Positions 1 through 37,130 of a stretch of DNA of 37,130 nucleotides are shown one piece after another. Every line of letters starts with the position of its first letter. Positions within the stretch are counted from its first letter, which is position 1. The notes below the pieces were generated by a model, which saw nothing but the letters and a program-made list of their open reading frames with translations, had not been told where the DNA came from and ran no database searches. Source of the stretch: Candidatus Sericytochromatia bacterium (GTDB lineage Bacteria; Cyanobacteriota; Sericytochromatia; UBA7694); assembly GCA_964229355.1 (NCBI GenBank), contig CAXRDE010000005.1, positions 1 through 37,130 on the forward strand, given 5' to 3'. A program made the translations under genes and the position numbers.

Positions 1-157
1 GGAGAGTCTTACCGGCTAAAAAGCCGCAGAGAAGCGGGTTTACTACCCCAGAATTAAACTAAAAAGGAGAATGCGATTCTTGTTACCGAAAGTGTCTAAA
101 AAACTTTGCCGATTCTGCCTAACTCTTCATTGGCATTGACAATGGACAGGAACTGTG

Positions 158-415
158 ATGGAAAACCTATACGGCAATGATACGATTTGGGGAGTAAACG
201 GATTATCGACAGGGAATACGCTTGTTTTTAGAACCGAAAATGATAATGCTACTACAGGCTATACCTACGGTAGAAGTTATCTGAGAAGACAGTCGAACAA
301 TGTACTTGTAGACTACACTAATTTTGGTGGTGTCTTTGGGGCCACCTGGGCAGAAAGCAATAGTACAAAGCCTCTTGGTTGGTATGCAACGACTTTCTCT
401 GTTAACTTCAATTAA
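158..415 (+). CDS. small hypothetical protein (~85 aa), Gly/Asn/Thr/Trp/Tyr-rich, no signal peptide
   Basis: ORF track 155..415 (GTG); in-frame ATG at 158 preceded by a GGACAGGAA purine-rich stretch. The gene is AT-rich and is followed directly by a strong intrinsic terminator. I recognise no homolog. Confidence 0.4.
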   Translation: MENLYGNDTIWGVNGLSTGNTLVFRTENDNATTGYTYGRSYLRRQSNNVLVDYTNFGGVFGATWAESNSTKPLGWYATTFSVNFN

Positions 416-424
416 TAAATTTAT

Positions 425-469
425 CAAGTAGGCACTTATTCTTAGTGCCTACTTGATTCTATCTTTTTT
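425..469 (+). terminator. rho-independent terminator
   Basis: Perfect 12-bp inverted repeat CAAGTAGGCACT / AGTGCCTACTTG (425-436 and 444-455) with a 7-nt loop, followed by ATTCTATCTTTTTT, immediately 3' of the 158..415 ORF stop. Confidence 0.75.
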
Positions 470-481
470 AGAAAGCGCTTT

Positions 482-1855
482 ATGCAACATAAGTTCATTA
501 TTCACACTTGTTTCCTTTCTTTTTTTGCTGCTTGCTCTGTATCCAATCCACCGAGTTCAAGTGAGCCTGTGCCGGAGTCCTCCCCTTCGAGCAGTGTCTC
601 GGCGAGCCCTGTCAGCCCTCTTGCAAGTCCGTCACCTGAAAACACATCTTCGCCTACTGCCACAGAAGTTTCGCCAAATCCTGTTCAATTACACTATCTT
701 TCTGAGGGTAATTTAGCCACCCGACTCTTTGCCATAGATTCAGAAACAGGACAGTATCTGGCATGGCAAACGGAACGGGGAGAAACCAAGATCTTTGATG
801 GCAATACCACACAAATTTTAGTGCCCAGCATCAAATATAACGTGATCAATCCAATGTTGGGTTATATCAATGCGGAGCAAAAGGGAGTGTTTTTTATTCG
901 ATCAGAAACGTCACCAGATAACCCTGATCATGAGAATCAAGGGAATTCACAATCCCTTACTCTACAAAACAACCACTCCTTTAACCTGCAAACATTTGCA
1001 AAACGACAAATTCGCGCACTGGGTCTAAGTCCTGAAGGCAATGGTTACGCTTTATTAAGTAATGAGTATAGACCGCCCGTTAATCGAGAAAATACAGAAC
1101 TGCCTCATGTCGCCGTGTACACCGCCAAAGTTACTAACTTCACAGTGGAAGAACCTAAGTTATTGTTCGAAACGGAAATTAGCAATGTATCAGGTAAAGA
1201 CATCGTGTTTCATGCCAGTATCGATCCCGATGGTTCAGGCTTTGTTTTATTACCGAGTTTCAACCCTTCTGGAACCGTCTTACAAAAGTTTAATCAACAG
1301 CAACAACATTTTGAGCCCCAATTGATACCAAATACTTCTAACTCGGACTATTTTCTCTCTAACCCAGCCAGAAACACACCACATTTTTTGACAAAAGTTG
1401 AAGTCGAAGTTAAAGATAGATACACTAAAATCAGCAAGCTAGCGATTTATGGACTTGCGGATCACCAACTCACAGGACAAACTTATCGCTTTCCAGCACC
1501 TGTGATATGGGGAAGTGATTTACGTCAAAAACACTCACTGATTCCATATGACTTAAAGCTTGATCCGCAGGGCAATGGCCTATTCGTGAGCGTGGACAAA
1601 AGCGACGAAAGCCGCCAGGACATTATTCTGTTGCAACGGTTTAAAAACTTCACCCAGCAAGATGCTCAGCGCTTTGTCTATCCCGGTGAAACGGCGGTAA
1701 TAGATCTCAAACTGATGGTAGATGAGCAGGGGACGGGCAAGTTGATCATCCTTGAAGAAGCATGTGTTCAAGATAACCGTTGCAGCAACTTCTTCCCTGA
1801 AAATGGAGACATGCAATTGAGCTATTTAAACCTACAAGGGTTTTTATTAAAATAA
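482..1855 (+). CDS. putative lipoprotein with Ser/Pro-rich linker (hypothetical)
   Basis: N-terminal signal peptide ending in the lipobox-like FFAAC. This is followed by a low-complexity SSSEPVPESSPSSSVSASPVSPLASPSP linker and a ~400-aa globular region with no motif I recognise. Confidence 0.6.
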   Translation: MQHKFIIHTCFLSFFAACSVSNPPSSSEPVPESSPSSSVSASPVSPLASPSPENTSSPTATEVSPNPVQLHYLSEGNLATRLFAIDSETGQYLAWQTERGETKIFDGNTTQILVPSIKYNVINPMLGYINAEQKGVFFIRSETSPDNPDHENQGNSQSLTLQNNHSFNLQTFAKRQIRALGLSPEGNGYALLSNEYRPPVNRENTELPHVAVYTAKVTNFTVEEPKLLFETEISNVSGKDIVFHASIDPDGSGFVLLPSFNPSGTVLQKFNQQQQHFEPQLIPNTSNSDYFLSNPARNTPHFLTKVEVEVKDRYTKISKLAIYGLADHQLTGQTYRFPAPVIWGSDLRQKHSLIPYDLKLDPQGNGLFVSVDKSDESRQDIILLQRFKNFTQQDAQRFVYPGETAVIDLKLMVDEQGTGKLIILEEACVQDNRCSNFFPENGDMQLSYLNLQGFLLK

Positions 1856-1879
1856 TCCAATTTTCAAACTTTAGGCACA

Positions 1880-2200
1880 CCAACTATGCAGATCGCCGCA
1901 GCATCGCTACGCTCGCAAGTCAGCTTCGGCGTTCCGCATACATCGTGTTAAAGGCCAACTAAATGCTCATGTTTGAGGACGAAAGGGCTGCAGCAATCAC
2001 ACAACCAGGAAAGGCGCAAGATCTTGACATTTTCCACGTTGAACACTCCCCGACCTAATCAATGCTGTCCTTATTCGTACGGCTCACAAGTTCGCCTACG
2101 ACTAAGGCAAGGTCGGAGATTCTAAGACTACGCATGTGGCAACCCACTACGTTAACGCCTTAAGGGTCTGACCGGCCCCACGTTTTCGTATATTTTCCGC
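1880..2200 (-). ncRNA. predicted TnpB-associated omega-RNA (reRNA) region overlapping the tnpB 3' end / right end
   Basis: Established architecture of IS200/IS605 places the omegaRNA across the 3' end of tnpB and the right end. The 290-nt non-coding stretch 3' of tnpB (minus strand) contains CCGACC...GGTCGG and other short stem candidates. Boundaries are a guess. Confidence 0.3.
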
Positions 2201-3313
2201 TGCATTCAGGTCACGGTCAAGCTCCAGACCACAGTGTGTGCAGCGATGCACCCTGACAGCCAACGATTTTGGAACCTTTTCACCACAACCTGAACAGTTT
2301 TGGCTGGTGCCCTTTGGGTCTACGCGATACACCTTCCTACCGGCTCCTTCCGCCTTGTAGGTCAGCATGTCGAAAAAGGTGCTCCAACCAGCATCAGCAA
2401 TAGATTTGCTGAGATGCTTGTTCTTGACCATATTGGTCACTTGCAAGTCTTCGATGTAGATATTCTGGTAACGATTCACATAGTGAAATGAGGCTTTGTG
2501 CAAGAAATCCTGCCGCAGGTTGAAGATTTTGCGGTGGGTTTTCTTCAGTTGTTTGACTGCTTTTTTTCTGCGATTTGAACCCTTCTTACGGCGCGACACT
2601 TGGCGCTGTTGCTTTCTGAGATTGTCCTGTAGCTTACGGTAATACTTGGGGTTCTCAATGGGTGTGGTATTCGGGTCTGTGTCCACACAAAAATGCTTCA
2701 GCCCTACGTCAATGCCCACAGAATCTTGCACGGGCCTATCGTATTCCTTGGCAGGCACCTGGTCACAGGTCAAGCAGACCCACCAGCCCCCCAAACCATC
2801 ACGGGTGACGGTAACCGTCTTAATGCGGCCTTCGATGGGACGAGACAAATGCAGCTTAAAAATGCCCACGTTCGTGATTTTCAGATGGCGTCCGTCCAGC
2901 TTCCAGCCTGCCGTTTTGAGGGTAAACGAATCGTAACGGTGAATGGAGCGAAAACGCGGAAAGCCTGCTTTGCCTTGCTTCTTACGCAAACGAGAAAAGA
3001 AACTCTGAAAGGCCCGCTCAACACGCTCAACCACTTCTTGCAGTACCTGAGAGCCCACCTGAGCAAACTCAGGAAAAGCCTTTTTGAACCCAGGTAGTTC
3101 ATTCTTTTGAGCAATCCCATTGAGGGTTATACCACAGCGCTTGTAAGCCACAATACGCTGTTCCAGGCAGATATTGTAGAGCTGTTGGCACAAAGACAGC
3201 CAGTTTTCGGCTTTGGCAGCCGTGGTTTTGCTGACCACTGCTTTGAACTTGTATGTTCTGATGCGTGATGTCTCTTTCTTGGCTTTCGTTTTGCTCATCG
3301 TGTGCCGTGCCAT
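2147..3313 (-). CDS. tnpB: IS605-family TnpB (OrfB) RNA-guided endonuclease
   Basis: 388-aa ORF with a RuvC-I GIDVG motif. It also has a C-terminal zinc finger CSGCG...CTHCG followed by the RuvC-III DRDLNAAENI motif typical of TnpB/Cas12 ancestors. An alternative start at MSKTK (3298) directly abuts the tnpA stop. Confidence 0.85.
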   Translation of the reverse strand: MARHTMSKTKAKKETSRIRTYKFKAVVSKTTAAKAENWLSLCQQLYNICLEQRIVAYKRCGITLNGIAQKNELPGFKKAFPEFAQVGSQVLQEVVERVERAFQSFFSRLRKKQGKAGFPRFRSIHRYDSFTLKTAGWKLDGRHLKITNVGIFKLHLSRPIEGRIKTVTVTRDGLGGWWVCLTCDQVPAKEYDRPVQDSVGIDVGLKHFCVDTDPNTTPIENPKYYRKLQDNLRKQQRQVSRRKKGSNRRKKAVKQLKKTHRKIFNLRQDFLHKASFHYVNRYQNIYIEDLQVTNMVKNKHLSKSIADAGWSTFFDMLTYKAEGAGRKVYRVDPKGTSQNCSGCGEKVPKSLAVRVHRCTHCGLELDRDLNAAENIRKRGAGQTLKALT

Positions 3314-3708
3314 TCTATGTATCTGCGAACGGTTTCTGAACTGACGTTACCAGCGGTGCTGACAAAGTAAGAGTTCGTCCAGAGTGAGCGATTTTTGCCT
3401 CTGGGATAGACGGTTTTGAGTCTGGGAAACTCTGCCCGAAGCATACGCGAAGTGTAGCCTTTGAGTAAAAAGGCAATGTCACGAGGCGCAAACTTGGGCA
3501 GAGCGTTAACAAAGAGGTGCACATGGTCTGATTGTATCTCAAGCGCAATGATTTCTAAACTCAGGTCTTTGCATTTTTCATGCAAAAAGGCATCCTGTCT
3601 TTCAGCAATTTGCCCAACGAGGCTCTTTTTCCTGCGTTTGGGAATCCACACGAAGTGGAAGTTAATCAGGCTGACAGAGTGATTCAGGCGCTTGTAATCT
3701 TGACCCAT
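3295..3708 (-). CDS. tnpA: IS200-like TnpA, Y1 (HuH) single-strand transposase
   Basis: 137 aa; the HuH motif SDHVHLFV and the C-terminal catalytic Tyr context ETVRRYIEWH match IS200/IS605 TnpA. Confidence 0.85.
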   Translation of the reverse strand: MGQDYKRLNHSVSLINFHFVWIPKRRKKSLVGQIAERQDAFLHEKCKDLSLEIIALEIQSDHVHLFVNALPKFAPRDIAFLLKGYTSRMLRAEFPRLKTVYPRGKNRSLWTNSYFVSTAGNVSSETVRRYIEWHGTR

Positions 3709-3715
3709 ATGCTTA

Positions 3716-3907
3716 GCTCCAGCGTTCCATTTCTTTAACCAGTCTCAGGGCCATCTGAAAGCCTTCACGGAAGCCTTTTTCTTCGGCCACAAACAAAGGG
3801 CCTGTGGCTGCATCGTTCAGATTGCGAATGATTTGGCTGGTAGTTTCCACTTGTTCTGCTGGCAGCAAAGATTGCAGGTGGGCACATATACGGTCAATTT
3901 CCTTGCT
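3716..3907 (-). pseudogene. start-less 64-codon ORF fragment ending 8 nt before tnpA (possible gene remnant or left-end passenger)
   Basis: Open frame SKEIDRICAHLQSLLPAEQ...GFQMALRLVKEMERWS* bounded upstream by an in-frame TAG and containing no ATG/GTG/TTG start before its last 13 codons. It is not in the ORF track for that reason. Confidence 0.25.
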
Positions 3908-4184
3908 CTAGCCTGTCAAACTTTAGCAACAAATTAACTAGAGAATCTCTTCGCTACAACGAAGCCCAAGAAATAGCCGAAGCTTTGGGTTATGAGATTG
4001 TTTGGAAGAAGAAAGAAAGTTAAAGGCTACTTTGCAAATGATGCCCGTCTGTAAAGGATTGACTACTGACGACCAAGCTTCGCTTGGTGGAGCTTATATC
4101 CCTAACCTGAAGGACGGGGTTTTACGCTCCGTGCTATAATAAACCTCAGTGCTTATCTTTTTATTCAGTTATTCAGGGGATTTT

Positions 4185-5024
4185 ATGAGCCAACCCATTT
4201 CATCTGGTCACCCGTTGCGTCCACCGCAGCAATTGTTTGGGGCCGTCAAACAGTATCAACCTGTGCAAAACGCCACGGTAAACGCTGCCGCACAGACACC
4301 GGTCGGCCAGCCAACACCCCAGGTTCAACCCGCAGCAGATCGCCTGGCTTCTTCTTCCCCTACAGCCAGTGCCAGCACCAGCCTGCAATTTGTAGACACC
4401 CCCCGCCTCGGCCCCGATGACCGGGTCTTACACATTGGCGATTCCCATACCGTGGGTATTTACGGCCAGGAAATGGACAAACACTTGCGCAGCACAGGCG
4501 CTAAAGTGGCCACCTACGGCTCTGCGGGCTCTTCACCCAAATGGTGGATTACCGGACAAACCACCCGCTCCGGCTTTTTTAGCCGTGATGCGGAAGAAAA
4601 AACCACCCAGCCCGCCAAATGGAACGATCCCCATCCTACCCCCAAACTCAAAAATTTGCTGGAGCAGTTTCGCCCCAATGTGGTGGTGTTCTCGCTCGGC
4701 GCCAACCTGATCAACGCCAACCCGGCCACCATTGAGTCCCAAATGCGCGAAATCGCCGATATGGCCAAATCCTATGGCACTGAAATTATTTGGGTGGGGC
4801 CACCCGATGGACGCGAGAGCAAAAAGCCCACCTCCAAGCAAAACGAGCTCTACCAGACCTTAGAACGGGTGGCCAAAGAGTATGGTGATTTTATTGACTC
4901 ACGCCCCCTGACTGAGTACCCTGCTACCGGTGGTGATGGGGTACATTACTGGGGCAAGGAAGGCACGCGTATTGCGAAATCCTGGGCCGAAGATGTGTTT
5001 CAGCAAATTCAGGGTCTTAAGTAG
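4185..5024 (+). CDS. SGNH/GDSL-family hydrolase with Pro/Gln/Ala-rich N-terminal low-complexity region
   Basis: SGNH blocks are present: LHIGDSHTVG (block I), YGSAGSS (block II), SLGANLIN (block III) and DGVHYW (block V DxxH). The ATG at 4185 has AGGGGA 5 nt upstream and is preferred over the 4149 start. Confidence 0.7.
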   Translation: MSQPISSGHPLRPPQQLFGAVKQYQPVQNATVNAAAQTPVGQPTPQVQPAADRLASSSPTASASTSLQFVDTPRLGPDDRVLHIGDSHTVGIYGQEMDKHLRSTGAKVATYGSAGSSPKWWITGQTTRSGFFSRDAEEKTTQPAKWNDPHPTPKLKNLLEQFRPNVVVFSLGANLINANPATIESQMREIADMAKSYGTEIIWVGPPDGRESKKPTSKQNELYQTLERVAKEYGDFIDSRPLTEYPATGGDGVHYWGKEGTRIAKSWAEDVFQQIQGLK

Positions 5025-5836
5025 CTCTGCCCCGATTTTAAAATCTGCAGGCCCGCTGCGGTGCGAAACAGCGTGGGCACGGTGGTGCGTTCTTCGCCAC
5101 TGAGCACACGGTGCACCTGAAAATGCAGGTGCGGGCCACCACTATAGCCTGTAGAACCTGAATAGCCTAAAATCTGGCCCACAGCGACCTTTTGTCCAGG
5201 CTGAACCAGCACGCCGCGGTACTTTAAATGGCCATAGAGAGCAATCGAGCCGTCATTGTGCATAATTTCTACGCGATTGTCTTTGCCTTTAAAGCGGTCT
5301 TCAATGCCGCCCTCAGAAAAACGCTCTTCAGTCCAAATCACCTGCCCGGCACGGGCCGCGTGTACGGGCGTTCCCTCAGGCAGTGAAAAATCCAGGGCAA
5401 AGCGTCCCGGACCCTGATGGGTAAAGTCTCCGTTATAAGCCTGCCCCATACGGTAATTTGCCCCCGAAGCATAGGGCAGCTCGTAAATATGCTTGCGTTC
5501 AACCACAGCCCGAAAGTCTCCCCGCTGATACCGATAACGGTAGCGAAAATGCCAGGGATGTAAAGGTTCTTTTTTGGCCAGGCTCAAGACCTGCCGTGAA
5601 AAAGGCGGTAAGACCAGGGTACAGGGGTTGTCACAGTCTATGCGCACGTTCTCAAAGGGCACAAAGTGCAAGGTCACCGTGTAGGGGGCAGGTTCTGGAT
5701 TCACCAATACCAGCTGGTAAGCCGCTTTGAGATAGGTAATGGTGAACTGAGGGCGTTTTTTTTCGGGGGCGGCCCCACTGCAGAAAAGCAGGACACACAC
5801 CCATCCAATGAGAAAAAAGCCGCGCAAAGCTAACAC
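5009..5836 (-). CDS. M23 (LytM-type) metallopeptidase, secreted
   Basis: Motifs FTHQGPGRFALDF (HxxxD) and GPHLHFQVH (HxH). The N-terminal hydrophobic signal is MLALRGFFLIGWVCVLLFCSG when started at GTG 5836. This start lies 3 nt after the upstream ADP-ribosylglycohydrolase stop, whereas the 5917 start would overlap that gene by 78 nt. Confidence 0.75.
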   Translation of the reverse strand: MLALRGFFLIGWVCVLLFCSGAAPEKKRPQFTITYLKAAYQLVLVNPEPAPYTVTLHFVPFENVRIDCDNPCTLVLPPFSRQVLSLAKKEPLHPWHFRYRYRYQRGDFRAVVERKHIYELPYASGANYRMGQAYNGDFTHQGPGRFALDFSLPEGTPVHAARAGQVIWTEERFSEGGIEDRFKGKDNRVEIMHNDGSIALYGHLKYRGVLVQPGQKVAVGQILGYSGSTGYSGGPHLHFQVHRVLSGEERTTVPTLFRTAAGLQILKSGQSYLRP

Positions 5837-5838
5837 AA

Positions 5839-6789
5839 CTAACGCCGCAGGAGCCACGCCACAAAACGTTCGTAAGGGGGTGTGAGTATCTCTTGCCCCC
5901 GCAGCATATTCAGCCACTGGGGGGGAATCCCCTCAACACCGTAGATATAGCCTGCAAGTCCGCCCGTCACACAGGCGGTGGTATCAGTATCTTCTCCCAG
6001 ATTCACGGCCTTGAGCACCGCCTCACGGTACGAGCTGCTGGTCAACACACACCAATACGCCGCCTCAAGGGTGTCCAATACATGACCCCTGCCGGAAATT
6101 TTCTCTGCAGGGGTATCGGCAAAGGTGCCCGCCAAAATGCGGCCATAAAACGGCAACTGGGGCTCAGCACAGTCCTCAGTGGCCCGCTGCAAGGCCACTG
6201 AAAAGTCTGAGTCCAGGTAGCTGAAGCACTGCACATAATGCTGACAGGCCGCAATGACCTGTGGGTGAGCGTGAGTCACCGCAGACACTTGCGCCACAAG
6301 CTCAGGATCACTGCCCCAGGCCTTTTGCCAGAGCGCCACCGGCAACATGCGCATTAAAGACCCATTGCCCTGGCTTTGTTCGTGGGTTAACCCTTTCAGC
6401 GCCAGGGGTTGGTTCCAAAAGAACTCTGAAATCACGTACTGCCGTAAGGCCTCTGCCGTGGTGTTGCCAATGTCAAAAACCTGCTGATCGACGGTGTACT
6501 TTGCCTCTTGCTGCCACTGCAGAAAATGCACGATCAAATGCTTTAAAAAGGCCTCTTCTTCGCCAGCCACAGGGGGCTGCTGAAAAAAGGTTTCCAGGGT
6601 GGCCAGGGTCATGGAGGTATCGTCGGACCAGGTGCCCGGAGGCTGCTCGTGGGTGCCATACCCATTCATGGTGGTCACGGGCTGCACATCAAACACCTGA
6701 CGGTCGGTAAACTCATGGGGAACGCCCAGGGCATCAGCCACTGCAGCGCCCCATAAAGCGCCCAACATTTGCTCTCGGTTTCCAGACAT
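5839..6789 (-). CDS. ADP-ribosylglycohydrolase family protein (DraG/ARH-like)
   Basis: N-terminal MLGALWGAAVADALGVPHEF matches the ARH family signature, and the C-terminal region has the conserved GEDTDTTACVTGGLAG-type di-metal motif. SD GGAAGAGGAG lies 7 nt upstream of the ATG. Confidence 0.8.
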   Translation of the reverse strand: MSGNREQMLGALWGAAVADALGVPHEFTDRQVFDVQPVTTMNGYGTHEQPPGTWSDDTSMTLATLETFFQQPPVAGEEEAFLKHLIVHFLQWQQEAKYTVDQQVFDIGNTTAEALRQYVISEFFWNQPLALKGLTHEQSQGNGSLMRMLPVALWQKAWGSDPELVAQVSAVTHAHPQVIAACQHYVQCFSYLDSDFSVALQRATEDCAEPQLPFYGRILAGTFADTPAEKISGRGHVLDTLEAAYWCVLTSSSYREAVLKAVNLGEDTDTTACVTGGLAGYIYGVEGIPPQWLNMLRGQEILTPPYERFVAWLLRR

Positions 6790-6826
6790 ATCACAACTCC
6801 TCTTCCTTCCGGGGTTACCGGAAAAA

Positions 6827-6855
6827 TTGGCAGCTCGGAAGGGCTAGCGTATAAT
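6827..6855 (+). promoter_or_regulatory. sigma70-type promoter (TTGGCA-17nt-TATAAT) for the 6895 gene
   Basis: -35 TTGGCA at 6827-6832, a 17-nt spacer, -10 TATAAT at 6850-6855, then SD CAGGAG at 6884-6889 before ATG 6895. Read directly from the sequence. Confidence 0.55.
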
Positions 6856-6894
6856 TAGAGCACGAACCCTCAAACACCTTCATCAGGAGCCATC

Positions 6895-7764
6895 ATGAAC
6901 ATGCGTTTTGCCACTCTTGCCTTATCTGCACTTCTCTTGCTTAGCTTTCAGCACTCCACTTTCGCAGCGGAATCCTTATCCTCTCATTATACACCAGCCC
7001 CCCAGAGCAATACGGCAGAGGTTTTTACCCTGGCACAAGCCACACAGTCCAGGAGCATTGCAGTGGTCGATTTCAATAATGATACGGGCAAAAGCGAGCA
7101 TGATCATCTCAAGCGGGGCATTTCTGAATCATTAATGACCAAACTGGCTCGGCGTCCTGAATTAACCCTGGTAGAGCGGGGCCAATTGTCCAAAGCGATT
7201 CAAGAATTAGGCTTTAGTCAATCGGTATACGCCAGTGGTACCGAAGCCAAAGCCATTGGTAAAATGGCGGGGGCGAGCTATCTGGTCACCGGCAACGTGG
7301 TCAAAGCGGGCGACCGCTTTGAAATCAATGTACGCATGCTCGATGTAGAAACGGCTCAGGTGTTGGTCAGCGAAAGTTACCGTTTTCAGAACGAAAACGA
7401 CATTCTGCTGGTGGTGGACTACCTCTCGCTCTTGATTCCCCGCAAGCTCGGGCTTTATGTCAGCGAGCGCGAAATGGACATGGCCAAAAGTCAGCTGCGC
7501 ACCAGCCACACGGTAGCCGACGCCGGTCAGGCCCAGGCCCCCGATAATAGCTGGATTTGGTGGGCCACCGGCGGCGTGGTACTGGCCGCTGCCATTGTAG
7601 GCATTGCCATTGTGGCCTCTCGCCCACAAAATATCAACCAACGGGTGGTCATTGGGGATGACAGCCGTCTGGCAGACCGTATCAACAATCGCACAGGTAA
7701 TAACAACGCCACCACGCCAGCAGAGGCGGGACCCGCCTGGAATATTCCTTTGCTGCGTTTTTAA
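6895..7764 (+). CDS. secreted protein with CsgG/LpoB-like domain and C-terminal TM anchor (hypothetical)
   Basis: The signal peptide is MNMRFATLALSALLLLSFQHSTFA. The block IAVVDFNNDTG...ELTLVERGQL...YLVTGNV...FEINVRMLDVET resembles the CsgG/LPP20-type fold. A single C-terminal TM segment WIWWATGGVVLAAAIVGIAIVA is present. The family assignment is from memory only. Confidence 0.45.
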   Translation: MNMRFATLALSALLLLSFQHSTFAAESLSSHYTPAPQSNTAEVFTLAQATQSRSIAVVDFNNDTGKSEHDHLKRGISESLMTKLARRPELTLVERGQLSKAIQELGFSQSVYASGTEAKAIGKMAGASYLVTGNVVKAGDRFEINVRMLDVETAQVLVSESYRFQNENDILLVVDYLSLLIPRKLGLYVSEREMDMAKSQLRTSHTVADAGQAQAPDNSWIWWATGGVVLAAAIVGIAIVASRPQNINQRVVIGDDSRLADRINNRTGNNNATTPAEAGPAWNIPLLRF

Positions 7765-7770
7765 CCGCCT

Positions 7771-8910
7771 GTGATTACCCTGCCCGCTGAACACACCAAA
7801 TGGACCCATATTCACCTGGGCGCCTTGCGACACAATGTGCGGCACCTGCGCAGTTGCGCCCCTCAGGCCCATCTGATGGGCGTGGTTAAAGCCAATGCCT
7901 ATGGCCACAATATTGACGTGGTGGTGCCGGCGTTGGCCGCAGAAGGCATTCAACACTTTGGTGTGGCGACCCTGGCAGAGGCCCTGAGTCTCAAAACCCT
8001 GCTGGCCTACGCGCCTCCCGCCATGATTCTGGTGCTGGGGGCCATGCCTACCCATCAATATGCCCGGGCCATTAGCGAAAACCTGCAGTTTATGCTGCAC
8101 ACCCCTGAAGACTTACCGCTGATTGCACAGCTGGCTCGCACCCACCAACAGCGGGCCCGCCTGCACCTTAAAATTGATACCGGCATGGGCCGGGTGGGCT
8201 TTTTGCCCCGAGATTTAGCTCAGGTCCTGAACGCCTGTCAACGCTACGCTAAATTTATTGACGTGGTGGGCGTTTGCTCTCACCTGGCCACCGCCGATGA
8301 CGACAATCAAACCCATGCCTTGCACCAAATTGAGCAATTTGCCCAATGTCGTACCCAGTGTGAAGCCCACCCTTTGTTTCAAGCGCAGCGTCCGCTCTTT
8401 CATTTGGCCAATAGCGACGGTTGTCTACGCTTTCCTGAAAGCCATCACGACATGGTGCGCCCGGGCATTGCCTTGTATGGCTACACCGGCATTGAAGCCT
8501 GTCAAAAAGACCTGCGTCCCGTGCTGTCCCTGCACAGCCAGATTGTGCAGCGTCGGCGAGTGCCTGCGGGTCACCCCATTGGGTATGGCAAGACGTTTAT
8601 TACCCAACGCGAGAGCGAGTTGGCCCTGGTGTCTATTGGTTACGAAGACGGCGTGCCGCGCAATTTGTCGAATCGCTTTAACATGGCCTATGGTGAGGCC
8701 ATATTGCCGGTGTTGGGGCGTGTGTCGATGGATCAATGCGTGGTGGACCTCACCGACTTAAGGGAAGATTTGCCCCGCGTGGGGGAATTTTTAACACTGC
8801 TGAGTGAAGAGCTACCCGCCTACATTTGGGCAGAGCGCTTACAGACCATTCCCTACGAAATTCTCACCAGTCTGGGCCAGCGTTTACCGCGTATTCCCAT
8901 TCCGGCCTGA
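7771..8910 (+). CDS. alr: alanine racemase
   Basis: PLP-lysine motif VVKANAYGHN near the N-terminus and the overall ~380-aa length. The GTG start lies 6 nt after the upstream stop. Confidence 0.85.
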   Translation: MITLPAEHTKWTHIHLGALRHNVRHLRSCAPQAHLMGVVKANAYGHNIDVVVPALAAEGIQHFGVATLAEALSLKTLLAYAPPAMILVLGAMPTHQYARAISENLQFMLHTPEDLPLIAQLARTHQQRARLHLKIDTGMGRVGFLPRDLAQVLNACQRYAKFIDVVGVCSHLATADDDNQTHALHQIEQFAQCRTQCEAHPLFQAQRPLFHLANSDGCLRFPESHHDMVRPGIALYGYTGIEACQKDLRPVLSLHSQIVQRRRVPAGHPIGYGKTFITQRESELALVSIGYEDGVPRNLSNRFNMAYGEAILPVLGRVSMDQCVVDLTDLREDLPRVGEFLTLLSEELPAYIWAERLQTIPYEILTSLGQRLPRIPIPA

Positions 8911-8985
8911 GCCCCGCGTGCATTTGGGCAAGGTGTTAAAAGTGGTACAATACCGCTCAAACACCTGCAAGGAGCATTTCAACCC

Positions 8986-10542
8986 ATGGCAAACACCCTT
9001 ACTGCCTTTCAAAACGAACCCTTTACCGACTTTGAAGCCACCGACAATCGCGAACGCATGCAAGCCGCTCTCGAAAAAGTCGCCGCTGACTTTGGCAAAA
9101 GCTATCCCATGATCATTGATGGCGAAGCCGTTACCGTCGCAGAACAGTTTTCGAGCTATAACCCCTGCCAAAAAGACCAGGAACTGGCCTTTTTTCAAAA
9201 AGGAACCCGCGAGCACGCCGTTCAGGCCATCGAATCCGCTCACAAACATTTCGCCACCTGGTCCAAAACCACCGCCACCGAGCGGGCGGACTACCTGCTC
9301 AAAGGAGCCGCCAAAATGCGCGAGCAAAAATTTGAGCTGGCTGCCACCATGGTTTACGAAGTGGGCAAAAGCTGGGCCGAAGCGGACGGTGACGTGGCTG
9401 AAGCCATTGACTTTTTAGAGTTCTACGCCCGCGAAATGCTGCGTTTAGACAAACCCCAACCCCTGACCCCCTACCCTGGCGAAGAGAATAGCTATGTGTA
9501 CCAGGCCATGGGCGTGGGCGCGATTATTCCCCCCTGGAACTTTCCGCTGGCTATTTTGGCGGGTATGACCACCTCTGCCATTGTGACCGGCAATACCGCC
9601 GTATTAAAACCCGCCGAAGAGGCCATGCTCATTGGCTGGAAATTTATGGAAATCATGGAATCTGTGGGTCTACCCAAAGGCGTGATTCAGTTTATTACCG
9701 GCGACGGCGCGGAGCTGGGCCAGGAAATGGTGCAAAACCCCCTCACCCGTTTTATTAACTTCACGGGCTCTATGCAGGTGGGCCTGCTGATCAACGAACA
9801 GGCCGCCAGGCGCACGCCGGGTCAAAAATGGATCAAACGGGTGATTGCCGAAATGGGCGGCAAAGACGCCATTGTGGCCGATGAAACCGCGGATCCTGAA
9901 GATGTGGCCACCGGTATTGTGGCCTCAGCCTTTGGCTTTCAGGGCCAAAAGTGCTCAGCCTGTTCACGGGCCATTATTCATGAGGCCATTTATGACGAAG
10001 TGCTCGACAAAGTAGCGGCCAAAACCTTAGACCTCAAGGTGGGCAATGTAGAAGACCGCAGCATGTTTATGGGCGCCGTCATCAATCAGGAGTCCGAAGA
10101 CAAAGTCTTAAAATACATTGAAATCGGCAAACAAGAAGGCCGTCTGGTGGTGGGTGGTGAAAAGCTCTCCGATCAGGGACACTTTATTGCACCCACCGTT
10201 TTTGCAGATATTGCCCCCGATGCCAAACTCGCCCAGGACGAGATCTTTGGCCCTGTGGTGGCCTTTATTAAAGCCAAAGATTTTGAAGATGCCCTCGCCA
10301 TTGCCAATAACACCGATTACGGCTTAACCGGTGCGCTGTACTCTCAAGACGAAAGCCGTCTGGAGCGGGCCAAAGCAGACTTTTTTGTGGGCAATTTGTA
10401 CCTGAACCGCAAATGTACCGGAGCCCTGGTAGACGTGCATCCTTTTGGCGGTTTTAACCTTTCTGGCACCGACTCCAAAGCCGGAGGTCGCGATTATCTG
10501 CACCACTTCTTACAGGCAAAATCCATTAGCCGTAAGATTTAA
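8986..10542 (+). CDS. rocA: 1-pyrroline-5-carboxylate dehydrogenase (L-glutamate gamma-semialdehyde dehydrogenase), Bacillus RocA type
   Basis: 518 aa, colinear with Bacillus RocA. Shared blocks include EPFTDF, IDFLEFYAR, FNFPLAI, KRVIAEMGGKD, GQKCSA and NNTDYGLTGA. There is an aldehyde-dehydrogenase catalytic Cys/Glu context. SD AAGGAG lies 10 nt upstream. Confidence 0.9.
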   Translation: MANTLTAFQNEPFTDFEATDNRERMQAALEKVAADFGKSYPMIIDGEAVTVAEQFSSYNPCQKDQELAFFQKGTREHAVQAIESAHKHFATWSKTTATERADYLLKGAAKMREQKFELAATMVYEVGKSWAEADGDVAEAIDFLEFYAREMLRLDKPQPLTPYPGEENSYVYQAMGVGAIIPPWNFPLAILAGMTTSAIVTGNTAVLKPAEEAMLIGWKFMEIMESVGLPKGVIQFITGDGAELGQEMVQNPLTRFINFTGSMQVGLLINEQAARRTPGQKWIKRVIAEMGGKDAIVADETADPEDVATGIVASAFGFQGQKCSACSRAIIHEAIYDEVLDKVAAKTLDLKVGNVEDRSMFMGAVINQESEDKVLKYIEIGKQEGRLVVGGEKLSDQGHFIAPTVFADIAPDAKLAQDEIFGPVVAFIKAKDFEDALAIANNTDYGLTGALYSQDESRLERAKADFFVGNLYLNRKCTGALVDVHPFGGFNLSGTDSKAGGRDYLHHFLQAKSISRKI

Positions 10543-10551
10543 GCTTTTTCA

Positions 10552-10586
10552 CCCGTAGTGCCCAAAAGCACTACGGGTATTTCTTT
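10552..10586 (+). terminator. rho-independent terminator after rocA
   Basis: Perfect 10-bp stem CCCGTAGTGC / GCACTACGGG with loop CCAAAA, followed by TATTTCTTT. Confidence 0.65.
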
Positions 10587-10603
10587 ACGAAAGCAGACCC
10601 TTG

Positions 10604-11119
10604 ATGAAGGTATTCGGCACCATTGCACTCGCCCTGAGCAGCTTATTACTCCTGAGTCCCACAGTTCTGGCGGCTCAGCCTCAGCCCGTGACCCAAACCC
10701 AGTCTTCTCACAATCAGACAGAGGCCAGACAGGCCGCCGAAGCGCTATTCAAAGCGCTGGATTACGCCAAAAGCTACGACGAAACCATTCAACGCCTGGT
10801 GGATAGCCAAATTCAGCAAATGCCTGTTCTGGCCCCTTATAAACCCGAGATGCTGGCTTTTTTAAACAAATACATGTCCTGGGACAGCATCAAAGAGGAA
10901 GTCATTGTGATGTACAGTGAAACCTTTACCGCCCAGGAACTGCGCGAGCTTGCCGCCTTTTACCAAACGCCCCTCGGTAAAAAAGCCCTTAAAAAAATGC
11001 CTGGGCTGGTGGCCCGAGGTGCAGCCCTGGGACAGCAACGGGTTCAGGCCCACGAAGCCGAATTCGAAGCCATGATCGAACAGGCCCGAAAAACCCGCAA
11101 CATCCAGGAAACCCCCTGA
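10604..11119 (+). CDS. DUF2059-family secreted protein
   Basis: Signal peptide MMKVFGTIALALSSLLLLSPTVLA. The C-terminal block FTAQELRELAAFYQTPLGKKALKKMP is characteristic of DUF2059. Confidence 0.55.
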   Translation: MKVFGTIALALSSLLLLSPTVLAAQPQPVTQTQSSHNQTEARQAAEALFKALDYAKSYDETIQRLVDSQIQQMPVLAPYKPEMLAFLNKYMSWDSIKEEVIVMYSETFTAQELRELAAFYQTPLGKKALKKMPGLVARGAALGQQRVQAHEAEFEAMIEQARKTRNIQETP

Positions 11120-11121
11120 GC

Positions 11122-12090
11122 ATGTGGTTGCAAAACCACTGGTACGCGGTGTTAGACAGCAACGAACTCAAACAAGGTCCTGTTAAAGCAGAACGCCTGG
11201 GCGAGTTCCTGGTGTTTTGGCGAGACAGCCAGGGCAAAGCCCATGTACAACAGGACCGCTGTCCTCATTTGGGTGCTAGCCTGAGCCAGGGCAACATTCA
11301 AAACAATTGTTTGGTGTGCCCCTTTCATGGCTTTGCCTTTGACGCTGAAGGCCAGTGTCAGCGTATTCCCGCCAATGGTCCCCAGGGCAAGATTCCACCC
11401 CAGCTCACCGTGCACACCTACCCCAGTCAAGAAAAACACGGCCTAATTTGGATCTGGTACGGTGAGGCACCGCCCACCCCAGAGCCTCCTTTTTTTGAAG
11501 AGCTAAAACCTTTACATTACGGTACCCTTACCGATCAATGGCCGGTACACATCAGCCGCGCCATCGAAAATCAACTGGACAGCGCCCACCTGCCTTTTGT
11601 CCACCATAACACCATCGGACGACGTCTTTCGCCCTTTATGCAGGGCCCTTATGTCGAAGCCGATGCCGCAGGCATTCAGGTGTGGAACTTTCAGCACTTA
11701 GATGCCGACAAACAGCTGAGCCAGCAAGAGCTTAAAGGCCATATCAAGGGCAGAGCCCCGGCATTGGTACTGCTGTTTCCGGGAATTTGGCGTTTAAAAA
11801 TCAGTGAAGGGTTTTACCAGTTTATTGCTTTTGTGCCCGTCAACGCCACCACCACCCATTATTACTTACGCCACTATCGCAATTGGAAAGTCCCGCTTGT
11901 CGACAGCCTGGTGTCCAAAGCCATGTCTTTGAGTAACCGCATCATTTTAAATCAGGATAAGCGGGTAGTGTGCGCCCAGTTGCCTATTAACAGTGCTGAG
12001 GCAGAGCACGAACATCTGATTGGTGCCGATCGTGCCATTGCGCAGTTTCGCCGTTGGGTGCGTCACGCCCAGGACGAAGGACAATCATAG
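11122..12090 (+). CDS. Rieske [2Fe-2S] non-heme iron oxygenase (PaO/Tic55-like)
   Basis: The Rieske box is CPHLGASL...CPFHGF (CxH-x17-CxxH). The start lies 3 nt after the DUF2059 stop, which suggests translational coupling. A C-terminal mononuclear-iron domain of ~200 aa follows. Confidence 0.75.
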   Translation: MWLQNHWYAVLDSNELKQGPVKAERLGEFLVFWRDSQGKAHVQQDRCPHLGASLSQGNIQNNCLVCPFHGFAFDAEGQCQRIPANGPQGKIPPQLTVHTYPSQEKHGLIWIWYGEAPPTPEPPFFEELKPLHYGTLTDQWPVHISRAIENQLDSAHLPFVHHNTIGRRLSPFMQGPYVEADAAGIQVWNFQHLDADKQLSQQELKGHIKGRAPALVLLFPGIWRLKISEGFYQFIAFVPVNATTTHYYLRHYRNWKVPLVDSLVSKAMSLSNRIILNQDKRVVCAQLPINSAEAEHEHLIGADRAIAQFRRWVRHAQDEGQS

Positions 12091-12128
12091 ACTTGTCTAA
12101 AGCCTAAGCTTTCGGTTTTAATAGGGTT

Positions 12129-12680
12129 ATGATCGAACGTCTTTTGCGCATGCAAACCATTGATGGCCCTTACCTGGGGCCCGCGCGTCCTCCGGAGGCT
12201 TCCCCCGCCACACCCCGTGCGGTGTTTCAGCTGCCTGAGGCAAAAACCCCTCCGGTACCGTCTGCCAAACTCCAATCTCTGGGCCAACAACTGCATGTGC
12301 AACAGGCCCACAACACGGTGGCCTCACAACAACGCAGCATGCAGCATAGCGTTCAACACATTGCCCGGCAGACCCTACAACCCGCCACCCTGCAATCGCT
12401 CCAACAGCATGGTGTGAGCTCAGTATTGGGGCTATCAGCCCAGGAACTGTTTTTATTGAGCCTGCTCAAACCCCAAAGCGAGGGTAAATCCCTCACCGGT
12501 CAGGAGCAATGGGTCCCCAATGCCAGTGCACAGCTCTCTTTCATTCACACGCCCCGCACCTTTTTGCACACCTTGCCCAGGGCCCGCCAACTGCGCCTGC
12601 GGGGCCTATCCTTTATGACCTTCCGCTTTCAATGGGAATCCGATGAAGCCGCGCCCGATGAAGCGGGCATGCTAAAATGA
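12129..12680 (+). CDS. hypothetical Gln/Pro-rich protein
   Basis: 183-aa ORF with no recognisable motif and a Q-rich central region. Coding potential is supported only by length and codon periodicity. Confidence 0.4.
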   Translation: MIERLLRMQTIDGPYLGPARPPEASPATPRAVFQLPEAKTPPVPSAKLQSLGQQLHVQQAHNTVASQQRSMQHSVQHIARQTLQPATLQSLQQHGVSSVLGLSAQELFLLSLLKPQSEGKSLTGQEQWVPNASAQLSFIHTPRTFLHTLPRARQLRLRGLSFMTFRFQWESDEAAPDEAGMLK

Positions 12681-12725
12681 TGCCGTTTCCACACCAGGAT
12701 TTTTTTGAATAAAGGCGGCGGCTTC

Positions 12726-14825
12726 ATGACCGGTAAAAAAAGCTTTCTTACAGGACTGTGTCTTGTGTTAAGCCTCTTTTTATTTGGTCCTTCGGCCATG
12801 GCCCAAATTCCAGGCCTGGACAGCATTGATACCGGCGGCACCCAGAGTAAACTGCCCGAGATTCAGTTTGTTAACCCACAAACCAGCGAAGAAACCCAGG
12901 AAGAAGTGAAGGCGATCCGCTCTCTGTTTGACCGCCAGCCCTGGCAGTTCAATGCAGACACCCTGCGTGAAGCCTGGGACGACATTCAGTCGGTGCCCCA
13001 GGAATTCCAAAAAATCACCCAATTGATTCAAACCCCTGAAGTCCCTAACGCCTGGATTGCCAGCTTTGCGGTGGGCCTGGTGCTCTTTTTTGTTCTCAGC
13101 TATTGGAGCGATCGTCGACTGGCCCTGGCAGCCAGCCAGCTCATGCAATGGATGCCTGTGGCCTGGCCCTTTTGGCTGCGGCGACTGTGCAAAATGTTGC
13201 TGGTGGTGGCCAGCCGCCTGATTTTTCCAGCGTTACTGCTACTGATTTTACGACTAACCTGGAGCGCATTTCCCGGAGACGCCCTGTATTTTCCATTGCT
13301 GATTAAAGGGGCTTTGCTATTTTTGGCCTATCGGGGCGGCCAGACCTTATTGCACGAAATTCTATACACTGAGCGCAGTCATTTGCTCGAAAATGCAGAC
13401 GAGCGCGTGGCGCAGCGCATTTACCGACGCACCCATTATTTCTTAGGTTTTACGGTCCTGATTTGGTTTGGTATTTTCGTTTTTCAGGCCCTGGCATACC
13501 GCCCTGATTTTATTGAGCTGCTCTATTTTATCTACTCACTGAGCTTGTTTAGCTTTGCCGCCTATCTGCTGTCCCGTAAAAGTGAAGTGTTTTCGCTCTT
13601 GCCGGACATCAATGAACCGGTGTATCAGCGTTTTGTATTTTTTCTACGCCGCTTTTATACCTATGTAAGCGCTTTTTGCTTGATCCTGGGCTTGCTGTGG
13701 CTCAGCGGGTACCGTCCGCTGGTCAACATGCTCTTCTTGCGATCCTGGGCCATTATTGGCTTAATTCTGGGGGTACGTCTCTTGCATCGGGTGCTGGGGC
13801 ATGGCCTCAACCATTATTTTAAGCAAGAGGTTCATCCCGAACAAAAATTAGTACCCGCTATTTTACAAAGCGCAACCGTGGTCGAAACCCTGTTGCTTTT
13901 TCACGGCGTTTTGGCGCTACTGGGCCTGCGGGATCCTTTTATTACCCTGCTTGAACAGCCCATTGCCACCATCGGCAGCAATTCGATCATTAGCGCTTTT
14001 TCTTTTTTAAACGGCATTATTGCCCTGGTGCTGGTGTGGATGATCAGCCGCATTGTACAGGCCTTTTTAGAAGAGCGGGTCTACCCCGCCAACTTCGATG
14101 TGGGCTTAGAGCAAATGATCAACCTGACCGTGTTCTACACCCTGATGATTTTAGGGCTCTTGATCGCCCTGAATATTATTGGTCTGGACCTCTCGGTGTT
14201 CACTATTTTTGCCGGTGCTTTGGCCTTTGGTGTGGGCTTTGGCTTGCAGGGCATTGCCAAAAATTTTGTGAGTGGTCTGATCCTGATTTTTACCGGTCTC
14301 GTTAAAAAGGGCGACTACATCACCGTCTCGGATCACTCGGGGTACATTCAAGACGTCAGCTGGAAAAAGGTTCACCTGCGCACCCCTGATCATGTGGACT
14401 TAATTATTCCCACGGTAGATCTGGTGGAGTCTCCAATTGTGAACTGGAGTTATTCGGGCAATATTGTGCGTATGCATGTGCCTGTTGGGGTCTCGTACCA
14501 GTCAGATATGAATGTGGTGAAAAAGGCCCTGATGGAAGCCGCCAAAGAACATAAAGAGGTCAAAAGTTATCCGGCCCCCGATGTGTGGCTTACAGACTTT
14601 GGCGATAACTCGGTCAACTTTGAATTATTGGTGTGGGTGGACTGTCGCCGCATTACCCTGGCCCGCCTCAAAGGCGAGTTGAACTTTATCATCTGGAACA
14701 AGCTGGCGGATCACCACATCGAAATTCCATTCCCACAACGGGATTTGCACCTGCGTTCGGTGGCCCCTGAGCTGCAACAGTGGATACAGAAAGAGCACCC
14801 GCCAGAAGCGAGTGCTCAGGAATAA
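12726..14825 (+). CDS. mechanosensitive ion channel, MscS family (large MscK-like form)
   Basis: The architecture is signal peptide, periplasmic domain, multiple TM helices, then the conserved MscS pore and beta-domain region (GDYITVSDHSGYIQDVSWKKVHLRTPD...IIPT). ATG 12726 has an AAAGGCGG SD, whereas the 12705 TTG does not. Confidence 0.8.
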   Translation: MTGKKSFLTGLCLVLSLFLFGPSAMAQIPGLDSIDTGGTQSKLPEIQFVNPQTSEETQEEVKAIRSLFDRQPWQFNADTLREAWDDIQSVPQEFQKITQLIQTPEVPNAWIASFAVGLVLFFVLSYWSDRRLALAASQLMQWMPVAWPFWLRRLCKMLLVVASRLIFPALLLLILRLTWSAFPGDALYFPLLIKGALLFLAYRGGQTLLHEILYTERSHLLENADERVAQRIYRRTHYFLGFTVLIWFGIFVFQALAYRPDFIELLYFIYSLSLFSFAAYLLSRKSEVFSLLPDINEPVYQRFVFFLRRFYTYVSAFCLILGLLWLSGYRPLVNMLFLRSWAIIGLILGVRLLHRVLGHGLNHYFKQEVHPEQKLVPAILQSATVVETLLLFHGVLALLGLRDPFITLLEQPIATIGSNSIISAFSFLNGIIALVLVWMISRIVQAFLEERVYPANFDVGLEQMINLTVFYTLMILGLLIALNIIGLDLSVFTIFAGALAFGVGFGLQGIAKNFVSGLILIFTGLVKKGDYITVSDHSGYIQDVSWKKVHLRTPDHVDLIIPTVDLVESPIVNWSYSGNIVRMHVPVGVSYQSDMNVVKKALMEAAKEHKEVKSYPAPDVWLTDFGDNSVNFELLVWVDCRRITLARLKGELNFIIWNKLADHHIEIPFPQRDLHLRSVAPELQQWIQKEHPPEASAQE

Positions 14826-14842
14826 ATCAAAGGGATAAAGGA

Positions 14843-15250
14843 TTAGCGTCCGGGGGGACGGTTACCCGGTGGGGGTCCAGGAGGACGGTTACCACCGGGA
14901 GGTCCTTGCTGTGGACGGGGTGGCCGTCCTGGAGGTGGGCCGCCCTGTGGGCCTGGAGGAGGACCGCCCTGAGGGGCCTGAGCTCCTGTAGCATTTTCTA
15001 CAGACTCAATGGTTCTTAATAAGGCCTCGGCCACTTCTTTACCCAGTGAATAAGGGATAGCAATACGGGTATGTACCGGAACACACTCTTTTTGTAAGGT
15101 ATCGACTTCTTCTTGCATAATAGGGGGCAAGTAGCCGAAATCAATAACCACGTTTTCGCGATCCACGCGGAAACGGAAGAGGTTTGCGGGTTGAGAAAGG
15201 GTATCTAAATCTCTCGCGAGTAAATCATCGGGTGAGAGCGGTTGTACCAT
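14843..15250 (-). CDS. hypothetical protein with ~85-aa N-terminal domain and Pro/Gly-rich disordered C-terminal tail
   Basis: The C-terminal tail is QGGPPPGPQGGPPPGRPPRPQQGPPGGNRPPGPPPGNRPPGR, with repeated GPPPG / NRPPG units. Confidence 0.5.
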   Translation of the reverse strand: MVQPLSPDDLLARDLDTLSQPANLFRFRVDRENVVIDFGYLPPIMQEEVDTLQKECVPVHTRIAIPYSLGKEVAEALLRTIESVENATGAQAPQGGPPPGPQGGPPPGRPPRPQQGPPGGNRPPGPPPGNRPPGR

Positions 15251-15330
15251 GGATGTCTCCTACCTTAAAATGGAATGCTTCATGCTACCATAGTTAAGCC
15301 CCAGAATCAAATCCCCGGAGTGTAGAGCCC

Positions 15331-15585
15331 ATGGAAGAACTGCACCTTTTCGAGGAGCTGGACGTTCCTGCCCCGGAACCGTCACCCCCCCAAAAAAAGA
15401 AAAAAACACTGCCGGCGGATACCGACCGTGAATTTTGGGAAGATTTAGAGCGGTGGCGCCCCCTGTGCAGTACGGTAGAACAGGAAATTGCTTTTTTGAC
15501 CCGTTATTTAGAACGGTTCAAGTTTGAGGGTGATCGTAAACGTTTGAACACCCTCAAACACTACCTCTATGTGTACGGCGACTAG
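15331..15585 (+). CDS. hypothetical small protein (84 aa)
   Basis: ORF with an acidic N-terminus and a KKKK patch. No motif recognised. Confidence 0.35.
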   Translation: MEELHLFEELDVPAPEPSPPQKKKKTLPADTDREFWEDLERWRPLCSTVEQEIAFLTRYLERFKFEGDRKRLNTLKHYLYVYGD

Positions 15586-16070
15586 CTCTTTAAGCTCATT
15601 AAGTAGGCCAACAGATCCGCGTACTCCTGAGGGCTCATTTGCGCGTTGAGACCTTTCACCATCATATTGGTGTAGCCTTCCACCAAATAGGCCTCAGGCT
15701 CTTCAATGGACTGCTTCAGATAGGCCATCGCGTCTAAACCTTCCACACGGGTAGCCGCTCGTTCACCAATGCCGTCTAAGGCAGGACCAATCGTCCCTTT
15801 GGCTTCAGGCAGACTCTGAATCGCATGACACGCGGTACACCCGCGGGCAATAAACACCTGAGGCCCGGCTTCAGCGTTACCCGCGGGCAATGCTGCTGCT
15901 TCACTGTGAGCCCCATCGGTACTTTCGGTGTGTTCAGCCACCCCTGAAGGAGGTGTTTGTTCGGTGCTCGACTGCTCAGTACTGGTGCTTTCCTGGGCGG
16001 TTTCTTCTGCTGGACAGGCGCTCAATGCCAATAAGCAACCCATCGCCAGCAACAACTGTGTTATTTTCAT
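15582..16070 (-). CDS. c-type cytochrome, lipoprotein
   Basis: Lipobox LLALSAC, a Ser/Thr/Glu-rich linker, and the heme-binding CTACH (CxxCH) motif with a downstream Met ligand region. SD AAAGGATA is upstream. Confidence 0.7.
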   Translation of the reverse strand: MKITQLLLAMGCLLALSACPAEETAQESTSTEQSSTEQTPPSGVAEHTESTDGAHSEAAALPAGNAEAGPQVFIARGCTACHAIQSLPEAKGTIGPALDGIGERAATRVEGLDAMAYLKQSIEEPEAYLVEGYTNMMVKGLNAQMSPQEYADLLAYLMSLKS

Positions 16071-16196
16071 ACTGAAAATATCCTTTTACTTTGTTGATGC
16101 TCCTACGTTAACACGGACCCCTGCACCTTGCTGTTGATCTGGATCAGGAAAAGGCCAAACTGCCACAAAATGATGCAGGCCACAGCCAAATCTTTG

Positions 16197-16226
16197 CAAA
16201 AAAAAAAGACCGCCAGGAGGGCGGTC
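16197..16226 (-). terminator. rho-independent terminator after NHL-repeat gene
   Basis: On the minus strand the sequence reads GACCGCC-CTCCT-GGCGGTC followed by T9 (plus-strand A-run 16197-16207). Confidence 0.6.
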
Positions 16227-16254
16227 AGCGTAGAGAGTTAAAAAACAAATCGTT

Positions 16255-17667
16255 CTAGTAGGTGTCGGTATTACCTGCTTGCTGCAATACACGACCGGGA
16301 GCAAACTTTTGAACCCGAGAGTTCTTGGAGTCGGTGACGAAGACGAAACCGTCATTGTCGATGGCCACACCCCAGGGAGAGTTGAACTGACCGTTCTCGG
16401 TACCGAAGCTACCAAACTCAGAGAGGTAGTTGCCTTCGCTGTCAAAGCGTTGGATGCGGTTGTTACCGCTGTCCACCACGTAGATGTCACCGTTGCGGTT
16501 GTCTACAGCCAGGTCAGTAGGGTTGCTGAAGGAAGCGGGTTGCACGCCCCCAATGCGTCCAAAAGAGAGCGGCATACGGTTACCGTAACGGTCAAACTTG
16601 GTGACCACTTGACCCGCTGGCGCCGCAGCGTTGAGGATGAAGATATCATCGTTGTTGTTGGTGGCTACACCGCGTACTGAAGGAACAGGCATACGCATCA
16701 GGTTGGGTTGGCGGATATTCATGCTGGAGTCCAGCATCAAAACACGACCGGTGCCAGGGTCACTGATAATAACATCACCGGTGCTGAGCACTGCCACATC
16801 GTAAACTTCTTCAAAATCTGCTTCGATATTGCTCAACCATTGTCCACCGGGTCCATAGCGACGGATTAAATCATGACCGGTGTTGGCCACAAAAGCATTT
16901 CCACCGGCGTCAACAGCAATGCCGTTGGGGCGCTTTAAGAGACGGAAGATATCACGAGAGAGGAACTGACCGCCGAAATTGTCGATAATGCCGCCGTCAC
17001 TGTTCAGTTTTTTCACTTCGCCGTGGTCATAAGAGCTGATACCACCGGCACCAATCACGTCGACCACATAGAGGTTACCGCTGCCAGGAGCCAGGGCAAT
17101 GCCACGGGGCATGGTGAAGTTGTTGAAAGCGCGGATAAAACCATTCACAGAAGAAGCACGGAAAGGCAGCATTTCGATGGCGTTGGGCACTTGAACGGTG
17201 GTACCTGCGTTGACGCTGACGCGAATTTGGTTGTTACCGGCTGCGTTGGTGTAATCGTTACGTTGTACGGTGAGCACCTGGTTGCCCTGGGGAATATTGC
17301 TCAGGGTGAAGTTGCCGGAAGCATCGGTGGTGGCAACCTGGGCAGGACGAACACCCACCACTTCAACGCGAACACCGCCGATACCGGCTTTAGAGAGAGA
17401 GTCTACGACTTTACCCATGATGGTGCCGGTGGGGAGGTTATTGGCAATGACAGGGTTGGTATTGGCGAAACCACCGGTGGTGCCGCCAGGATAGTAATCG
17501 GTAGGGTAGTTGCTAACGGGTTGGGTATAGGGGTCAGAGTAACCGGGCATTACAGCGCCTACAGAAGGGTAGGAACTGAGGGGCTGGGGTCCGCCACAAG
17601 AGGTGGTGACCAATGTGGTTAGAGAAGCGATGGCCAGTGCCGCTACATTCTTAATCTGCTTTTTCAT
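16255..17667 (-). CDS. NHL-repeat lipoprotein with N-terminal carboxypeptidase-regulatory-like domain
   Basis: Lipobox VTTSC is followed by a CarbopepD_reg-like beta-sandwich segment (GTIMGKVVD...GVRVEVVG...DASGNFTL). About six NHL repeats follow, with the recurring pattern P.G(I/V)A(V/I)D..G..(Y/F)V.D..N.R(I/V)..(F/Y). Confidence 0.75.
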   Translation of the reverse strand: MKKQIKNVAALAIASLTTLVTTSCGGPQPLSSYPSVGAVMPGYSDPYTQPVSNYPTDYYPGGTTGGFANTNPVIANNLPTGTIMGKVVDSLSKAGIGGVRVEVVGVRPAQVATTDASGNFTLSNIPQGNQVLTVQRNDYTNAAGNNQIRVSVNAGTTVQVPNAIEMLPFRASSVNGFIRAFNNFTMPRGIALAPGSGNLYVVDVIGAGGISSYDHGEVKKLNSDGGIIDNFGGQFLSRDIFRLLKRPNGIAVDAGGNAFVANTGHDLIRRYGPGGQWLSNIEADFEEVYDVAVLSTGDVIISDPGTGRVLMLDSSMNIRQPNLMRMPVPSVRGVATNNNDDIFILNAAAPAGQVVTKFDRYGNRMPLSFGRIGGVQPASFSNPTDLAVDNRNGDIYVVDSGNNRIQRFDSEGNYLSEFGSFGTENGQFNSPWGVAIDNDGFVFVTDSKNSRVQKFAPGRVLQQAGNTDTY

Positions 17668-17791
17668 AACCGTATACCTTAAACTCTCTACAAAATTAAC
17701 TCTCTATCGATAATTCTATTATAGGATGGATCTGCAGGGACTGACTTATGAATCTTTTAATGTTTGGTTAAGAAAAGTAAAAGATTGCACC

Positions 17792-18652
17792 TTATCGGCC
17801 GAAGAGGCGCTGCCAAAAGCTTTTGCTCTGCTCCGCAGCCAGCATTTCTTGCTGTTCTTCAAGAGCAGATTGAATCTGGTGCAATTGTTCCGCCACAGAC
17901 ACCATTTCATTTTTTGTTACCAGTTTTTCTTGTTGGGCTGTCAAATCAGCTTCTTTTTTCTGCAAATGGTTTTGAGCGGTATCAAAGCGTTCATCGCTGT
18001 GATCCAGAGCCTTTTGTAGACTTTGAATATGAGCTTCCAGGCGCTCGGTCTGTAACTGGTGTTGCGCTTCTTGCTCACGGTGATGCTGTTCTTTTTCTGC
18101 CAGGCGGGTTTCTAAGGCGCTGGCTTTTTCTTCAAGTTGCCCCAACAAATAGGTGTTTTCACTGAAGCGGCTGGCCAGGTTTTGGTAGTTTTCCATCAGA
18201 TGCACATAGGTCTGAGCCATTTTAGTCAGGTCCTGCTGCAAAAGCGCTTCGTGCATATGGTTTTGCAGGGCCTGAATCGAAGGGGTTCCGGGTTGCACGT
18301 GTTGACTCACCAGGGCCTGGGAAGACGCGGTGACGGGCATGGGCGTCGCCGAGGGTGAAGAAGGCTCTAGCGAAGAGGCCGTGCCATGGAGAGATTTGGG
18401 GGTGTTTACAGCAGGAGCGACCACGGGAGCCTGAGCCGGTTGCTGAGCCTGCAGCTCTTCACGAATCGAACGAAAACTCATGCCCTGACGGCGCAAGCGG
18501 GCCACCTGGGTAAAATAATCGTTCCAGGCGTTATCGTAGACCGGTGCATCGGGCGCATAACGGGGATGATCTAAGTTTAAGTTGATTTGCCAGGAGCGCA
18601 GAATGGCCACAGTAATCCCTAATGCTTCGGCGATTTCCTGGGTACTTTTCAT
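17792..18652 (-). CDS. MerR-like HTH protein with Pro-rich linker and long C-terminal coiled coil
   Basis: The N-terminal segment MKSTQEIAEALGITVAILRSWQ resembles the MerR-family HTH. The C-terminal ~150 aa are heptad-rich (LEEKASALETRLAEKEQHHREQEAQHQLQTERLEAHIQSLQKAL...). Confidence 0.5.
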   Translation of the reverse strand: MKSTQEIAEALGITVAILRSWQINLNLDHPRYAPDAPVYDNAWNDYFTQVARLRRQGMSFRSIREELQAQQPAQAPVVAPAVNTPKSLHGTASSLEPSSPSATPMPVTASSQALVSQHVQPGTPSIQALQNHMHEALLQQDLTKMAQTYVHLMENYQNLASRFSENTYLLGQLEEKASALETRLAEKEQHHREQEAQHQLQTERLEAHIQSLQKALDHSDERFDTAQNHLQKKEADLTAQQEKLVTKNEMVSVAEQLHQIQSALEEQQEMLAAEQSKSFWQRLFGR

Positions 18653-18749
18653 ATATACATCCTCAACACTCTAATACAAGGTGAATGTGACTATTCTAAC
18701 AAAATGCATGGCCCCTTGCATAAACCCAAAGCAAATCTGAAGGCCCTCT

Positions 18750-18758
18750 TGCTATAAT
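18750..18758 (+). promoter_or_regulatory. extended -10 promoter element (TGcTATAAT) upstream of 18791 gene
   Basis: TGCTATAAT at 18750-18758. AAAGG lies 8 nt before ATG 18791. I see no good -35, which is consistent with an extended -10 promoter. Confidence 0.4.
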
Positions 18759-18790
18759 AGAGGCTAAAACAGCAGAATAAAAGGTCTTCT

Positions 18791-19672
18791 ATGAACAACG
18801 CTTTGCAGCACGTCGCCCTGGTGGGCGGCACACACGGTAACGAATGGGGGGGCATTTATCTCTACGAGCTGTGGCACGATCAGCCCCATTTATTTGAGAG
18901 TTTTCCCTTTGAGGTGGAATGCTACCTGGCCAACCCCAGAGCCACCGACCTTAACCGTCGTTATGTAGACCAGGATCTTAACCGCAGCTTTTTAAAGGCC
19001 CATTTAAAGCCCGAAAAAGACGCCAATTACGAAGCCCAGCGGGCCTGTACCATCGCCCAGGAATTGCACGACACGGACTTTTTAATTGATCTGCATAATA
19101 CCACCAGCAATATGGGTCAAAGCCTGATTTTATCGGGTGAGAACCCCTTTGAAGACGAGCTCACCCGTCAGTTATGCGCCCACTTAACCCGGGACCCCCT
19201 GGTGCGCCTTTACCATATGCCCCACCGCAACGGTGAAAACCCGCACCTGCCCGGTTTGGCCCGTCGCAATGTCACCGTAGAAATAGGCCCCATGGCCCAC
19301 GGCACCTTAGACGCCAGGATTTTTATGCAAACCAAACTGCTGGTGAATAAAATGTTAGATTATCTGGCCGCCTGGCAAAACGGTGTGGCCCGTTACTACA
19401 GTGGAAAAATCACCGTTTATGAACATCTGGAGCATCTCGATTACCCTCGTCGCCCCAACGGCAAGCTGGCGGCCATGGTTCACCCCGAGCGTCAGGGGCA
19501 GGATTTTATGCCCATGAGCCCCGGAGACCCTTTGTTTATGACCTTTACCGGTGCCACCTTAGAGTACACCGGCGAGCACAAAGTCTGGCCCGTCTTTATT
19601 AATGAGCAGGCCTATTACGAAAAAGGCGTCGCCATGTCGCTCACCAAAAAAACCACCGTTTCTTTAGATTAA
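18791..19672 (+). CDS. succinylglutamate desuccinylase/aspartoacylase (AstE/AspA) family zinc deacylase
   Basis: N-terminal VALVGGTHGNEWGG (zinc-binding HxxE of the family) and a second zinc His in IDLHNTT. Confidence 0.75.
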   Translation: MNNALQHVALVGGTHGNEWGGIYLYELWHDQPHLFESFPFEVECYLANPRATDLNRRYVDQDLNRSFLKAHLKPEKDANYEAQRACTIAQELHDTDFLIDLHNTTSNMGQSLILSGENPFEDELTRQLCAHLTRDPLVRLYHMPHRNGENPHLPGLARRNVTVEIGPMAHGTLDARIFMQTKLLVNKMLDYLAAWQNGVARYYSGKITVYEHLEHLDYPRRPNGKLAAMVHPERQGQDFMPMSPGDPLFMTFTGATLEYTGEHKVWPVFINEQAYYEKGVAMSLTKKTTVSLD

Positions 19673-19679
19673 GTCCCCG

Positions 19680-21065
19680 GTGACCGACCTCGACACCCTG
19701 ACGCAAGCGGCGCTACAGGCCCAGCGTCAGGGACAAAGCCCCCGGGCCCACGCACACATGGCAGCAGCCTACGCCCTTGCGCTGGCCACGGCGCGAGACA
19801 CCCAACACATTGAAGATTGGGATACCGCTGCCCGTCTGTATTCGCACCAGCTCTTATTGCAATGGAGCTTTGCCCCCGCCGAGACCCTCTACCGTCACAT
19901 TCAGGGGTACTATCAACGGCACGTGGCCCCCCTACCGCGCTACTATTCGGGCCAACAGTTGCGGCTATCGCAACGGGTTCCCGGTCCGCTGCGGGTGGCT
20001 TTTTTATCACCCGACTTGCGCAGTTGTTCTGCAGCCACACTCATTGCAGATCTCTTCACCCATGCCCCCCGCAATTTAGACTACACGGTGTTTTCTACAG
20101 CCCCCAACGTCAGCCAGGATCCTACCTACCAACGTCTGCAAGCGTACATGACCCACACCCGTCAGGCCCAATGGTTTGAAGCTAGCACCTGGCACAGTCA
20201 AAAAATGGCCGCTCACATTTACGATCAACACATCGATATTTTGATCGATCTGGCCGGACACACCTCGCTCAGTAATCTACAGGTAGTCGCCCGACAGCCT
20301 GCCCCCCTGCAAGTTACAGGACTCACCTTTAATGGCGGCGTGGGCCTGGGCGATCGCTGCTTACGGTCCACCGACGCTTATTGCACCGCCACACCCTCTC
20401 CTTATCCCGAAGACCTGCCCCTCTTTTTGCCTTCATGGATCAGTCACGACGCCGCTGCTGCCGAGCCCCCTGCCCCCCTTTCACAGACACCACCTCAGCA
20501 GGGGTATCAATTGGGTTGTGCCCACCACCCCGGTCGGCTTTCTGAGACATGTTTGCGTACCTGGGGGCGCTTGTTACAGGCGCTGCCCGCCCACAGTCAG
20601 TTGCGACTCAAACACAGTCTTTACGCCGATCCCGCCAATCGGCAACGGGTGCTGGATCAGCTCCTGCTCGCGGGTGTTAAGCCCCAGGCGATTGTGTTTA
20701 CAACCGAAAGTGATTATCCCGAGTATCTGCGTTTTTACGACACGTTGGATCTGGTGCTGGATCCCTTTCCTTACCATGGGGGCCTGGTAAGCTGTGACGC
20801 CCTCTGGCGGGGTGTCCCCTTTGTTACCCTGAGCACCTGGATGCACGGGGGGGCCAGTCTCTTGCATCAGGTGCAATGCCCTGAAGGCATCGCACGCAGC
20901 CCCGAAGCCTACATCACACAGGCCAAAGCCTTATTGGCAGACACTGCCCGGCGATGCCAATGGCGACAAACCTTGCCGCAAACGCTGGCTCAGACCTTTG
21001 CCGGTCAACCCCACCGCTGGACCCAGAGCCTGTTTACAGCCTTAGAAAGGTATATCTTACCGTGA
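19680..21065 (+). CDS. glycosyltransferase family 41 (O-GlcNAc-transferase-like catalytic domain) protein
   Basis: LRVAFLSPDLRSC aligns with OGT LRVGYVSSDFGNH. QHIDILIDLAGHTSLSNLQVVARQPAPLQVTGLTFNGGVG aligns with OGT [40 protein letters not shown]. The GTG start lies 8 nt after the upstream stop. Confidence 0.7.
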   Translation: MTDLDTLTQAALQAQRQGQSPRAHAHMAAAYALALATARDTQHIEDWDTAARLYSHQLLLQWSFAPAETLYRHIQGYYQRHVAPLPRYYSGQQLRLSQRVPGPLRVAFLSPDLRSCSAATLIADLFTHAPRNLDYTVFSTAPNVSQDPTYQRLQAYMTHTRQAQWFEASTWHSQKMAAHIYDQHIDILIDLAGHTSLSNLQVVARQPAPLQVTGLTFNGGVGLGDRCLRSTDAYCTATPSPYPEDLPLFLPSWISHDAAAAEPPAPLSQTPPQQGYQLGCAHHPGRLSETCLRTWGRLLQALPAHSQLRLKHSLYADPANRQRVLDQLLLAGVKPQAIVFTTESDYPEYLRFYDTLDLVLDPFPYHGGLVSCDALWRGVPFVTLSTWMHGGASLLHQVQCPEGIARSPEAYITQAKALLADTARRCQWRQTLPQTLAQTFAGQPHRWTQSLFTALERYILP

Positions 21066-21616
21066 GTCCTCTGCCCTTTCTCGAACCCCAGACCCGTGTG
21101 CCCCCCTTGCGTCGAGGCATTGCCCTGGTGGGCTTACCCCGCAGCGGCAAAACCACCGTGGGCCAGGCCTTAGCCCAGATCTTGCACTGGCCTTTTTTAG
21201 ACAGCGACGCTGCCCTGACCGCGGCCTTACAATGCCCTGTACCTGAATACATTAAAGTCCATGGCATTGAAGCCTTTCGCCAACAAGAAACCCGCTGGCT
21301 CCACCACTACTGTCAAACCCCGGATTCAGAGGGGCCGATTGTCCTGTCTACCGGCGGGGGACTGCCCTGTCACGATCAACTCATGGACGTATTGAATACA
21401 CACTTTGTTACCGTATATTTAACACTGGCACAGACCCTGTGGCTCGAACGGCTTTTTCACCCACCCCATGAGCTCAGCCAACGCCTGAGCAAGTCGGAAC
21501 TCGAAAACCTGTATGTGGAACGCCATCAGGTATATCACCAGGCCCGGCACCTGTTACTCACCCGCCGCAGTGTCGAAGCCGATGTAGAGAAACTGCTGGG
21601 GTGGATACAGACTTAG
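21062..21616 (+). CDS. aroK: shikimate kinase family P-loop kinase
   Basis: Walker A GLPRSGKTTVGQALAQ, DSDAAL and STGGG blocks. The GTG start overlaps the upstream TGA (GTGA). The longer 20954 start would overlap the GT41 gene by 112 nt and is rejected. Confidence 0.7.
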   Translation: MSPLPFLEPQTRVPPLRRGIALVGLPRSGKTTVGQALAQILHWPFLDSDAALTAALQCPVPEYIKVHGIEAFRQQETRWLHHYCQTPDSEGPIVLSTGGGLPCHDQLMDVLNTHFVTVYLTLAQTLWLERLFHPPHELSQRLSKSELENLYVERHQVYHQARHLLLTRRSVEADVEKLLGWIQT

Positions 21617-23301
21617 TCGACAGACTTCACCAGACCGGGCACTTTATAGGTGTTATTGCTGCGATCCACATCGGGCGTGGTGTTCGAAGGGTCTAAAGTG
21701 ACAGACACCAGCGGCGCAGGCAACTCATAGGTCAGGCGCTGGCCGTCGCGGTTGCTATCCCACAGCTTGAGCAGGGTATTGCCATTGTTCATGCGCAAGG
21801 CAAGGGTCATGGGCATGTCAATGTCTCCCAGATTTTGCAAGGTCACCACCGCCTTAATGGCCTCGCTTTCTTTTTGCCTGGCCTGACGCACCCCTTGAAT
21901 ACCATAGTCTAAAATATCTCCCCGCTTGACCCACTGCCCAAAGAACCACTCCAGATCTTTGCCTGAAACGCTTTGTAAGGCCTCTTGAAAGGCCTGACTG
22001 GTTATCGGTTCACTCTGGTATTGCTGCAGAAGACGGCTTTCTACTTGCTCCATCACCTTACGCCCCAGCATGGTATCAAGCAGGCGTACCACCGTAAACC
22101 CTTTGCCCTGGGCCAAAGGCACAAAGCCCTGGTGGGGCCAATGACTCAGGGTCATGGCCGGCGCATTTAATCGGGTGTCCCACCCCTGACGGGCCGTCCG
22201 CAAGTACTCTTCTACAAAGGCCTCTCCCAGAATAAAGCTCTTTTTTTCTTTGGCCCGCACATAATGGTGGGCCTGCAATAACGCCAGCCCCTGGGTAATC
22301 CAGGGCACGTCATCGGAGTCCTGCTTCACCTGATAACCCCAATATTGCTGAGCCAGGCCATACACCAGATACTCGGTCAAGCGACGGCGTACCACCGCAG
22401 GATCCGCATCTTCAGGAAAAGAATTGCGCAACAGAATCAATTGATGAGAGGCCACCACCGGCTGAGCATGCTGAGGCATGGAGACCACCGTTAGGCGCTT
22501 TAAAGGCCAACGGCCATAACGGCCCTTAAAATATTGCAGGGCCTCGGTTAGAATCTCTAAACTCAGCGCACTCCATTTTTGCAGGCTCTGATCATAATAA
22601 AACCGTACCTGAACGTCGTCTACCTCCACACTGCGGGACAGCATATTGGGCGTGTACACCAGGCTCATTTCTTCCGCACGGCTGCTGCTGTATTCATAAG
22701 AACGATCCAGGTTATTAATGCTCACAGGTGCCAGGGGAGAAATCACCACCATTTTGTCATTGGCGCGGGCATTGACCTTATAGTCTGCGGGCACACGCTC
22801 CTGTAAGCGCCACTCTCCTTCCCGAAAAGGAACAGCACGGGGATACCAGGCCCCGGTACCCAAACGGTACACATCATCAATCAAATAATAGGCGTTATTG
22901 GGATGAGGCAAATGCTTAATGCCATATTTAAATTTGAGTTCAATCCGCTGATTGGGAGCCAACGGTTCTGGCAGAAACACCTGATACACCAGCGGATCTT
23001 GCCGTTTTTTTTCGAGGTAATCATAGCTGTAAAAACTGGCAGGCAAGACCAGGCCCTCACCGTCGGTCACTTCTTGCACTTCCACTTCAGCATTAAGATT
23101 GGCATCCAGGCGAAATAACAAAAAGGGCAGGGCCCGCTGGCTTTGATTCAGATAGCTGACTTTGGCCTGCCCCCGCATACTCGCATTGTCCACATCTAAA
23201 TCCAGCTGCAAAGTGTACTGCACTGGCGAATCGGCCCAGGCGGGGGCGAAGGTGCTCCAGAAAAAACAGGCGATTAAAATTGAAGATAAAAGGTGTTTCA
23301 T
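21613..23301 (-). CDS. secreted M1-aminopeptidase-like protein with degenerate (non-catalytic) active site
   Basis: Signal peptide MKHLLSSILIACFFWSTFAPAWA. The segment YGLAQQYWGYQV-x11-WITQGLA aligns position-for-position with gluzincin HELAHQWFGNLV-x11-WLNEGFA (HEXXH-X18-E). The substitutions are H to Y, E to G, H to Q and E to Q. Confidence 0.5.
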   Translation of the reverse strand: MKHLLSSILIACFFWSTFAPAWADSPVQYTLQLDLDVDNASMRGQAKVSYLNQSQRALPFLLFRLDANLNAEVEVQEVTDGEGLVLPASFYSYDYLEKKRQDPLVYQVFLPEPLAPNQRIELKFKYGIKHLPHPNNAYYLIDDVYRLGTGAWYPRAVPFREGEWRLQERVPADYKVNARANDKMVVISPLAPVSINNLDRSYEYSSSRAEEMSLVYTPNMLSRSVEVDDVQVRFYYDQSLQKWSALSLEILTEALQYFKGRYGRWPLKRLTVVSMPQHAQPVVASHQLILLRNSFPEDADPAVVRRRLTEYLVYGLAQQYWGYQVKQDSDDVPWITQGLALLQAHHYVRAKEKKSFILGEAFVEEYLRTARQGWDTRLNAPAMTLSHWPHQGFVPLAQGKGFTVVRLLDTMLGRKVMEQVESRLLQQYQSEPITSQAFQEALQSVSGKDLEWFFGQWVKRGDILDYGIQGVRQARQKESEAIKAVVTLQNLGDIDMPMTLALRMNNGNTLLKLWDSNRDGQRLTYELPAPLVSVTLDPSNTTPDVDRSNNTYKVPGLVKSVD

Positions 23302-23416
23302 GGCCTAATTGTAGCAAAATGTTGCGCCCGCGCTAAAGCAAATACAATTGACGCGTACCCGCATCTTTCCTTACCCTAGAAGTACACGCGCAACAGAAAG
23401 CCAGAGCTCTCCAATT

Positions 23417-24241
23417 ATGCTGCATTGGCAAGCCTCTTATTATCTCTATTTGTGTTGTTTGCTGCTCAGCTTATTCTGTTGGCAGCAGCACCTCAAACAC
23501 AACCGCTCTAACCCCGTTCCCTGGGGATTTTTTGTGAGTCTGGGCCTGCTCTGTGTGGTGGGGAGTAGCCCCCTCCATGGTTTCGGTCAAGAGGCGTTGA
23601 TGTTGGCCCGTATGCTCGAAACCGTTATTGTGGTGTATGTCTTGCCGCCACTGGCCTTACGCGCTTTACCCCTGGCCGTGCTTGAGCATTACTGGCAAAA
23701 GCCCCGATTTCGCCGGTGGAGCTTACCCCTACGAGACCTGGTGTGGAATTCGGTTTTATTCAACAGCATGTTTTTTGTCTTGCATTTGCCCTGGTTTTAT
23801 CAGGGTGCGCTGGCGAAAGATGGGCTCGACCAGTTGCTCATGTTTGGGTTTTGGCTGCTGGGGCTTTGGATGTGGTGGCCTTTGAATATTCGTTTTGACC
23901 CCATGCGTTTGAGCACCCCACGGCGCATGTTTTACCTGGTCACGCTGGTCCTGGGGCAAGTGCCCTTATTTGCGTTTTTAACCTTCCAGCGCCAGGCCTT
24001 GTACACCCATTATGCCAAAGCCGCCCGTGTGATTCCCGTCTCCGCCCTGGCGGATCAACAAATGGCGGGCTGGCTTTTAAAACTGACCACCAGCCTGATT
24101 TTTGCCAGCGCTTTTATTGTGATCTTTTTAGACTGGAGCCGCCACCAGCGCGCCCAGGATGTAAAAGATAACGCCCTGGCAGTAGAAAACTTTAGCCTCG
24201 TAGAGAAAGCCCTGAAGCATAACCGCAAAGCACAGGGCTAA
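23417..24241 (+). CDS. polytopic membrane protein, possibly caa3-type cytochrome oxidase assembly factor CtaG-like
   Basis: About 7 predicted TM helices rich in Trp/Phe/His. The assignment to the CtaG family is by general resemblance only. Start chosen at MLHWQ (23417). Confidence 0.35.
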   Translation: MLHWQASYYLYLCCLLLSLFCWQQHLKHNRSNPVPWGFFVSLGLLCVVGSSPLHGFGQEALMLARMLETVIVVYVLPPLALRALPLAVLEHYWQKPRFRRWSLPLRDLVWNSVLFNSMFFVLHLPWFYQGALAKDGLDQLLMFGFWLLGLWMWWPLNIRFDPMRLSTPRRMFYLVTLVLGQVPLFAFLTFQRQALYTHYAKAARVIPVSALADQQMAGWLLKLTTSLIFASAFIVIFLDWSRHQRAQDVKDNALAVENFSLVEKALKHNRKAQG

Positions 24242-24429
24242 AGGGTTTGTAAAACGATTTTTATGGCTTTTTTATAAGCGTATTCCCAATTATTATGCCT
24301 TTTTTATACTTTATGCAGTATAACTAAGACAGGTTAACAAATTCCATTCAACCAATGCCTCTTGTTAATCTAATCCAACCATTATCAACGGGTGACTCTG
24401 GCAGAAACAACAGGTTTCTGCCTTTTTCT

Positions 24430-24457
24430 TTGGCATTTTGAGATTTTGCGGTATGCT
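24430..24457 (+). promoter_or_regulatory. sigma70-like promoter (TTGGCA-16nt-TATGCT) in AT-rich leader of MMPL gene
   Basis: -35 at 24430-24435, -10 at 24452-24457, with AGAGG immediately before ATG 24465. The 200-bp region upstream is markedly AT-rich. Confidence 0.4.
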
Positions 24458-24464
24458 AGAGGCC

Positions 24465-26648
24465 ATGTTGCCCACCCTGGCGCATTTGCTTGCGCGTTTG
24501 AGTCACTTGTTAAGCCGCCACCGTGTCTTTTGTGGTTTGTTATTGGTGGTGCTCTGGTGCAGTACCGGCTTGTATTTGGCGCAACAAAAAACACCCCCTC
24601 CCCGCATGGAAGGCAGTGGTGCCACCCACAGCTCCGCTTACCGGGCCAACCGTATTTCAGAAACCTACTTCAAATTTAACCACGAACGGGTCCTGGCTCT
24701 CATTTTTGAGCCTGGCAAGGGGCCTGATGAAGCCTTACTCCAAAGCTTGCGTTCCCATCCAGAGGTCTACAGGGTCGAAGCCATTCCCAGCGAAGAACAA
24801 CCTCAACACACCATTTACGCCATTCAATTGCGCCTGGATCTGCCTATTTTTGAAGCAGAAGCCCTCGTGCCCGAACTGCGCAAAATCATCGCCGATTGGT
24901 CTAAACCCCGTCAGGTTCGCACCTGGCTGACCGGTCAACAGGCCTTTTTTTACGACATGGCGGTGGCCAGCCGTGAAGATACGGCCAAAACCGAAGGCTG
25001 GGGATTGATCTTTGCCTTTGTGGTGCTCATTTTTTGCTTTGGTAGCTTGCTTTCAGCCGCTTTGCCGTTGCTACTGGGCATGGCCACCTTACTGGGCACA
25101 CAAGCTCTTATTTACGCTCTGGGCATGGGCAATACCGAAACCAGCGTCATTTTAAACAGCATGTTGGGACTGGGCTTAACCATTGATTACGCACTGTTTA
25201 TGGTCAGCCGCTATCGTGAAGAACGCCAGCAACACCCTCCCGAAAAGGCGCTGAGTCTCACCTTGCAATCCACAGGCAGAACCCTGGTGTACTCAGCCCT
25301 GATCATGGCCATTTCACTGGTGGCATTAATGCTTCCCGAAGTCGAAGCCCTGCGCGGTACCTTGAAAAATCTACTGTTGGTGGTGGCCCTGGCGCTAGGA
25401 AACGCCCTCACCTTGTTGCCCTTATTACTCCTGACCTGTGACCGCTTCTTGCACTGGCCCCACGGTCTGCACCAACGCATTATGCAATGGCACAACCCCG
25501 GCCGCTGGGCGCGCCTGTCCCGGCACGTCACCCACCGACCCTGGCGCTATTTTTTGCTCTCACTGGGCCTCCTGCTCTGTCTGATTTATCCGGCCAAAGA
25601 CCTGCAGCTGTGGCAACCGTTACACCAGCTTACCCCGCCTGGCGCAGAGTCTTCTGAAGGCTTTCAGCGGGTGGCCCAGGACACGTGGAAGGGCCAGCTC
25701 GCCCCCGTGGTGATTACCCAGGAAGCCTCCAGTGTCTTGAGCCCTGAGGCCCTGAGCCGCAACGCCGATCTGACCCAAAAATTACAGGCCCTGCCAATGG
25801 TGGGCAAGGTATACAGCCTAACCTCGGGAGGTCAAAGCGTGGCGGCCTACGTTAGCCTTTACGATCAACTAGAACTGGTGCGCCGTTTAACAGGCAATGG
25901 TTTGCCACTGGTGAAAGACACCGATCACAAGAGTCAGGTCACGCTTATCAATGTCTTTCCCCGCAATACTCTAGATATGGAAGACACCTATGCCATTATC
26001 GATTTTGTGGAAGCTTATCAGGCCCAGTACAGCGCCCCTGAGAACACCTTAGAAATGGGCGGCATGATTGCCCGGGCTAAAAGCTTAAATGCAGAACTTT
26101 ACCGTCATGTCTGGTTTATTCTGCTGCTGGTGAGCGTCGGCATTATCTTCACCCTGAGCCTGTATTTAAAATCTGTGGTCTTACCCCTCAAGGCTGCCAT
26201 TATGAACTTTTTACCCATTTTTGCCGCCTACGGTATTTTAGTCATGGCCTACATGTGGGGCGGTCTAGCCCACCATCCGGGCCTCATTGCCATTGTGCCA
26301 GTCATTTTGTTTTGTATTGTCTTTGGACTCAGTATGGACTACGAGGTTTTAATTTTAAGCCGTATTCACGAAGCCTGGCACGACACGGGCGATGTGCAAG
26401 AGGCAGTCGTAAGAGGCATGTCGCGCAGCGGGGGCATTATTACCGGAGCCGCCCTGATTTTACTGGGTGTGTTTTCACCGGGTATTTTTTCAAGCTCGCC
26501 GGTGGTGCGCGAAATTTCGCTGGGCATTACCGCCACCATTTTATTAGACGCCACCCTGGTGCGCCTGTTTTTGGTGCCCAGCTTTATGATGCTCATGGGT
26601 GAGTGGAACTGGTGGAGCCCTTTCAGTCGTAAAAAGCCCACCCACTGA
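24465..26648 (+). CDS. MMPL-family (RND superfamily) membrane transporter
   Basis: Two repeats of a 6-TM bundle plus large periplasmic loops. Conserved MMPL blocks are GxxxDYALFMVSRYREE (at 25190) and GLSMDYEVLILSRIHE (at 26330). Confidence 0.8.
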   Translation: MLPTLAHLLARLSHLLSRHRVFCGLLLVVLWCSTGLYLAQQKTPPPRMEGSGATHSSAYRANRISETYFKFNHERVLALIFEPGKGPDEALLQSLRSHPEVYRVEAIPSEEQPQHTIYAIQLRLDLPIFEAEALVPELRKIIADWSKPRQVRTWLTGQQAFFYDMAVASREDTAKTEGWGLIFAFVVLIFCFGSLLSAALPLLLGMATLLGTQALIYALGMGNTETSVILNSMLGLGLTIDYALFMVSRYREERQQHPPEKALSLTLQSTGRTLVYSALIMAISLVALMLPEVEALRGTLKNLLLVVALALGNALTLLPLLLLTCDRFLHWPHGLHQRIMQWHNPGRWARLSRHVTHRPWRYFLLSLGLLLCLIYPAKDLQLWQPLHQLTPPGAESSEGFQRVAQDTWKGQLAPVVITQEASSVLSPEALSRNADLTQKLQALPMVGKVYSLTSGGQSVAAYVSLYDQLELVRRLTGNGLPLVKDTDHKSQVTLINVFPRNTLDMEDTYAIIDFVEAYQAQYSAPENTLEMGGMIARAKSLNAELYRHVWFILLLVSVGIIFTLSLYLKSVVLPLKAAIMNFLPIFAAYGILVMAYMWGGLAHHPGLIAIVPVILFCIVFGLSMDYEVLILSRIHEAWHDTGDVQEAVVRGMSRSGGIITGAALILLGVFSPGIFSSSPVVREISLGITATILLDATLVRLFLVPSFMMLMGEWNWWSPFSRKKPTH

Positions 26649-26688
26649 AGCATGTCAGGGGTGGGCTTTAGCGATTTAAGGAGTTTAC

Positions 26689-27543
26689 TTAGCGGGTAAA
26701 GCTTTGGAGTTCGAGCACAGTGGTGGTGTCCACTGAAACACCATTTGACTGGGTTTTGCCCTTCACTTCTTCTTTCACCATGCCAATATTATCGACCATC
26801 CAGACTTTAATGTCCTGGTCTAAAGCACCGGCTGCACCGTCTAAAACCACTTTGGTTTTGCCCAGCACCACACCGGCGTTATAGGTGCCTGCGGGCACGC
26901 TCACGCTTTCGGTACTGTCCGCACCGGTCCAATCTAAGGTACCGCTACCAGCTGCCTGCATGCCTTCCACATACAAGGCGCTCACAGATTTCATCTGAAC
27001 GGTTTTTTCAGTGGGAGGTACTGCCGGAGCTCCCGCCACGGTGCTGTTGACCTCGGTACGGAAGGTTACCATATCACCCTGTACGTCAATGACTTCCATG
27101 CTGAAAGTGCCTAAATCCATAGAGCTGCCGCCGGAACCGCTGCCGCCGAGTCCCGGAATGCTGATGCCACTGGGAAGGTTGGGTACGGCAATGGCACCGA
27201 TTTCGTTCTTCATGCCATAGACCCATTTCATGCCTTTGCTATAAGACATTTCGTACTGATCAAATAAATTGGCACCGGTGACTGTTAAGACACCATTGGC
27301 CGCTGCGCTGGCACCGGTATTGGCACCTACAGAAACACCGGCATTAACACTGGTGCTCGCCGAAGCGCTGGCATTGGGTGTGGCAGAAGAGGTCGGGTCA
27401 GGACTGGCCGAAGGATCAGGGCTGGCAGAAGCGGCAGGCGAAGGACTTGCTGAGGGATTTAAACTGGCATTGAGATTGGCCTCACAGGCACTCAAACCGA
27501 CGAGAGCTGCACTGGCAAGACCTAAAAGAAAACGTTTTTGCAT
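26689..27543 (-). CDS. lipoprotein with Ala/Ser/Pro-rich linker (hypothetical)
   Basis: Lipobox LSAC and linker PSASPSPAASASPDPSASPDPTSSATPNASASAS. The start is set at ATG 27543 because a perfect SD AAGGAGA lies 6 nt upstream. Confidence 0.6.
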   Translation of the reverse strand: MQKRFLLGLASAALVGLSACEANLNASLNPSASPSPAASASPDPSASPDPTSSATPNASASASTSVNAGVSVGANTGASAAANGVLTVTGANLFDQYEMSYSKGMKWVYGMKNEIGAIAVPNLPSGISIPGLGGSGSGGSSMDLGTFSMEVIDVQGDMVTFRTEVNSTVAGAPAVPPTEKTVQMKSVSALYVEGMQAAGSGTLDWTGADSTESVSVPAGTYNAGVVLGKTKVVLDGAAGALDQDIKVWMVDNIGMVKEEVKGKTQSNGVSVDTTTVLELQSFTR

Positions 27544-27768
27544 AAGAAATCTCCTTAAACCGAATATTTGATACATTTGTTAAAGACGTAGAAAATTCAA
27601 AAAAGTTCTGTGTGCCCAGGGCGCGCAGATGGTGCTCAGTATAGCGTAAAGTTGCAAGGGCTGCCTCAGTGCTTGAAAAGATAAAATACAGAAAGAATTA
27701 CTTCTGCGCACATTATCCTCTAAATATAATATGAGGTAAGTTTTACCAGAGGAAAAAGGTCCAGGATC

Positions 27769-28128
27769 ATGAACAAAATTAACCTACACCACAAATTAAC
27801 CCTGTTTTCCGAGCATTGGTCTCCCAGGGTCATTGCCGAAATGAATGACTACCAGTTTAAACTGGTCAAAATCAAAGGGGAATTTACCTGGCATGCCCAT
27901 GAGGACACAGACGAAGTCTTTTTGGTACTGGAAGGTGAAATGGGCATTGTCTTTAGAGACCAAACTGTTCTACTGTCTCAAGGTGAAATGCTCGTGGTTC
28001 CCAGGGGCGTCGAGCATAAACCCTTTGCTGAGCAAGAGTGTAAAGTCATGCTGATTGAGCCCAAAGGGGTTGTTAATACCGGGGAATCTGGTGGTCCGCT
28101 AACGGCGGAAAATGATGTGTGGATCTAA
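27769..28128 (+). CDS. cupin-domain protein
   Basis: The cupin motifs are present: G(x)5HxH-like [18 protein letters not shown] and [13 protein letters not shown]+C is lower than the flanking core genes. Confidence 0.65.
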
Positions 28129-28236
28129 AAGGCAGTGATGAGACCCAAATACCTGATGTTATTTTCGAACGCACTCCTCAAGTGTGGTGACCTGTAGCTT
28201 GCTATCGCTGGTTTACACTGAGTTTAAAACACTCTT

Positions 28237-28254
28237 CCTGAGATTGTACCTGTA
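28237..28254. repeat. 18-bp direct repeat copy 1 (CCTGAGATTGTACCTGTA), att-like core
   Basis: Exact match to 29142-29159. The sequence 28255-28310 on the minus strand encodes YDCERVWVHTPQQMVQVQSQEECFKLSVNQR*, a diverged copy of the radical-SAM gene C-terminus. Confidence 0.7.
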
Positions 28255-28425
28255 CCATCTGCTGGGGCGTATGAACCCAAACTCGCTCACAATCATACTG
28301 GAACAAATATGAGCGTATTATCGCTATCATCGTCATGGAGTCCGCATGGAACTAAAATCACAGTATAATTAAGACCTTTTTAAACCATAGAAAAATAATT
28401 CTGATAAGGCATTCACGTAAAAAAC

Positions 28426-28884
28426 ATGGAGTTTCAACACTATACAAAGCAGTATAAAGATCAGTGTTTAAAAGTTTTTGAAAGTAATATAGGTCAATAT
28501 TTTGATGCCTCAGAGCGAGAATTGTATACAGAATATCTGAATGCTTTAAGTCTCGATATAAACGCTAGCTATTATGTCTACTTGTTACATGGCGAAGTTA
28601 TTGCCTGTGGTGGCTATTTGTTGAATGTAAACGTTTGTGCTTTAGCGTGGGGAATGGTTCATCGGGATTTTCATAATAAGGGTATTGGTACAAAGCTTAT
28701 CGATTTTCGTTTAAGCCAGCTGTCGAAAAATAAAGATGTAAAAACTGTACTCATCGAGACTTCTCAACATACAAAAGGCTTTTACACACAACACGGTTTT
28801 GTTCAAACCCAGGTGATTAAAGACGGCTTTGGAAAAAATATTGATCGTATTTTGATGGAAAAGGTCATCGCACATCATCCATAA
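28426..28884 (+). CDS. GNAT-family N-acetyltransferase
   Basis: GNAT motif A HRDFHNKGIGTKLI. The gene is markedly AT-rich: a hand count of its first 100 nt gives about 31 G+C. Confidence 0.75.
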   Translation: MEFQHYTKQYKDQCLKVFESNIGQYFDASERELYTEYLNALSLDINASYYVYLLHGEVIACGGYLLNVNVCALAWGMVHRDFHNKGIGTKLIDFRLSQLSKNKDVKTVLIETSQHTKGFYTQHGFVQTQVIKDGFGKNIDRILMEKVIAHHP

Positions 28885-29106
28885 AAGATGCTTCAACTAC
28901 CGCCGACCAGGAGAATTCAAAGTCGAAATACTCACTTGCTTACGACAAACATCTTTTAATCGGGAGCCAATGCCATGGTCTGCACAATACCTCTGCTTTC
29001 TTCCTCAAACGATTAATTAATTGTAAACACAAAACGTCATTCATTAAAACCATAAAGATCCCTCACAAGTACAGGAAGCAGGAAGGATAAGTCCTAAAGC
29101 ATTTTC

Positions 29107-31425
29107 TCACCCCGAGTGTAGATTCAAGCGCACAGCCTGCCCCTGAGATTGTACCTGTAGCGTTTGCTGAGAAACATGGGTCAAGACCCGTTCACAGCGC
29201 AACACCAGATCCGGTGAAGTAAAGAAGGGAATCCGCTCAAAGGACTGATCTACCTCGTGAATACTCAACGCCCGGCGGGCCATGCGCTGGGCTTTGCTGA
29301 GCTGTTGCTGCTGGGCATAAAGCTCAGCCAGGTGCAAGTAAGCCTCAGTCAGGTAAATGTCTTTGTGAATGGCACTCTGCAGAGCCTGAATCGCCTGAGG
29401 ATAAGCCTGTTGGGTACGCCACCATAGCCCGGCCACCAGATCTCCCTCAGCCAGATTGTGCCCCTGTTGCCGTGCCACATTGAGCCAGTGTTGTGCTTTG
29501 TCTAGCTGTTGGCGTTCAAGGGCAAAGTACGCAGCGCGAACAGCTAGACGGTCCACAAAGGGGAAGCGTTTAAGCACGCTCTCGTTAATAAATTCAGCAG
29601 CGCGAGCATTGCCCTGCTGCTTCAGACTGCGCACCTGTTCTAAGGTGTTTTCGAACACCGTCAGGCCATTGTGGGCCAACAGCTTGTCTTTACCAAAGCG
29701 AGAGAGGTACAGAAAAAAGGCAATGCGCGGCAATTGCTGCCAAAAAGTAGCGCGGTAGCTTAACCACACTTCATCGCTAAAACGCTCCTGAAACAGATGG
29801 GCCTGGGCATTATCCATGCCGCTTTCAAGGGTATAGCGAATATCGCTGGCCCAGTCTAACTTAAGATCGTCGGCATTGGCGGTTACCCCGTGGGCTTCGC
29901 GGTTGCGGTAAATGGGGGTGTTTTTTTTGAGAATGAAGGGTGAAGTGGCCAGAGAGTTAATAAACGCCTGATTTTTGCGAATAAACTGCACCGTCTCGGT
30001 AGCGGTTTCAAGGGTCTCGCCCGGGAAACCAAAGATCAAAAAGGCAAAGGTAAAAATGCCCGCCTCGTGCAGATTTTTGTACACGGTTTCGGTAATGGCA
30101 TTGTCGGTGCCTTTGACCATTTTTTGCGCCAGTTCGGCATTGGCGGACTCTAAGCCGGTCAGCACGAACAAACAGCCCGCCCGCCGCCAGAGATCTGTGG
30201 TTTCACGGTCAAACCCTTTTTGCAGTCTGGCCATGGTGTACCAGTGCACGTCCAACTCACGCTCAAGCAGGGCGTTCGACAATTGGCGTCCATAATTGGG
30301 CGACATGGTTTCATCACTAAACTGAAAGTGACGGACCCCGTATTTTTGCTGCAACAGTGCCATGTCATCCGCAATTTTGTAGGGCTTGCGAGAGCGAAAA
30401 CCCGCAAACTGCATAAAATGATCACAAAAAGTACAGTCTTTCCAATAGCAATCCCGAGACCCCAAAATGGGCAAAACAAGCTCTGCAGACCAATAATTAT
30501 CGAGATCTAAGCCATCAAAATCAGGGGCCTCAATGTCATTCATAGACAGGGCTGTGCCAATGCCGTTGACCTGTAGGCGACCATCGGGCCGATTGTAAAT
30601 GAGTGAGGGCACTTCTTCCAGCGGCAAATCGCCGTTAAGGGACTCAATCAGCTTTAACAGCGGCACCTCTCCTTCCCCTTTGACCGCACTGTGAATCAAA
30701 GTTTGAAAAGCGGGGTGGTGATCTACCTTGAGGCCATCGGCAATTTTTGAGAAATAAGCGCCCCCCACGGTAATGTGAGTGTCGGGCAGGTGCTCACGAA
30801 TTAGACGGGCCAGGGTAAAGGTGGGAATCATTTGATACTCTCGAGCGATGGAAAAGCCCACCAGATCGGGAGGATCTTTTTTGAGTTCAGGCAAAACTTT
30901 TTGCGTGTAAAAGTCTAAAAACGGATTGCTGATCTGGTTCTGACTGGCGCGAATAACCTCTGCAGAGTCGGCATAGCCTTCTTCCATAAAAAAGTGGTCC
31001 AGGGTCATGCGCGATCCCGGATACAAGGCATTAAAACAAGCAAACACCTTATCCAGGTCTTGCTTGGCCTGCAAAAGGGCTTCGTAATCGTAAAAGGCTT
31101 CGGTTTTAAAGACCCGTTTGATATGATCTAGATCGGGCAGATCTTGCAAAAGCTGTTGTAATTCCAGGTCTTGCTCTGGCGTAAGCCAGGCTTTACGGGC
31201 CTGAAATTGGGTCTCTAGATAGGCTTTATCGAAGGCCTGATCGTAAAACTGTAGATTGAGGTCCCACTGGTCAATCGCGTGTCCGTGTTGCCTGACATAA
31301 CTGCATAAACTGGGCAACGATAAATAGGGCATGCTCGGTTCCCAGTAGGGGCAAAAAAGCAAAAGGGTTTTGATAGACATCAAGGCAACAGTCACTTTCT
31401 CAGGATAATGCCTTGAACATAGCAT
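29107..31425 (-). CDS. B12-binding-domain radical SAM protein with C-terminal TPR repeats
   Basis: N-terminal B12-binding-like region (IKTLLLFCPYWEP...YLSLPSLCSYVRQHGH). The Fe-S cluster motif CYWKDCTFC at residues 326-334 was verified on the DNA at 30424-30450. C-terminal TPR-like helices are present (AAYFALERQQLDKAQHWLNVARQQG...EAYLHLAELYAQQQQLSKAQ). Confidence 0.8.
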   Translation of the reverse strand: MLCSRHYPEKVTVALMSIKTLLLFCPYWEPSMPYLSLPSLCSYVRQHGHAIDQWDLNLQFYDQAFDKAYLETQFQARKAWLTPEQDLELQQLLQDLPDLDHIKRVFKTEAFYDYEALLQAKQDLDKVFACFNALYPGSRMTLDHFFMEEGYADSAEVIRASQNQISNPFLDFYTQKVLPELKKDPPDLVGFSIAREYQMIPTFTLARLIREHLPDTHITVGGAYFSKIADGLKVDHHPAFQTLIHSAVKGEGEVPLLKLIESLNGDLPLEEVPSLIYNRPDGRLQVNGIGTALSMNDIEAPDFDGLDLDNYWSAELVLPILGSRDCYWKDCTFCDHFMQFAGFRSRKPYKIADDMALLQQKYGVRHFQFSDETMSPNYGRQLSNALLERELDVHWYTMARLQKGFDRETTDLWRRAGCLFVLTGLESANAELAQKMVKGTDNAITETVYKNLHEAGIFTFAFLIFGFPGETLETATETVQFIRKNQAFINSLATSPFILKKNTPIYRNREAHGVTANADDLKLDWASDIRYTLESGMDNAQAHLFQERFSDEVWLSYRATFWQQLPRIAFFLYLSRFGKDKLLAHNGLTVFENTLEQVRSLKQQGNARAAEFINESVLKRFPFVDRLAVRAAYFALERQQLDKAQHWLNVARQQGHNLAEGDLVAGLWWRTQQAYPQAIQALQSAIHKDIYLTEAYLHLAELYAQQQQLSKAQRMARRALSIHEVDQSFERIPFFTSPDLVLRCERVLTHVSQQTLQVQSQGQAVRLNLHSG
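29142..29159. repeat. 18-bp direct repeat copy 2 (CCTGAGATTGTACCTGTA) inside the 3' end of the radical-SAM gene
   Basis: Exact 18/18 match to 28237-28254. It encodes LQVQSQ of the radical-SAM C-terminus on the minus strand. Confidence 0.7.
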
Positions 31426-31481
31426 AAGATCAGTTATCTTAGAAGATACAGATGCGTTTAAAAAGGGAGGATCTCAACCGG

Positions 31482-31898
31482 ATGATGTCTACAGAAGAGG
31501 CCCAGGCCTTCGCGGCAGAGTGGTTACCCGCCTGGACGGGCAATCAACCGGAAGCCCTGGCCGCGTATTATGCCGATGACTGTTTTTACATGGACGCAGG
31601 CATACCCCAAGGAGCCCGGGGTAAAGGCGAATTGCTTAACTACTTGCGCAAATTACTGGCACAAAATCCCCACTGGGTATGGACCCAGCTCGAAGCCATT
31701 CCCATGGAAGACGGTTTTTTAAACAAATGGTTGGCAAAAATTCCCGTGGGAGACAAGGTGATTGAGTGTGTGGGCGTCTGCCTGGTGCAGTTTAACCCCC
31801 AGGGTAAAATTCGGCGCAATGAGGTGTATTTTGATCGCACAGAGCTGGTAGCGGCGGTCTACGCCCTTCAAAAAAGCCGTCAGGCCAAAGGCCTTTAA
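31482..31898 (+). CDS. SnoaL-like / NTF2-fold protein
   Basis: About 139 aa with the WLPAWTG...ALAAYYADDCFYMD pattern typical of the SnoaL_2 / NTF2-like superfamily. ATG 31482 has SD AAGGGAGGA 10 nt upstream, which lies inside the longer 31452 ORF. Confidence 0.5.
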   Translation: MMSTEEAQAFAAEWLPAWTGNQPEALAAYYADDCFYMDAGIPQGARGKGELLNYLRKLLAQNPHWVWTQLEAIPMEDGFLNKWLAKIPVGDKVIECVGVCLVQFNPQGKIRRNEVYFDRTELVAAVYALQKSRQAKGL

Positions 31899-31899
31899 G

Positions 31900-32307
31900 A
31901 TGCGTGAATTAACCGGAGGTTGTTGTTGTGGACGGGTCCAATTTGAAGTTAAAGATGCCTTTGCAACATTCTTTTTTTGTCACTGTGAACAATGCCGAAA
32001 ATTAACGGGCTCAGCCCATGCCGCCAATCTCTTTACTGCGCCTGAGAATATCACCTGGCTGCACGGTCAGGAACATACCCGACGCTATGATCATCCCACG
32101 CGCTTCTTTTCAAAGGTTTTTTGCCTGGACTGTGGTTCTGCCCTTCCCTATCTTTCTCAACGGGGTAACACATTGATTGTGCCTGCAGGCAGCCTGAATG
32201 AAGAGCCAACACAACCCGTGAACGCCAGAATCTTTTGCAAGGAGCAAACCCAATGGCACAAACAGGGCCTGGAAGCCCCTGCTTTTCAGGATGATCCATC
32301 AATATAA
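31900..32307 (+). CDS. GFA-family (glutathione-dependent formaldehyde-activating / CENP-V-like) zinc protein
   Basis: The Cys patterns are GGCCCGRV, CHCEQC and CLDCGS, at the spacing seen in the GFA family. Confidence 0.7.
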   Translation: MRELTGGCCCGRVQFEVKDAFATFFFCHCEQCRKLTGSAHAANLFTAPENITWLHGQEHTRRYDHPTRFFSKVFCLDCGSALPYLSQRGNTLIVPAGSLNEEPTQPVNARIFCKEQTQWHKQGLEAPAFQDDPSI

Positions 32308-32401
32308 CTCCACCACAGCCCTGTAAAGTTCAATGTGCTAAAACAGGCCACGCCCCATGTTAAGATAAGCTAAGATCAAGCAAAAAGGCGGACAAGGGCG
32401 C

Positions 32402-34621
32402 GTGGCCAACTCCTTAGAAACTCTCAAAAACAAAATCAGCCAACAGATTAACCCCGAAACCTGGGCCAGTTGGAAGCCCCAGGGACTGGGAGAAGTCAAG
32501 CCCCATCACCTCTATGAAACCCTCAAGGTCACCTGGGACAACAAAGACGCCTTGCCCTATGCCTGGAATATTCTTAACAAGGGCGTCTGCGACGGCTGTG
32601 CCCTGGGCACCACCGGCATGAAGGACTTTACCCTCGACGGCTTACACCTGTGTACCGTGCGTTTGAACCTGTTGCGCTTGAATACCATGCCGGCCATGCC
32701 CGCGGACGCCTTAGCAGACGTCGACGCCCTGCGAAAACTGGACAGCAAAGCCTTGCGTGATCTGGGCCGTTTGCCCTTTCCCGTGATGCGTTTTCGTGGC
32801 GAAAAAGGGTTTAAGCGGGTCAGCTGGGAACAGGCCATGCATTACCTGGCCAAAAAAGTTAAAGCCACTTCGCCTGAGCGTTTGGCCTTCTTTTTGACCT
32901 CGCGGGGACTGCTCAACGAAACCTATTACGTGGCCCAAAAAGCTGCCCGTATCATGGGCACCAACCACATCGACAATGCGGCCCGCATCTGCCATTCGCC
33001 CAGCACCACAGCCCTCAAAAGCACCATCGGTGAAGCCGCTTCCACCTGCTCTTACCGAGACTGGTTGGGCACCGACCTGATTCTTTTGATTGGCTCAAAT
33101 ATTGCCAACAACCAACCCGTGACCACCAAATACCTGTATTACGCCAAACAAAAGGGTACCCGTATTGTGGTCATTAACCCCTATAAAGAGCCGGGACTGA
33201 CACGCTACTGGGTGCCCTCAGTACCCGAAAGTGCACTGTTTGGTACCCTGCTCATGGACGAATTTTTTCAGGTGCACACCGGCGGAGACCTGGCCTTTTT
33301 AAACGGCGTGCTCAAGGTGCTACTGGAGCGCGGTGCCATCGACAAGGCATTTATTGAAGCGCGCACTACCGGCATTGAAGCCCTCAAAATCCATCTGGCC
33401 GCCCAAAGCTGGGAAGACCTTGAGCGCTTTTCAGGCGCTCCCCGCTCTGAAATGGAGCGTTTGGCTGACTTATTGGCAGAGGCCAAATCGGCGGTGTTTG
33501 TGTGGAGCATGGGCATTACCCAGCACCAACACGGGGTCGACAATGTCAAAGCCATTGTCAACCTGGCCCTCTCGCAGGGCTTCGTGGGCAAGCCTTTTTC
33601 GGGTCTGATGCCCATTCGCGGCCACAGCGGCGTTCAGGGCGGCGGTGAAATGGGCTGCACGCCGGATCCCTTGCCTGCACGCTTTGCGCAGCAATGGGGC
33701 TTTGAAACCCCTGACTTCCAGGGCTATATGGCGGGCAGTATGCTGGACGCAGCGGCCCAAAAAGCTTTAGACGTTTTTTACTGTGTGGGCGGTAATTTTT
33801 TAGAAACCATGCCCGATCCCGCAGGCATTGAAAAAGCTCTGGCACAGGTACCCGTACGGGTGCATCAGGACATCTTTTTAAGCTCTCAAATGCTGGTGGA
33901 TGCCGAAGAGTGCACTCTGCTCTTGCCCACCACCACCCGCTACGAAATGCCCGGCGGCGGTTGCGAAACCACCACTGAGCGCCAGGTGATTTTCAGCCCC
34001 GAGATTGAAGGCCCCCGCATTGCCGAAGCCCGCACCGAGTGGCAGGTGTTTCAAGAACTGGCCCAACGGGTCAAGCCCGAGATGGCCCATCTAATCAACT
34101 TTGCCGACAGTCAGGCCATTCGCAACGAGATTGAAAACGTCTTCCCCGATTACGCTGGCGTGGCCAGTCTGACCGTACAAGGCGATCATATTCAGTGGGG
34201 CGGCCGCAGCCTGTGTGAGCACAGCTTTCGCACCCCGGACGGCAAAGGCCACTTCACCAACCTGACTGCTCCTGAACAACAGTTAGAGCCAGGGCAATTG
34301 CGGCTGAGCACCCGTCGCGGCAAGCAGTTCAACAGCATGGTACAAATGCAAAAAGACCCCCTCACCGGGGCACGCCGCTTAGACGTGCTCATGGCCGCTG
34401 CCGACATGGCCGAGCGCCAGCTCGACGAAGGCAACGCCATATGCGTGACCTCACCCTACGGCAGCTTATTGGCTCACGCCAAGTCAGCGCCCATTGTACC
34501 GGGCAATGTGCAGGTGCACTGGCCCGAGGGGAATCACCTCTTACCCCCCGATAAGCGGGCCTTAAGTGGCGTCCCTGACTATAACGTGGTGGTTTCTGTG
34601 AAAAAGCACAGCAAAGCATGA
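32402..34621 (+). CDS. molybdopterin oxidoreductase alpha subunit, FdhF-like YdeP family
   Basis: 739 aa with an N-terminal Cys cluster VCDGCALG...HLC, a molybdopterin-dinucleotide-binding core, and a C-terminal MGD-binding beta-barrel. The size and architecture resemble E. coli YdeP. Confidence 0.7.
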   Translation: MANSLETLKNKISQQINPETWASWKPQGLGEVKPHHLYETLKVTWDNKDALPYAWNILNKGVCDGCALGTTGMKDFTLDGLHLCTVRLNLLRLNTMPAMPADALADVDALRKLDSKALRDLGRLPFPVMRFRGEKGFKRVSWEQAMHYLAKKVKATSPERLAFFLTSRGLLNETYYVAQKAARIMGTNHIDNAARICHSPSTTALKSTIGEAASTCSYRDWLGTDLILLIGSNIANNQPVTTKYLYYAKQKGTRIVVINPYKEPGLTRYWVPSVPESALFGTLLMDEFFQVHTGGDLAFLNGVLKVLLERGAIDKAFIEARTTGIEALKIHLAAQSWEDLERFSGAPRSEMERLADLLAEAKSAVFVWSMGITQHQHGVDNVKAIVNLALSQGFVGKPFSGLMPIRGHSGVQGGGEMGCTPDPLPARFAQQWGFETPDFQGYMAGSMLDAAAQKALDVFYCVGGNFLETMPDPAGIEKALAQVPVRVHQDIFLSSQMLVDAEECTLLLPTTTRYEMPGGGCETTTERQVIFSPEIEGPRIAEARTEWQVFQELAQRVKPEMAHLINFADSQAIRNEIENVFPDYAGVASLTVQGDHIQWGGRSLCEHSFRTPDGKGHFTNLTAPEQQLEPGQLRLSTRRGKQFNSMVQMQKDPLTGARRLDVLMAAADMAERQLDEGNAICVTSPYGSLLAHAKSAPIVPGNVQVHWPEGNHLLPPDKRALSGVPDYNVVVSVKKHSKA

Positions 34622-34679
34622 TGCGGTGGGGCTATGTGCCGTGGTATGGTGTGTGAACAAAACTCCATCAAGGTGCATT

Positions 34680-36149
34680 ATGTCAGACACGATTTTTAAA
34701 AAATCCCTTCCTGGACACCGGGCCGTCACCTTACCTGAACCCGGTGTCGAGACCCGTTCTCCCCAGGACCATATTCCGGCCCACTTGTTGCGCAAAACCG
34801 CCGCCGAACTGCCCGAGTTGACCGAACTCGAAGTCAGCCGTCACTTTATTAACCTTTCCCACAAAAATCACGCCATTGATGTGGGTTTTTATCCACTGGG
34901 CTCTTGCACCATGAAGTACAACCCCAAGGTCAACGAAAAAATGGCGGCCTTGCCAGGTTTTGCTGAATTGCACCCTTACCAACCCGAATCCCAGACTCAG
35001 GGTGCCTTACAATTGATGTACGAACTCAAGCACGCCCTGTGCGAGATCACCGGTCTGTCAGACGGTAGCTTACAGCCCGCCGCCGGAGCCCACGGCGAAC
35101 TCACCGGCATGATGATGATCCGTGCCTATCACCAACACCACAACGATCCCGACCGTACCCTGGTATTGGTTCCCGACTCTGCACACGGTACCAATCCTTC
35201 ATCAGCCCGCATGTGCGGTTACGAAGTGGTCACCCTGCGTTCAGATGCCAAAGGCCAGGTGGACATGGATCACCTGCAAGAGCTGATTGCCACTCACGGT
35301 ACACGCATTGCTGGTTTGATGATGACCAACCCCAACACCTTAGGTATTTTTGAAGAGAACATTTTAGAGATCTCTCAACAGATTCACGCCATTGGCGCCC
35401 TGCTGTACTACGATGGCGCCAACCTCAACGCGATTATGGGCATGGCGCGTCCTGGCGACATGGGCTTTGACGTCTTGCACCTGAACCTGCATAAAACCTT
35501 TTCCACCCCCCACGGTGGCGGCGGTCCCGGTGCAGGTCCGGTGTTCGTAAACAGCAAACTGGCACCCTTTTTGCCCGACCCGCGGGTTGAAAAAAATGAA
35601 GATGGCACCTATAGCCTCAAAAGCCACAGCCACAGCATTGGGCGTGTGCGCAGCTTTTATGGCAACTTTGGTGTCCTGGTGCGGGCCTATACTTACATTC
35701 GCGCCATGGGTGCTGCGGGCTTGAAGCAAGCCAGTCAAGACGCCGTGCTCAACGCCAATTACCTGCGCAGCGCCCTCAAAACCATGTACCCACTGCCCCA
35801 CGACGATGCGCCCTGTATGCATGAGTTTGTTTTGTCAGCCCAGCCTATCAAAAAAGAGTACGGTGTCAACGCCCTCTCGATTGGCAAGCGCTTGATTGAT
35901 TTCGGCTTTCATCCGCCCACCGTTTACTTCCCCTTGATTGTGCCTGAGGCCCTGATGATTGAACCCACCGAAACCGAAGGCAAACGCCGCCTGGATCAAT
36001 TTATTTCGGCCATGACCCAGATTCATCAGGAAATTCAGAACGAACCTGACATGGTAAATGAGGCCCCTCACCACGCCGAAATTCGTCGGGTGAACGAAGC
36101 CGGAGCGAACCGCAACCCCCGCGTTAACGCCTTCGCTCAGGAGTCTTAA
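34680..36149 (+). CDS. gcvPB: glycine dehydrogenase (decarboxylating) subunit 2
   Basis: PLP-lysine block HLNLHKTFSTPHGGGGPGAGP. ATG 34680 (MSDTIFKK) is preferred to GTG 34626. Confidence 0.9.
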   Translation: MSDTIFKKSLPGHRAVTLPEPGVETRSPQDHIPAHLLRKTAAELPELTELEVSRHFINLSHKNHAIDVGFYPLGSCTMKYNPKVNEKMAALPGFAELHPYQPESQTQGALQLMYELKHALCEITGLSDGSLQPAAGAHGELTGMMMIRAYHQHHNDPDRTLVLVPDSAHGTNPSSARMCGYEVVTLRSDAKGQVDMDHLQELIATHGTRIAGLMMTNPNTLGIFEENILEISQQIHAIGALLYYDGANLNAIMGMARPGDMGFDVLHLNLHKTFSTPHGGGGPGAGPVFVNSKLAPFLPDPRVEKNEDGTYSLKSHSHSIGRVRSFYGNFGVLVRAYTYIRAMGAAGLKQASQDAVLNANYLRSALKTMYPLPHDDAPCMHEFVLSAQPIKKEYGVNALSIGKRLIDFGFHPPTVYFPLIVPEALMIEPTETEGKRRLDQFISAMTQIHQEIQNEPDMVNEAPHHAEIRRVNEAGANRNPRVNAFAQES

Positions 36150-36153
36150 GCCC

Positions 36154-37014
36154 ATGGGAACCGGCCTACTGAACGACGACCGCTTCACGATTTACACCAT
36201 GTCTGACTCCACCGGGCAAACGGCAGAAACCCTTTCAAAGGCTGCCATTCGCCAGTTTAAAGGCACCTCAGACATCAAACACACAGCCCTGCCCCGCATT
36301 ACGCGGCCAGAGCAAATTGACAAAATCATTGAGGTCTTATCGCAAAGTGGGCCTTGCATGGTGGCTTACACCCTGTCAGTACCCAGCTTAAAAGAGCTGC
36401 TGCAAGAGCGGGCTGCAGAAGCGGGTATTACGGTGGTGGATCTGCTTAACCCCCTGATTCATACCATCAGCAGCGCCCTCAACATTGCCCCCCCACACCG
36501 TGAAGGCGGCATTTTGCGGGAGCTGGACGAAGAGTATTACCGACGCATTGAAAGCGTGGAATTCGCCATTCGTTTTGACGACGGCAAAGATCCTAAAGGC
36601 CTGGAGTTAGCAGATATTATCCTGGTGGGCGTATCACGGACCTCAAAAACCCCCACCTGCATGTTTTTGGCCCAAAACTACGCCAAAAAAGTCTGCAATA
36701 ACCCCCTGCTTTTTGGGCACACGCCCCCCAAAGAGCTGTTTGAAAACAAACACAAAGCGATTGGCTTAAAAGTACGTCCTGAAGTGCTACTAGACATTCG
36801 TAAGGCAAGGGTACAAAGCCTCGGCTTGCCCAACAATGCCATCTATGCCCAAGAGGCCCAGATCGAAAAAGAACTGGCCTTTGCCCGCGATGTCATGGAG
36901 CAACTGGGCTGCCCGGTGGTAGACGTGTCCCATAAAGCCATCGAAGAAACCGCTTCAGAAATCATACATTTGCGTTACCCCAAGCCCATTACCCGCAAAA
37001 TTAAATCGGTGTAA
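36154..37014 (+). CDS. ppsR: PEP synthase / pyruvate-phosphate dikinase regulatory protein (DUF299 kinase-pyrophosphorylase)
   Basis: FTIYTMSDSTGQTAETL aligns with E. coli PpsR HVFYISDGTAITAEVL. ILVGVSRTSKTPT aligns with ILLGVSRCGKTPT. Confidence 0.85.
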   Translation: MGTGLLNDDRFTIYTMSDSTGQTAETLSKAAIRQFKGTSDIKHTALPRITRPEQIDKIIEVLSQSGPCMVAYTLSVPSLKELLQERAAEAGITVVDLLNPLIHTISSALNIAPPHREGGILRELDEEYYRRIESVEFAIRFDDGKDPKGLELADIILVGVSRTSKTPTCMFLAQNYAKKVCNNPLLFGHTPPKELFENKHKAIGLKVRPEVLLDIRKARVQSLGLPNNAIYAQEAQIEKELAFARDVMEQLGCPVVDVSHKAIEETASEIIHLRYPKPITRKIKSV

Positions 37015-37015
37015 C

Positions 37016-37130
37016 ATGAAACCCGCCAGCCCCTTACAAAGGTATTTGCTGGGCGGTTGTCTTTGGCTGATTATCTGCACAATGGCCCCCGCCGCTCAGG
37101 GCGCTTGCGAAAGTCAATTTTTAAGCACAC
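37016..37130 (+). CDS. 5' end of a gene for a secreted protein (partial, runs off window)
   Basis: ATG at 37016 followed by a signal-peptide-like sequence MKPASPLQRYLLGGCLWLIICTMAPAAQGA. Confidence 0.35.
   Translation, partial: MKPASPLQRYLLGGCLWLIICTMAPAAQGACESQFLST

Follow-up and report, generated by a model that had tools for sequence, protein, structure and literature searches.

Does the locus encoding TnpA and TnpB at the start of this window (the whole 37,130-nucleotide stretch that was analysed, from a Candidatus Sericytochromatia bacterium) correspond to an intact insertion sequence, able to move and to cut DNA under the guidance of an RNA? A preliminary description had proposed an intact and plausibly active IS200/IS605-family element at 1856-3910. 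The analysis leads to a divided answer: the nuclease half (tnpB, the omega-RNA and the right end, RE) is very likely complete and constrained and the transposition half compromised, the activities themselves being read from the sequence. The tnpB/omega-RNA nuclease module is probably functional, and the transposition competence of this copy is doubtful.

Family profiles and catalytic residues confirmed the presence of TnpA and of an RNA-guided TnpB and, judged by this coding content, the window copy is an IS200/IS605-family insertion sequence of known type with tnpA and tnpB co-oriented on the minus strand. The tnpA gene (3295..3708, minus strand) encodes an HUH/Y1 single-strand DNA transposase of 137 aa that matched Pfam Y1_Tnp (3.8e-34, 117.9 bits for a cut-off of 23, profile positions 1-119 of 121), NCBIfam transpos_IS200 (1.4e-40, 138.4 bits, cut-off 55) and the PDB structures 2ec2 and 2a6m; its catalytic residues are H62-V-H64 within SDHVHLFV and Y130 within RRYIEW. 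The tnpB gene, identified by family and structure matches, encodes an RNA-guided RuvC nuclease with a zinc finger. Its ORF extends in full over 2147..3313 (minus strand), and the likely start is the ATG at 3298, the same as in the sibling gene calls, giving a product of 383 aa (2147..3298); this start overlaps the stop of tnpA as ATGA, in agreement with the abutting or overlapping ORFs described before. The ORF matched Pfam OrfB_IS605 and Cas12f1-like_TNB as well as NCBIfam guided_TnpB (3.1e-88, 296.7 bits, cut-off 100), and reached 290.4 bits, under the cut-off of 425, with the narrower IS200_TnpB model. Across the 39 sequences of an alignment (A1), residues D197, E283, D363 and C335/C338/C353/C356 do not vary, and the RuvC triad and the cysteines align to ISDra2 TnpB. 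Most of the close relatives are solo tnpB genes.

Both ORFs are indeed full-length: they carry no frameshift, and at 137 and 383 aa their products are as long as in the siblings. With the sibling copy L016 as reference, dN/dS was 0.127 for tnpA and 0.075 for tnpB, which indicates strong purifying selection on both, although low values cannot prove present activity because they span the whole divergence time. Over 1.56 kb, the two genes showed 84 synonymous-type and 33 nonsynonymous-type differences from a sibling.

The ends of the element were set by using six metagenomic sibling copies. A profile scan of metagenomes yielded 33-55% relatives among the matches listed, and closer copies were retrieved protein by protein; tblastn against phage records gave only matches below 45% identity, annotated as generic transposase or hypothetical protein. 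Copies L107/L108 and L016-L020 belong to the same lineage as the window copy, with a DNA identity of 92-94%, identical ends and proteins of equal length, 137 and 383 aa (the sibling TnpB P0001 is 95% identical to that of the window). So delimited, the element spans 2039-4135 (2,097 bp, minus strand), and the limits proposed earlier were misplaced on both sides. At all five sites compared, homology begins directly after TTAT (ATTAT in the window and L106, TTTAT in L016, L107 and L108), with left flanks that differ in L016, L107, L108, L106 and the window. At the other end, the siblings have ...GGGGAGTGTTCAA in common and then split into four different flanks (L016/L018, L017, L019/L020 and the window). 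The location of the siblings and the window copy at different genomic sites indicates mobility of the lineage. The insertion point lies 3' of TTAT, 49 bp upstream of a GDSL-like hydrolase gene; the terminus reads ...TGTTCAA, and the flank past the RE (CGTGG...) holds no TTAT repeat and hence no target-site duplication. Only one copy of the element is present within the 37-kb window.

The flank of about 290 bp reported 3' of tnpB corresponds to a real gap of 291 bp without ORFs (1856-2146), but only 108 bp of it are inside the element, 1856-2038 being host flank; 5' of tnpA, the left end (LE) reaches 427 bp instead of the 200 bp or so suggested. The AT-rich composition reported for the neighbouring, putatively accessory genes was recovered, with a GC content of 0.40-0.45 across 1-2000 versus about 0.52-0.56 past 4000. 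The 457-aa ORF of the 158-1855 region had no family match in Pfam or NCBIfam. At an empty site, the expected uninterrupted joint is ...GGTTTATTAT followed directly by CGTGGAAAATGTCAAG...; neither the flanking 457-aa protein nor the TnpB had an exact match on record, and no uninterrupted target was found. The locus itself is present, unchanged, in the Logan sample SRR28144605.

The RE (2039..2146, minus strand, last base 2039 by sibling comparison) contains GAAT at 2119-2122, a hairpin with arms CTCCGACC (2111-2118) and GGTCGGGGAG (2046-2055) and the terminal TGTTCAA (2039-2045), all on the minus strand. The hairpin is conserved with covariation. Its loop carries a 51-nt expansion (2058-2108, minus strand) that is identical in L107. 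We considered this expansion as a private inactivating lesion and rejected the idea, because it recurs in a sibling lineage that occupies two further sites (L107 and L108); the loop of L102 is also expanded.

An omega-RNA had been expected 3' of tnpB. The scaffold (2039..2180, minus strand) is present, but it extends over the last 34 nt of tnpB and occupies only part of the 290-bp gap. The covariance-model search proposed earlier was carried out with a model, R1, built from 10 relatives; it matched 2180..2040 with 71.4 bits (E 2.6e-15), the sole significant match in the window, and on 100 sources it gave 32 matches, which lie on the tnpB strand and end at located RE ends. The RNA consists of a hairpin H1, a long-range helix P2 around P3/H2 and a terminal hairpin H3, which is the RE hairpin. 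Covariation is extensive (95.5% of cells paired and compensatory changes at 22 of 25 pairs, equalled by none of 500 shuffles), and the window has a private compensatory change in P2, from C-G to A-U. The structure was obtained from close relatives only and then by the covariance model; MAFFT/RNAalifold on a broader set, 32 divergent 3' regions of 150 nt, recovered just 3 pairs from an alignment of no use. Rfam gave no match anywhere in the window at gathering thresholds, and at permissive thresholds only chance-level matches (E>1) in 1700-4300, with no omega-RNA family. Directly 3' of the RE end, the host flank CGTGGAAAATGTCAAGATCT (2019..2038, minus strand), which begins at 2038, may serve as the guide, as the TnpB literature suggests; the first 16 nt of this flank are unique within the window, with no second guide match.

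The LE (3709..4135, minus strand, first base 4135 by sibling comparison) is directly preceded in the host flank by TTAT (4136..4139, minus strand), the target and, going by insertion sites only, the putative TAM of TnpB. The comparison with other copies recommended for defining ends and target thus provided both. The distance from TTAT to the hairpin foot is 16 nt in L002, L100, L073, L101, L102, L103 and L105 and 17-18 nt in L044 and L054. On the minus strand, the LE comprises outer-helix arms (GGAGC, 4126-4130, and GCTCC, 4089-4093), a guide-like AAAA (4120-4123), the subterminal hairpin IPL (CCCCGTCC-TTCA-GGTTAGGG, 4100-4119), ATATAA (4094-4099) and a second hairpin CCAAGCgaaGCTTGG (4073-4087). 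It is 92-94% identical to L016 281-515 and L106 1655-1425, and its motif is kept in L002 and other relatives. The IPL occupies the conserved position with 2 of its 8 pairs broken, and its fold energy, a crude proxy for TnpA binding when calculated on an isolated DNA hairpin, is -0.8 kcal/mol (z +1.1) versus -6.8 in L016/L107/L108 and -5.2 in L106. The preliminary description had named the absence of conserved subterminal hairpins as a refutation; this applies at one end only, the RE hairpin being conserved and the LE hairpin predicted to be unstable. The LE may still work because its outer helix and second hairpin are intact. For the plus strand of 4000-4140 we also considered the remains of another TnpB element (its RE and omega-RNA); this was rejected, the segment consisting of LE and of the tail of a 72-aa gene, arranged in the same order as in L016 and L106.

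About 355 bp present in L106 and L016 are missing from the window copy, with the junction at 3904..3905. In these two copies, the segment covers the beginnings of two genes (the 5' part of ORF72 and roughly 40 initial codons of ORF103) as well as the intergenic region between them, which contains a TATAAT-like box. On the plus strand, 3907..4023 is the 3' remnant of a 72-aa DUF6471-like DNA-binding gene (last 38 codons and stop); its translation, SSLSNFSNKLTRESLRYNEAQEIAEALGYEIVWKKKES up to the stop, is the tail of L016 397-615(-), and the gene start and upstream region are deleted. On the minus strand, 3713..3907 is a 3' remnant of ORF103 (64 codons, no ATG) ending 4 nt before tnpA, with 68% identity to residues 42-103 of L016 ORF103 and about 91-94% DNA identity to the L107 and L106 versions. 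Along with the 5' parts of the two small accessory genes, the deletion took the region upstream of the ORF103-tnpA-tnpB string. A promoter was presumably lost with it: scans for promoters and terminators scored no better than on shuffled sequence, both for the window and for L016, so this proposal draws on position and on the TATAAT-like box noticed by eye. Combined, the loss of the internal segment and the weakening of the LE hairpin imply that the window copy is not fully intact, and the absence of 2 of the 8 IPL pairs suggests that its transposition half is compromised. The proposal of an intact, plausibly active element is therefore only half right: TnpA, TnpB, the RE and the omega-RNA are intact, but the left side is not, given the deletion relative to L016 and L106 and the hairpin predicted to be unstable.

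Copies L107/L108 and L016-L020 have retained the whole divergent module, made of a small DNA-binding gene and ORF103, and their LE hairpin is stable, whereas the window retains the tails of both genes. The small DNA-binding gene is of unrelated types in different siblings (DUF6471-like in L016/L106, Xre HTH_3 in L107/L108; 72 aa in L016 and 67 aa in L107) at a constant position, and a relative, P0125, scored above the Pfam DUF6471 cut-off. ORF103 is an orphan, with two clusters only among 5.8 billion proteins, and both of its full-length forms gave a weak DUF6809 match (E 1e-3). L106 is clearly degenerate: its ORF103 is frameshifted and its tnpA is internally deleted. It is conceivable, and we suggest it tentatively, that the lineage is an IS200/IS605 variant with its own transcriptional switch, made of a swappable small DNA-binding gene divergent from the ORF103-tnpA-tnpB string. 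If the transposase and nuclease genes are repressed by the small protein, the window copy would represent a naturally occurring loss of both repressor and operator/promoter. No self-regulated IS605-type element of this kind was found in the literature searched.

Among known systems, ISDra2 of Deinococcus radiodurans (PDB 8H1J / 8BF8 / 8EXA) resembles the window element in combining tnpA and tnpB within an IS200/IS605 element, in the RuvC D/E/D triad and CxxC...CxxC zinc finger of TnpB, alignable over 33-373 (E 8e-59), and in an omega-RNA formed by the tnpB 3' end and the RE. It differs by substantially diverged proteins, by a TTGAT TAM in place of TTAT and by the 51-nt expansion of the terminal RNA hairpin in the window. 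The window TnpA is nearer to the Sulfolobus and IS608 types (E 6e-36 and 4e-23) than to ISDra2 TnpA (2e-16). With IS608/ISHp608 of Helicobacter pylori, the element agrees in the logic of its ends: imperfect palindromes in subterminal position (weakened at the LE of the window copy), four guide bases located 5' of the hairpin foot that read the cleavage site, and an RE ending in TCAA. By contrast, the target of IS608 is TTAC, its spacings are 19 nt (LE) and 10 nt (RE) instead of 16 and 7, and the LE hairpin of the window lies inside an extra covarying outer helix. In IS608, the CL TTAC pairs with the GL AAAG (PMC3201880); this rule predicts TTAT for a GL AAAA, as in the window. A 4-bp TTAT TAM is used by ISDge10 TnpB (PMC13507860), the motif found next to the LE of the window element; this agreement may reflect convergence or common descent.

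In the mechanism known for the family, as applied to this element, TnpA would bind the subterminal hairpins on single-stranded DNA and cut after TTAT at the LE and after TCAA at the RE, both sites being recognised through base pairing with the four bases 5' of each hairpin (AAAA at the LE). A single-strand circle would be the moving form of the element, and the target would not be duplicated. TnpB would bind the omega-RNA made of the tnpB 3' end and the right end (2180-2039), which would read through into the flank from 2038 downward. The complex would then cut TTAT-flanked DNA matching the guide, that is, the empty donor joint, so that the element would be restored by recombination.

Could the window copy nevertheless be an element that is intact throughout, autonomous and active at present? 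Both ORFs are full-length and constrained, the RE, omega-RNA, TTAT, AAAA, outer LE helix and second LE hairpin are present, relatives tolerate insertions in the LE and the RE loop, and the 51-nt expansion is shared with the lineage that occurs elsewhere as L107 and L108. We hold this to be unlikely, as the IPL folds no better than shuffled sequence, in contrast to the stable IPL of every sibling, the tnpA string has lost the 355 bp that preceded it and a single copy exists in 37 kb. The same internal deletion and degraded IPL, together with the clear degeneracy of the close copy L106, could instead point to a dead relic whose ORFs have merely yet to gain stop codons; this is highly improbable given the ratio of 84 to 33 differences, the lack of frameshifts and the RNA pairing upheld by a compensatory change.

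Least probable, in our view, is an immobilised element in which TnpB and the omega-RNA are kept because they serve the host, for instance in RNA-guided regulation or in defence, and tnpA is a passenger. The very strong constraint on tnpB (dN/dS 0.075), the private compensatory change in the omega-RNA, the weakened LE and the mostly solo tnpB genes of close relatives are all compatible with it. However, the RuvC triad is intact, unlike that of nuclease-dead regulatory derivatives, tnpA is under equal constraint, the guide is merely the adjacent flank and the siblings act as ordinary mobile copies. The favoured reading is thus that of a constrained nuclease half within an element whose transposition half is compromised.

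Compact nucleases of the TnpB kind are screened for genome editing. In this respect the practical value of the locus is modest: it adds another 383-aa TnpB, with a short TTAT as putative TAM and an omega-RNA scaffold backed by covariation. The sibling comparison shows that full-length ORFs are no guarantee of an intact insertion sequence, and the ends, target and RNA structure are now precisely defined for a TnpB clade whose members occur in metagenome bins of Sericytochromatia- and Melainabacteria-like type. Only one feature, the HTH/ORF103 accessory module that the siblings carry and that is reduced to remnants in the window, may open a new direction, the self-regulation of IS605-type elements.

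Two overlapping full-length genes occupy the minus strand of 2147-3708. The first, tnpA (3295..3708, minus strand), encodes a 137-aa product that covers the whole Pfam Y1_Tnp profile (3.8e-34), matches NCBIfam transpos_IS200 (1.4e-40) and solved TnpA structures (2ec2 at 6e-36; IS608 TnpA 2a6m at 3.6e-23), and carries H62-V-H64 within SDHVHLFV and Y130 within RRYIEW. The ORF downstream contains OrfB_IS605 and Cas12f1-like_TNB domains, scores 296.7 bits against NCBIfam guided_TnpB (cut-off 100) and aligns to ISDra2 TnpB structures (E 8e-59); in an alignment of 39 sequences of its closest relatives, D197, E283, D363 and four zinc-finger cysteines are invariant. Gene calls for an identical public contig and for sibling copies place the tnpB start at ATG 3298, giving 383 aa and overlapping the tnpA stop as ATGA. 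At the gene level, family matches, catalytic residues and the ATGA overlap thus bear out the preliminary description, which had reported full-length tnpA and tnpB. The closest TnpB relatives are found in bins labelled Sericytochromatia, Melainabacteria and cyanobacteria.

As the window holds only one copy of the element, its ends were defined from related copies. A protein search recovered a TnpB with 95% identity (P0001), encoded on five short contigs from metagenomes (L016-L020); L107/L108 and L106 are two further sibling variants. At the right end (RE), ...CTCCGACC-loop-GGTCGGGGAGTGTTCAA is common to all siblings and is followed by four unrelated flanks; the last element base in the window is therefore 2039. 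At the left end (LE), five copies whose flanks are unrelated become homologous immediately 3' of TTAT (ATTAT in the window and L106, TTTAT in L016, L107 and L108), and the first element base is 4135. The element thus extends over 2039-4135 (2,097 bp) and not over 1856-3910 as initially proposed, 1856-2038 being host DNA. A GDSL-like hydrolase gene starts at 4185, 49 bp beyond the LE, and the insertion may have cut it off from its promoter or may provide it with one.

Window positions 295-6708 are identical to a contig of Logan sample SRR28144605, and the genes in the remainder of the window have ordinary chromosomal roles (alanine racemase, aldehyde dehydrogenase, MscS-type channel, MMPL transporter, glycine cleavage P protein and others). 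An AT-rich island at 27600-29000 (GC 0.39-0.41 vs ~0.53) contains a 119-aa ORF without annotation and a gene for a GNAT acetyltransferase, and an imperfect 55-nt direct repeat (73%) is present at 28237 and 29142. A low-GC 457-aa ORF at 482-1855, a putative accessory gene in the preliminary description, had no family match; its N-terminus resembles a signal peptide containing a Cys and leads into a Ser/Pro-rich linker.

The LE consists, in order, of TTAT, the cleavage point, AGCAC-GGAGC-G-T-AAAA, a hairpin, ATATAA-GCTCC and a second hairpin (CCAAGCgaaGCTTGG). In IS608, each hairpin foot is preceded on its 5' side by four bases that read the cleavage sites (TTAC and TCAA), the left guide being AAAG (PMC3201880). 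Applied position by position, this rule predicts from the left guide AAAA the target TTAT, as observed; the RE terminus is TCAA, as in IS608. TTAT has also been reported as the TnpB target motif (TAM) of ISDge10 (PMC13507860). Relatives further removed share this layout, among them L002, whose TnpB is 66% identical and whose tnpA is inverted. The distance from TTAT to the hairpin foot on its 3' side is exactly 16 nt in L002, L100, L073, L101, L102, L103 and L105, and 17-18 nt in L044 and L054. The arms bracketing the hairpin, GGAGC/GCTCC, covary in relatives (GTGGC/GCCAC, ACGCC/GGCGT, ACACC/GGTGT, TGGCC/GGCCA), indicating that the outer helix is real. This 5-bp helix (window 4089-4130), with equivalents in L002, L100, L101 and L105, forms an extra structured layer of the LE.

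No Rfam family matched the omega-RNA. In ~75 relatives, the 3' terminus follows the pattern GAA(G/T)CC-stem-CTTTAG-stem-GGGAG..(G/T)TCA(A/C), then the boundary. RNAalifold on the ten closest distinct relatives gave four helices: hairpin H1, a long-range P2 enclosing GTTAACGT, P3 with hairpin H2, and terminal hairpin H3. With the window included, 95.3% of cells are paired, and compensatory changes occur at 17 of the 25 pairs; 500 shuffles yielded nothing as good, and slid registers dropped to 34-51%. One P2 pair, C-G in all other sequences, is A-U in the window alone, a compensatory double change private to this copy. When the window sequence was left out of the covariance model, the model still had a single match there (2180..2040, minus strand; 71.4 bits, E 2.6e-15), in which the H3 loop carries a 56-nt insertion. 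The same model gave 32 matches in 100 sources, which stop at the RE wherever it had been located, and their alignment shows compensatory changes at 22 of 25 pairs. The search suggested in the preliminary description thus located a scaffold that overlaps the final 34 nt of tnpB and terminates at 2039, leaving much of the 290-bp gap unoccupied. The guide-equivalent is CGTGGAAAATGTCAAGATCT (2038-2019), whose first 16 nt occur once in the window. Within the 3' end of tnpB, a sigma-70-like match (TTGACC-17-GAAAAT, 2192-2220, minus strand) closely precedes H1 and could be an internal omega-RNA promoter, although the scan overall was not above chance.

Relative to L016-L020 and outgroups, the RE/H3 loop contains 51 extra nt (2058-2108). 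Their interpretation as a lesion was rejected, as the identical 51 nt are found in L107, whose lineage is present at other sites (left flanks differ between L107 and L108), and the loop is also expanded in L102; the expansion is therefore a lineage trait. Extra GC-rich palindromic inserts (e.g. GCCCCTCTGxGGG) are present in L102 (about 250-330 and 1500-1556) and L103 (about 1880-1960), inside or beside the LE hairpin and, in L102, also within the RE hairpin loop, indicating that hairpin loops of this family accept small insertions.

In the siblings, a divergent two-gene module lies between the LE and tnpA (L016 397-1065; L107 386-1063; remnants at 3713-4023 in the window). One member, ORF103, is a 103-aa ORF that stops 3-4 nt ahead of tnpA; the other, on the opposite strand, encodes a small DNA-binding protein. 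Unrelated types of the latter have replaced each other at this position, with a DUF6471-like protein of 72 aa in L016/L106 and an Xre HTH_3 protein of 67 aa in L107/L108. ORF103 has a weak DUF6809 match and forms 2 clusters only among 5.8 billion proteins. In L104 (894-2004), a 151-aa ORF with no Y1_Tnp match on record runs into the start of a 63%-identical TnpB; upstream, the opposite strand carries an HTH_3 gene, and the context looks phage-like.

Alignment of the window with L106 flanks a 355-bp gap, with 94% and 91% identity on the two sides. Of the 72-aa gene, the window keeps only the final 38 codons (3907-4023, plus strand), and of ORF103 only the final 64 (3713-3907, minus strand). The deleted stretch includes the intergenic region that leads into the ORF103-tnpA-tnpB gene string and carries a TATAAT-like box. 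The window copy may have lost a promoter with it; consensus promoter scans were not above chance. L106 (1-1665), the closest match on either side of the deletion, is itself a degenerate copy, with the 72-aa gene intact, ORF103 frameshifted and tnpA internally deleted. In the window LE hairpin (CCCCGTCC/GGTTAGGG), two pairs are broken and one is a wobble. Its folding energy as isolated DNA is -0.8 kcal/mol (z +1.1), compared to -6.8 in L016, L107 and L108 and -5.2 kcal/mol in L106. The outer helix and second hairpin of the window LE are unaffected.

Combined, these results make it likely that this is an IS200/IS605 element whose nuclease half is complete, with probable impairment of the transposition half (LE recognition and native upstream control). 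Full activity would accord with the ORFs and the omega-RNA scaffold, for which the initial label of an intact element holds, but the internal deletion and the LE hairpin weakened relative to siblings contradict that label and we consider such activity improbable. That the copy is a dead relic is given small weight; dN/dS against L016 is low (0.127 for tnpA, 0.075 for tnpB, dS ~0.3), which counts against decay. Domestication of the element is likewise given small weight.

The element would work by the established TnpA single-strand mechanism of the IS200/IS605 family, with TnpB and the omega-RNA acting as a homing nuclease for which TTAT is the expected TAM. The family, the mechanism, this TAM and the type of RNA have all been described before. 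Only the exchangeable DNA-binding-gene/ORF103 module of the sibling copies is unusual; a narrow literature search on IS605 passenger genes did not find such a module.

Follow-up and report, generated by a model that had tools for sequence, protein, structure and literature searches.

The direct repeat at the end of the radical SAM gene

The question raised by this locus is whether an exact 18-bp direct repeat, with one copy in the 3′ end of a radical SAM (rSAM) gene, marks the attachment site of an integrated element. A sequence-only reading of the 37,130-nt stretch analysed here (the window) had proposed that an element inserted into the rSAM 3′ end and displaced the original terminus. The repeat itself was confirmed at both coordinates: the 18-mer CCTGAGATTGTACCTGTA occurs at 28237–28254 and 29142–29159, spaced 905 bp apart, and these are the only two copies in the whole window, even when up to three mismatches are allowed. 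With three mismatches allowed, two matches were obtained in 0 of 100 shuffles of the window. The 18-mer is the most conserved stretch of a direct repeat of 55 nt (28237–28291 against 29142–29196), which aligns ungapped at an offset of 905 with 73% identity. To the right of each core, 24 of 44 nt are identical (55%; empirical p = 2.7e-5, with all 44-mers of the window as background), in agreement with the earlier hand estimate of about 57% over some 50 nt. To the left (28193–28236 for the proximal copy), 18 of 44 nt are identical in register (p about 0.015). A search for further copies, which the sequence-only reading had suggested, gave 47 matches in genome, metagenome and viral collections, all with unrelated flanks.

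On the minus strand both repeat copies are in frame, and in the window their stops are in register (ORFs 28202–28336 and 29107–31425). The distal copy (29142–29196) lies inside the functional rSAM gene (29107–31425, minus strand), a 772-aa ORF for a B12-binding-type radical SAM protein with a C-terminal TPR region (Pfam Radical_SAM and TPR_19, B12-binding weak). In databases the start is set at an internal Met, giving 741 aa, and P0001 is 100% identical. The distal copy comprises the 18-mer (29142–29159), which encodes QVQSQ, and a variable 13-codon stretch; it is followed in the gene by the last 11 codons and stop, GQAVRLNLHSG* (29107–29141), and by the native 3′ UTR (29083–29106). The proximal copy (28237–28291, minus strand) is an orphan rSAM fragment (psi), consisting of the 18-mer and 37 nt and encoding CERVWVHTPQQMVQVQSQ; its 44-aa ORF has no Pfam match. 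Downstream of the proximal core are 11 codons and a stop, EECFKLSVNQR* (segment A, 28202–28236, minus strand), and a 4-bp deletion in the related L053/L054 (28202–28205) removes this stop. The two peptides had been described as homologous, which is clear for codons C-E-R-V...Q-V-Q-S-Q (BLOSUM +61, p < 1e-4), while EECFKLSVNQR and GQAVRLNLHSG are weakly similar (9/35 nt, BLOSUM +6, shuffle p = 0.01). Beyond the Cys codon, upstream in the gene sense from the left end of the 55-nt repeat, no similarity was found (p = 0.31). Segment A is possibly the strongly diverged tail of a lost rSAM copy, its homology being weak.

The DNA between and beside the repeats

Between the two copies lies a GNAT N-acetyltransferase gene (28426–28884, plus strand; 152 aa; Pfam Acetyltransf_7/_1/_10), which is the cargo of a module delimited below. 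Its leader (28292–28425, plus strand) is AT-rich (33% G+C) and has a sigma-70-like promoter match at 28330–28358; at its left end this foreign DNA directly adjoins the orphan's Cys codon, the repeat's left end in the gene sense. The gene would presumably be expressed from its own predicted promoter, with a putative role in acetylating some substrate. The right part of the module (28885–29020) joins DUF3465-derived DNA at about 29003–29021, as placed by alignment to L058 and by blastn with L056 and L058. GNAT had been thought to be the sole occupant of the interval, but a remnant of about 60 bp from the 3′ end of a DUF3465 gene is also there (29021–29082, plus strand). It corresponds to residues ~203–220 of the L056 protein, its last codons affected by a ~32-bp deletion, and matches L056 3522–3569 and L058 1110–1157 at 83–85% by blastn (tblastn E = 3e-4).

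The GNAT gene has 35.5% G+C (GC3 32%) and the cupin gene outside the repeats 45.8%, values that bear out the earlier description of about one-third and intermediate. The neighbours had been put at well over half, a slight overstatement (rSAM 50.5%, DUF3108-like gene 52.4%); the window as a whole has 51.7%. L053/L054 carry a GNAT copy with 98% identity, and the next best homologue is 53% identical (Photobacterium). This Photobacterium gene is the best GNAT homologue outside this lineage. No donor of the AT-rich DNA was found. A foreign origin of the GNAT gene as a small low-GC module is supported by these sequence comparisons. The idea of a mobile low-GC cassette also held, since the gene occurs patchily among related lineages and is shared across divergent backgrounds.

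The cupin gene (27769–28128, plus strand; Pfam Cupin_2, E = 2e-12) is the left anchor of the exchanged module. Its protein is 75–79% identical to Pseudoalteromonas/Alteromonas proteins, and its last ~21–26 bp are conserved in five related lineages. Segment X (28129–28201, 73 bp), which separates the cupin stop from the orphan fragment, is likewise part of the exchanged module. It is identical between the window and L053/L054, and it resembles neither the DNA left of the distal core nor L055, L056 or L060 to a significant degree. This segment possibly represents the former 3′ flank of the rSAM copy that was lost.

Gene order and rSAM terminus in related lineages

The window was compared with six related lineages, most of them represented by short contigs. 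The GNAT-less lineages L056, L058 and L060 keep the rSAM C-terminus G[QL][AG]VRLN L[HS]SG*, with a DUF3465 gene adjoining. In L058 the order is cupin / DUF3465 / UTR / rSAM, with tail GLGVRLNLHSG* and core CCTGAGATTGCACCTGTA; L056 has the same order as far as its contig end, and L060 has DUF3465 / 159-aa ORF / rSAM with tail GQGVRLNLSSG*. DUF3465 is full-length in L056 and L060 and has a nonsense mutation in L058. The window's 3′ UTR and rSAM tail also follow DUF3465 in L056 and L058. The protein collection has four rSAM alleles (90% protein cluster; including P0251 and P0253), all of which end in ...QVQSQG[QL][AG]VRLNL[HS]SG*, and an rSAM protein ending in ...EECFKLSVNQR is absent both from the three GNAT-less lineages and from these four alleles. 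Displacement of the original terminus by an inserted element is thus not supported, as the GNAT-less relatives share the terminus of the window.

The earlier reading expected an empty site in relatives at 28255–29141. The segment that the GNAT-less relatives lack is instead 28129–~29020, which includes the proximal repeat, and DUF3465 sequence stands in its place. Its boundaries are the cupin stop codon (28128/28129) and a point inside DUF3465 (~29003–29021), both off the repeats; homology of L055, L056, L057 and L058 to the window ends precisely at the cupin stop codon, 28128. The syntenic locus of L055 lacks the rSAM gene. Window and L058 are 85% identical to the left of the distal core and 84% to the right, and this equal divergence indicates one contiguous native segment. 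An integrase attachment site was rejected as a candidate because the GNAT-less relatives keep the window's tail and the boundaries of presence and absence lie off the repeats.

Since DUF3465 sequence occupies the module's place in relatives, the event was a replacement rather than an insertion; with the DUF3465 remnant in the window, this means that the module replaced DUF3465 and was not inserted into the rSAM gene. Gene order in the relatives shows the ancestral arrangement, cupin / DUF3465 / rSAM, in which DUF3465 is the rSAM neighbour. An 892-bp module (28129–~29020) took the place of the first ~610 bp of DUF3465 in the lineage of the window, and the rSAM 3′ end (18-mer, last 11 codons and 3′ UTR) is native and uninterrupted. 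We favour, with a probability of about 0.6, a hypervariable islet in which a GNAT module replaced DUF3465, carries an orphan rSAM scar inside it and spread by homologous recombination. Variation between lineages spans the whole stretch 28129–32309, which by these comparisons appears to be a hypervariable chromosomal islet, running from the cupin gene to a molybdopterin oxidoreductase gene and holding single-gene modules that differ by lineage.

Exchange of the module between lineages

Two lineages with 14–17% divergence in the flanking genes share the module at ~99% identity. Between the window and L053/L054, positions 28108–29151 (1044 bp) hold 9 substitutions and 3 indels, against 25 differences in 149 bp to the right of 29151 (Fisher p = 8e-17) and 9 differences in 66 bp to the left of 28108 (Fisher p = 2e-7). 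In a four-way alignment, L053 is identical to the window as far as 29151 and to L058 from 29152 onwards; the right crossover of the L053 lineage, in the interval 29138–29151, falls within a 13-nt identity patch that overlaps the distal 18-mer. A module of ~99% identity with divergent flanks fits exchange by homologous recombination. The alignments show a module that apparently spread between lineages later by double-crossover homologous recombination, with the probable crossovers in the conserved last ~20 bp of the cupin gene and in the short rSAM stretch coding for QVQSQ, which is likewise conserved. That homologous recombination exchanges flexible islands, leaving sharp steps in SNP density at their edges, has been described (PMC4033161).

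The L053 crossover and the limit of the orphan's strong homology share the same 18 nt. This would be explained by recombination between diverged alleles resolving in the sole identity patch, and also by a site-specific process.

Origin of the orphan fragment

Over 54 nt the orphan fragment matches the L053/L058 allele at 76% (blastn) and the window allele at 72%; between the window and L053 alleles themselves, identity is 80%. The differences of the fragment fall at codons that vary among rSAM alleles, and in codons 16–29 it agrees with one of the two alleles at 10 of the 11 sites that differ between the window and L053. Synonymous divergence from the L053/L058 allele is uniform (1/6 sites in the flank, 1/6 in the core); against the window allele the contrast between core and flank is borderline (p = 0.049). 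The core is matched at 17/18 positions in L053/L058 and 14/18 in L060, all changes being synonymous. Since synonymous sites of the core vary freely among rSAM alleles, the 18-mer is not constrained at the DNA level within the gene. The orphan fragment seems to behave as a further allele of the rSAM 3′ end, a relic, and because the 18-mer belongs to this leftover piece within the swapped module, it would be the scar of ordinary recombination rather than an attachment site for an integrase.

In the history that we propose, the orphan would be the last ~18–30 codons of another, divergent rSAM copy that was once convergent to the cupin gene. Incoming AT-rich GNAT DNA would have cut off that copy at its Cys codon, and a functional rSAM allele, together with part of its DUF3465 neighbour, would then have displaced the truncated copy's body. 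The 18-bp identity would reflect the relic's invariant QVQSQ motif between variable codons rather than the core site of a recombinase. This history requires at least two events, one of them with an illegitimate junction. A lineage with the cupin gene convergent to an rSAM copy ending in ...EECFKLSVNQR* was not found among the six related lineages.

Alternative explanations

An unlikely alternative is that a 905-bp circle (core-B-GNAT-...-C) integrated at the 18-bp core of an rSAM gene ending in EECFKLSVNQR*, beside the cupin gene, by a site-specific or short-homology single crossover, and that this element supplied the present rSAM terminus. Its attP arm would have been captured from a DUF3465/rSAM-type genome, with the recombinase acting in trans or lost, and the arrangement would afterwards have reached the L053 lineage by homologous recombination. 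The geometry is that of the cryptic prophage e14 in icd of E. coli K-12, with its icdC pseudogene (Hill et al. 1989, as cited in PMC13626634): as that account gives it, the 3′ end of the gene is likewise present twice in direct orientation, as a functional and an orphan C-terminal copy with foreign DNA between them. Identity is perfect over just 18 bp while the arms are far more diverged (if the 15 mismatches of the 55-nt alignment are placed at random, an uninterrupted 18-nt run has p = 0.012), the two tails are weakly but non-randomly similar with the stop in register in the window, and the breakpoint of the inter-lineage recombination maps within the distal core. However, the tail supposedly supplied by the element, with the UTR and DUF3465, is present in every GNAT-less lineage, and no known allele has the supposed original tail. 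The boundaries at 28128/28129 and ~29003–29021 lie away from the cores, L058 is equally diverged on either side of the distal core, and the L053 core matches at 17/18. Such a model also makes host DNA of the 108 bp to the left of the proximal core, but there the only difference from L053/L054 is the deletion 28202–28205, whereas the adjoining cupin gene differs by 14%.

The absence of an integrase, which the sequence-only reading had recorded, was confirmed: no recombinase or integrase gene lies nearby. About 600 Gb of genomes, together with metagenome and viral contigs, yielded no related copy of the core. Searches of the locus for an attC site, other Rfam families and terminal inverted repeats were likewise negative, and nothing in it resembles either end of the resident IS200/IS605. 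In the e14 case, to the extent described in PMC13626634, the prophage has its own integrase and the e14-free state ends the gene with the displaced fragment, whereas here relatives without GNAT end the gene as the window does, the boundaries of the polymorphism are off the repeats and the copies are far more diverged outside the 18-mer than those of icd/icdC.

It is improbable that the orphan was kept for a function at the nucleic-acid level, either in a cupin 3′ UTR antisense to the rSAM mRNA or as a silent gene-conversion donor for the variable C-terminal segment of the rSAM protein. Antisense pairing would draw on 18/18 complementarity to the rSAM mRNA, in which the sole L053 difference is tolerated as G-U, and no terminator is predicted between the cupin gene and the orphan; but structure is not above shuffled controls (z = +0.96 and −0.03 on the two strands), Rfam gives no match, and the rSAM gene is retained in lineages lacking the orphan. 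For gene conversion, the agreement with one allele at 10/11 differing sites is near the expectation for an outgroup copy, and cassette-type variation has no obvious need in a cytoplasmic enzyme. L058 carries the L053-type variable segment without an orphan fragment, so the orphan is not needed to generate this variation.

Least probable is local duplication, in which GNAT insertion would have copied the window's own rSAM 3′ end, either by target duplication or as a templated patch where an illegitimate junction formed, with decay of the copy afterwards. The orphan is short, in direct orientation and close to its supposed source. However, the GNAT-less lineages are only ~13–16% diverged from the window, and the event must be younger than that, whereas divergence of the orphan from the window gene reaches 43% over the 37 nt next to the core and ~74% in the tail. 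The orphan is also nearer to the allele of L053/L058 than to that of the window, and the DNA to its left is not rSAM 3′ UTR.

Comparison with known systems

Like integron cassettes and CALINs, the modules favoured here are small, promoter-poor, strain-variable single genes in the same orientation (GNAT, cupin, small ORFs), and the closest cupin and GNAT homologues are in Vibrionaceae and Alteromonadales. Unlike cassettes, the module ends have no attC-like imperfect palindrome, GTTRRRY/RYYYAAC boxes, Rfam match or IntI, and the module junctions lie directly at stop codons.

Homology-facilitated illegitimate recombination combines one homologous anchor with one illegitimate junction. The origin proposed here would likewise need one homologous crossover and one homology-free junction, joining either the rSAM Cys codon to AT-rich foreign DNA or foreign DNA to DUF3465; neither its donor nor an intermediate was observed.

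There are also close parallels with the flexible islands of Lopez-Perez, Martin-Cuadrado and Rodriguez-Valera (2014, PMC4033161), which likewise occupy a fixed site between conserved genes with lineage-dependent content, consist of near-identical modules in divergent flanks with abrupt changes in SNP density at the boundaries, and have no mobility genes of their own. Those islands are multi-gene and encode surface structures, whereas the modules here are single genes of 0.6–0.9 kb, the crossovers lie in identity patches of ~13–26 nt, and the module contains an embedded fragment of the neighbouring gene.

Two copies of an rSAM 3' end flank a low-GC acetyltransferase gene

The sequence-only reading of this locus started from an exact 18-bp direct repeat with similar flanks on either side of a low-GC gene, and these observations were confirmed. 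The 18-mer CCTGAGATTGTACCTGTA (hereafter, the core) lies at 28237-28254 and at 29142-29159, with 18/18 positions identical and no third copy in the window when up to 3 mismatches were allowed; two matches to it were obtained in 0/100 shuffles. The similarity between the copies is ungapped and in register at an offset of 905, and is strongest over 55 nt (28237-28291 versus 29142-29196, 73% identity). Similarity had also been claimed for the nucleotides following each copy, and indeed 24/44 nt to the right of the cores are identical (empirical p = 2.7e-5), as are 18/44 to the left (p about 0.015). The distal copy forms the end of a 772-codon B12-type radical-SAM/TPR ORF (rSAM; 29107-31425, minus strand), which has no exact database match, because the database entries begin at an internal Met; its sole named homologue is a protein of a Candidatus Sericytochromatia MAG with 47% identity. 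The proximal copy falls within a 44-codon orphan ORF (28202-28336, minus strand). The proposed homology of the two minus-strand peptides is clear for the codons CERV...QVQSQ (BLOSUM +61), while the 11 codons following the core are weakly similar (9/35 nt, BLOSUM +6, p = 0.01). The stop codons of the two copies are in register in the window, and no similarity between the copies was found upstream of the Cys codon that opens the homologous stretch. In L053, a contig of a related lineage, the two cores agree at 17/18 positions.

Between the repeats lies a 152-aa gene (28426-28884) whose product is a predicted GNAT N-acetyltransferase, with the domain covering the protein (Acetyltransf_7, 3.5e-10; Acetyltransf_1, 2.9e-9; Acetyltransf_10, 2e-8; all exceeding the Pfam gathering scores). 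Its G+C content is 35.5%, compared with 51.7% for the window, and that of the neighboring cupin gene is 45.8%; the low and intermediate compositions that had been proposed thus both hold. The cupin protein (27769-28128) is 75-79% identical to Pseudoalteromonas and Alteromonas proteins, and for the GNAT protein the best match beyond its lineage is from Photobacterium (53%). Each of the two small genes seems to have been imported from marine Gammaproteobacteria.

Relatives argue for a native rSAM terminus

In the att model, an integrase-type insertion into the rSAM 3' end displaced the original terminus to the far junction; a hypothetical circular junction would be flanked by ...GCACAGCCTGCC (up to 29141) and CCTGAGATTGTACCTGTACCATCTG (from 28237). 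The model predicts a GNAT-less relative that lacks 28255-29141 and whose rSAM ends in EECFKLSVNQR*, the peptide encoded at 28202-28236. Close relatives were reached via the GNAT and cupin proteins and via the 90% cluster of the rSAM protein. The rSAM orthologues at 61-66% identity (L002-L005) were useless as empty sites, being non-syntenic with unalignable C-termini. The contigs L053/L054 and L055-L060 share synteny with the window on at least one side of the variable segment, and differ in module content.

The GNAT-less contigs L056 and L058 did not show the predicted empty site. Instead, they lack 28129-~29020, proximal repeat included, and carry in its place ~610 bp of DUF3465 coding sequence. 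Homology to the window ends exactly at the cupin stop codon (28128) in L055, L056, L057 and L058, and the last ~60 bp of DUF3465 are kept in the window at 29021-29082, where they show a ~32-bp deletion and 83-85% nucleotide identity (tblastn E = 3e-4). In the GNAT-less lineages, DUF3465 is followed by the same 3' UTR and rSAM tail as in the window. The tails read GLGVRLNLHSG* in L058, ...VRLNLHSG* in L056 and GQGVRLNLSSG* in L060, and all four alleles in the protein collection are of this type. L056, L058, L060 and the collection proteins P0251 and P0253 end in ...VRLNL[HS]SG*, and 0 of these five end in EECFKLSVNQR*. The displaced terminus of the model was thus found in none of these GNAT-less loci and alleles, all of which keep the window-type tail. 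The window and L058 are 85% identical to the left of the distal core and 84% identical to its right, as expected for one contiguous native segment. From these comparisons, the rSAM terminus is native, and nothing is inserted at the distal core. The boundaries lie at 28128 and inside DUF3465, and insertion by an integrase into the rSAM 3' end is, on these alignments, not supported. The event was the replacement of a neighboring gene by a module (28129-~29020) that happens to contain an rSAM fragment. A long tandem duplication, in which 28129-28236 is homologous to the DUF3465-UTR-tail region, was rejected, since local alignments of the two scored no better than shuffles.

An integration at the rSAM 3' end resembling that of e14 into icd, which leaves a displaced fragment such as icdC, would account for the geometry of the locus, which is as described (PMC13626634), and the identical core at both junctions is indeed a property of such elements. 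Unlike them, the locus has no tyrosine or serine recombinase on the element or nearby, no empty site with a single core in relatives, no element-free relatives ending in the displaced fragment and, in the collections searched, no phage, plasmid or other replicon carrying the core and attP arms. This explanation further needs an unsampled recipient with the order cupin, 28129-28201 and an rSAM ending in EECFKLSVNQR*, with all sampled lineages being secondary; we regard it as unlikely.

No mobility determinants in the window are associated with the module

Exact matches to the 18-mer numbered 9 in genome_contigs, 30 in metagenome_contigs and 8 in viral_contigs, and the flanks of all of them were unrelated (33-50% identity, as expected by chance if the 18 matched bases are included). 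No second family member was found in these genome, metagenome and viral collections, to which the source genome does not belong. Since all the matches were at chance level with unrelated flanks, a widespread element was ruled out, and within these collections the dispersed-repeat reading of the 18-mer was rejected. A plasmid or phage origin of the module was likewise rejected, as no plasmid matched the module and no viral contig matched the GNAT protein.

The absence of an integrase, asserted earlier from the sequence, was borne out by Pfam scans of the window ORFs, and none was present in the gene lists of L001 and L055. The sole transposition genes in the window are those of an IS200/IS605-family element: TnpB (OrfB_IS605 and a Cas12f1-like TNB domain; 2147-3313, minus strand) and the Y1 TnpA that it overlaps (3295-3708, minus strand). 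The pair (2147-3708) lies 24 kb from the module, and the IS ends (1850-2200 and 3650-4150) have no significant similarity to 27500-29300. Terminal inverted repeats and IS605-type ends were rejected, as none was found, and the inverted repeats present are short and weak. The module thus differs from an IS200/IS605-mobilized miniature element (PATE), which has subterminal hairpins or ends related to the resident IS. It also differs from an integron cassette or CALIN: no attC, the imperfect inverted repeat that bears R''/R' boxes and ends each cassette at its 3' side, was found at the module, and no IntI with attI occurs in the 37-kb window. An attC or structured RNA was rejected: 27400-29400 had no Rfam match at E<=1, and neither copy had an RNA fold better than those of shuffled controls.

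A further reading would make the 18-mer a genuine site of recombination on which a recombinase encoded elsewhere in the genome acts in trans. The GNAT unit would then be a ~0.9-kb single-gene cassette without an integrase that brings along a spare gene terminus and goes into the 3' end of a protein-coding gene; the sampled lineages would all derive from secondary rearrangements, by which the true empty site is hidden. We consider this highly improbable.

The module was exchanged between lineages

The window and L053/L054 share a near-identical block at 28108-29151, with 9 substitutions and 3 indels in 1044 bp, compared with 9 differences in 66 bp at the cupin 3' end (28042-28107; Fisher p versus the block, 2e-7) and 25 in 149 bp at 29152-29300 (Fisher p, 8e-17). 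Substitutions thus amount to 0.9% in the block versus 14% on its left and 17% on its right. In a four-way alignment, L053 matches the window as far as 29151 and L058 from 29152 onward, while L058 departs from both the window and L053 at 29136-29137 and at positions to the left of these; the change of L053 from window-like to L058-like falls between 29138 and 29152. L053 therefore has an L058-like background with a window-type module gained by double crossover. On the right, the crossover fell in GCCCCTGAGATTG (29138-29151); on the left, it fell in the conserved cupin end. This exchange, across a divergence of about 15% between lineages, was resolved in a ~13-nt identity patch. In window coordinates, L053 starts at 28127 and L054 ends at 29151, which is suggestive of assembly-graph branches at the same points. 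Flexible islands exchanged by homologous recombination have been described with matching behavior (PMC4033161). As in such islets, the locus has a fixed position between conserved genes with gene content varying between lineages, and a near-identical module in divergent flanks with an abrupt change in SNP density. By this comparison, the module has moved between lineages.

The 3' (TPR) part of rSAM (29160-29830 in the window; compared with L053, L058 and L060) forms two allele classes, the window with L060 versus L053 with L058. In 100-nt windows the classes are 76-89% identical over this part, against 93-97% in the catalytic part, which suggests recombination within the rSAM gene or relaxed constraint on the TPR tail.

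The orphan fragment as a proposed relic of a divergent rSAM copy

Over the codons C...QVQSQ (54 nt), the orphan fragment is 72% identical to the window allele and 76% to the L053/L058 allele, and these two alleles are 80% identical to each other. The same codons vary between fragment and alleles as among alleles (CERV[LW][TAFV][HQ][VT][STP]QQ[TRM][LV]QVQSQ). In the gene alleles, the core is matched at 17/18 positions in L053/L058 and 14/18 in L060, and its synonymous sites vary freely; therefore, the gene imposes no DNA-level constraint on the 18-mer. Synonymous divergence of the fragment from the L053/L058 allele is uniform (1/6 sites in the flank, 1/6 in the core), while its contrast with the window allele is borderline (4/7 versus 0/6, p = 0.049). 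For 55 nt containing 15 mismatches, the probability of a run of 18 or longer is p = 0.012. The invariant QVQSQ motif between variable codons thus largely accounts for the perfect 18-mer, with some leftover clustering unexplained.

The GNAT-less lineages differ from the window by only 13-16%, whereas the fragment's divergence is 43% next to the core and reaches about 74% in the tail. Because this far exceeds the divergence of the GNAT-less lineages, the fragment is not a recent copy of the window's own gene. Instead, we infer that it is the 3' relic (28237-28291) of another, more divergent rSAM copy, once convergent to cupin. The old copy would have had 28129-28201 as its 3' flank, and AT-rich GNAT DNA would then have cut it at the Cys codon that opens the homologous stretch. 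A functional allele, arriving with part of its DUF3465 neighbor, may subsequently have replaced the body of the old copy. The postulated old arrangement, in which cupin is followed by 28129-28201 and an rSAM ending in ...QVQSQEECFKLSVNQR*, is not among the sampled loci, and no intermediates of this history were found among the sampled lineages.

The 18-nt complementarity could alternatively be functional, with the fragment acting as an antisense RNA or a conversion donor; the sole argument for this is the identity itself, and we hold it to be extremely doubtful. The idea that the variable segment arose by gene conversion from the fragment was rejected, as L058 has the L053 allele without the fragment. 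In-situ duplication of the window's own rSAM end is contradicted by the divergence levels.

A hypervariable islet with recurrent gene turnover

At least six arrangements were found within 4 kb at this chromosomal hot spot. In window orientation, the window carries cupin, 28129-28291 (the rSAM relic and its flank), GNAT, the DUF3465 remnant, rSAM, SnoaL and GFA, and L053/L054 share this order up to rSAM, which is followed by Rrf2. L056 has a 142-aa ORF, cupin, DUF3465 and the rSAM UTR and tail; L058 has cupin, DUF3465 (with a nonsense mutation), the UTR and rSAM; and L060, where cupin is absent, has a methyltransferase-like gene, DUF3465, an AT-rich 159-aa ORF, rSAM, SnoaL and GFA. In L055, L057 and L059, cupin (preceded by a 152-aa ORF in L055 and L059) is followed by a 101-aa ORF, with no rSAM. 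Compared with L055, the entire 28129-32309 is variable, and this segment is, judged from these alignments, a hypervariable islet.

The 159-aa ORF of L060, which has no Pfam match, is an AT-rich single-gene module (3321-3800 in L060) between DUF3465 and rSAM; it overlaps the rSAM stop and has no flanking duplication. Therefore, the DUF3465-rSAM intergenic spot repeatedly takes up foreign genes. The other modules of related lineages showed no flanking duplications, so the orphan fragment does not belong to any general mechanism of insertion. The locus is an ordinary instance of turnover by single-gene modules, with a pseudogene left as a scar; it is well resolved, in fine detail, at a hot spot in an uncultured lineage, and opens no new mechanism. 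Its main lesson is one of caution, as a perfect short direct repeat, a low-GC gene and a duplicated gene end mimic an att-flanked islet exactly, and it was comparison with relatives that revealed a recombination scar inside a swapped module.

The rSAM gene itself belongs to the variable region (28129-32309 in the window; 10361-12409 in L055). In L055, a syntenic 130-kb contig, the 101-aa ORF, an Rrf2 regulator and a flavohemoglobin replace the orphan fragment, GNAT, rSAM, SnoaL and GFA, and in L053 Rrf2 lies upstream of rSAM in place of the window's SnoaL-GFA. The DUF3465 gene of L058 has a TGG-to-TAG nonsense change relative to L056 (L058 1120-1125); decay of DUF3465 therefore also occurs in a lineage never reached by GNAT. 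Immediately upstream of cupin is a second hot spot for indels (27672-27752 in the window; 9440-9982 in L055; 1952-2529 in L056). L055, L056 and L059 carry there the 142/152-aa ORF, which has no Pfam match on record, while the window and L057 have an 81-bp spacer.

Follow-up and report, generated by a model that had tools for sequence, protein, structure and literature searches.

Class-B (cobalamin-dependent) radical SAM enzymes perform different reactions, and methylation is only the commonest outcome because members of this class also contract rings (OxsB), methylate by a polar route (TsrM), dehydrate (AprD4), and cross-link aryl groups (PbsB; PMC12257519). The canonical spacing of the cluster-binding cysteines is CX3CX2C, and CX4CX2C is listed as a variant at RadicalSAM.org. 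OxsB from oxetanocin A biosynthesis (PDB 5UL2/5UL3/5UL4) is the only structurally characterized enzyme with a CX4CX2C loop, and its crystal structure showed that this loop holds the SAM-cleaving cluster (PMC9204698). Its substrates are deoxyadenosine nucleotides, and its partner is the HD-domain protein OxsA. Other described class-B enzymes are the RiPP C-methyltransferases of family TIGR03975 (rSAM_ocin_1) and ApyD, which modify ribosomal peptides; the P-methyltransferases PhpK/BcpD (TIGR04479), which are methylcobalamin-dependent methylases; and the MCR-modifying methylases MgmA/QCMT (PDB 9CCB) with ~420-450 aa. A review from 2026 on B12 radical SAM enzymes (PMC12931638) does not mention CX4, TPR, RRE, or PqqD, and no description of TPR-based substrate recruitment for radical SAM enzymes was found.

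The window, which is the whole stretch of DNA analyzed, comprises 37,130 nucleotides of a Candidatus Sericytochromatia bacterium. It contains on its minus strand a 772-codon open reading frame at 29107-31425 when counted from the first ATG, as in the program-made list of open reading frames. Judged from conservation and the structural model, the most likely true start is M16 (ATG at 31380), which results in a coding sequence at 29107..31380 for 757 aa plus stop. This start is preferred because KTLLLFCPYWEPS, an upstream in-frame segment, is kept just behind a start codon in all orthologous loci and forms strand beta-1 of the AlphaFold model (strand E5-9). Database gene calls begin either at M32 (31332, 741 aa) or at M16, and a cluster member with 757 aa exists. 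The reading frame is intact. It is flanked by a convergent GNAT gene (28426..28884, plus strand; GNAT matches with Pfam) and a divergent SnoaL-like gene (31452..31898, plus strand). A preliminary description of the gene as monocistronic with convergent and divergent neighbors agrees with this arrangement, a call based on gene orientation only; a scan of positions 28100-31950 for promoters and terminators yielded no usable site, with counts below those of shuffled controls.

Sequence and structural model indicate that the gene encodes an intact, functional-looking class-B radical SAM enzyme with attached TPR repeats, as originally proposed. Pfam Radical_SAM (PF04055) matched residues 326-482 with 51.7 bits (cutoff 29.5) and TPR_19 residues 672-721 with 28.0 bits (cutoff 25), and a B12-binding match at 174-231 was below the threshold. 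The AlphaFold model was confident (pLDDT 94, pTM 0.90), and very confident through the C-terminus. In a fold comparison, it matched TsrM, OxsB, TokK, MgmA, and CysS, so the structure prediction that had been suggested as a check gave a radical SAM fold with high confidence and matching barrels. All parts of the protein described in the following are located on the minus strand.

An N-terminal Rossmann-like cobalamin-binding domain, the hallmark of class B, is positioned ahead of the barrel (residues 1-250 in M16 numbering, 30631..31380). It includes a helical insertion of ~130 aa (residues 41-170, 30871-31260) and contains the GG motif G206 G207 (TVGGAYFS) and a GEGE motif at 235-238, all in M16 numbering. 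The partial TIM-barrel core (residues ~296-520, 29821..30495) was assigned by PF04055, invariant columns, the profile alignment with OxsB, and the fold matches. SDET (D356 E357) occupies the position of the GGE motif, GLES (G409 E411 S412) that of the ribose motif, and FGFPGE (G451-E455) that of GxIxGxxE; in the profile alignment, SDE, GLES, and FGFPGE fall on ADE(363), GVES(436), and the subsequent motifs of OxsB. The GG, GEGE, SDE, GLES, and FGFPGE motifs are invariant among the homologs. Three-cysteine motif, PF04055 score above the cutoff, barrel fold, and SAM-binding motifs are thus all present, as required for a radical SAM enzyme. The barrel is followed by a helical linker or cap region (residues ~521-575, 29656..29820; model helices H524-541, H552-562, and H564-568) and a TPR superhelix (residues 577-713, 29242..29652) of seven antiparallel helices and one long helix, which corresponds to ~3.5-4 tandem helix-turn-helix repeats of 34 residues. 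A long C-terminal helix with tail (residues 725-755, 29116..29208; model H725-755) completes the protein and overlaps in its last part with the proximal copy of a direct repeat.

Cysteines are located at positions 3, 25, 41, 130, 326, 331, 334, 418, and 744 of the 772-aa numbering, and the sole CXnCX2C pattern in the protein is CYWKDCTFC at 326-334 (C326/C331/C334, or C311/C316/C319 in M16 numbering). Its codons, TGC TAT TGG AAA GAC TGT ACT TTT TGT, were read on the DNA at window positions 30424-30450 (minus strand), which confirmed the single CX4CX2C triad noted before. The weight that had been placed on this spacing variant was overstated because the loop is a family trait with a precedent in OxsB. 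C-Y-W-x-[K/R]-C-x-F-C was present in 120 of 120 homologs among the matches listed and, of the 147 representatives of 50% identity clusters, in virtually all that are single-domain relatives, and an ortholog check found the triad conserved and no different triad in use. The loop aligned residue for residue with CDYSRCTFC of OxsB, with CX4CX2C in both, and the family profile matched OxsB at 8.6e-17 with the two loops aligned, whereas TsrM required a one-residue gap there. The CX4CX2C spacing is thus no lineage-specific insertion with another triad in use and no new feature, and it is uninformative concerning the substrate. Its recognition as a family trait helps to keep such motifs from being flagged as anomalies. 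Giant multi-module proteins ranking high in an exhaustive search were not close relatives; they have CX3CX2C in every module, and their rank came from summed domains.

Fusion of the radical SAM enzyme to TPR is rare. Among the best 150 representatives of 1.84 billion, it appeared in two close and about three distant 50%-identity clusters, so far almost only in Ca. Sericytochromatia. The TPR-bearing sequences grouped in a single clade with a short Sericytochromatia paralog as its sister, and as judged from this tree, the fusion had a single origin within Ca. Sericytochromatia. Orthologs were 66-71% identical in the core and 43-53% in the TPR region, which indicates that both are under constraint. 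Homology to relatives without TPR stops in the linker, with the aligned stretches of the query ending at ~560-570. In 67 of 138 single-domain representatives, the protein is extended C-terminally by 90 aa or more, and these extensions begin where the TPR of the query begins; PqqD was found by Pfam in at least 26 of these 67, and an LCDG signature in many more. A PqqD-type domain for peptide recognition occupies this position in about half of the relatives that are extended at the C-terminus; these PqqD-bearing relatives are all 30-36% identical to the query, which itself has no Pfam match to PqqD. A small helical protein conserved beside Melainabacteria relatives was considered as a possible split TPR and was discarded, as it has no similarity to the TPR region of the query.

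In one archaeal locus, mcrBDGA is immediately followed by a gene from one group of PqqD-fused orthologs. Linkage of PqqD-fused relatives to mcr was present in one of three loci, compatible in the second, and absent in the third, and an 83%-identical ortholog lacked the mcr adjacency.

For the analysis of synteny, open reading frames were called in the window and 14 related loci and clustered by BLASTP. No conserved gene adjoins the TPR-type gene in 7 orthologous loci, save between near-identical genomes, and the orthologous loci leave no room for a small adjacent precursor gene. Neighbors in the window (SnoaL-like, GFA, molybdopterin oxidoreductase, GNAT, and cupin) do not point to a pathway, and pathway genes were not linked in any of 8 loci. 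A substrate gene was found neither in the window nor in the orthologous loci, in line with the earlier remark that no partner gene is evident nearby. With neither PqqD in the query nor a small or conserved adjacent open reading frame in the 8 loci, an assignment as RiPP maturase with its own recognition element was rejected. The view of the 3' end as an integration target was substantiated by a 55-nt direct repeat that flanks a segment with 37% GC (28292..29141, plus strand) carrying the GNAT gene, a neighbor absent from the orthologous loci. The proximal copy (29142..29196) lies within the 3' end of the gene and contains the codons for CERVLTHVSQQTLQVQSQ. The distal copy (28237..28291) encodes CERVWVHTPQQMVQVQSQ on the minus strand, with a stop after a further 11 codons, indicating a relic of the C-terminal coding end of the gene. 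The insertion alters at most the last ~11 codons, where ortholog tails vary anyway, and the inserted segment plays no part in the function of the enzyme.

The best explanation, with an estimated probability of roughly 45%, would be that this class-B radical SAM enzyme modifies, probably by C-methylation, a peptide or protein whose gene lies in another part of the genome, and that the TPR recruits this substrate. By analogy with characterized class-B enzymes, the three cysteines would hold a [4Fe-4S] cluster with SAM on the fourth iron, and reduction would split SAM to the 5'-deoxyadenosyl radical, which would take a hydrogen atom off an unactivated substrate carbon. Methylcobalamin in the N-terminal Rossmann-like domain would pass its methyl group to the substrate radical, and a second SAM would re-methylate the cobalamin. 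The C-terminal TPR would be the substrate-docking module in place of the PqqD-type RiPP recognition element of many relatives; TPR domains serve also as scaffolds or oligomerization modules. Binding of cobalamin and of the cluster by the protein may be expected from its domains. Methyl transfer is suggested as the chemistry by the nearest curated families, which are methyltransferases with peptide or phosphinate substrates (PhpK family, 138 bits; TIGR03975, 130 bits; ApyD). That the substrate is a peptide or protein is suggested by an analogy to RiPP enzymes that stems from relatives only 30-36% identical because the query lacks a PqqD domain and an adjoining precursor.

An enzyme of the same class may act instead on a small molecule or lipid, for instance a phosphinate, a hopanoid-like lipid, a cofactor, or a sugar, and the TPR would then be needed for protein assembly, membrane localization, or regulation and not for substrate capture. 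Such a substrate is conceivable but rather unlikely, since all scores for those families are far below the cutoffs, pathway genes are not linked in any of the 8 loci, and PqqD fusions at the same junction are widespread in the CYWxxCxFC clade. Alternatively, a peptide or protein may be the substrate but a cross-link, an epimerization-like hydrogen abstraction, or a rearrangement the outcome instead of methylation, with cobalamin as an electron conduit or vestigial. OxsB, which is a non-methylase (PMC9204698), and the B12 radical SAM enzyme PbsB, which introduces a biaryl C-C cross-link into a RiPP (PMC12257519), show that such chemistry occurs. Most annotated and characterized class-B enzymes are methylases, however (PMC9204698), and a vestigial cofactor site does not fit well with the strict conservation of GG and GEGE, the motifs for cobalamin contact, so that an outcome other than methylation seems improbable.

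A defective or altered cluster site, meaning a decaying gene or lost radical SAM chemistry with further damage possibly added by the insertion at the 3' end, is already disfavored and of very low probability. The spacing indeed differs from the canonical one, and next to the gene lies an insertion with a second copy of the 3' end, but this spacing is invariant over hundreds of 50%-identity clusters and holds the SAM-cleaving cluster in OxsB. Moreover, the open reading frame is intact with all SAM and cobalamin motifs conserved, the model is very confident to the C-terminus, and the insertion touches only a tail that is variable among orthologs.

Beyond recruitment of a substrate by TPR as such, a more speculative and rather doubtful scenario can be drawn for the history of this protein. 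A duplicated class-B radical SAM enzyme in Ca. Sericytochromatia may have acquired a TPR, which replaced a PqqD-type leader-recognition element, so that its target in trans could be an unlinked peptide or an entire protein. Bacteria would then have a housekeeping-type protein modification by radical C-methylation, or by other radical chemistry, comparable to the MCR modifications of archaea and with TPR-based substrate recruitment. If the TPR proves to be a substrate-recruiting module, this would be a new recognition strategy in radical SAM peptide or protein modification, and the TPR used as bait would provide a handle on the target. The combination of class-B radical SAM enzyme and TPR is a rare, clean, and confidently modeled architecture from an uncultured lineage and an uncharacterized variant of a known enzyme class. 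It belongs to a clade defined by C-Y-W-x-[K/R]-C-x-F-C, which comprises no fewer than 1,760 representatives at E<=1e-30 and forms a large uncharacterized block of B12 radical SAM enzymes.

None of the curated NCBIfam cutoffs was passed by the query or the clade members scored, and the names "BchE cyclase" and "YgiQ" on homologs are generic and were rejected. The score for the anaerobic Mg-protoporphyrin cyclase BchE was 86.1 bits versus a cutoff of 481, and pigment genes were absent from the window and the orthologous loci. The lineage Ca. Sericytochromatia is described as non-photosynthetic. OxsB shares the loop, but it is only ~14-17% identical to the query, its N-terminal domain remained unaligned with a match starting from OxsB residue 167, and an OxsA-like or other HD-domain gene is not in the neighborhood, so that an OxsB-type system was rejected. 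The PhpK/BcpD family TIGR04479 was the top-scoring curated family with 138.1 bits versus a cutoff of 600; unlike the query, its enzymes have no TPR domain, and phosphinothricin or phosphonate genes are not located nearby. MgmA is distant in sequence, much shorter than the query, and also without TPR, and Sericytochromatia do not possess MCR. The match to TIGR03975 spans nearly the whole catalytic part (query 21-515), and relatives of the query carry PqqD as RiPP enzymes do. Its 129.7 bits, however, are less than half of the curated cutoff of 281.85 (relatives, 101-137 bits), and the query differs from TIGR03975 enzymes and ApyD by the absence of a PqqD domain, a precursor gene, and a surrounding RiPP cluster. 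An analogy in architecture only exists with O-GlcNAc transferase, which is unrelated in chemistry and catalytic fold and has a TPR that is N-terminal and much longer than the C-terminal TPR of the query.

The gene for the cobalamin-dependent (class-B) radical SAM-TPR protein is an uninterrupted open reading frame on the minus strand (29107..31425) that encodes 772 residues when counted from the first ATG. Its upstream neighbor is a divergent SnoaL-like gene (31452..31898, plus strand) and its downstream neighbor a convergent GNAT gene (28426..28884, plus strand), in agreement with the preliminary description of a monocistronic gene. The start codon is likely the ATG at 31380 (M16, 757 residues) rather than M1 or M32, because the segment K-T-L-L-L-F-C-P-Y-W-E-P-S stands in frame 4 to 6 residues past the start codon in all orthologous loci, and because a 757-residue gene call exists for one database member. 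In the structural model, it forms beta-1, a strand of the predicted Rossmann-like domain. The database gene calls for the protein use M32 (741 residues; window region 31332-31425), which drops this conserved strand, KTLLLFCPYWEPS, of the cobalamin-binding domain. The same N-terminal truncation was found in several ortholog entries, e.g., P0005, P0006, and P0009-P0014.

The protein contains nine cysteine residues (3, 25, 41, 130, 326, 331, 334, 418, and 744 in open reading frame numbering). The only CXnCX2C pattern among them is CYWKDCTFC, residues 326 to 334, encoded by TGC TAT TGG AAA GAC TGT ACT TTT TGT at 30424-30450 on the minus strand. Direct reading of these codons confirmed C326, C331, and C334 (C311, C316, and C319 when counted from M16) as the sole three-Cys cluster, as had been claimed from the sequence. 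The interpretation was supported only in part: the preliminary description listed the spacing variant among the features that leave substrate prediction open, but the variant is not novel and gives no clue to the substrate. CX4CX2C was present in 120 of 120 homologues among the matches listed, the identity of which ranged from 100% to about 32%. At E<=1e-30, HMMER found at least 1,760 relatives in an exhaustive comparison with 1.84 billion cluster representatives, and the spacing was inspected in 147 of the 150 highest-ranking ones. Practically every single-domain relative among them carried C-Y-W-x-[K/R]-C-x-F-C, in most cases with D-H after it; CX3CX2C throughout was found only in giant multi-module radical SAM proteins, which rank high because their domain scores are summed. 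These giants (P0128, P0129, P0134, P0144, P0158, P0191, and P0212) are 1,500 to 2,300 residues long and contain 3 to 5 tandem class-B modules with the canonical CX3CX2C in each. The best PDB sequence match was OxsB (E of 1.5e-06 with the single sequence and 8.6e-17 with the family profile), the loop C-DYSR-C-TF-C of which aligned column for column, whereas alignment with TsrM (CX3CX2C) required a one-residue gap. A CX4CX2C megacluster is among the known spacing variants at RadicalSAM.org (PMC9477430). CX4CX2C is thus an ordinary family trait with an already documented structural precedent in OxsB; the extra residue is not a lineage-specific insertion that goes along with a different triad, and the family shares the same loop. 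A fourth Cys, C403 from M16 (C418 in the open reading frame; 30172-30174) in the segment A-G-C-L-F, was kept in at least 90% of the aligned homologs, whereas three short paralogs have Gly in its place.

An AlphaFold2 model of the 757-residue protein, built from a 38-sequence alignment, reached a mean pLDDT of 94.1 and a pTM of 0.90 with no segment below 50. Its fold matches were TsrM (26.5), AprD4 (20.5), TokK (20.5), OxsB (20.0), MgmA (18.2), and CysS (17.8), and Foldseek gave the same picture (about 1e-16 for both TsrM and OxsB). Pfam placed Radical_SAM at 326-482 (51.7 bits, cutoff 29.5), TPR_19 at 672-721 (28.0 bits, cutoff 25), and a B12-binding match below threshold at 174-231. The proposed B12-binding radical SAM protein with a C-terminal TPR extension was therefore borne out by Pfam and by a confidently predicted radical SAM fold. 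In the N-terminal Rossmann-like domain, residues 41-170 (about 130) form a helical insertion, and the motifs GG (G206 G207) and G-E-G-E (235-238), which contact cobalamin according to a review (PMC9204698), are invariant. In the barrel, S-D-E (D356 E357) as the GGE-motif equivalent, G-L-E-S as that of the ribose motif, and F-G-F-P-G-E as that of GxIxGxxE were likewise invariant and aligned with their OxsB counterparts. Judged from motifs and model, the protein looks fully equipped for class-B chemistry, with cofactor binding predicted.

Similarity to relatives without TPR stops at about residue 565. When C-terminal extensions were scored in 138 single-domain representatives, 67 possessed an extension of at least 90 residues from the same junction. 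Pfam identified PqqD (PF05402) in at least 26 of these 67, many more showed the L-x-L-C-D-G signature, and only 2 or 3 carried TPR. PqqD-like domains are leader-peptide recognition elements in RiPP enzymes. Because PqqD begins at the same junction in the relatives, the TPR fills the slot of a peptide-recognition domain. By analogy with these relatives, at 30 to 36% identity, the substrate would be a peptide or protein.

Related loci from species-representative genomes place the host in Candidatus Sericytochromatia/Blackallbacteria. Besides the organism of the window itself, seven of these genomes (L002-L008) have a TPR-type ortholog, and a TPR-less 585-residue paralog, 41 to 47% identical, occurs in several of the same Sericytochromatia MAGs (L010-L014). 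A neighbor-joining tree over 556 core columns placed all TPR-bearing sequences into a single clade, the sister group of which is formed by the short Sericytochromatia paralogs; relatives from Nitrospina, archaea, and elsewhere branched outside this grouping. A lineage-specific duplication followed by one TPR acquisition would fit this tree. Identity across orthologs was 66 to 71% in the core and 43 to 53% in the TPR (52 to 58% and 23 to 32%, respectively, in the deeper TPR subclade), and TPR conservation was mostly at structural repeat positions. The exhaustive HMMER scan found only four 50%-identity clusters close to the protein (38 to 67% identity), one aligning through the TPR and another being a truncated 566-residue TPR-type ortholog sequence. 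In its architecture, the fusion is an uncommon variant within a known enzyme class and restricted to this lineage, and no description of it was found in the literature searched.

None of the neighbors in the window recurs beside the orthologs, near-identical genomes aside no neighbor is common to the orthologous loci, and the intergenic gaps are too short for a hidden precursor gene. This makes it a true orphan, the substrate of which cannot be read from the context, and agrees with the preliminary description, in which no partner substrate gene was evident. The relatives differ in their surroundings. Downstream of the 585-residue paralog (e.g., L011, 9887-15463) come an overlapping alpha/beta-hydrolase gene and a protein of about 900 to 1,000 residues with an HExxH motif; these genes may form an operon, and the block was seen only among closely related genomes. 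In Nitrospina/Nitrospinota (L016-L056), CX4CX2C paralogs of 600 and 603 residues stand in tandem on the same strand, an arrangement strongly conserved in about 30 Nitrospinota genomes. In Melainabacteria (L055, L058, L060, L065, L071, L077, and L080; Gastranaerophilales and Vampirovibrio), the next gene always encodes a conserved helical protein (about 108 residues, highly charged, without a Pfam match), and in another clade (L064-L081) the enzyme is flanked by a small helical protein on its upstream side and by an RHS/YD-repeat protein of about 267 residues on the other. These proteins could be partners or substrates. A PqqD-fused CX4CX2C relative, about 33% identical (L082, 6001-8166; also L083 and L084), belongs to an ortholog group from mcr-bearing archaea and has mcrBDGA directly upstream in one locus, with multiheme cytochromes on a sister contig. 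A second, truncated archaeal contig is compatible with this adjacency, and an 83%-identical ortholog is not beside mcr. According to a recent study, the MCR gamma subunit of ANME-2d carries a 3(S)-methylhistidine for which no installing enzyme is known (PMC12413448); the PqqD-fused relative is a possible candidate.

The 3' end of the gene contains the proximal copy (29142-29196) of a 55-nt direct repeat, the distal copy of which (28237-28291) is a relic of the 3' coding end. The copies are identical in the first 18 nt and 73% overall. Read on the minus strand, the distal copy gives CERVWVHTPQQMVQVQSQ, 11 further codons, and a stop codon. In the gene's own tail, CERVLTHVSQQTLQVQSQ likewise precedes 11 codons and a stop codon, and the relic thus holds these 18 C-terminal residues in diverged form. 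The 850 bp in between have 37% GC versus 50% for the gene and contain the GNAT gene alone; no integrase is present in 28237-29196. This segment looks like a small insertion or island remnant and fits an insertion that regenerated the coding end. The enzyme remained intact, with at most the last 11 or so codons exchanged.

That the protein is a functional class-B radical SAM enzyme is predicted with high confidence, and its substrate is probably unlinked. The best reading as a whole, at a probability of roughly 0.45, is methyl transfer to a peptide or protein the gene of which lies elsewhere and which the TPR would dock. SAM would be cleaved reductively at the cluster bound by the CX4CX2C loop, the 5'-deoxyadenosyl radical would take a hydrogen atom from the substrate, and the substrate radical would receive the methyl group from methylcobalamin. 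A peptide or protein is preferred mainly because the TPR takes the PqqD slot; a small molecule or lipid, with the TPR as a scaffold, is somewhat less likely. OxsB and PbsB (PMC12257519) are precedents for radical chemistry without methylation, which on a peptide substrate seems less likely still. A defective or altered cluster site is contradicted by conservation as well as by the OxsB precedent and is hardly credible.

With respect to known systems, the protein belongs to the radical SAM superfamily, shows in its fold and motifs the architecture of class B, and possesses a TPR. Its scores fell short of the curated cutoffs for TIGR03975 (130 of 282 bits), PhpK (138 of 600 bits), or BchE (86 of 481 bits), and none of eight further clade members tested passed them. 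A RiPP system comprises an RRE and a precursor, and OxsB has the partner OxsA and its own N-terminal domain; the protein differs from both in having none of these. It is best classified under an uncharacterised subfamily of class-B radical SAM enzymes instead of being given the name of any known enzyme.
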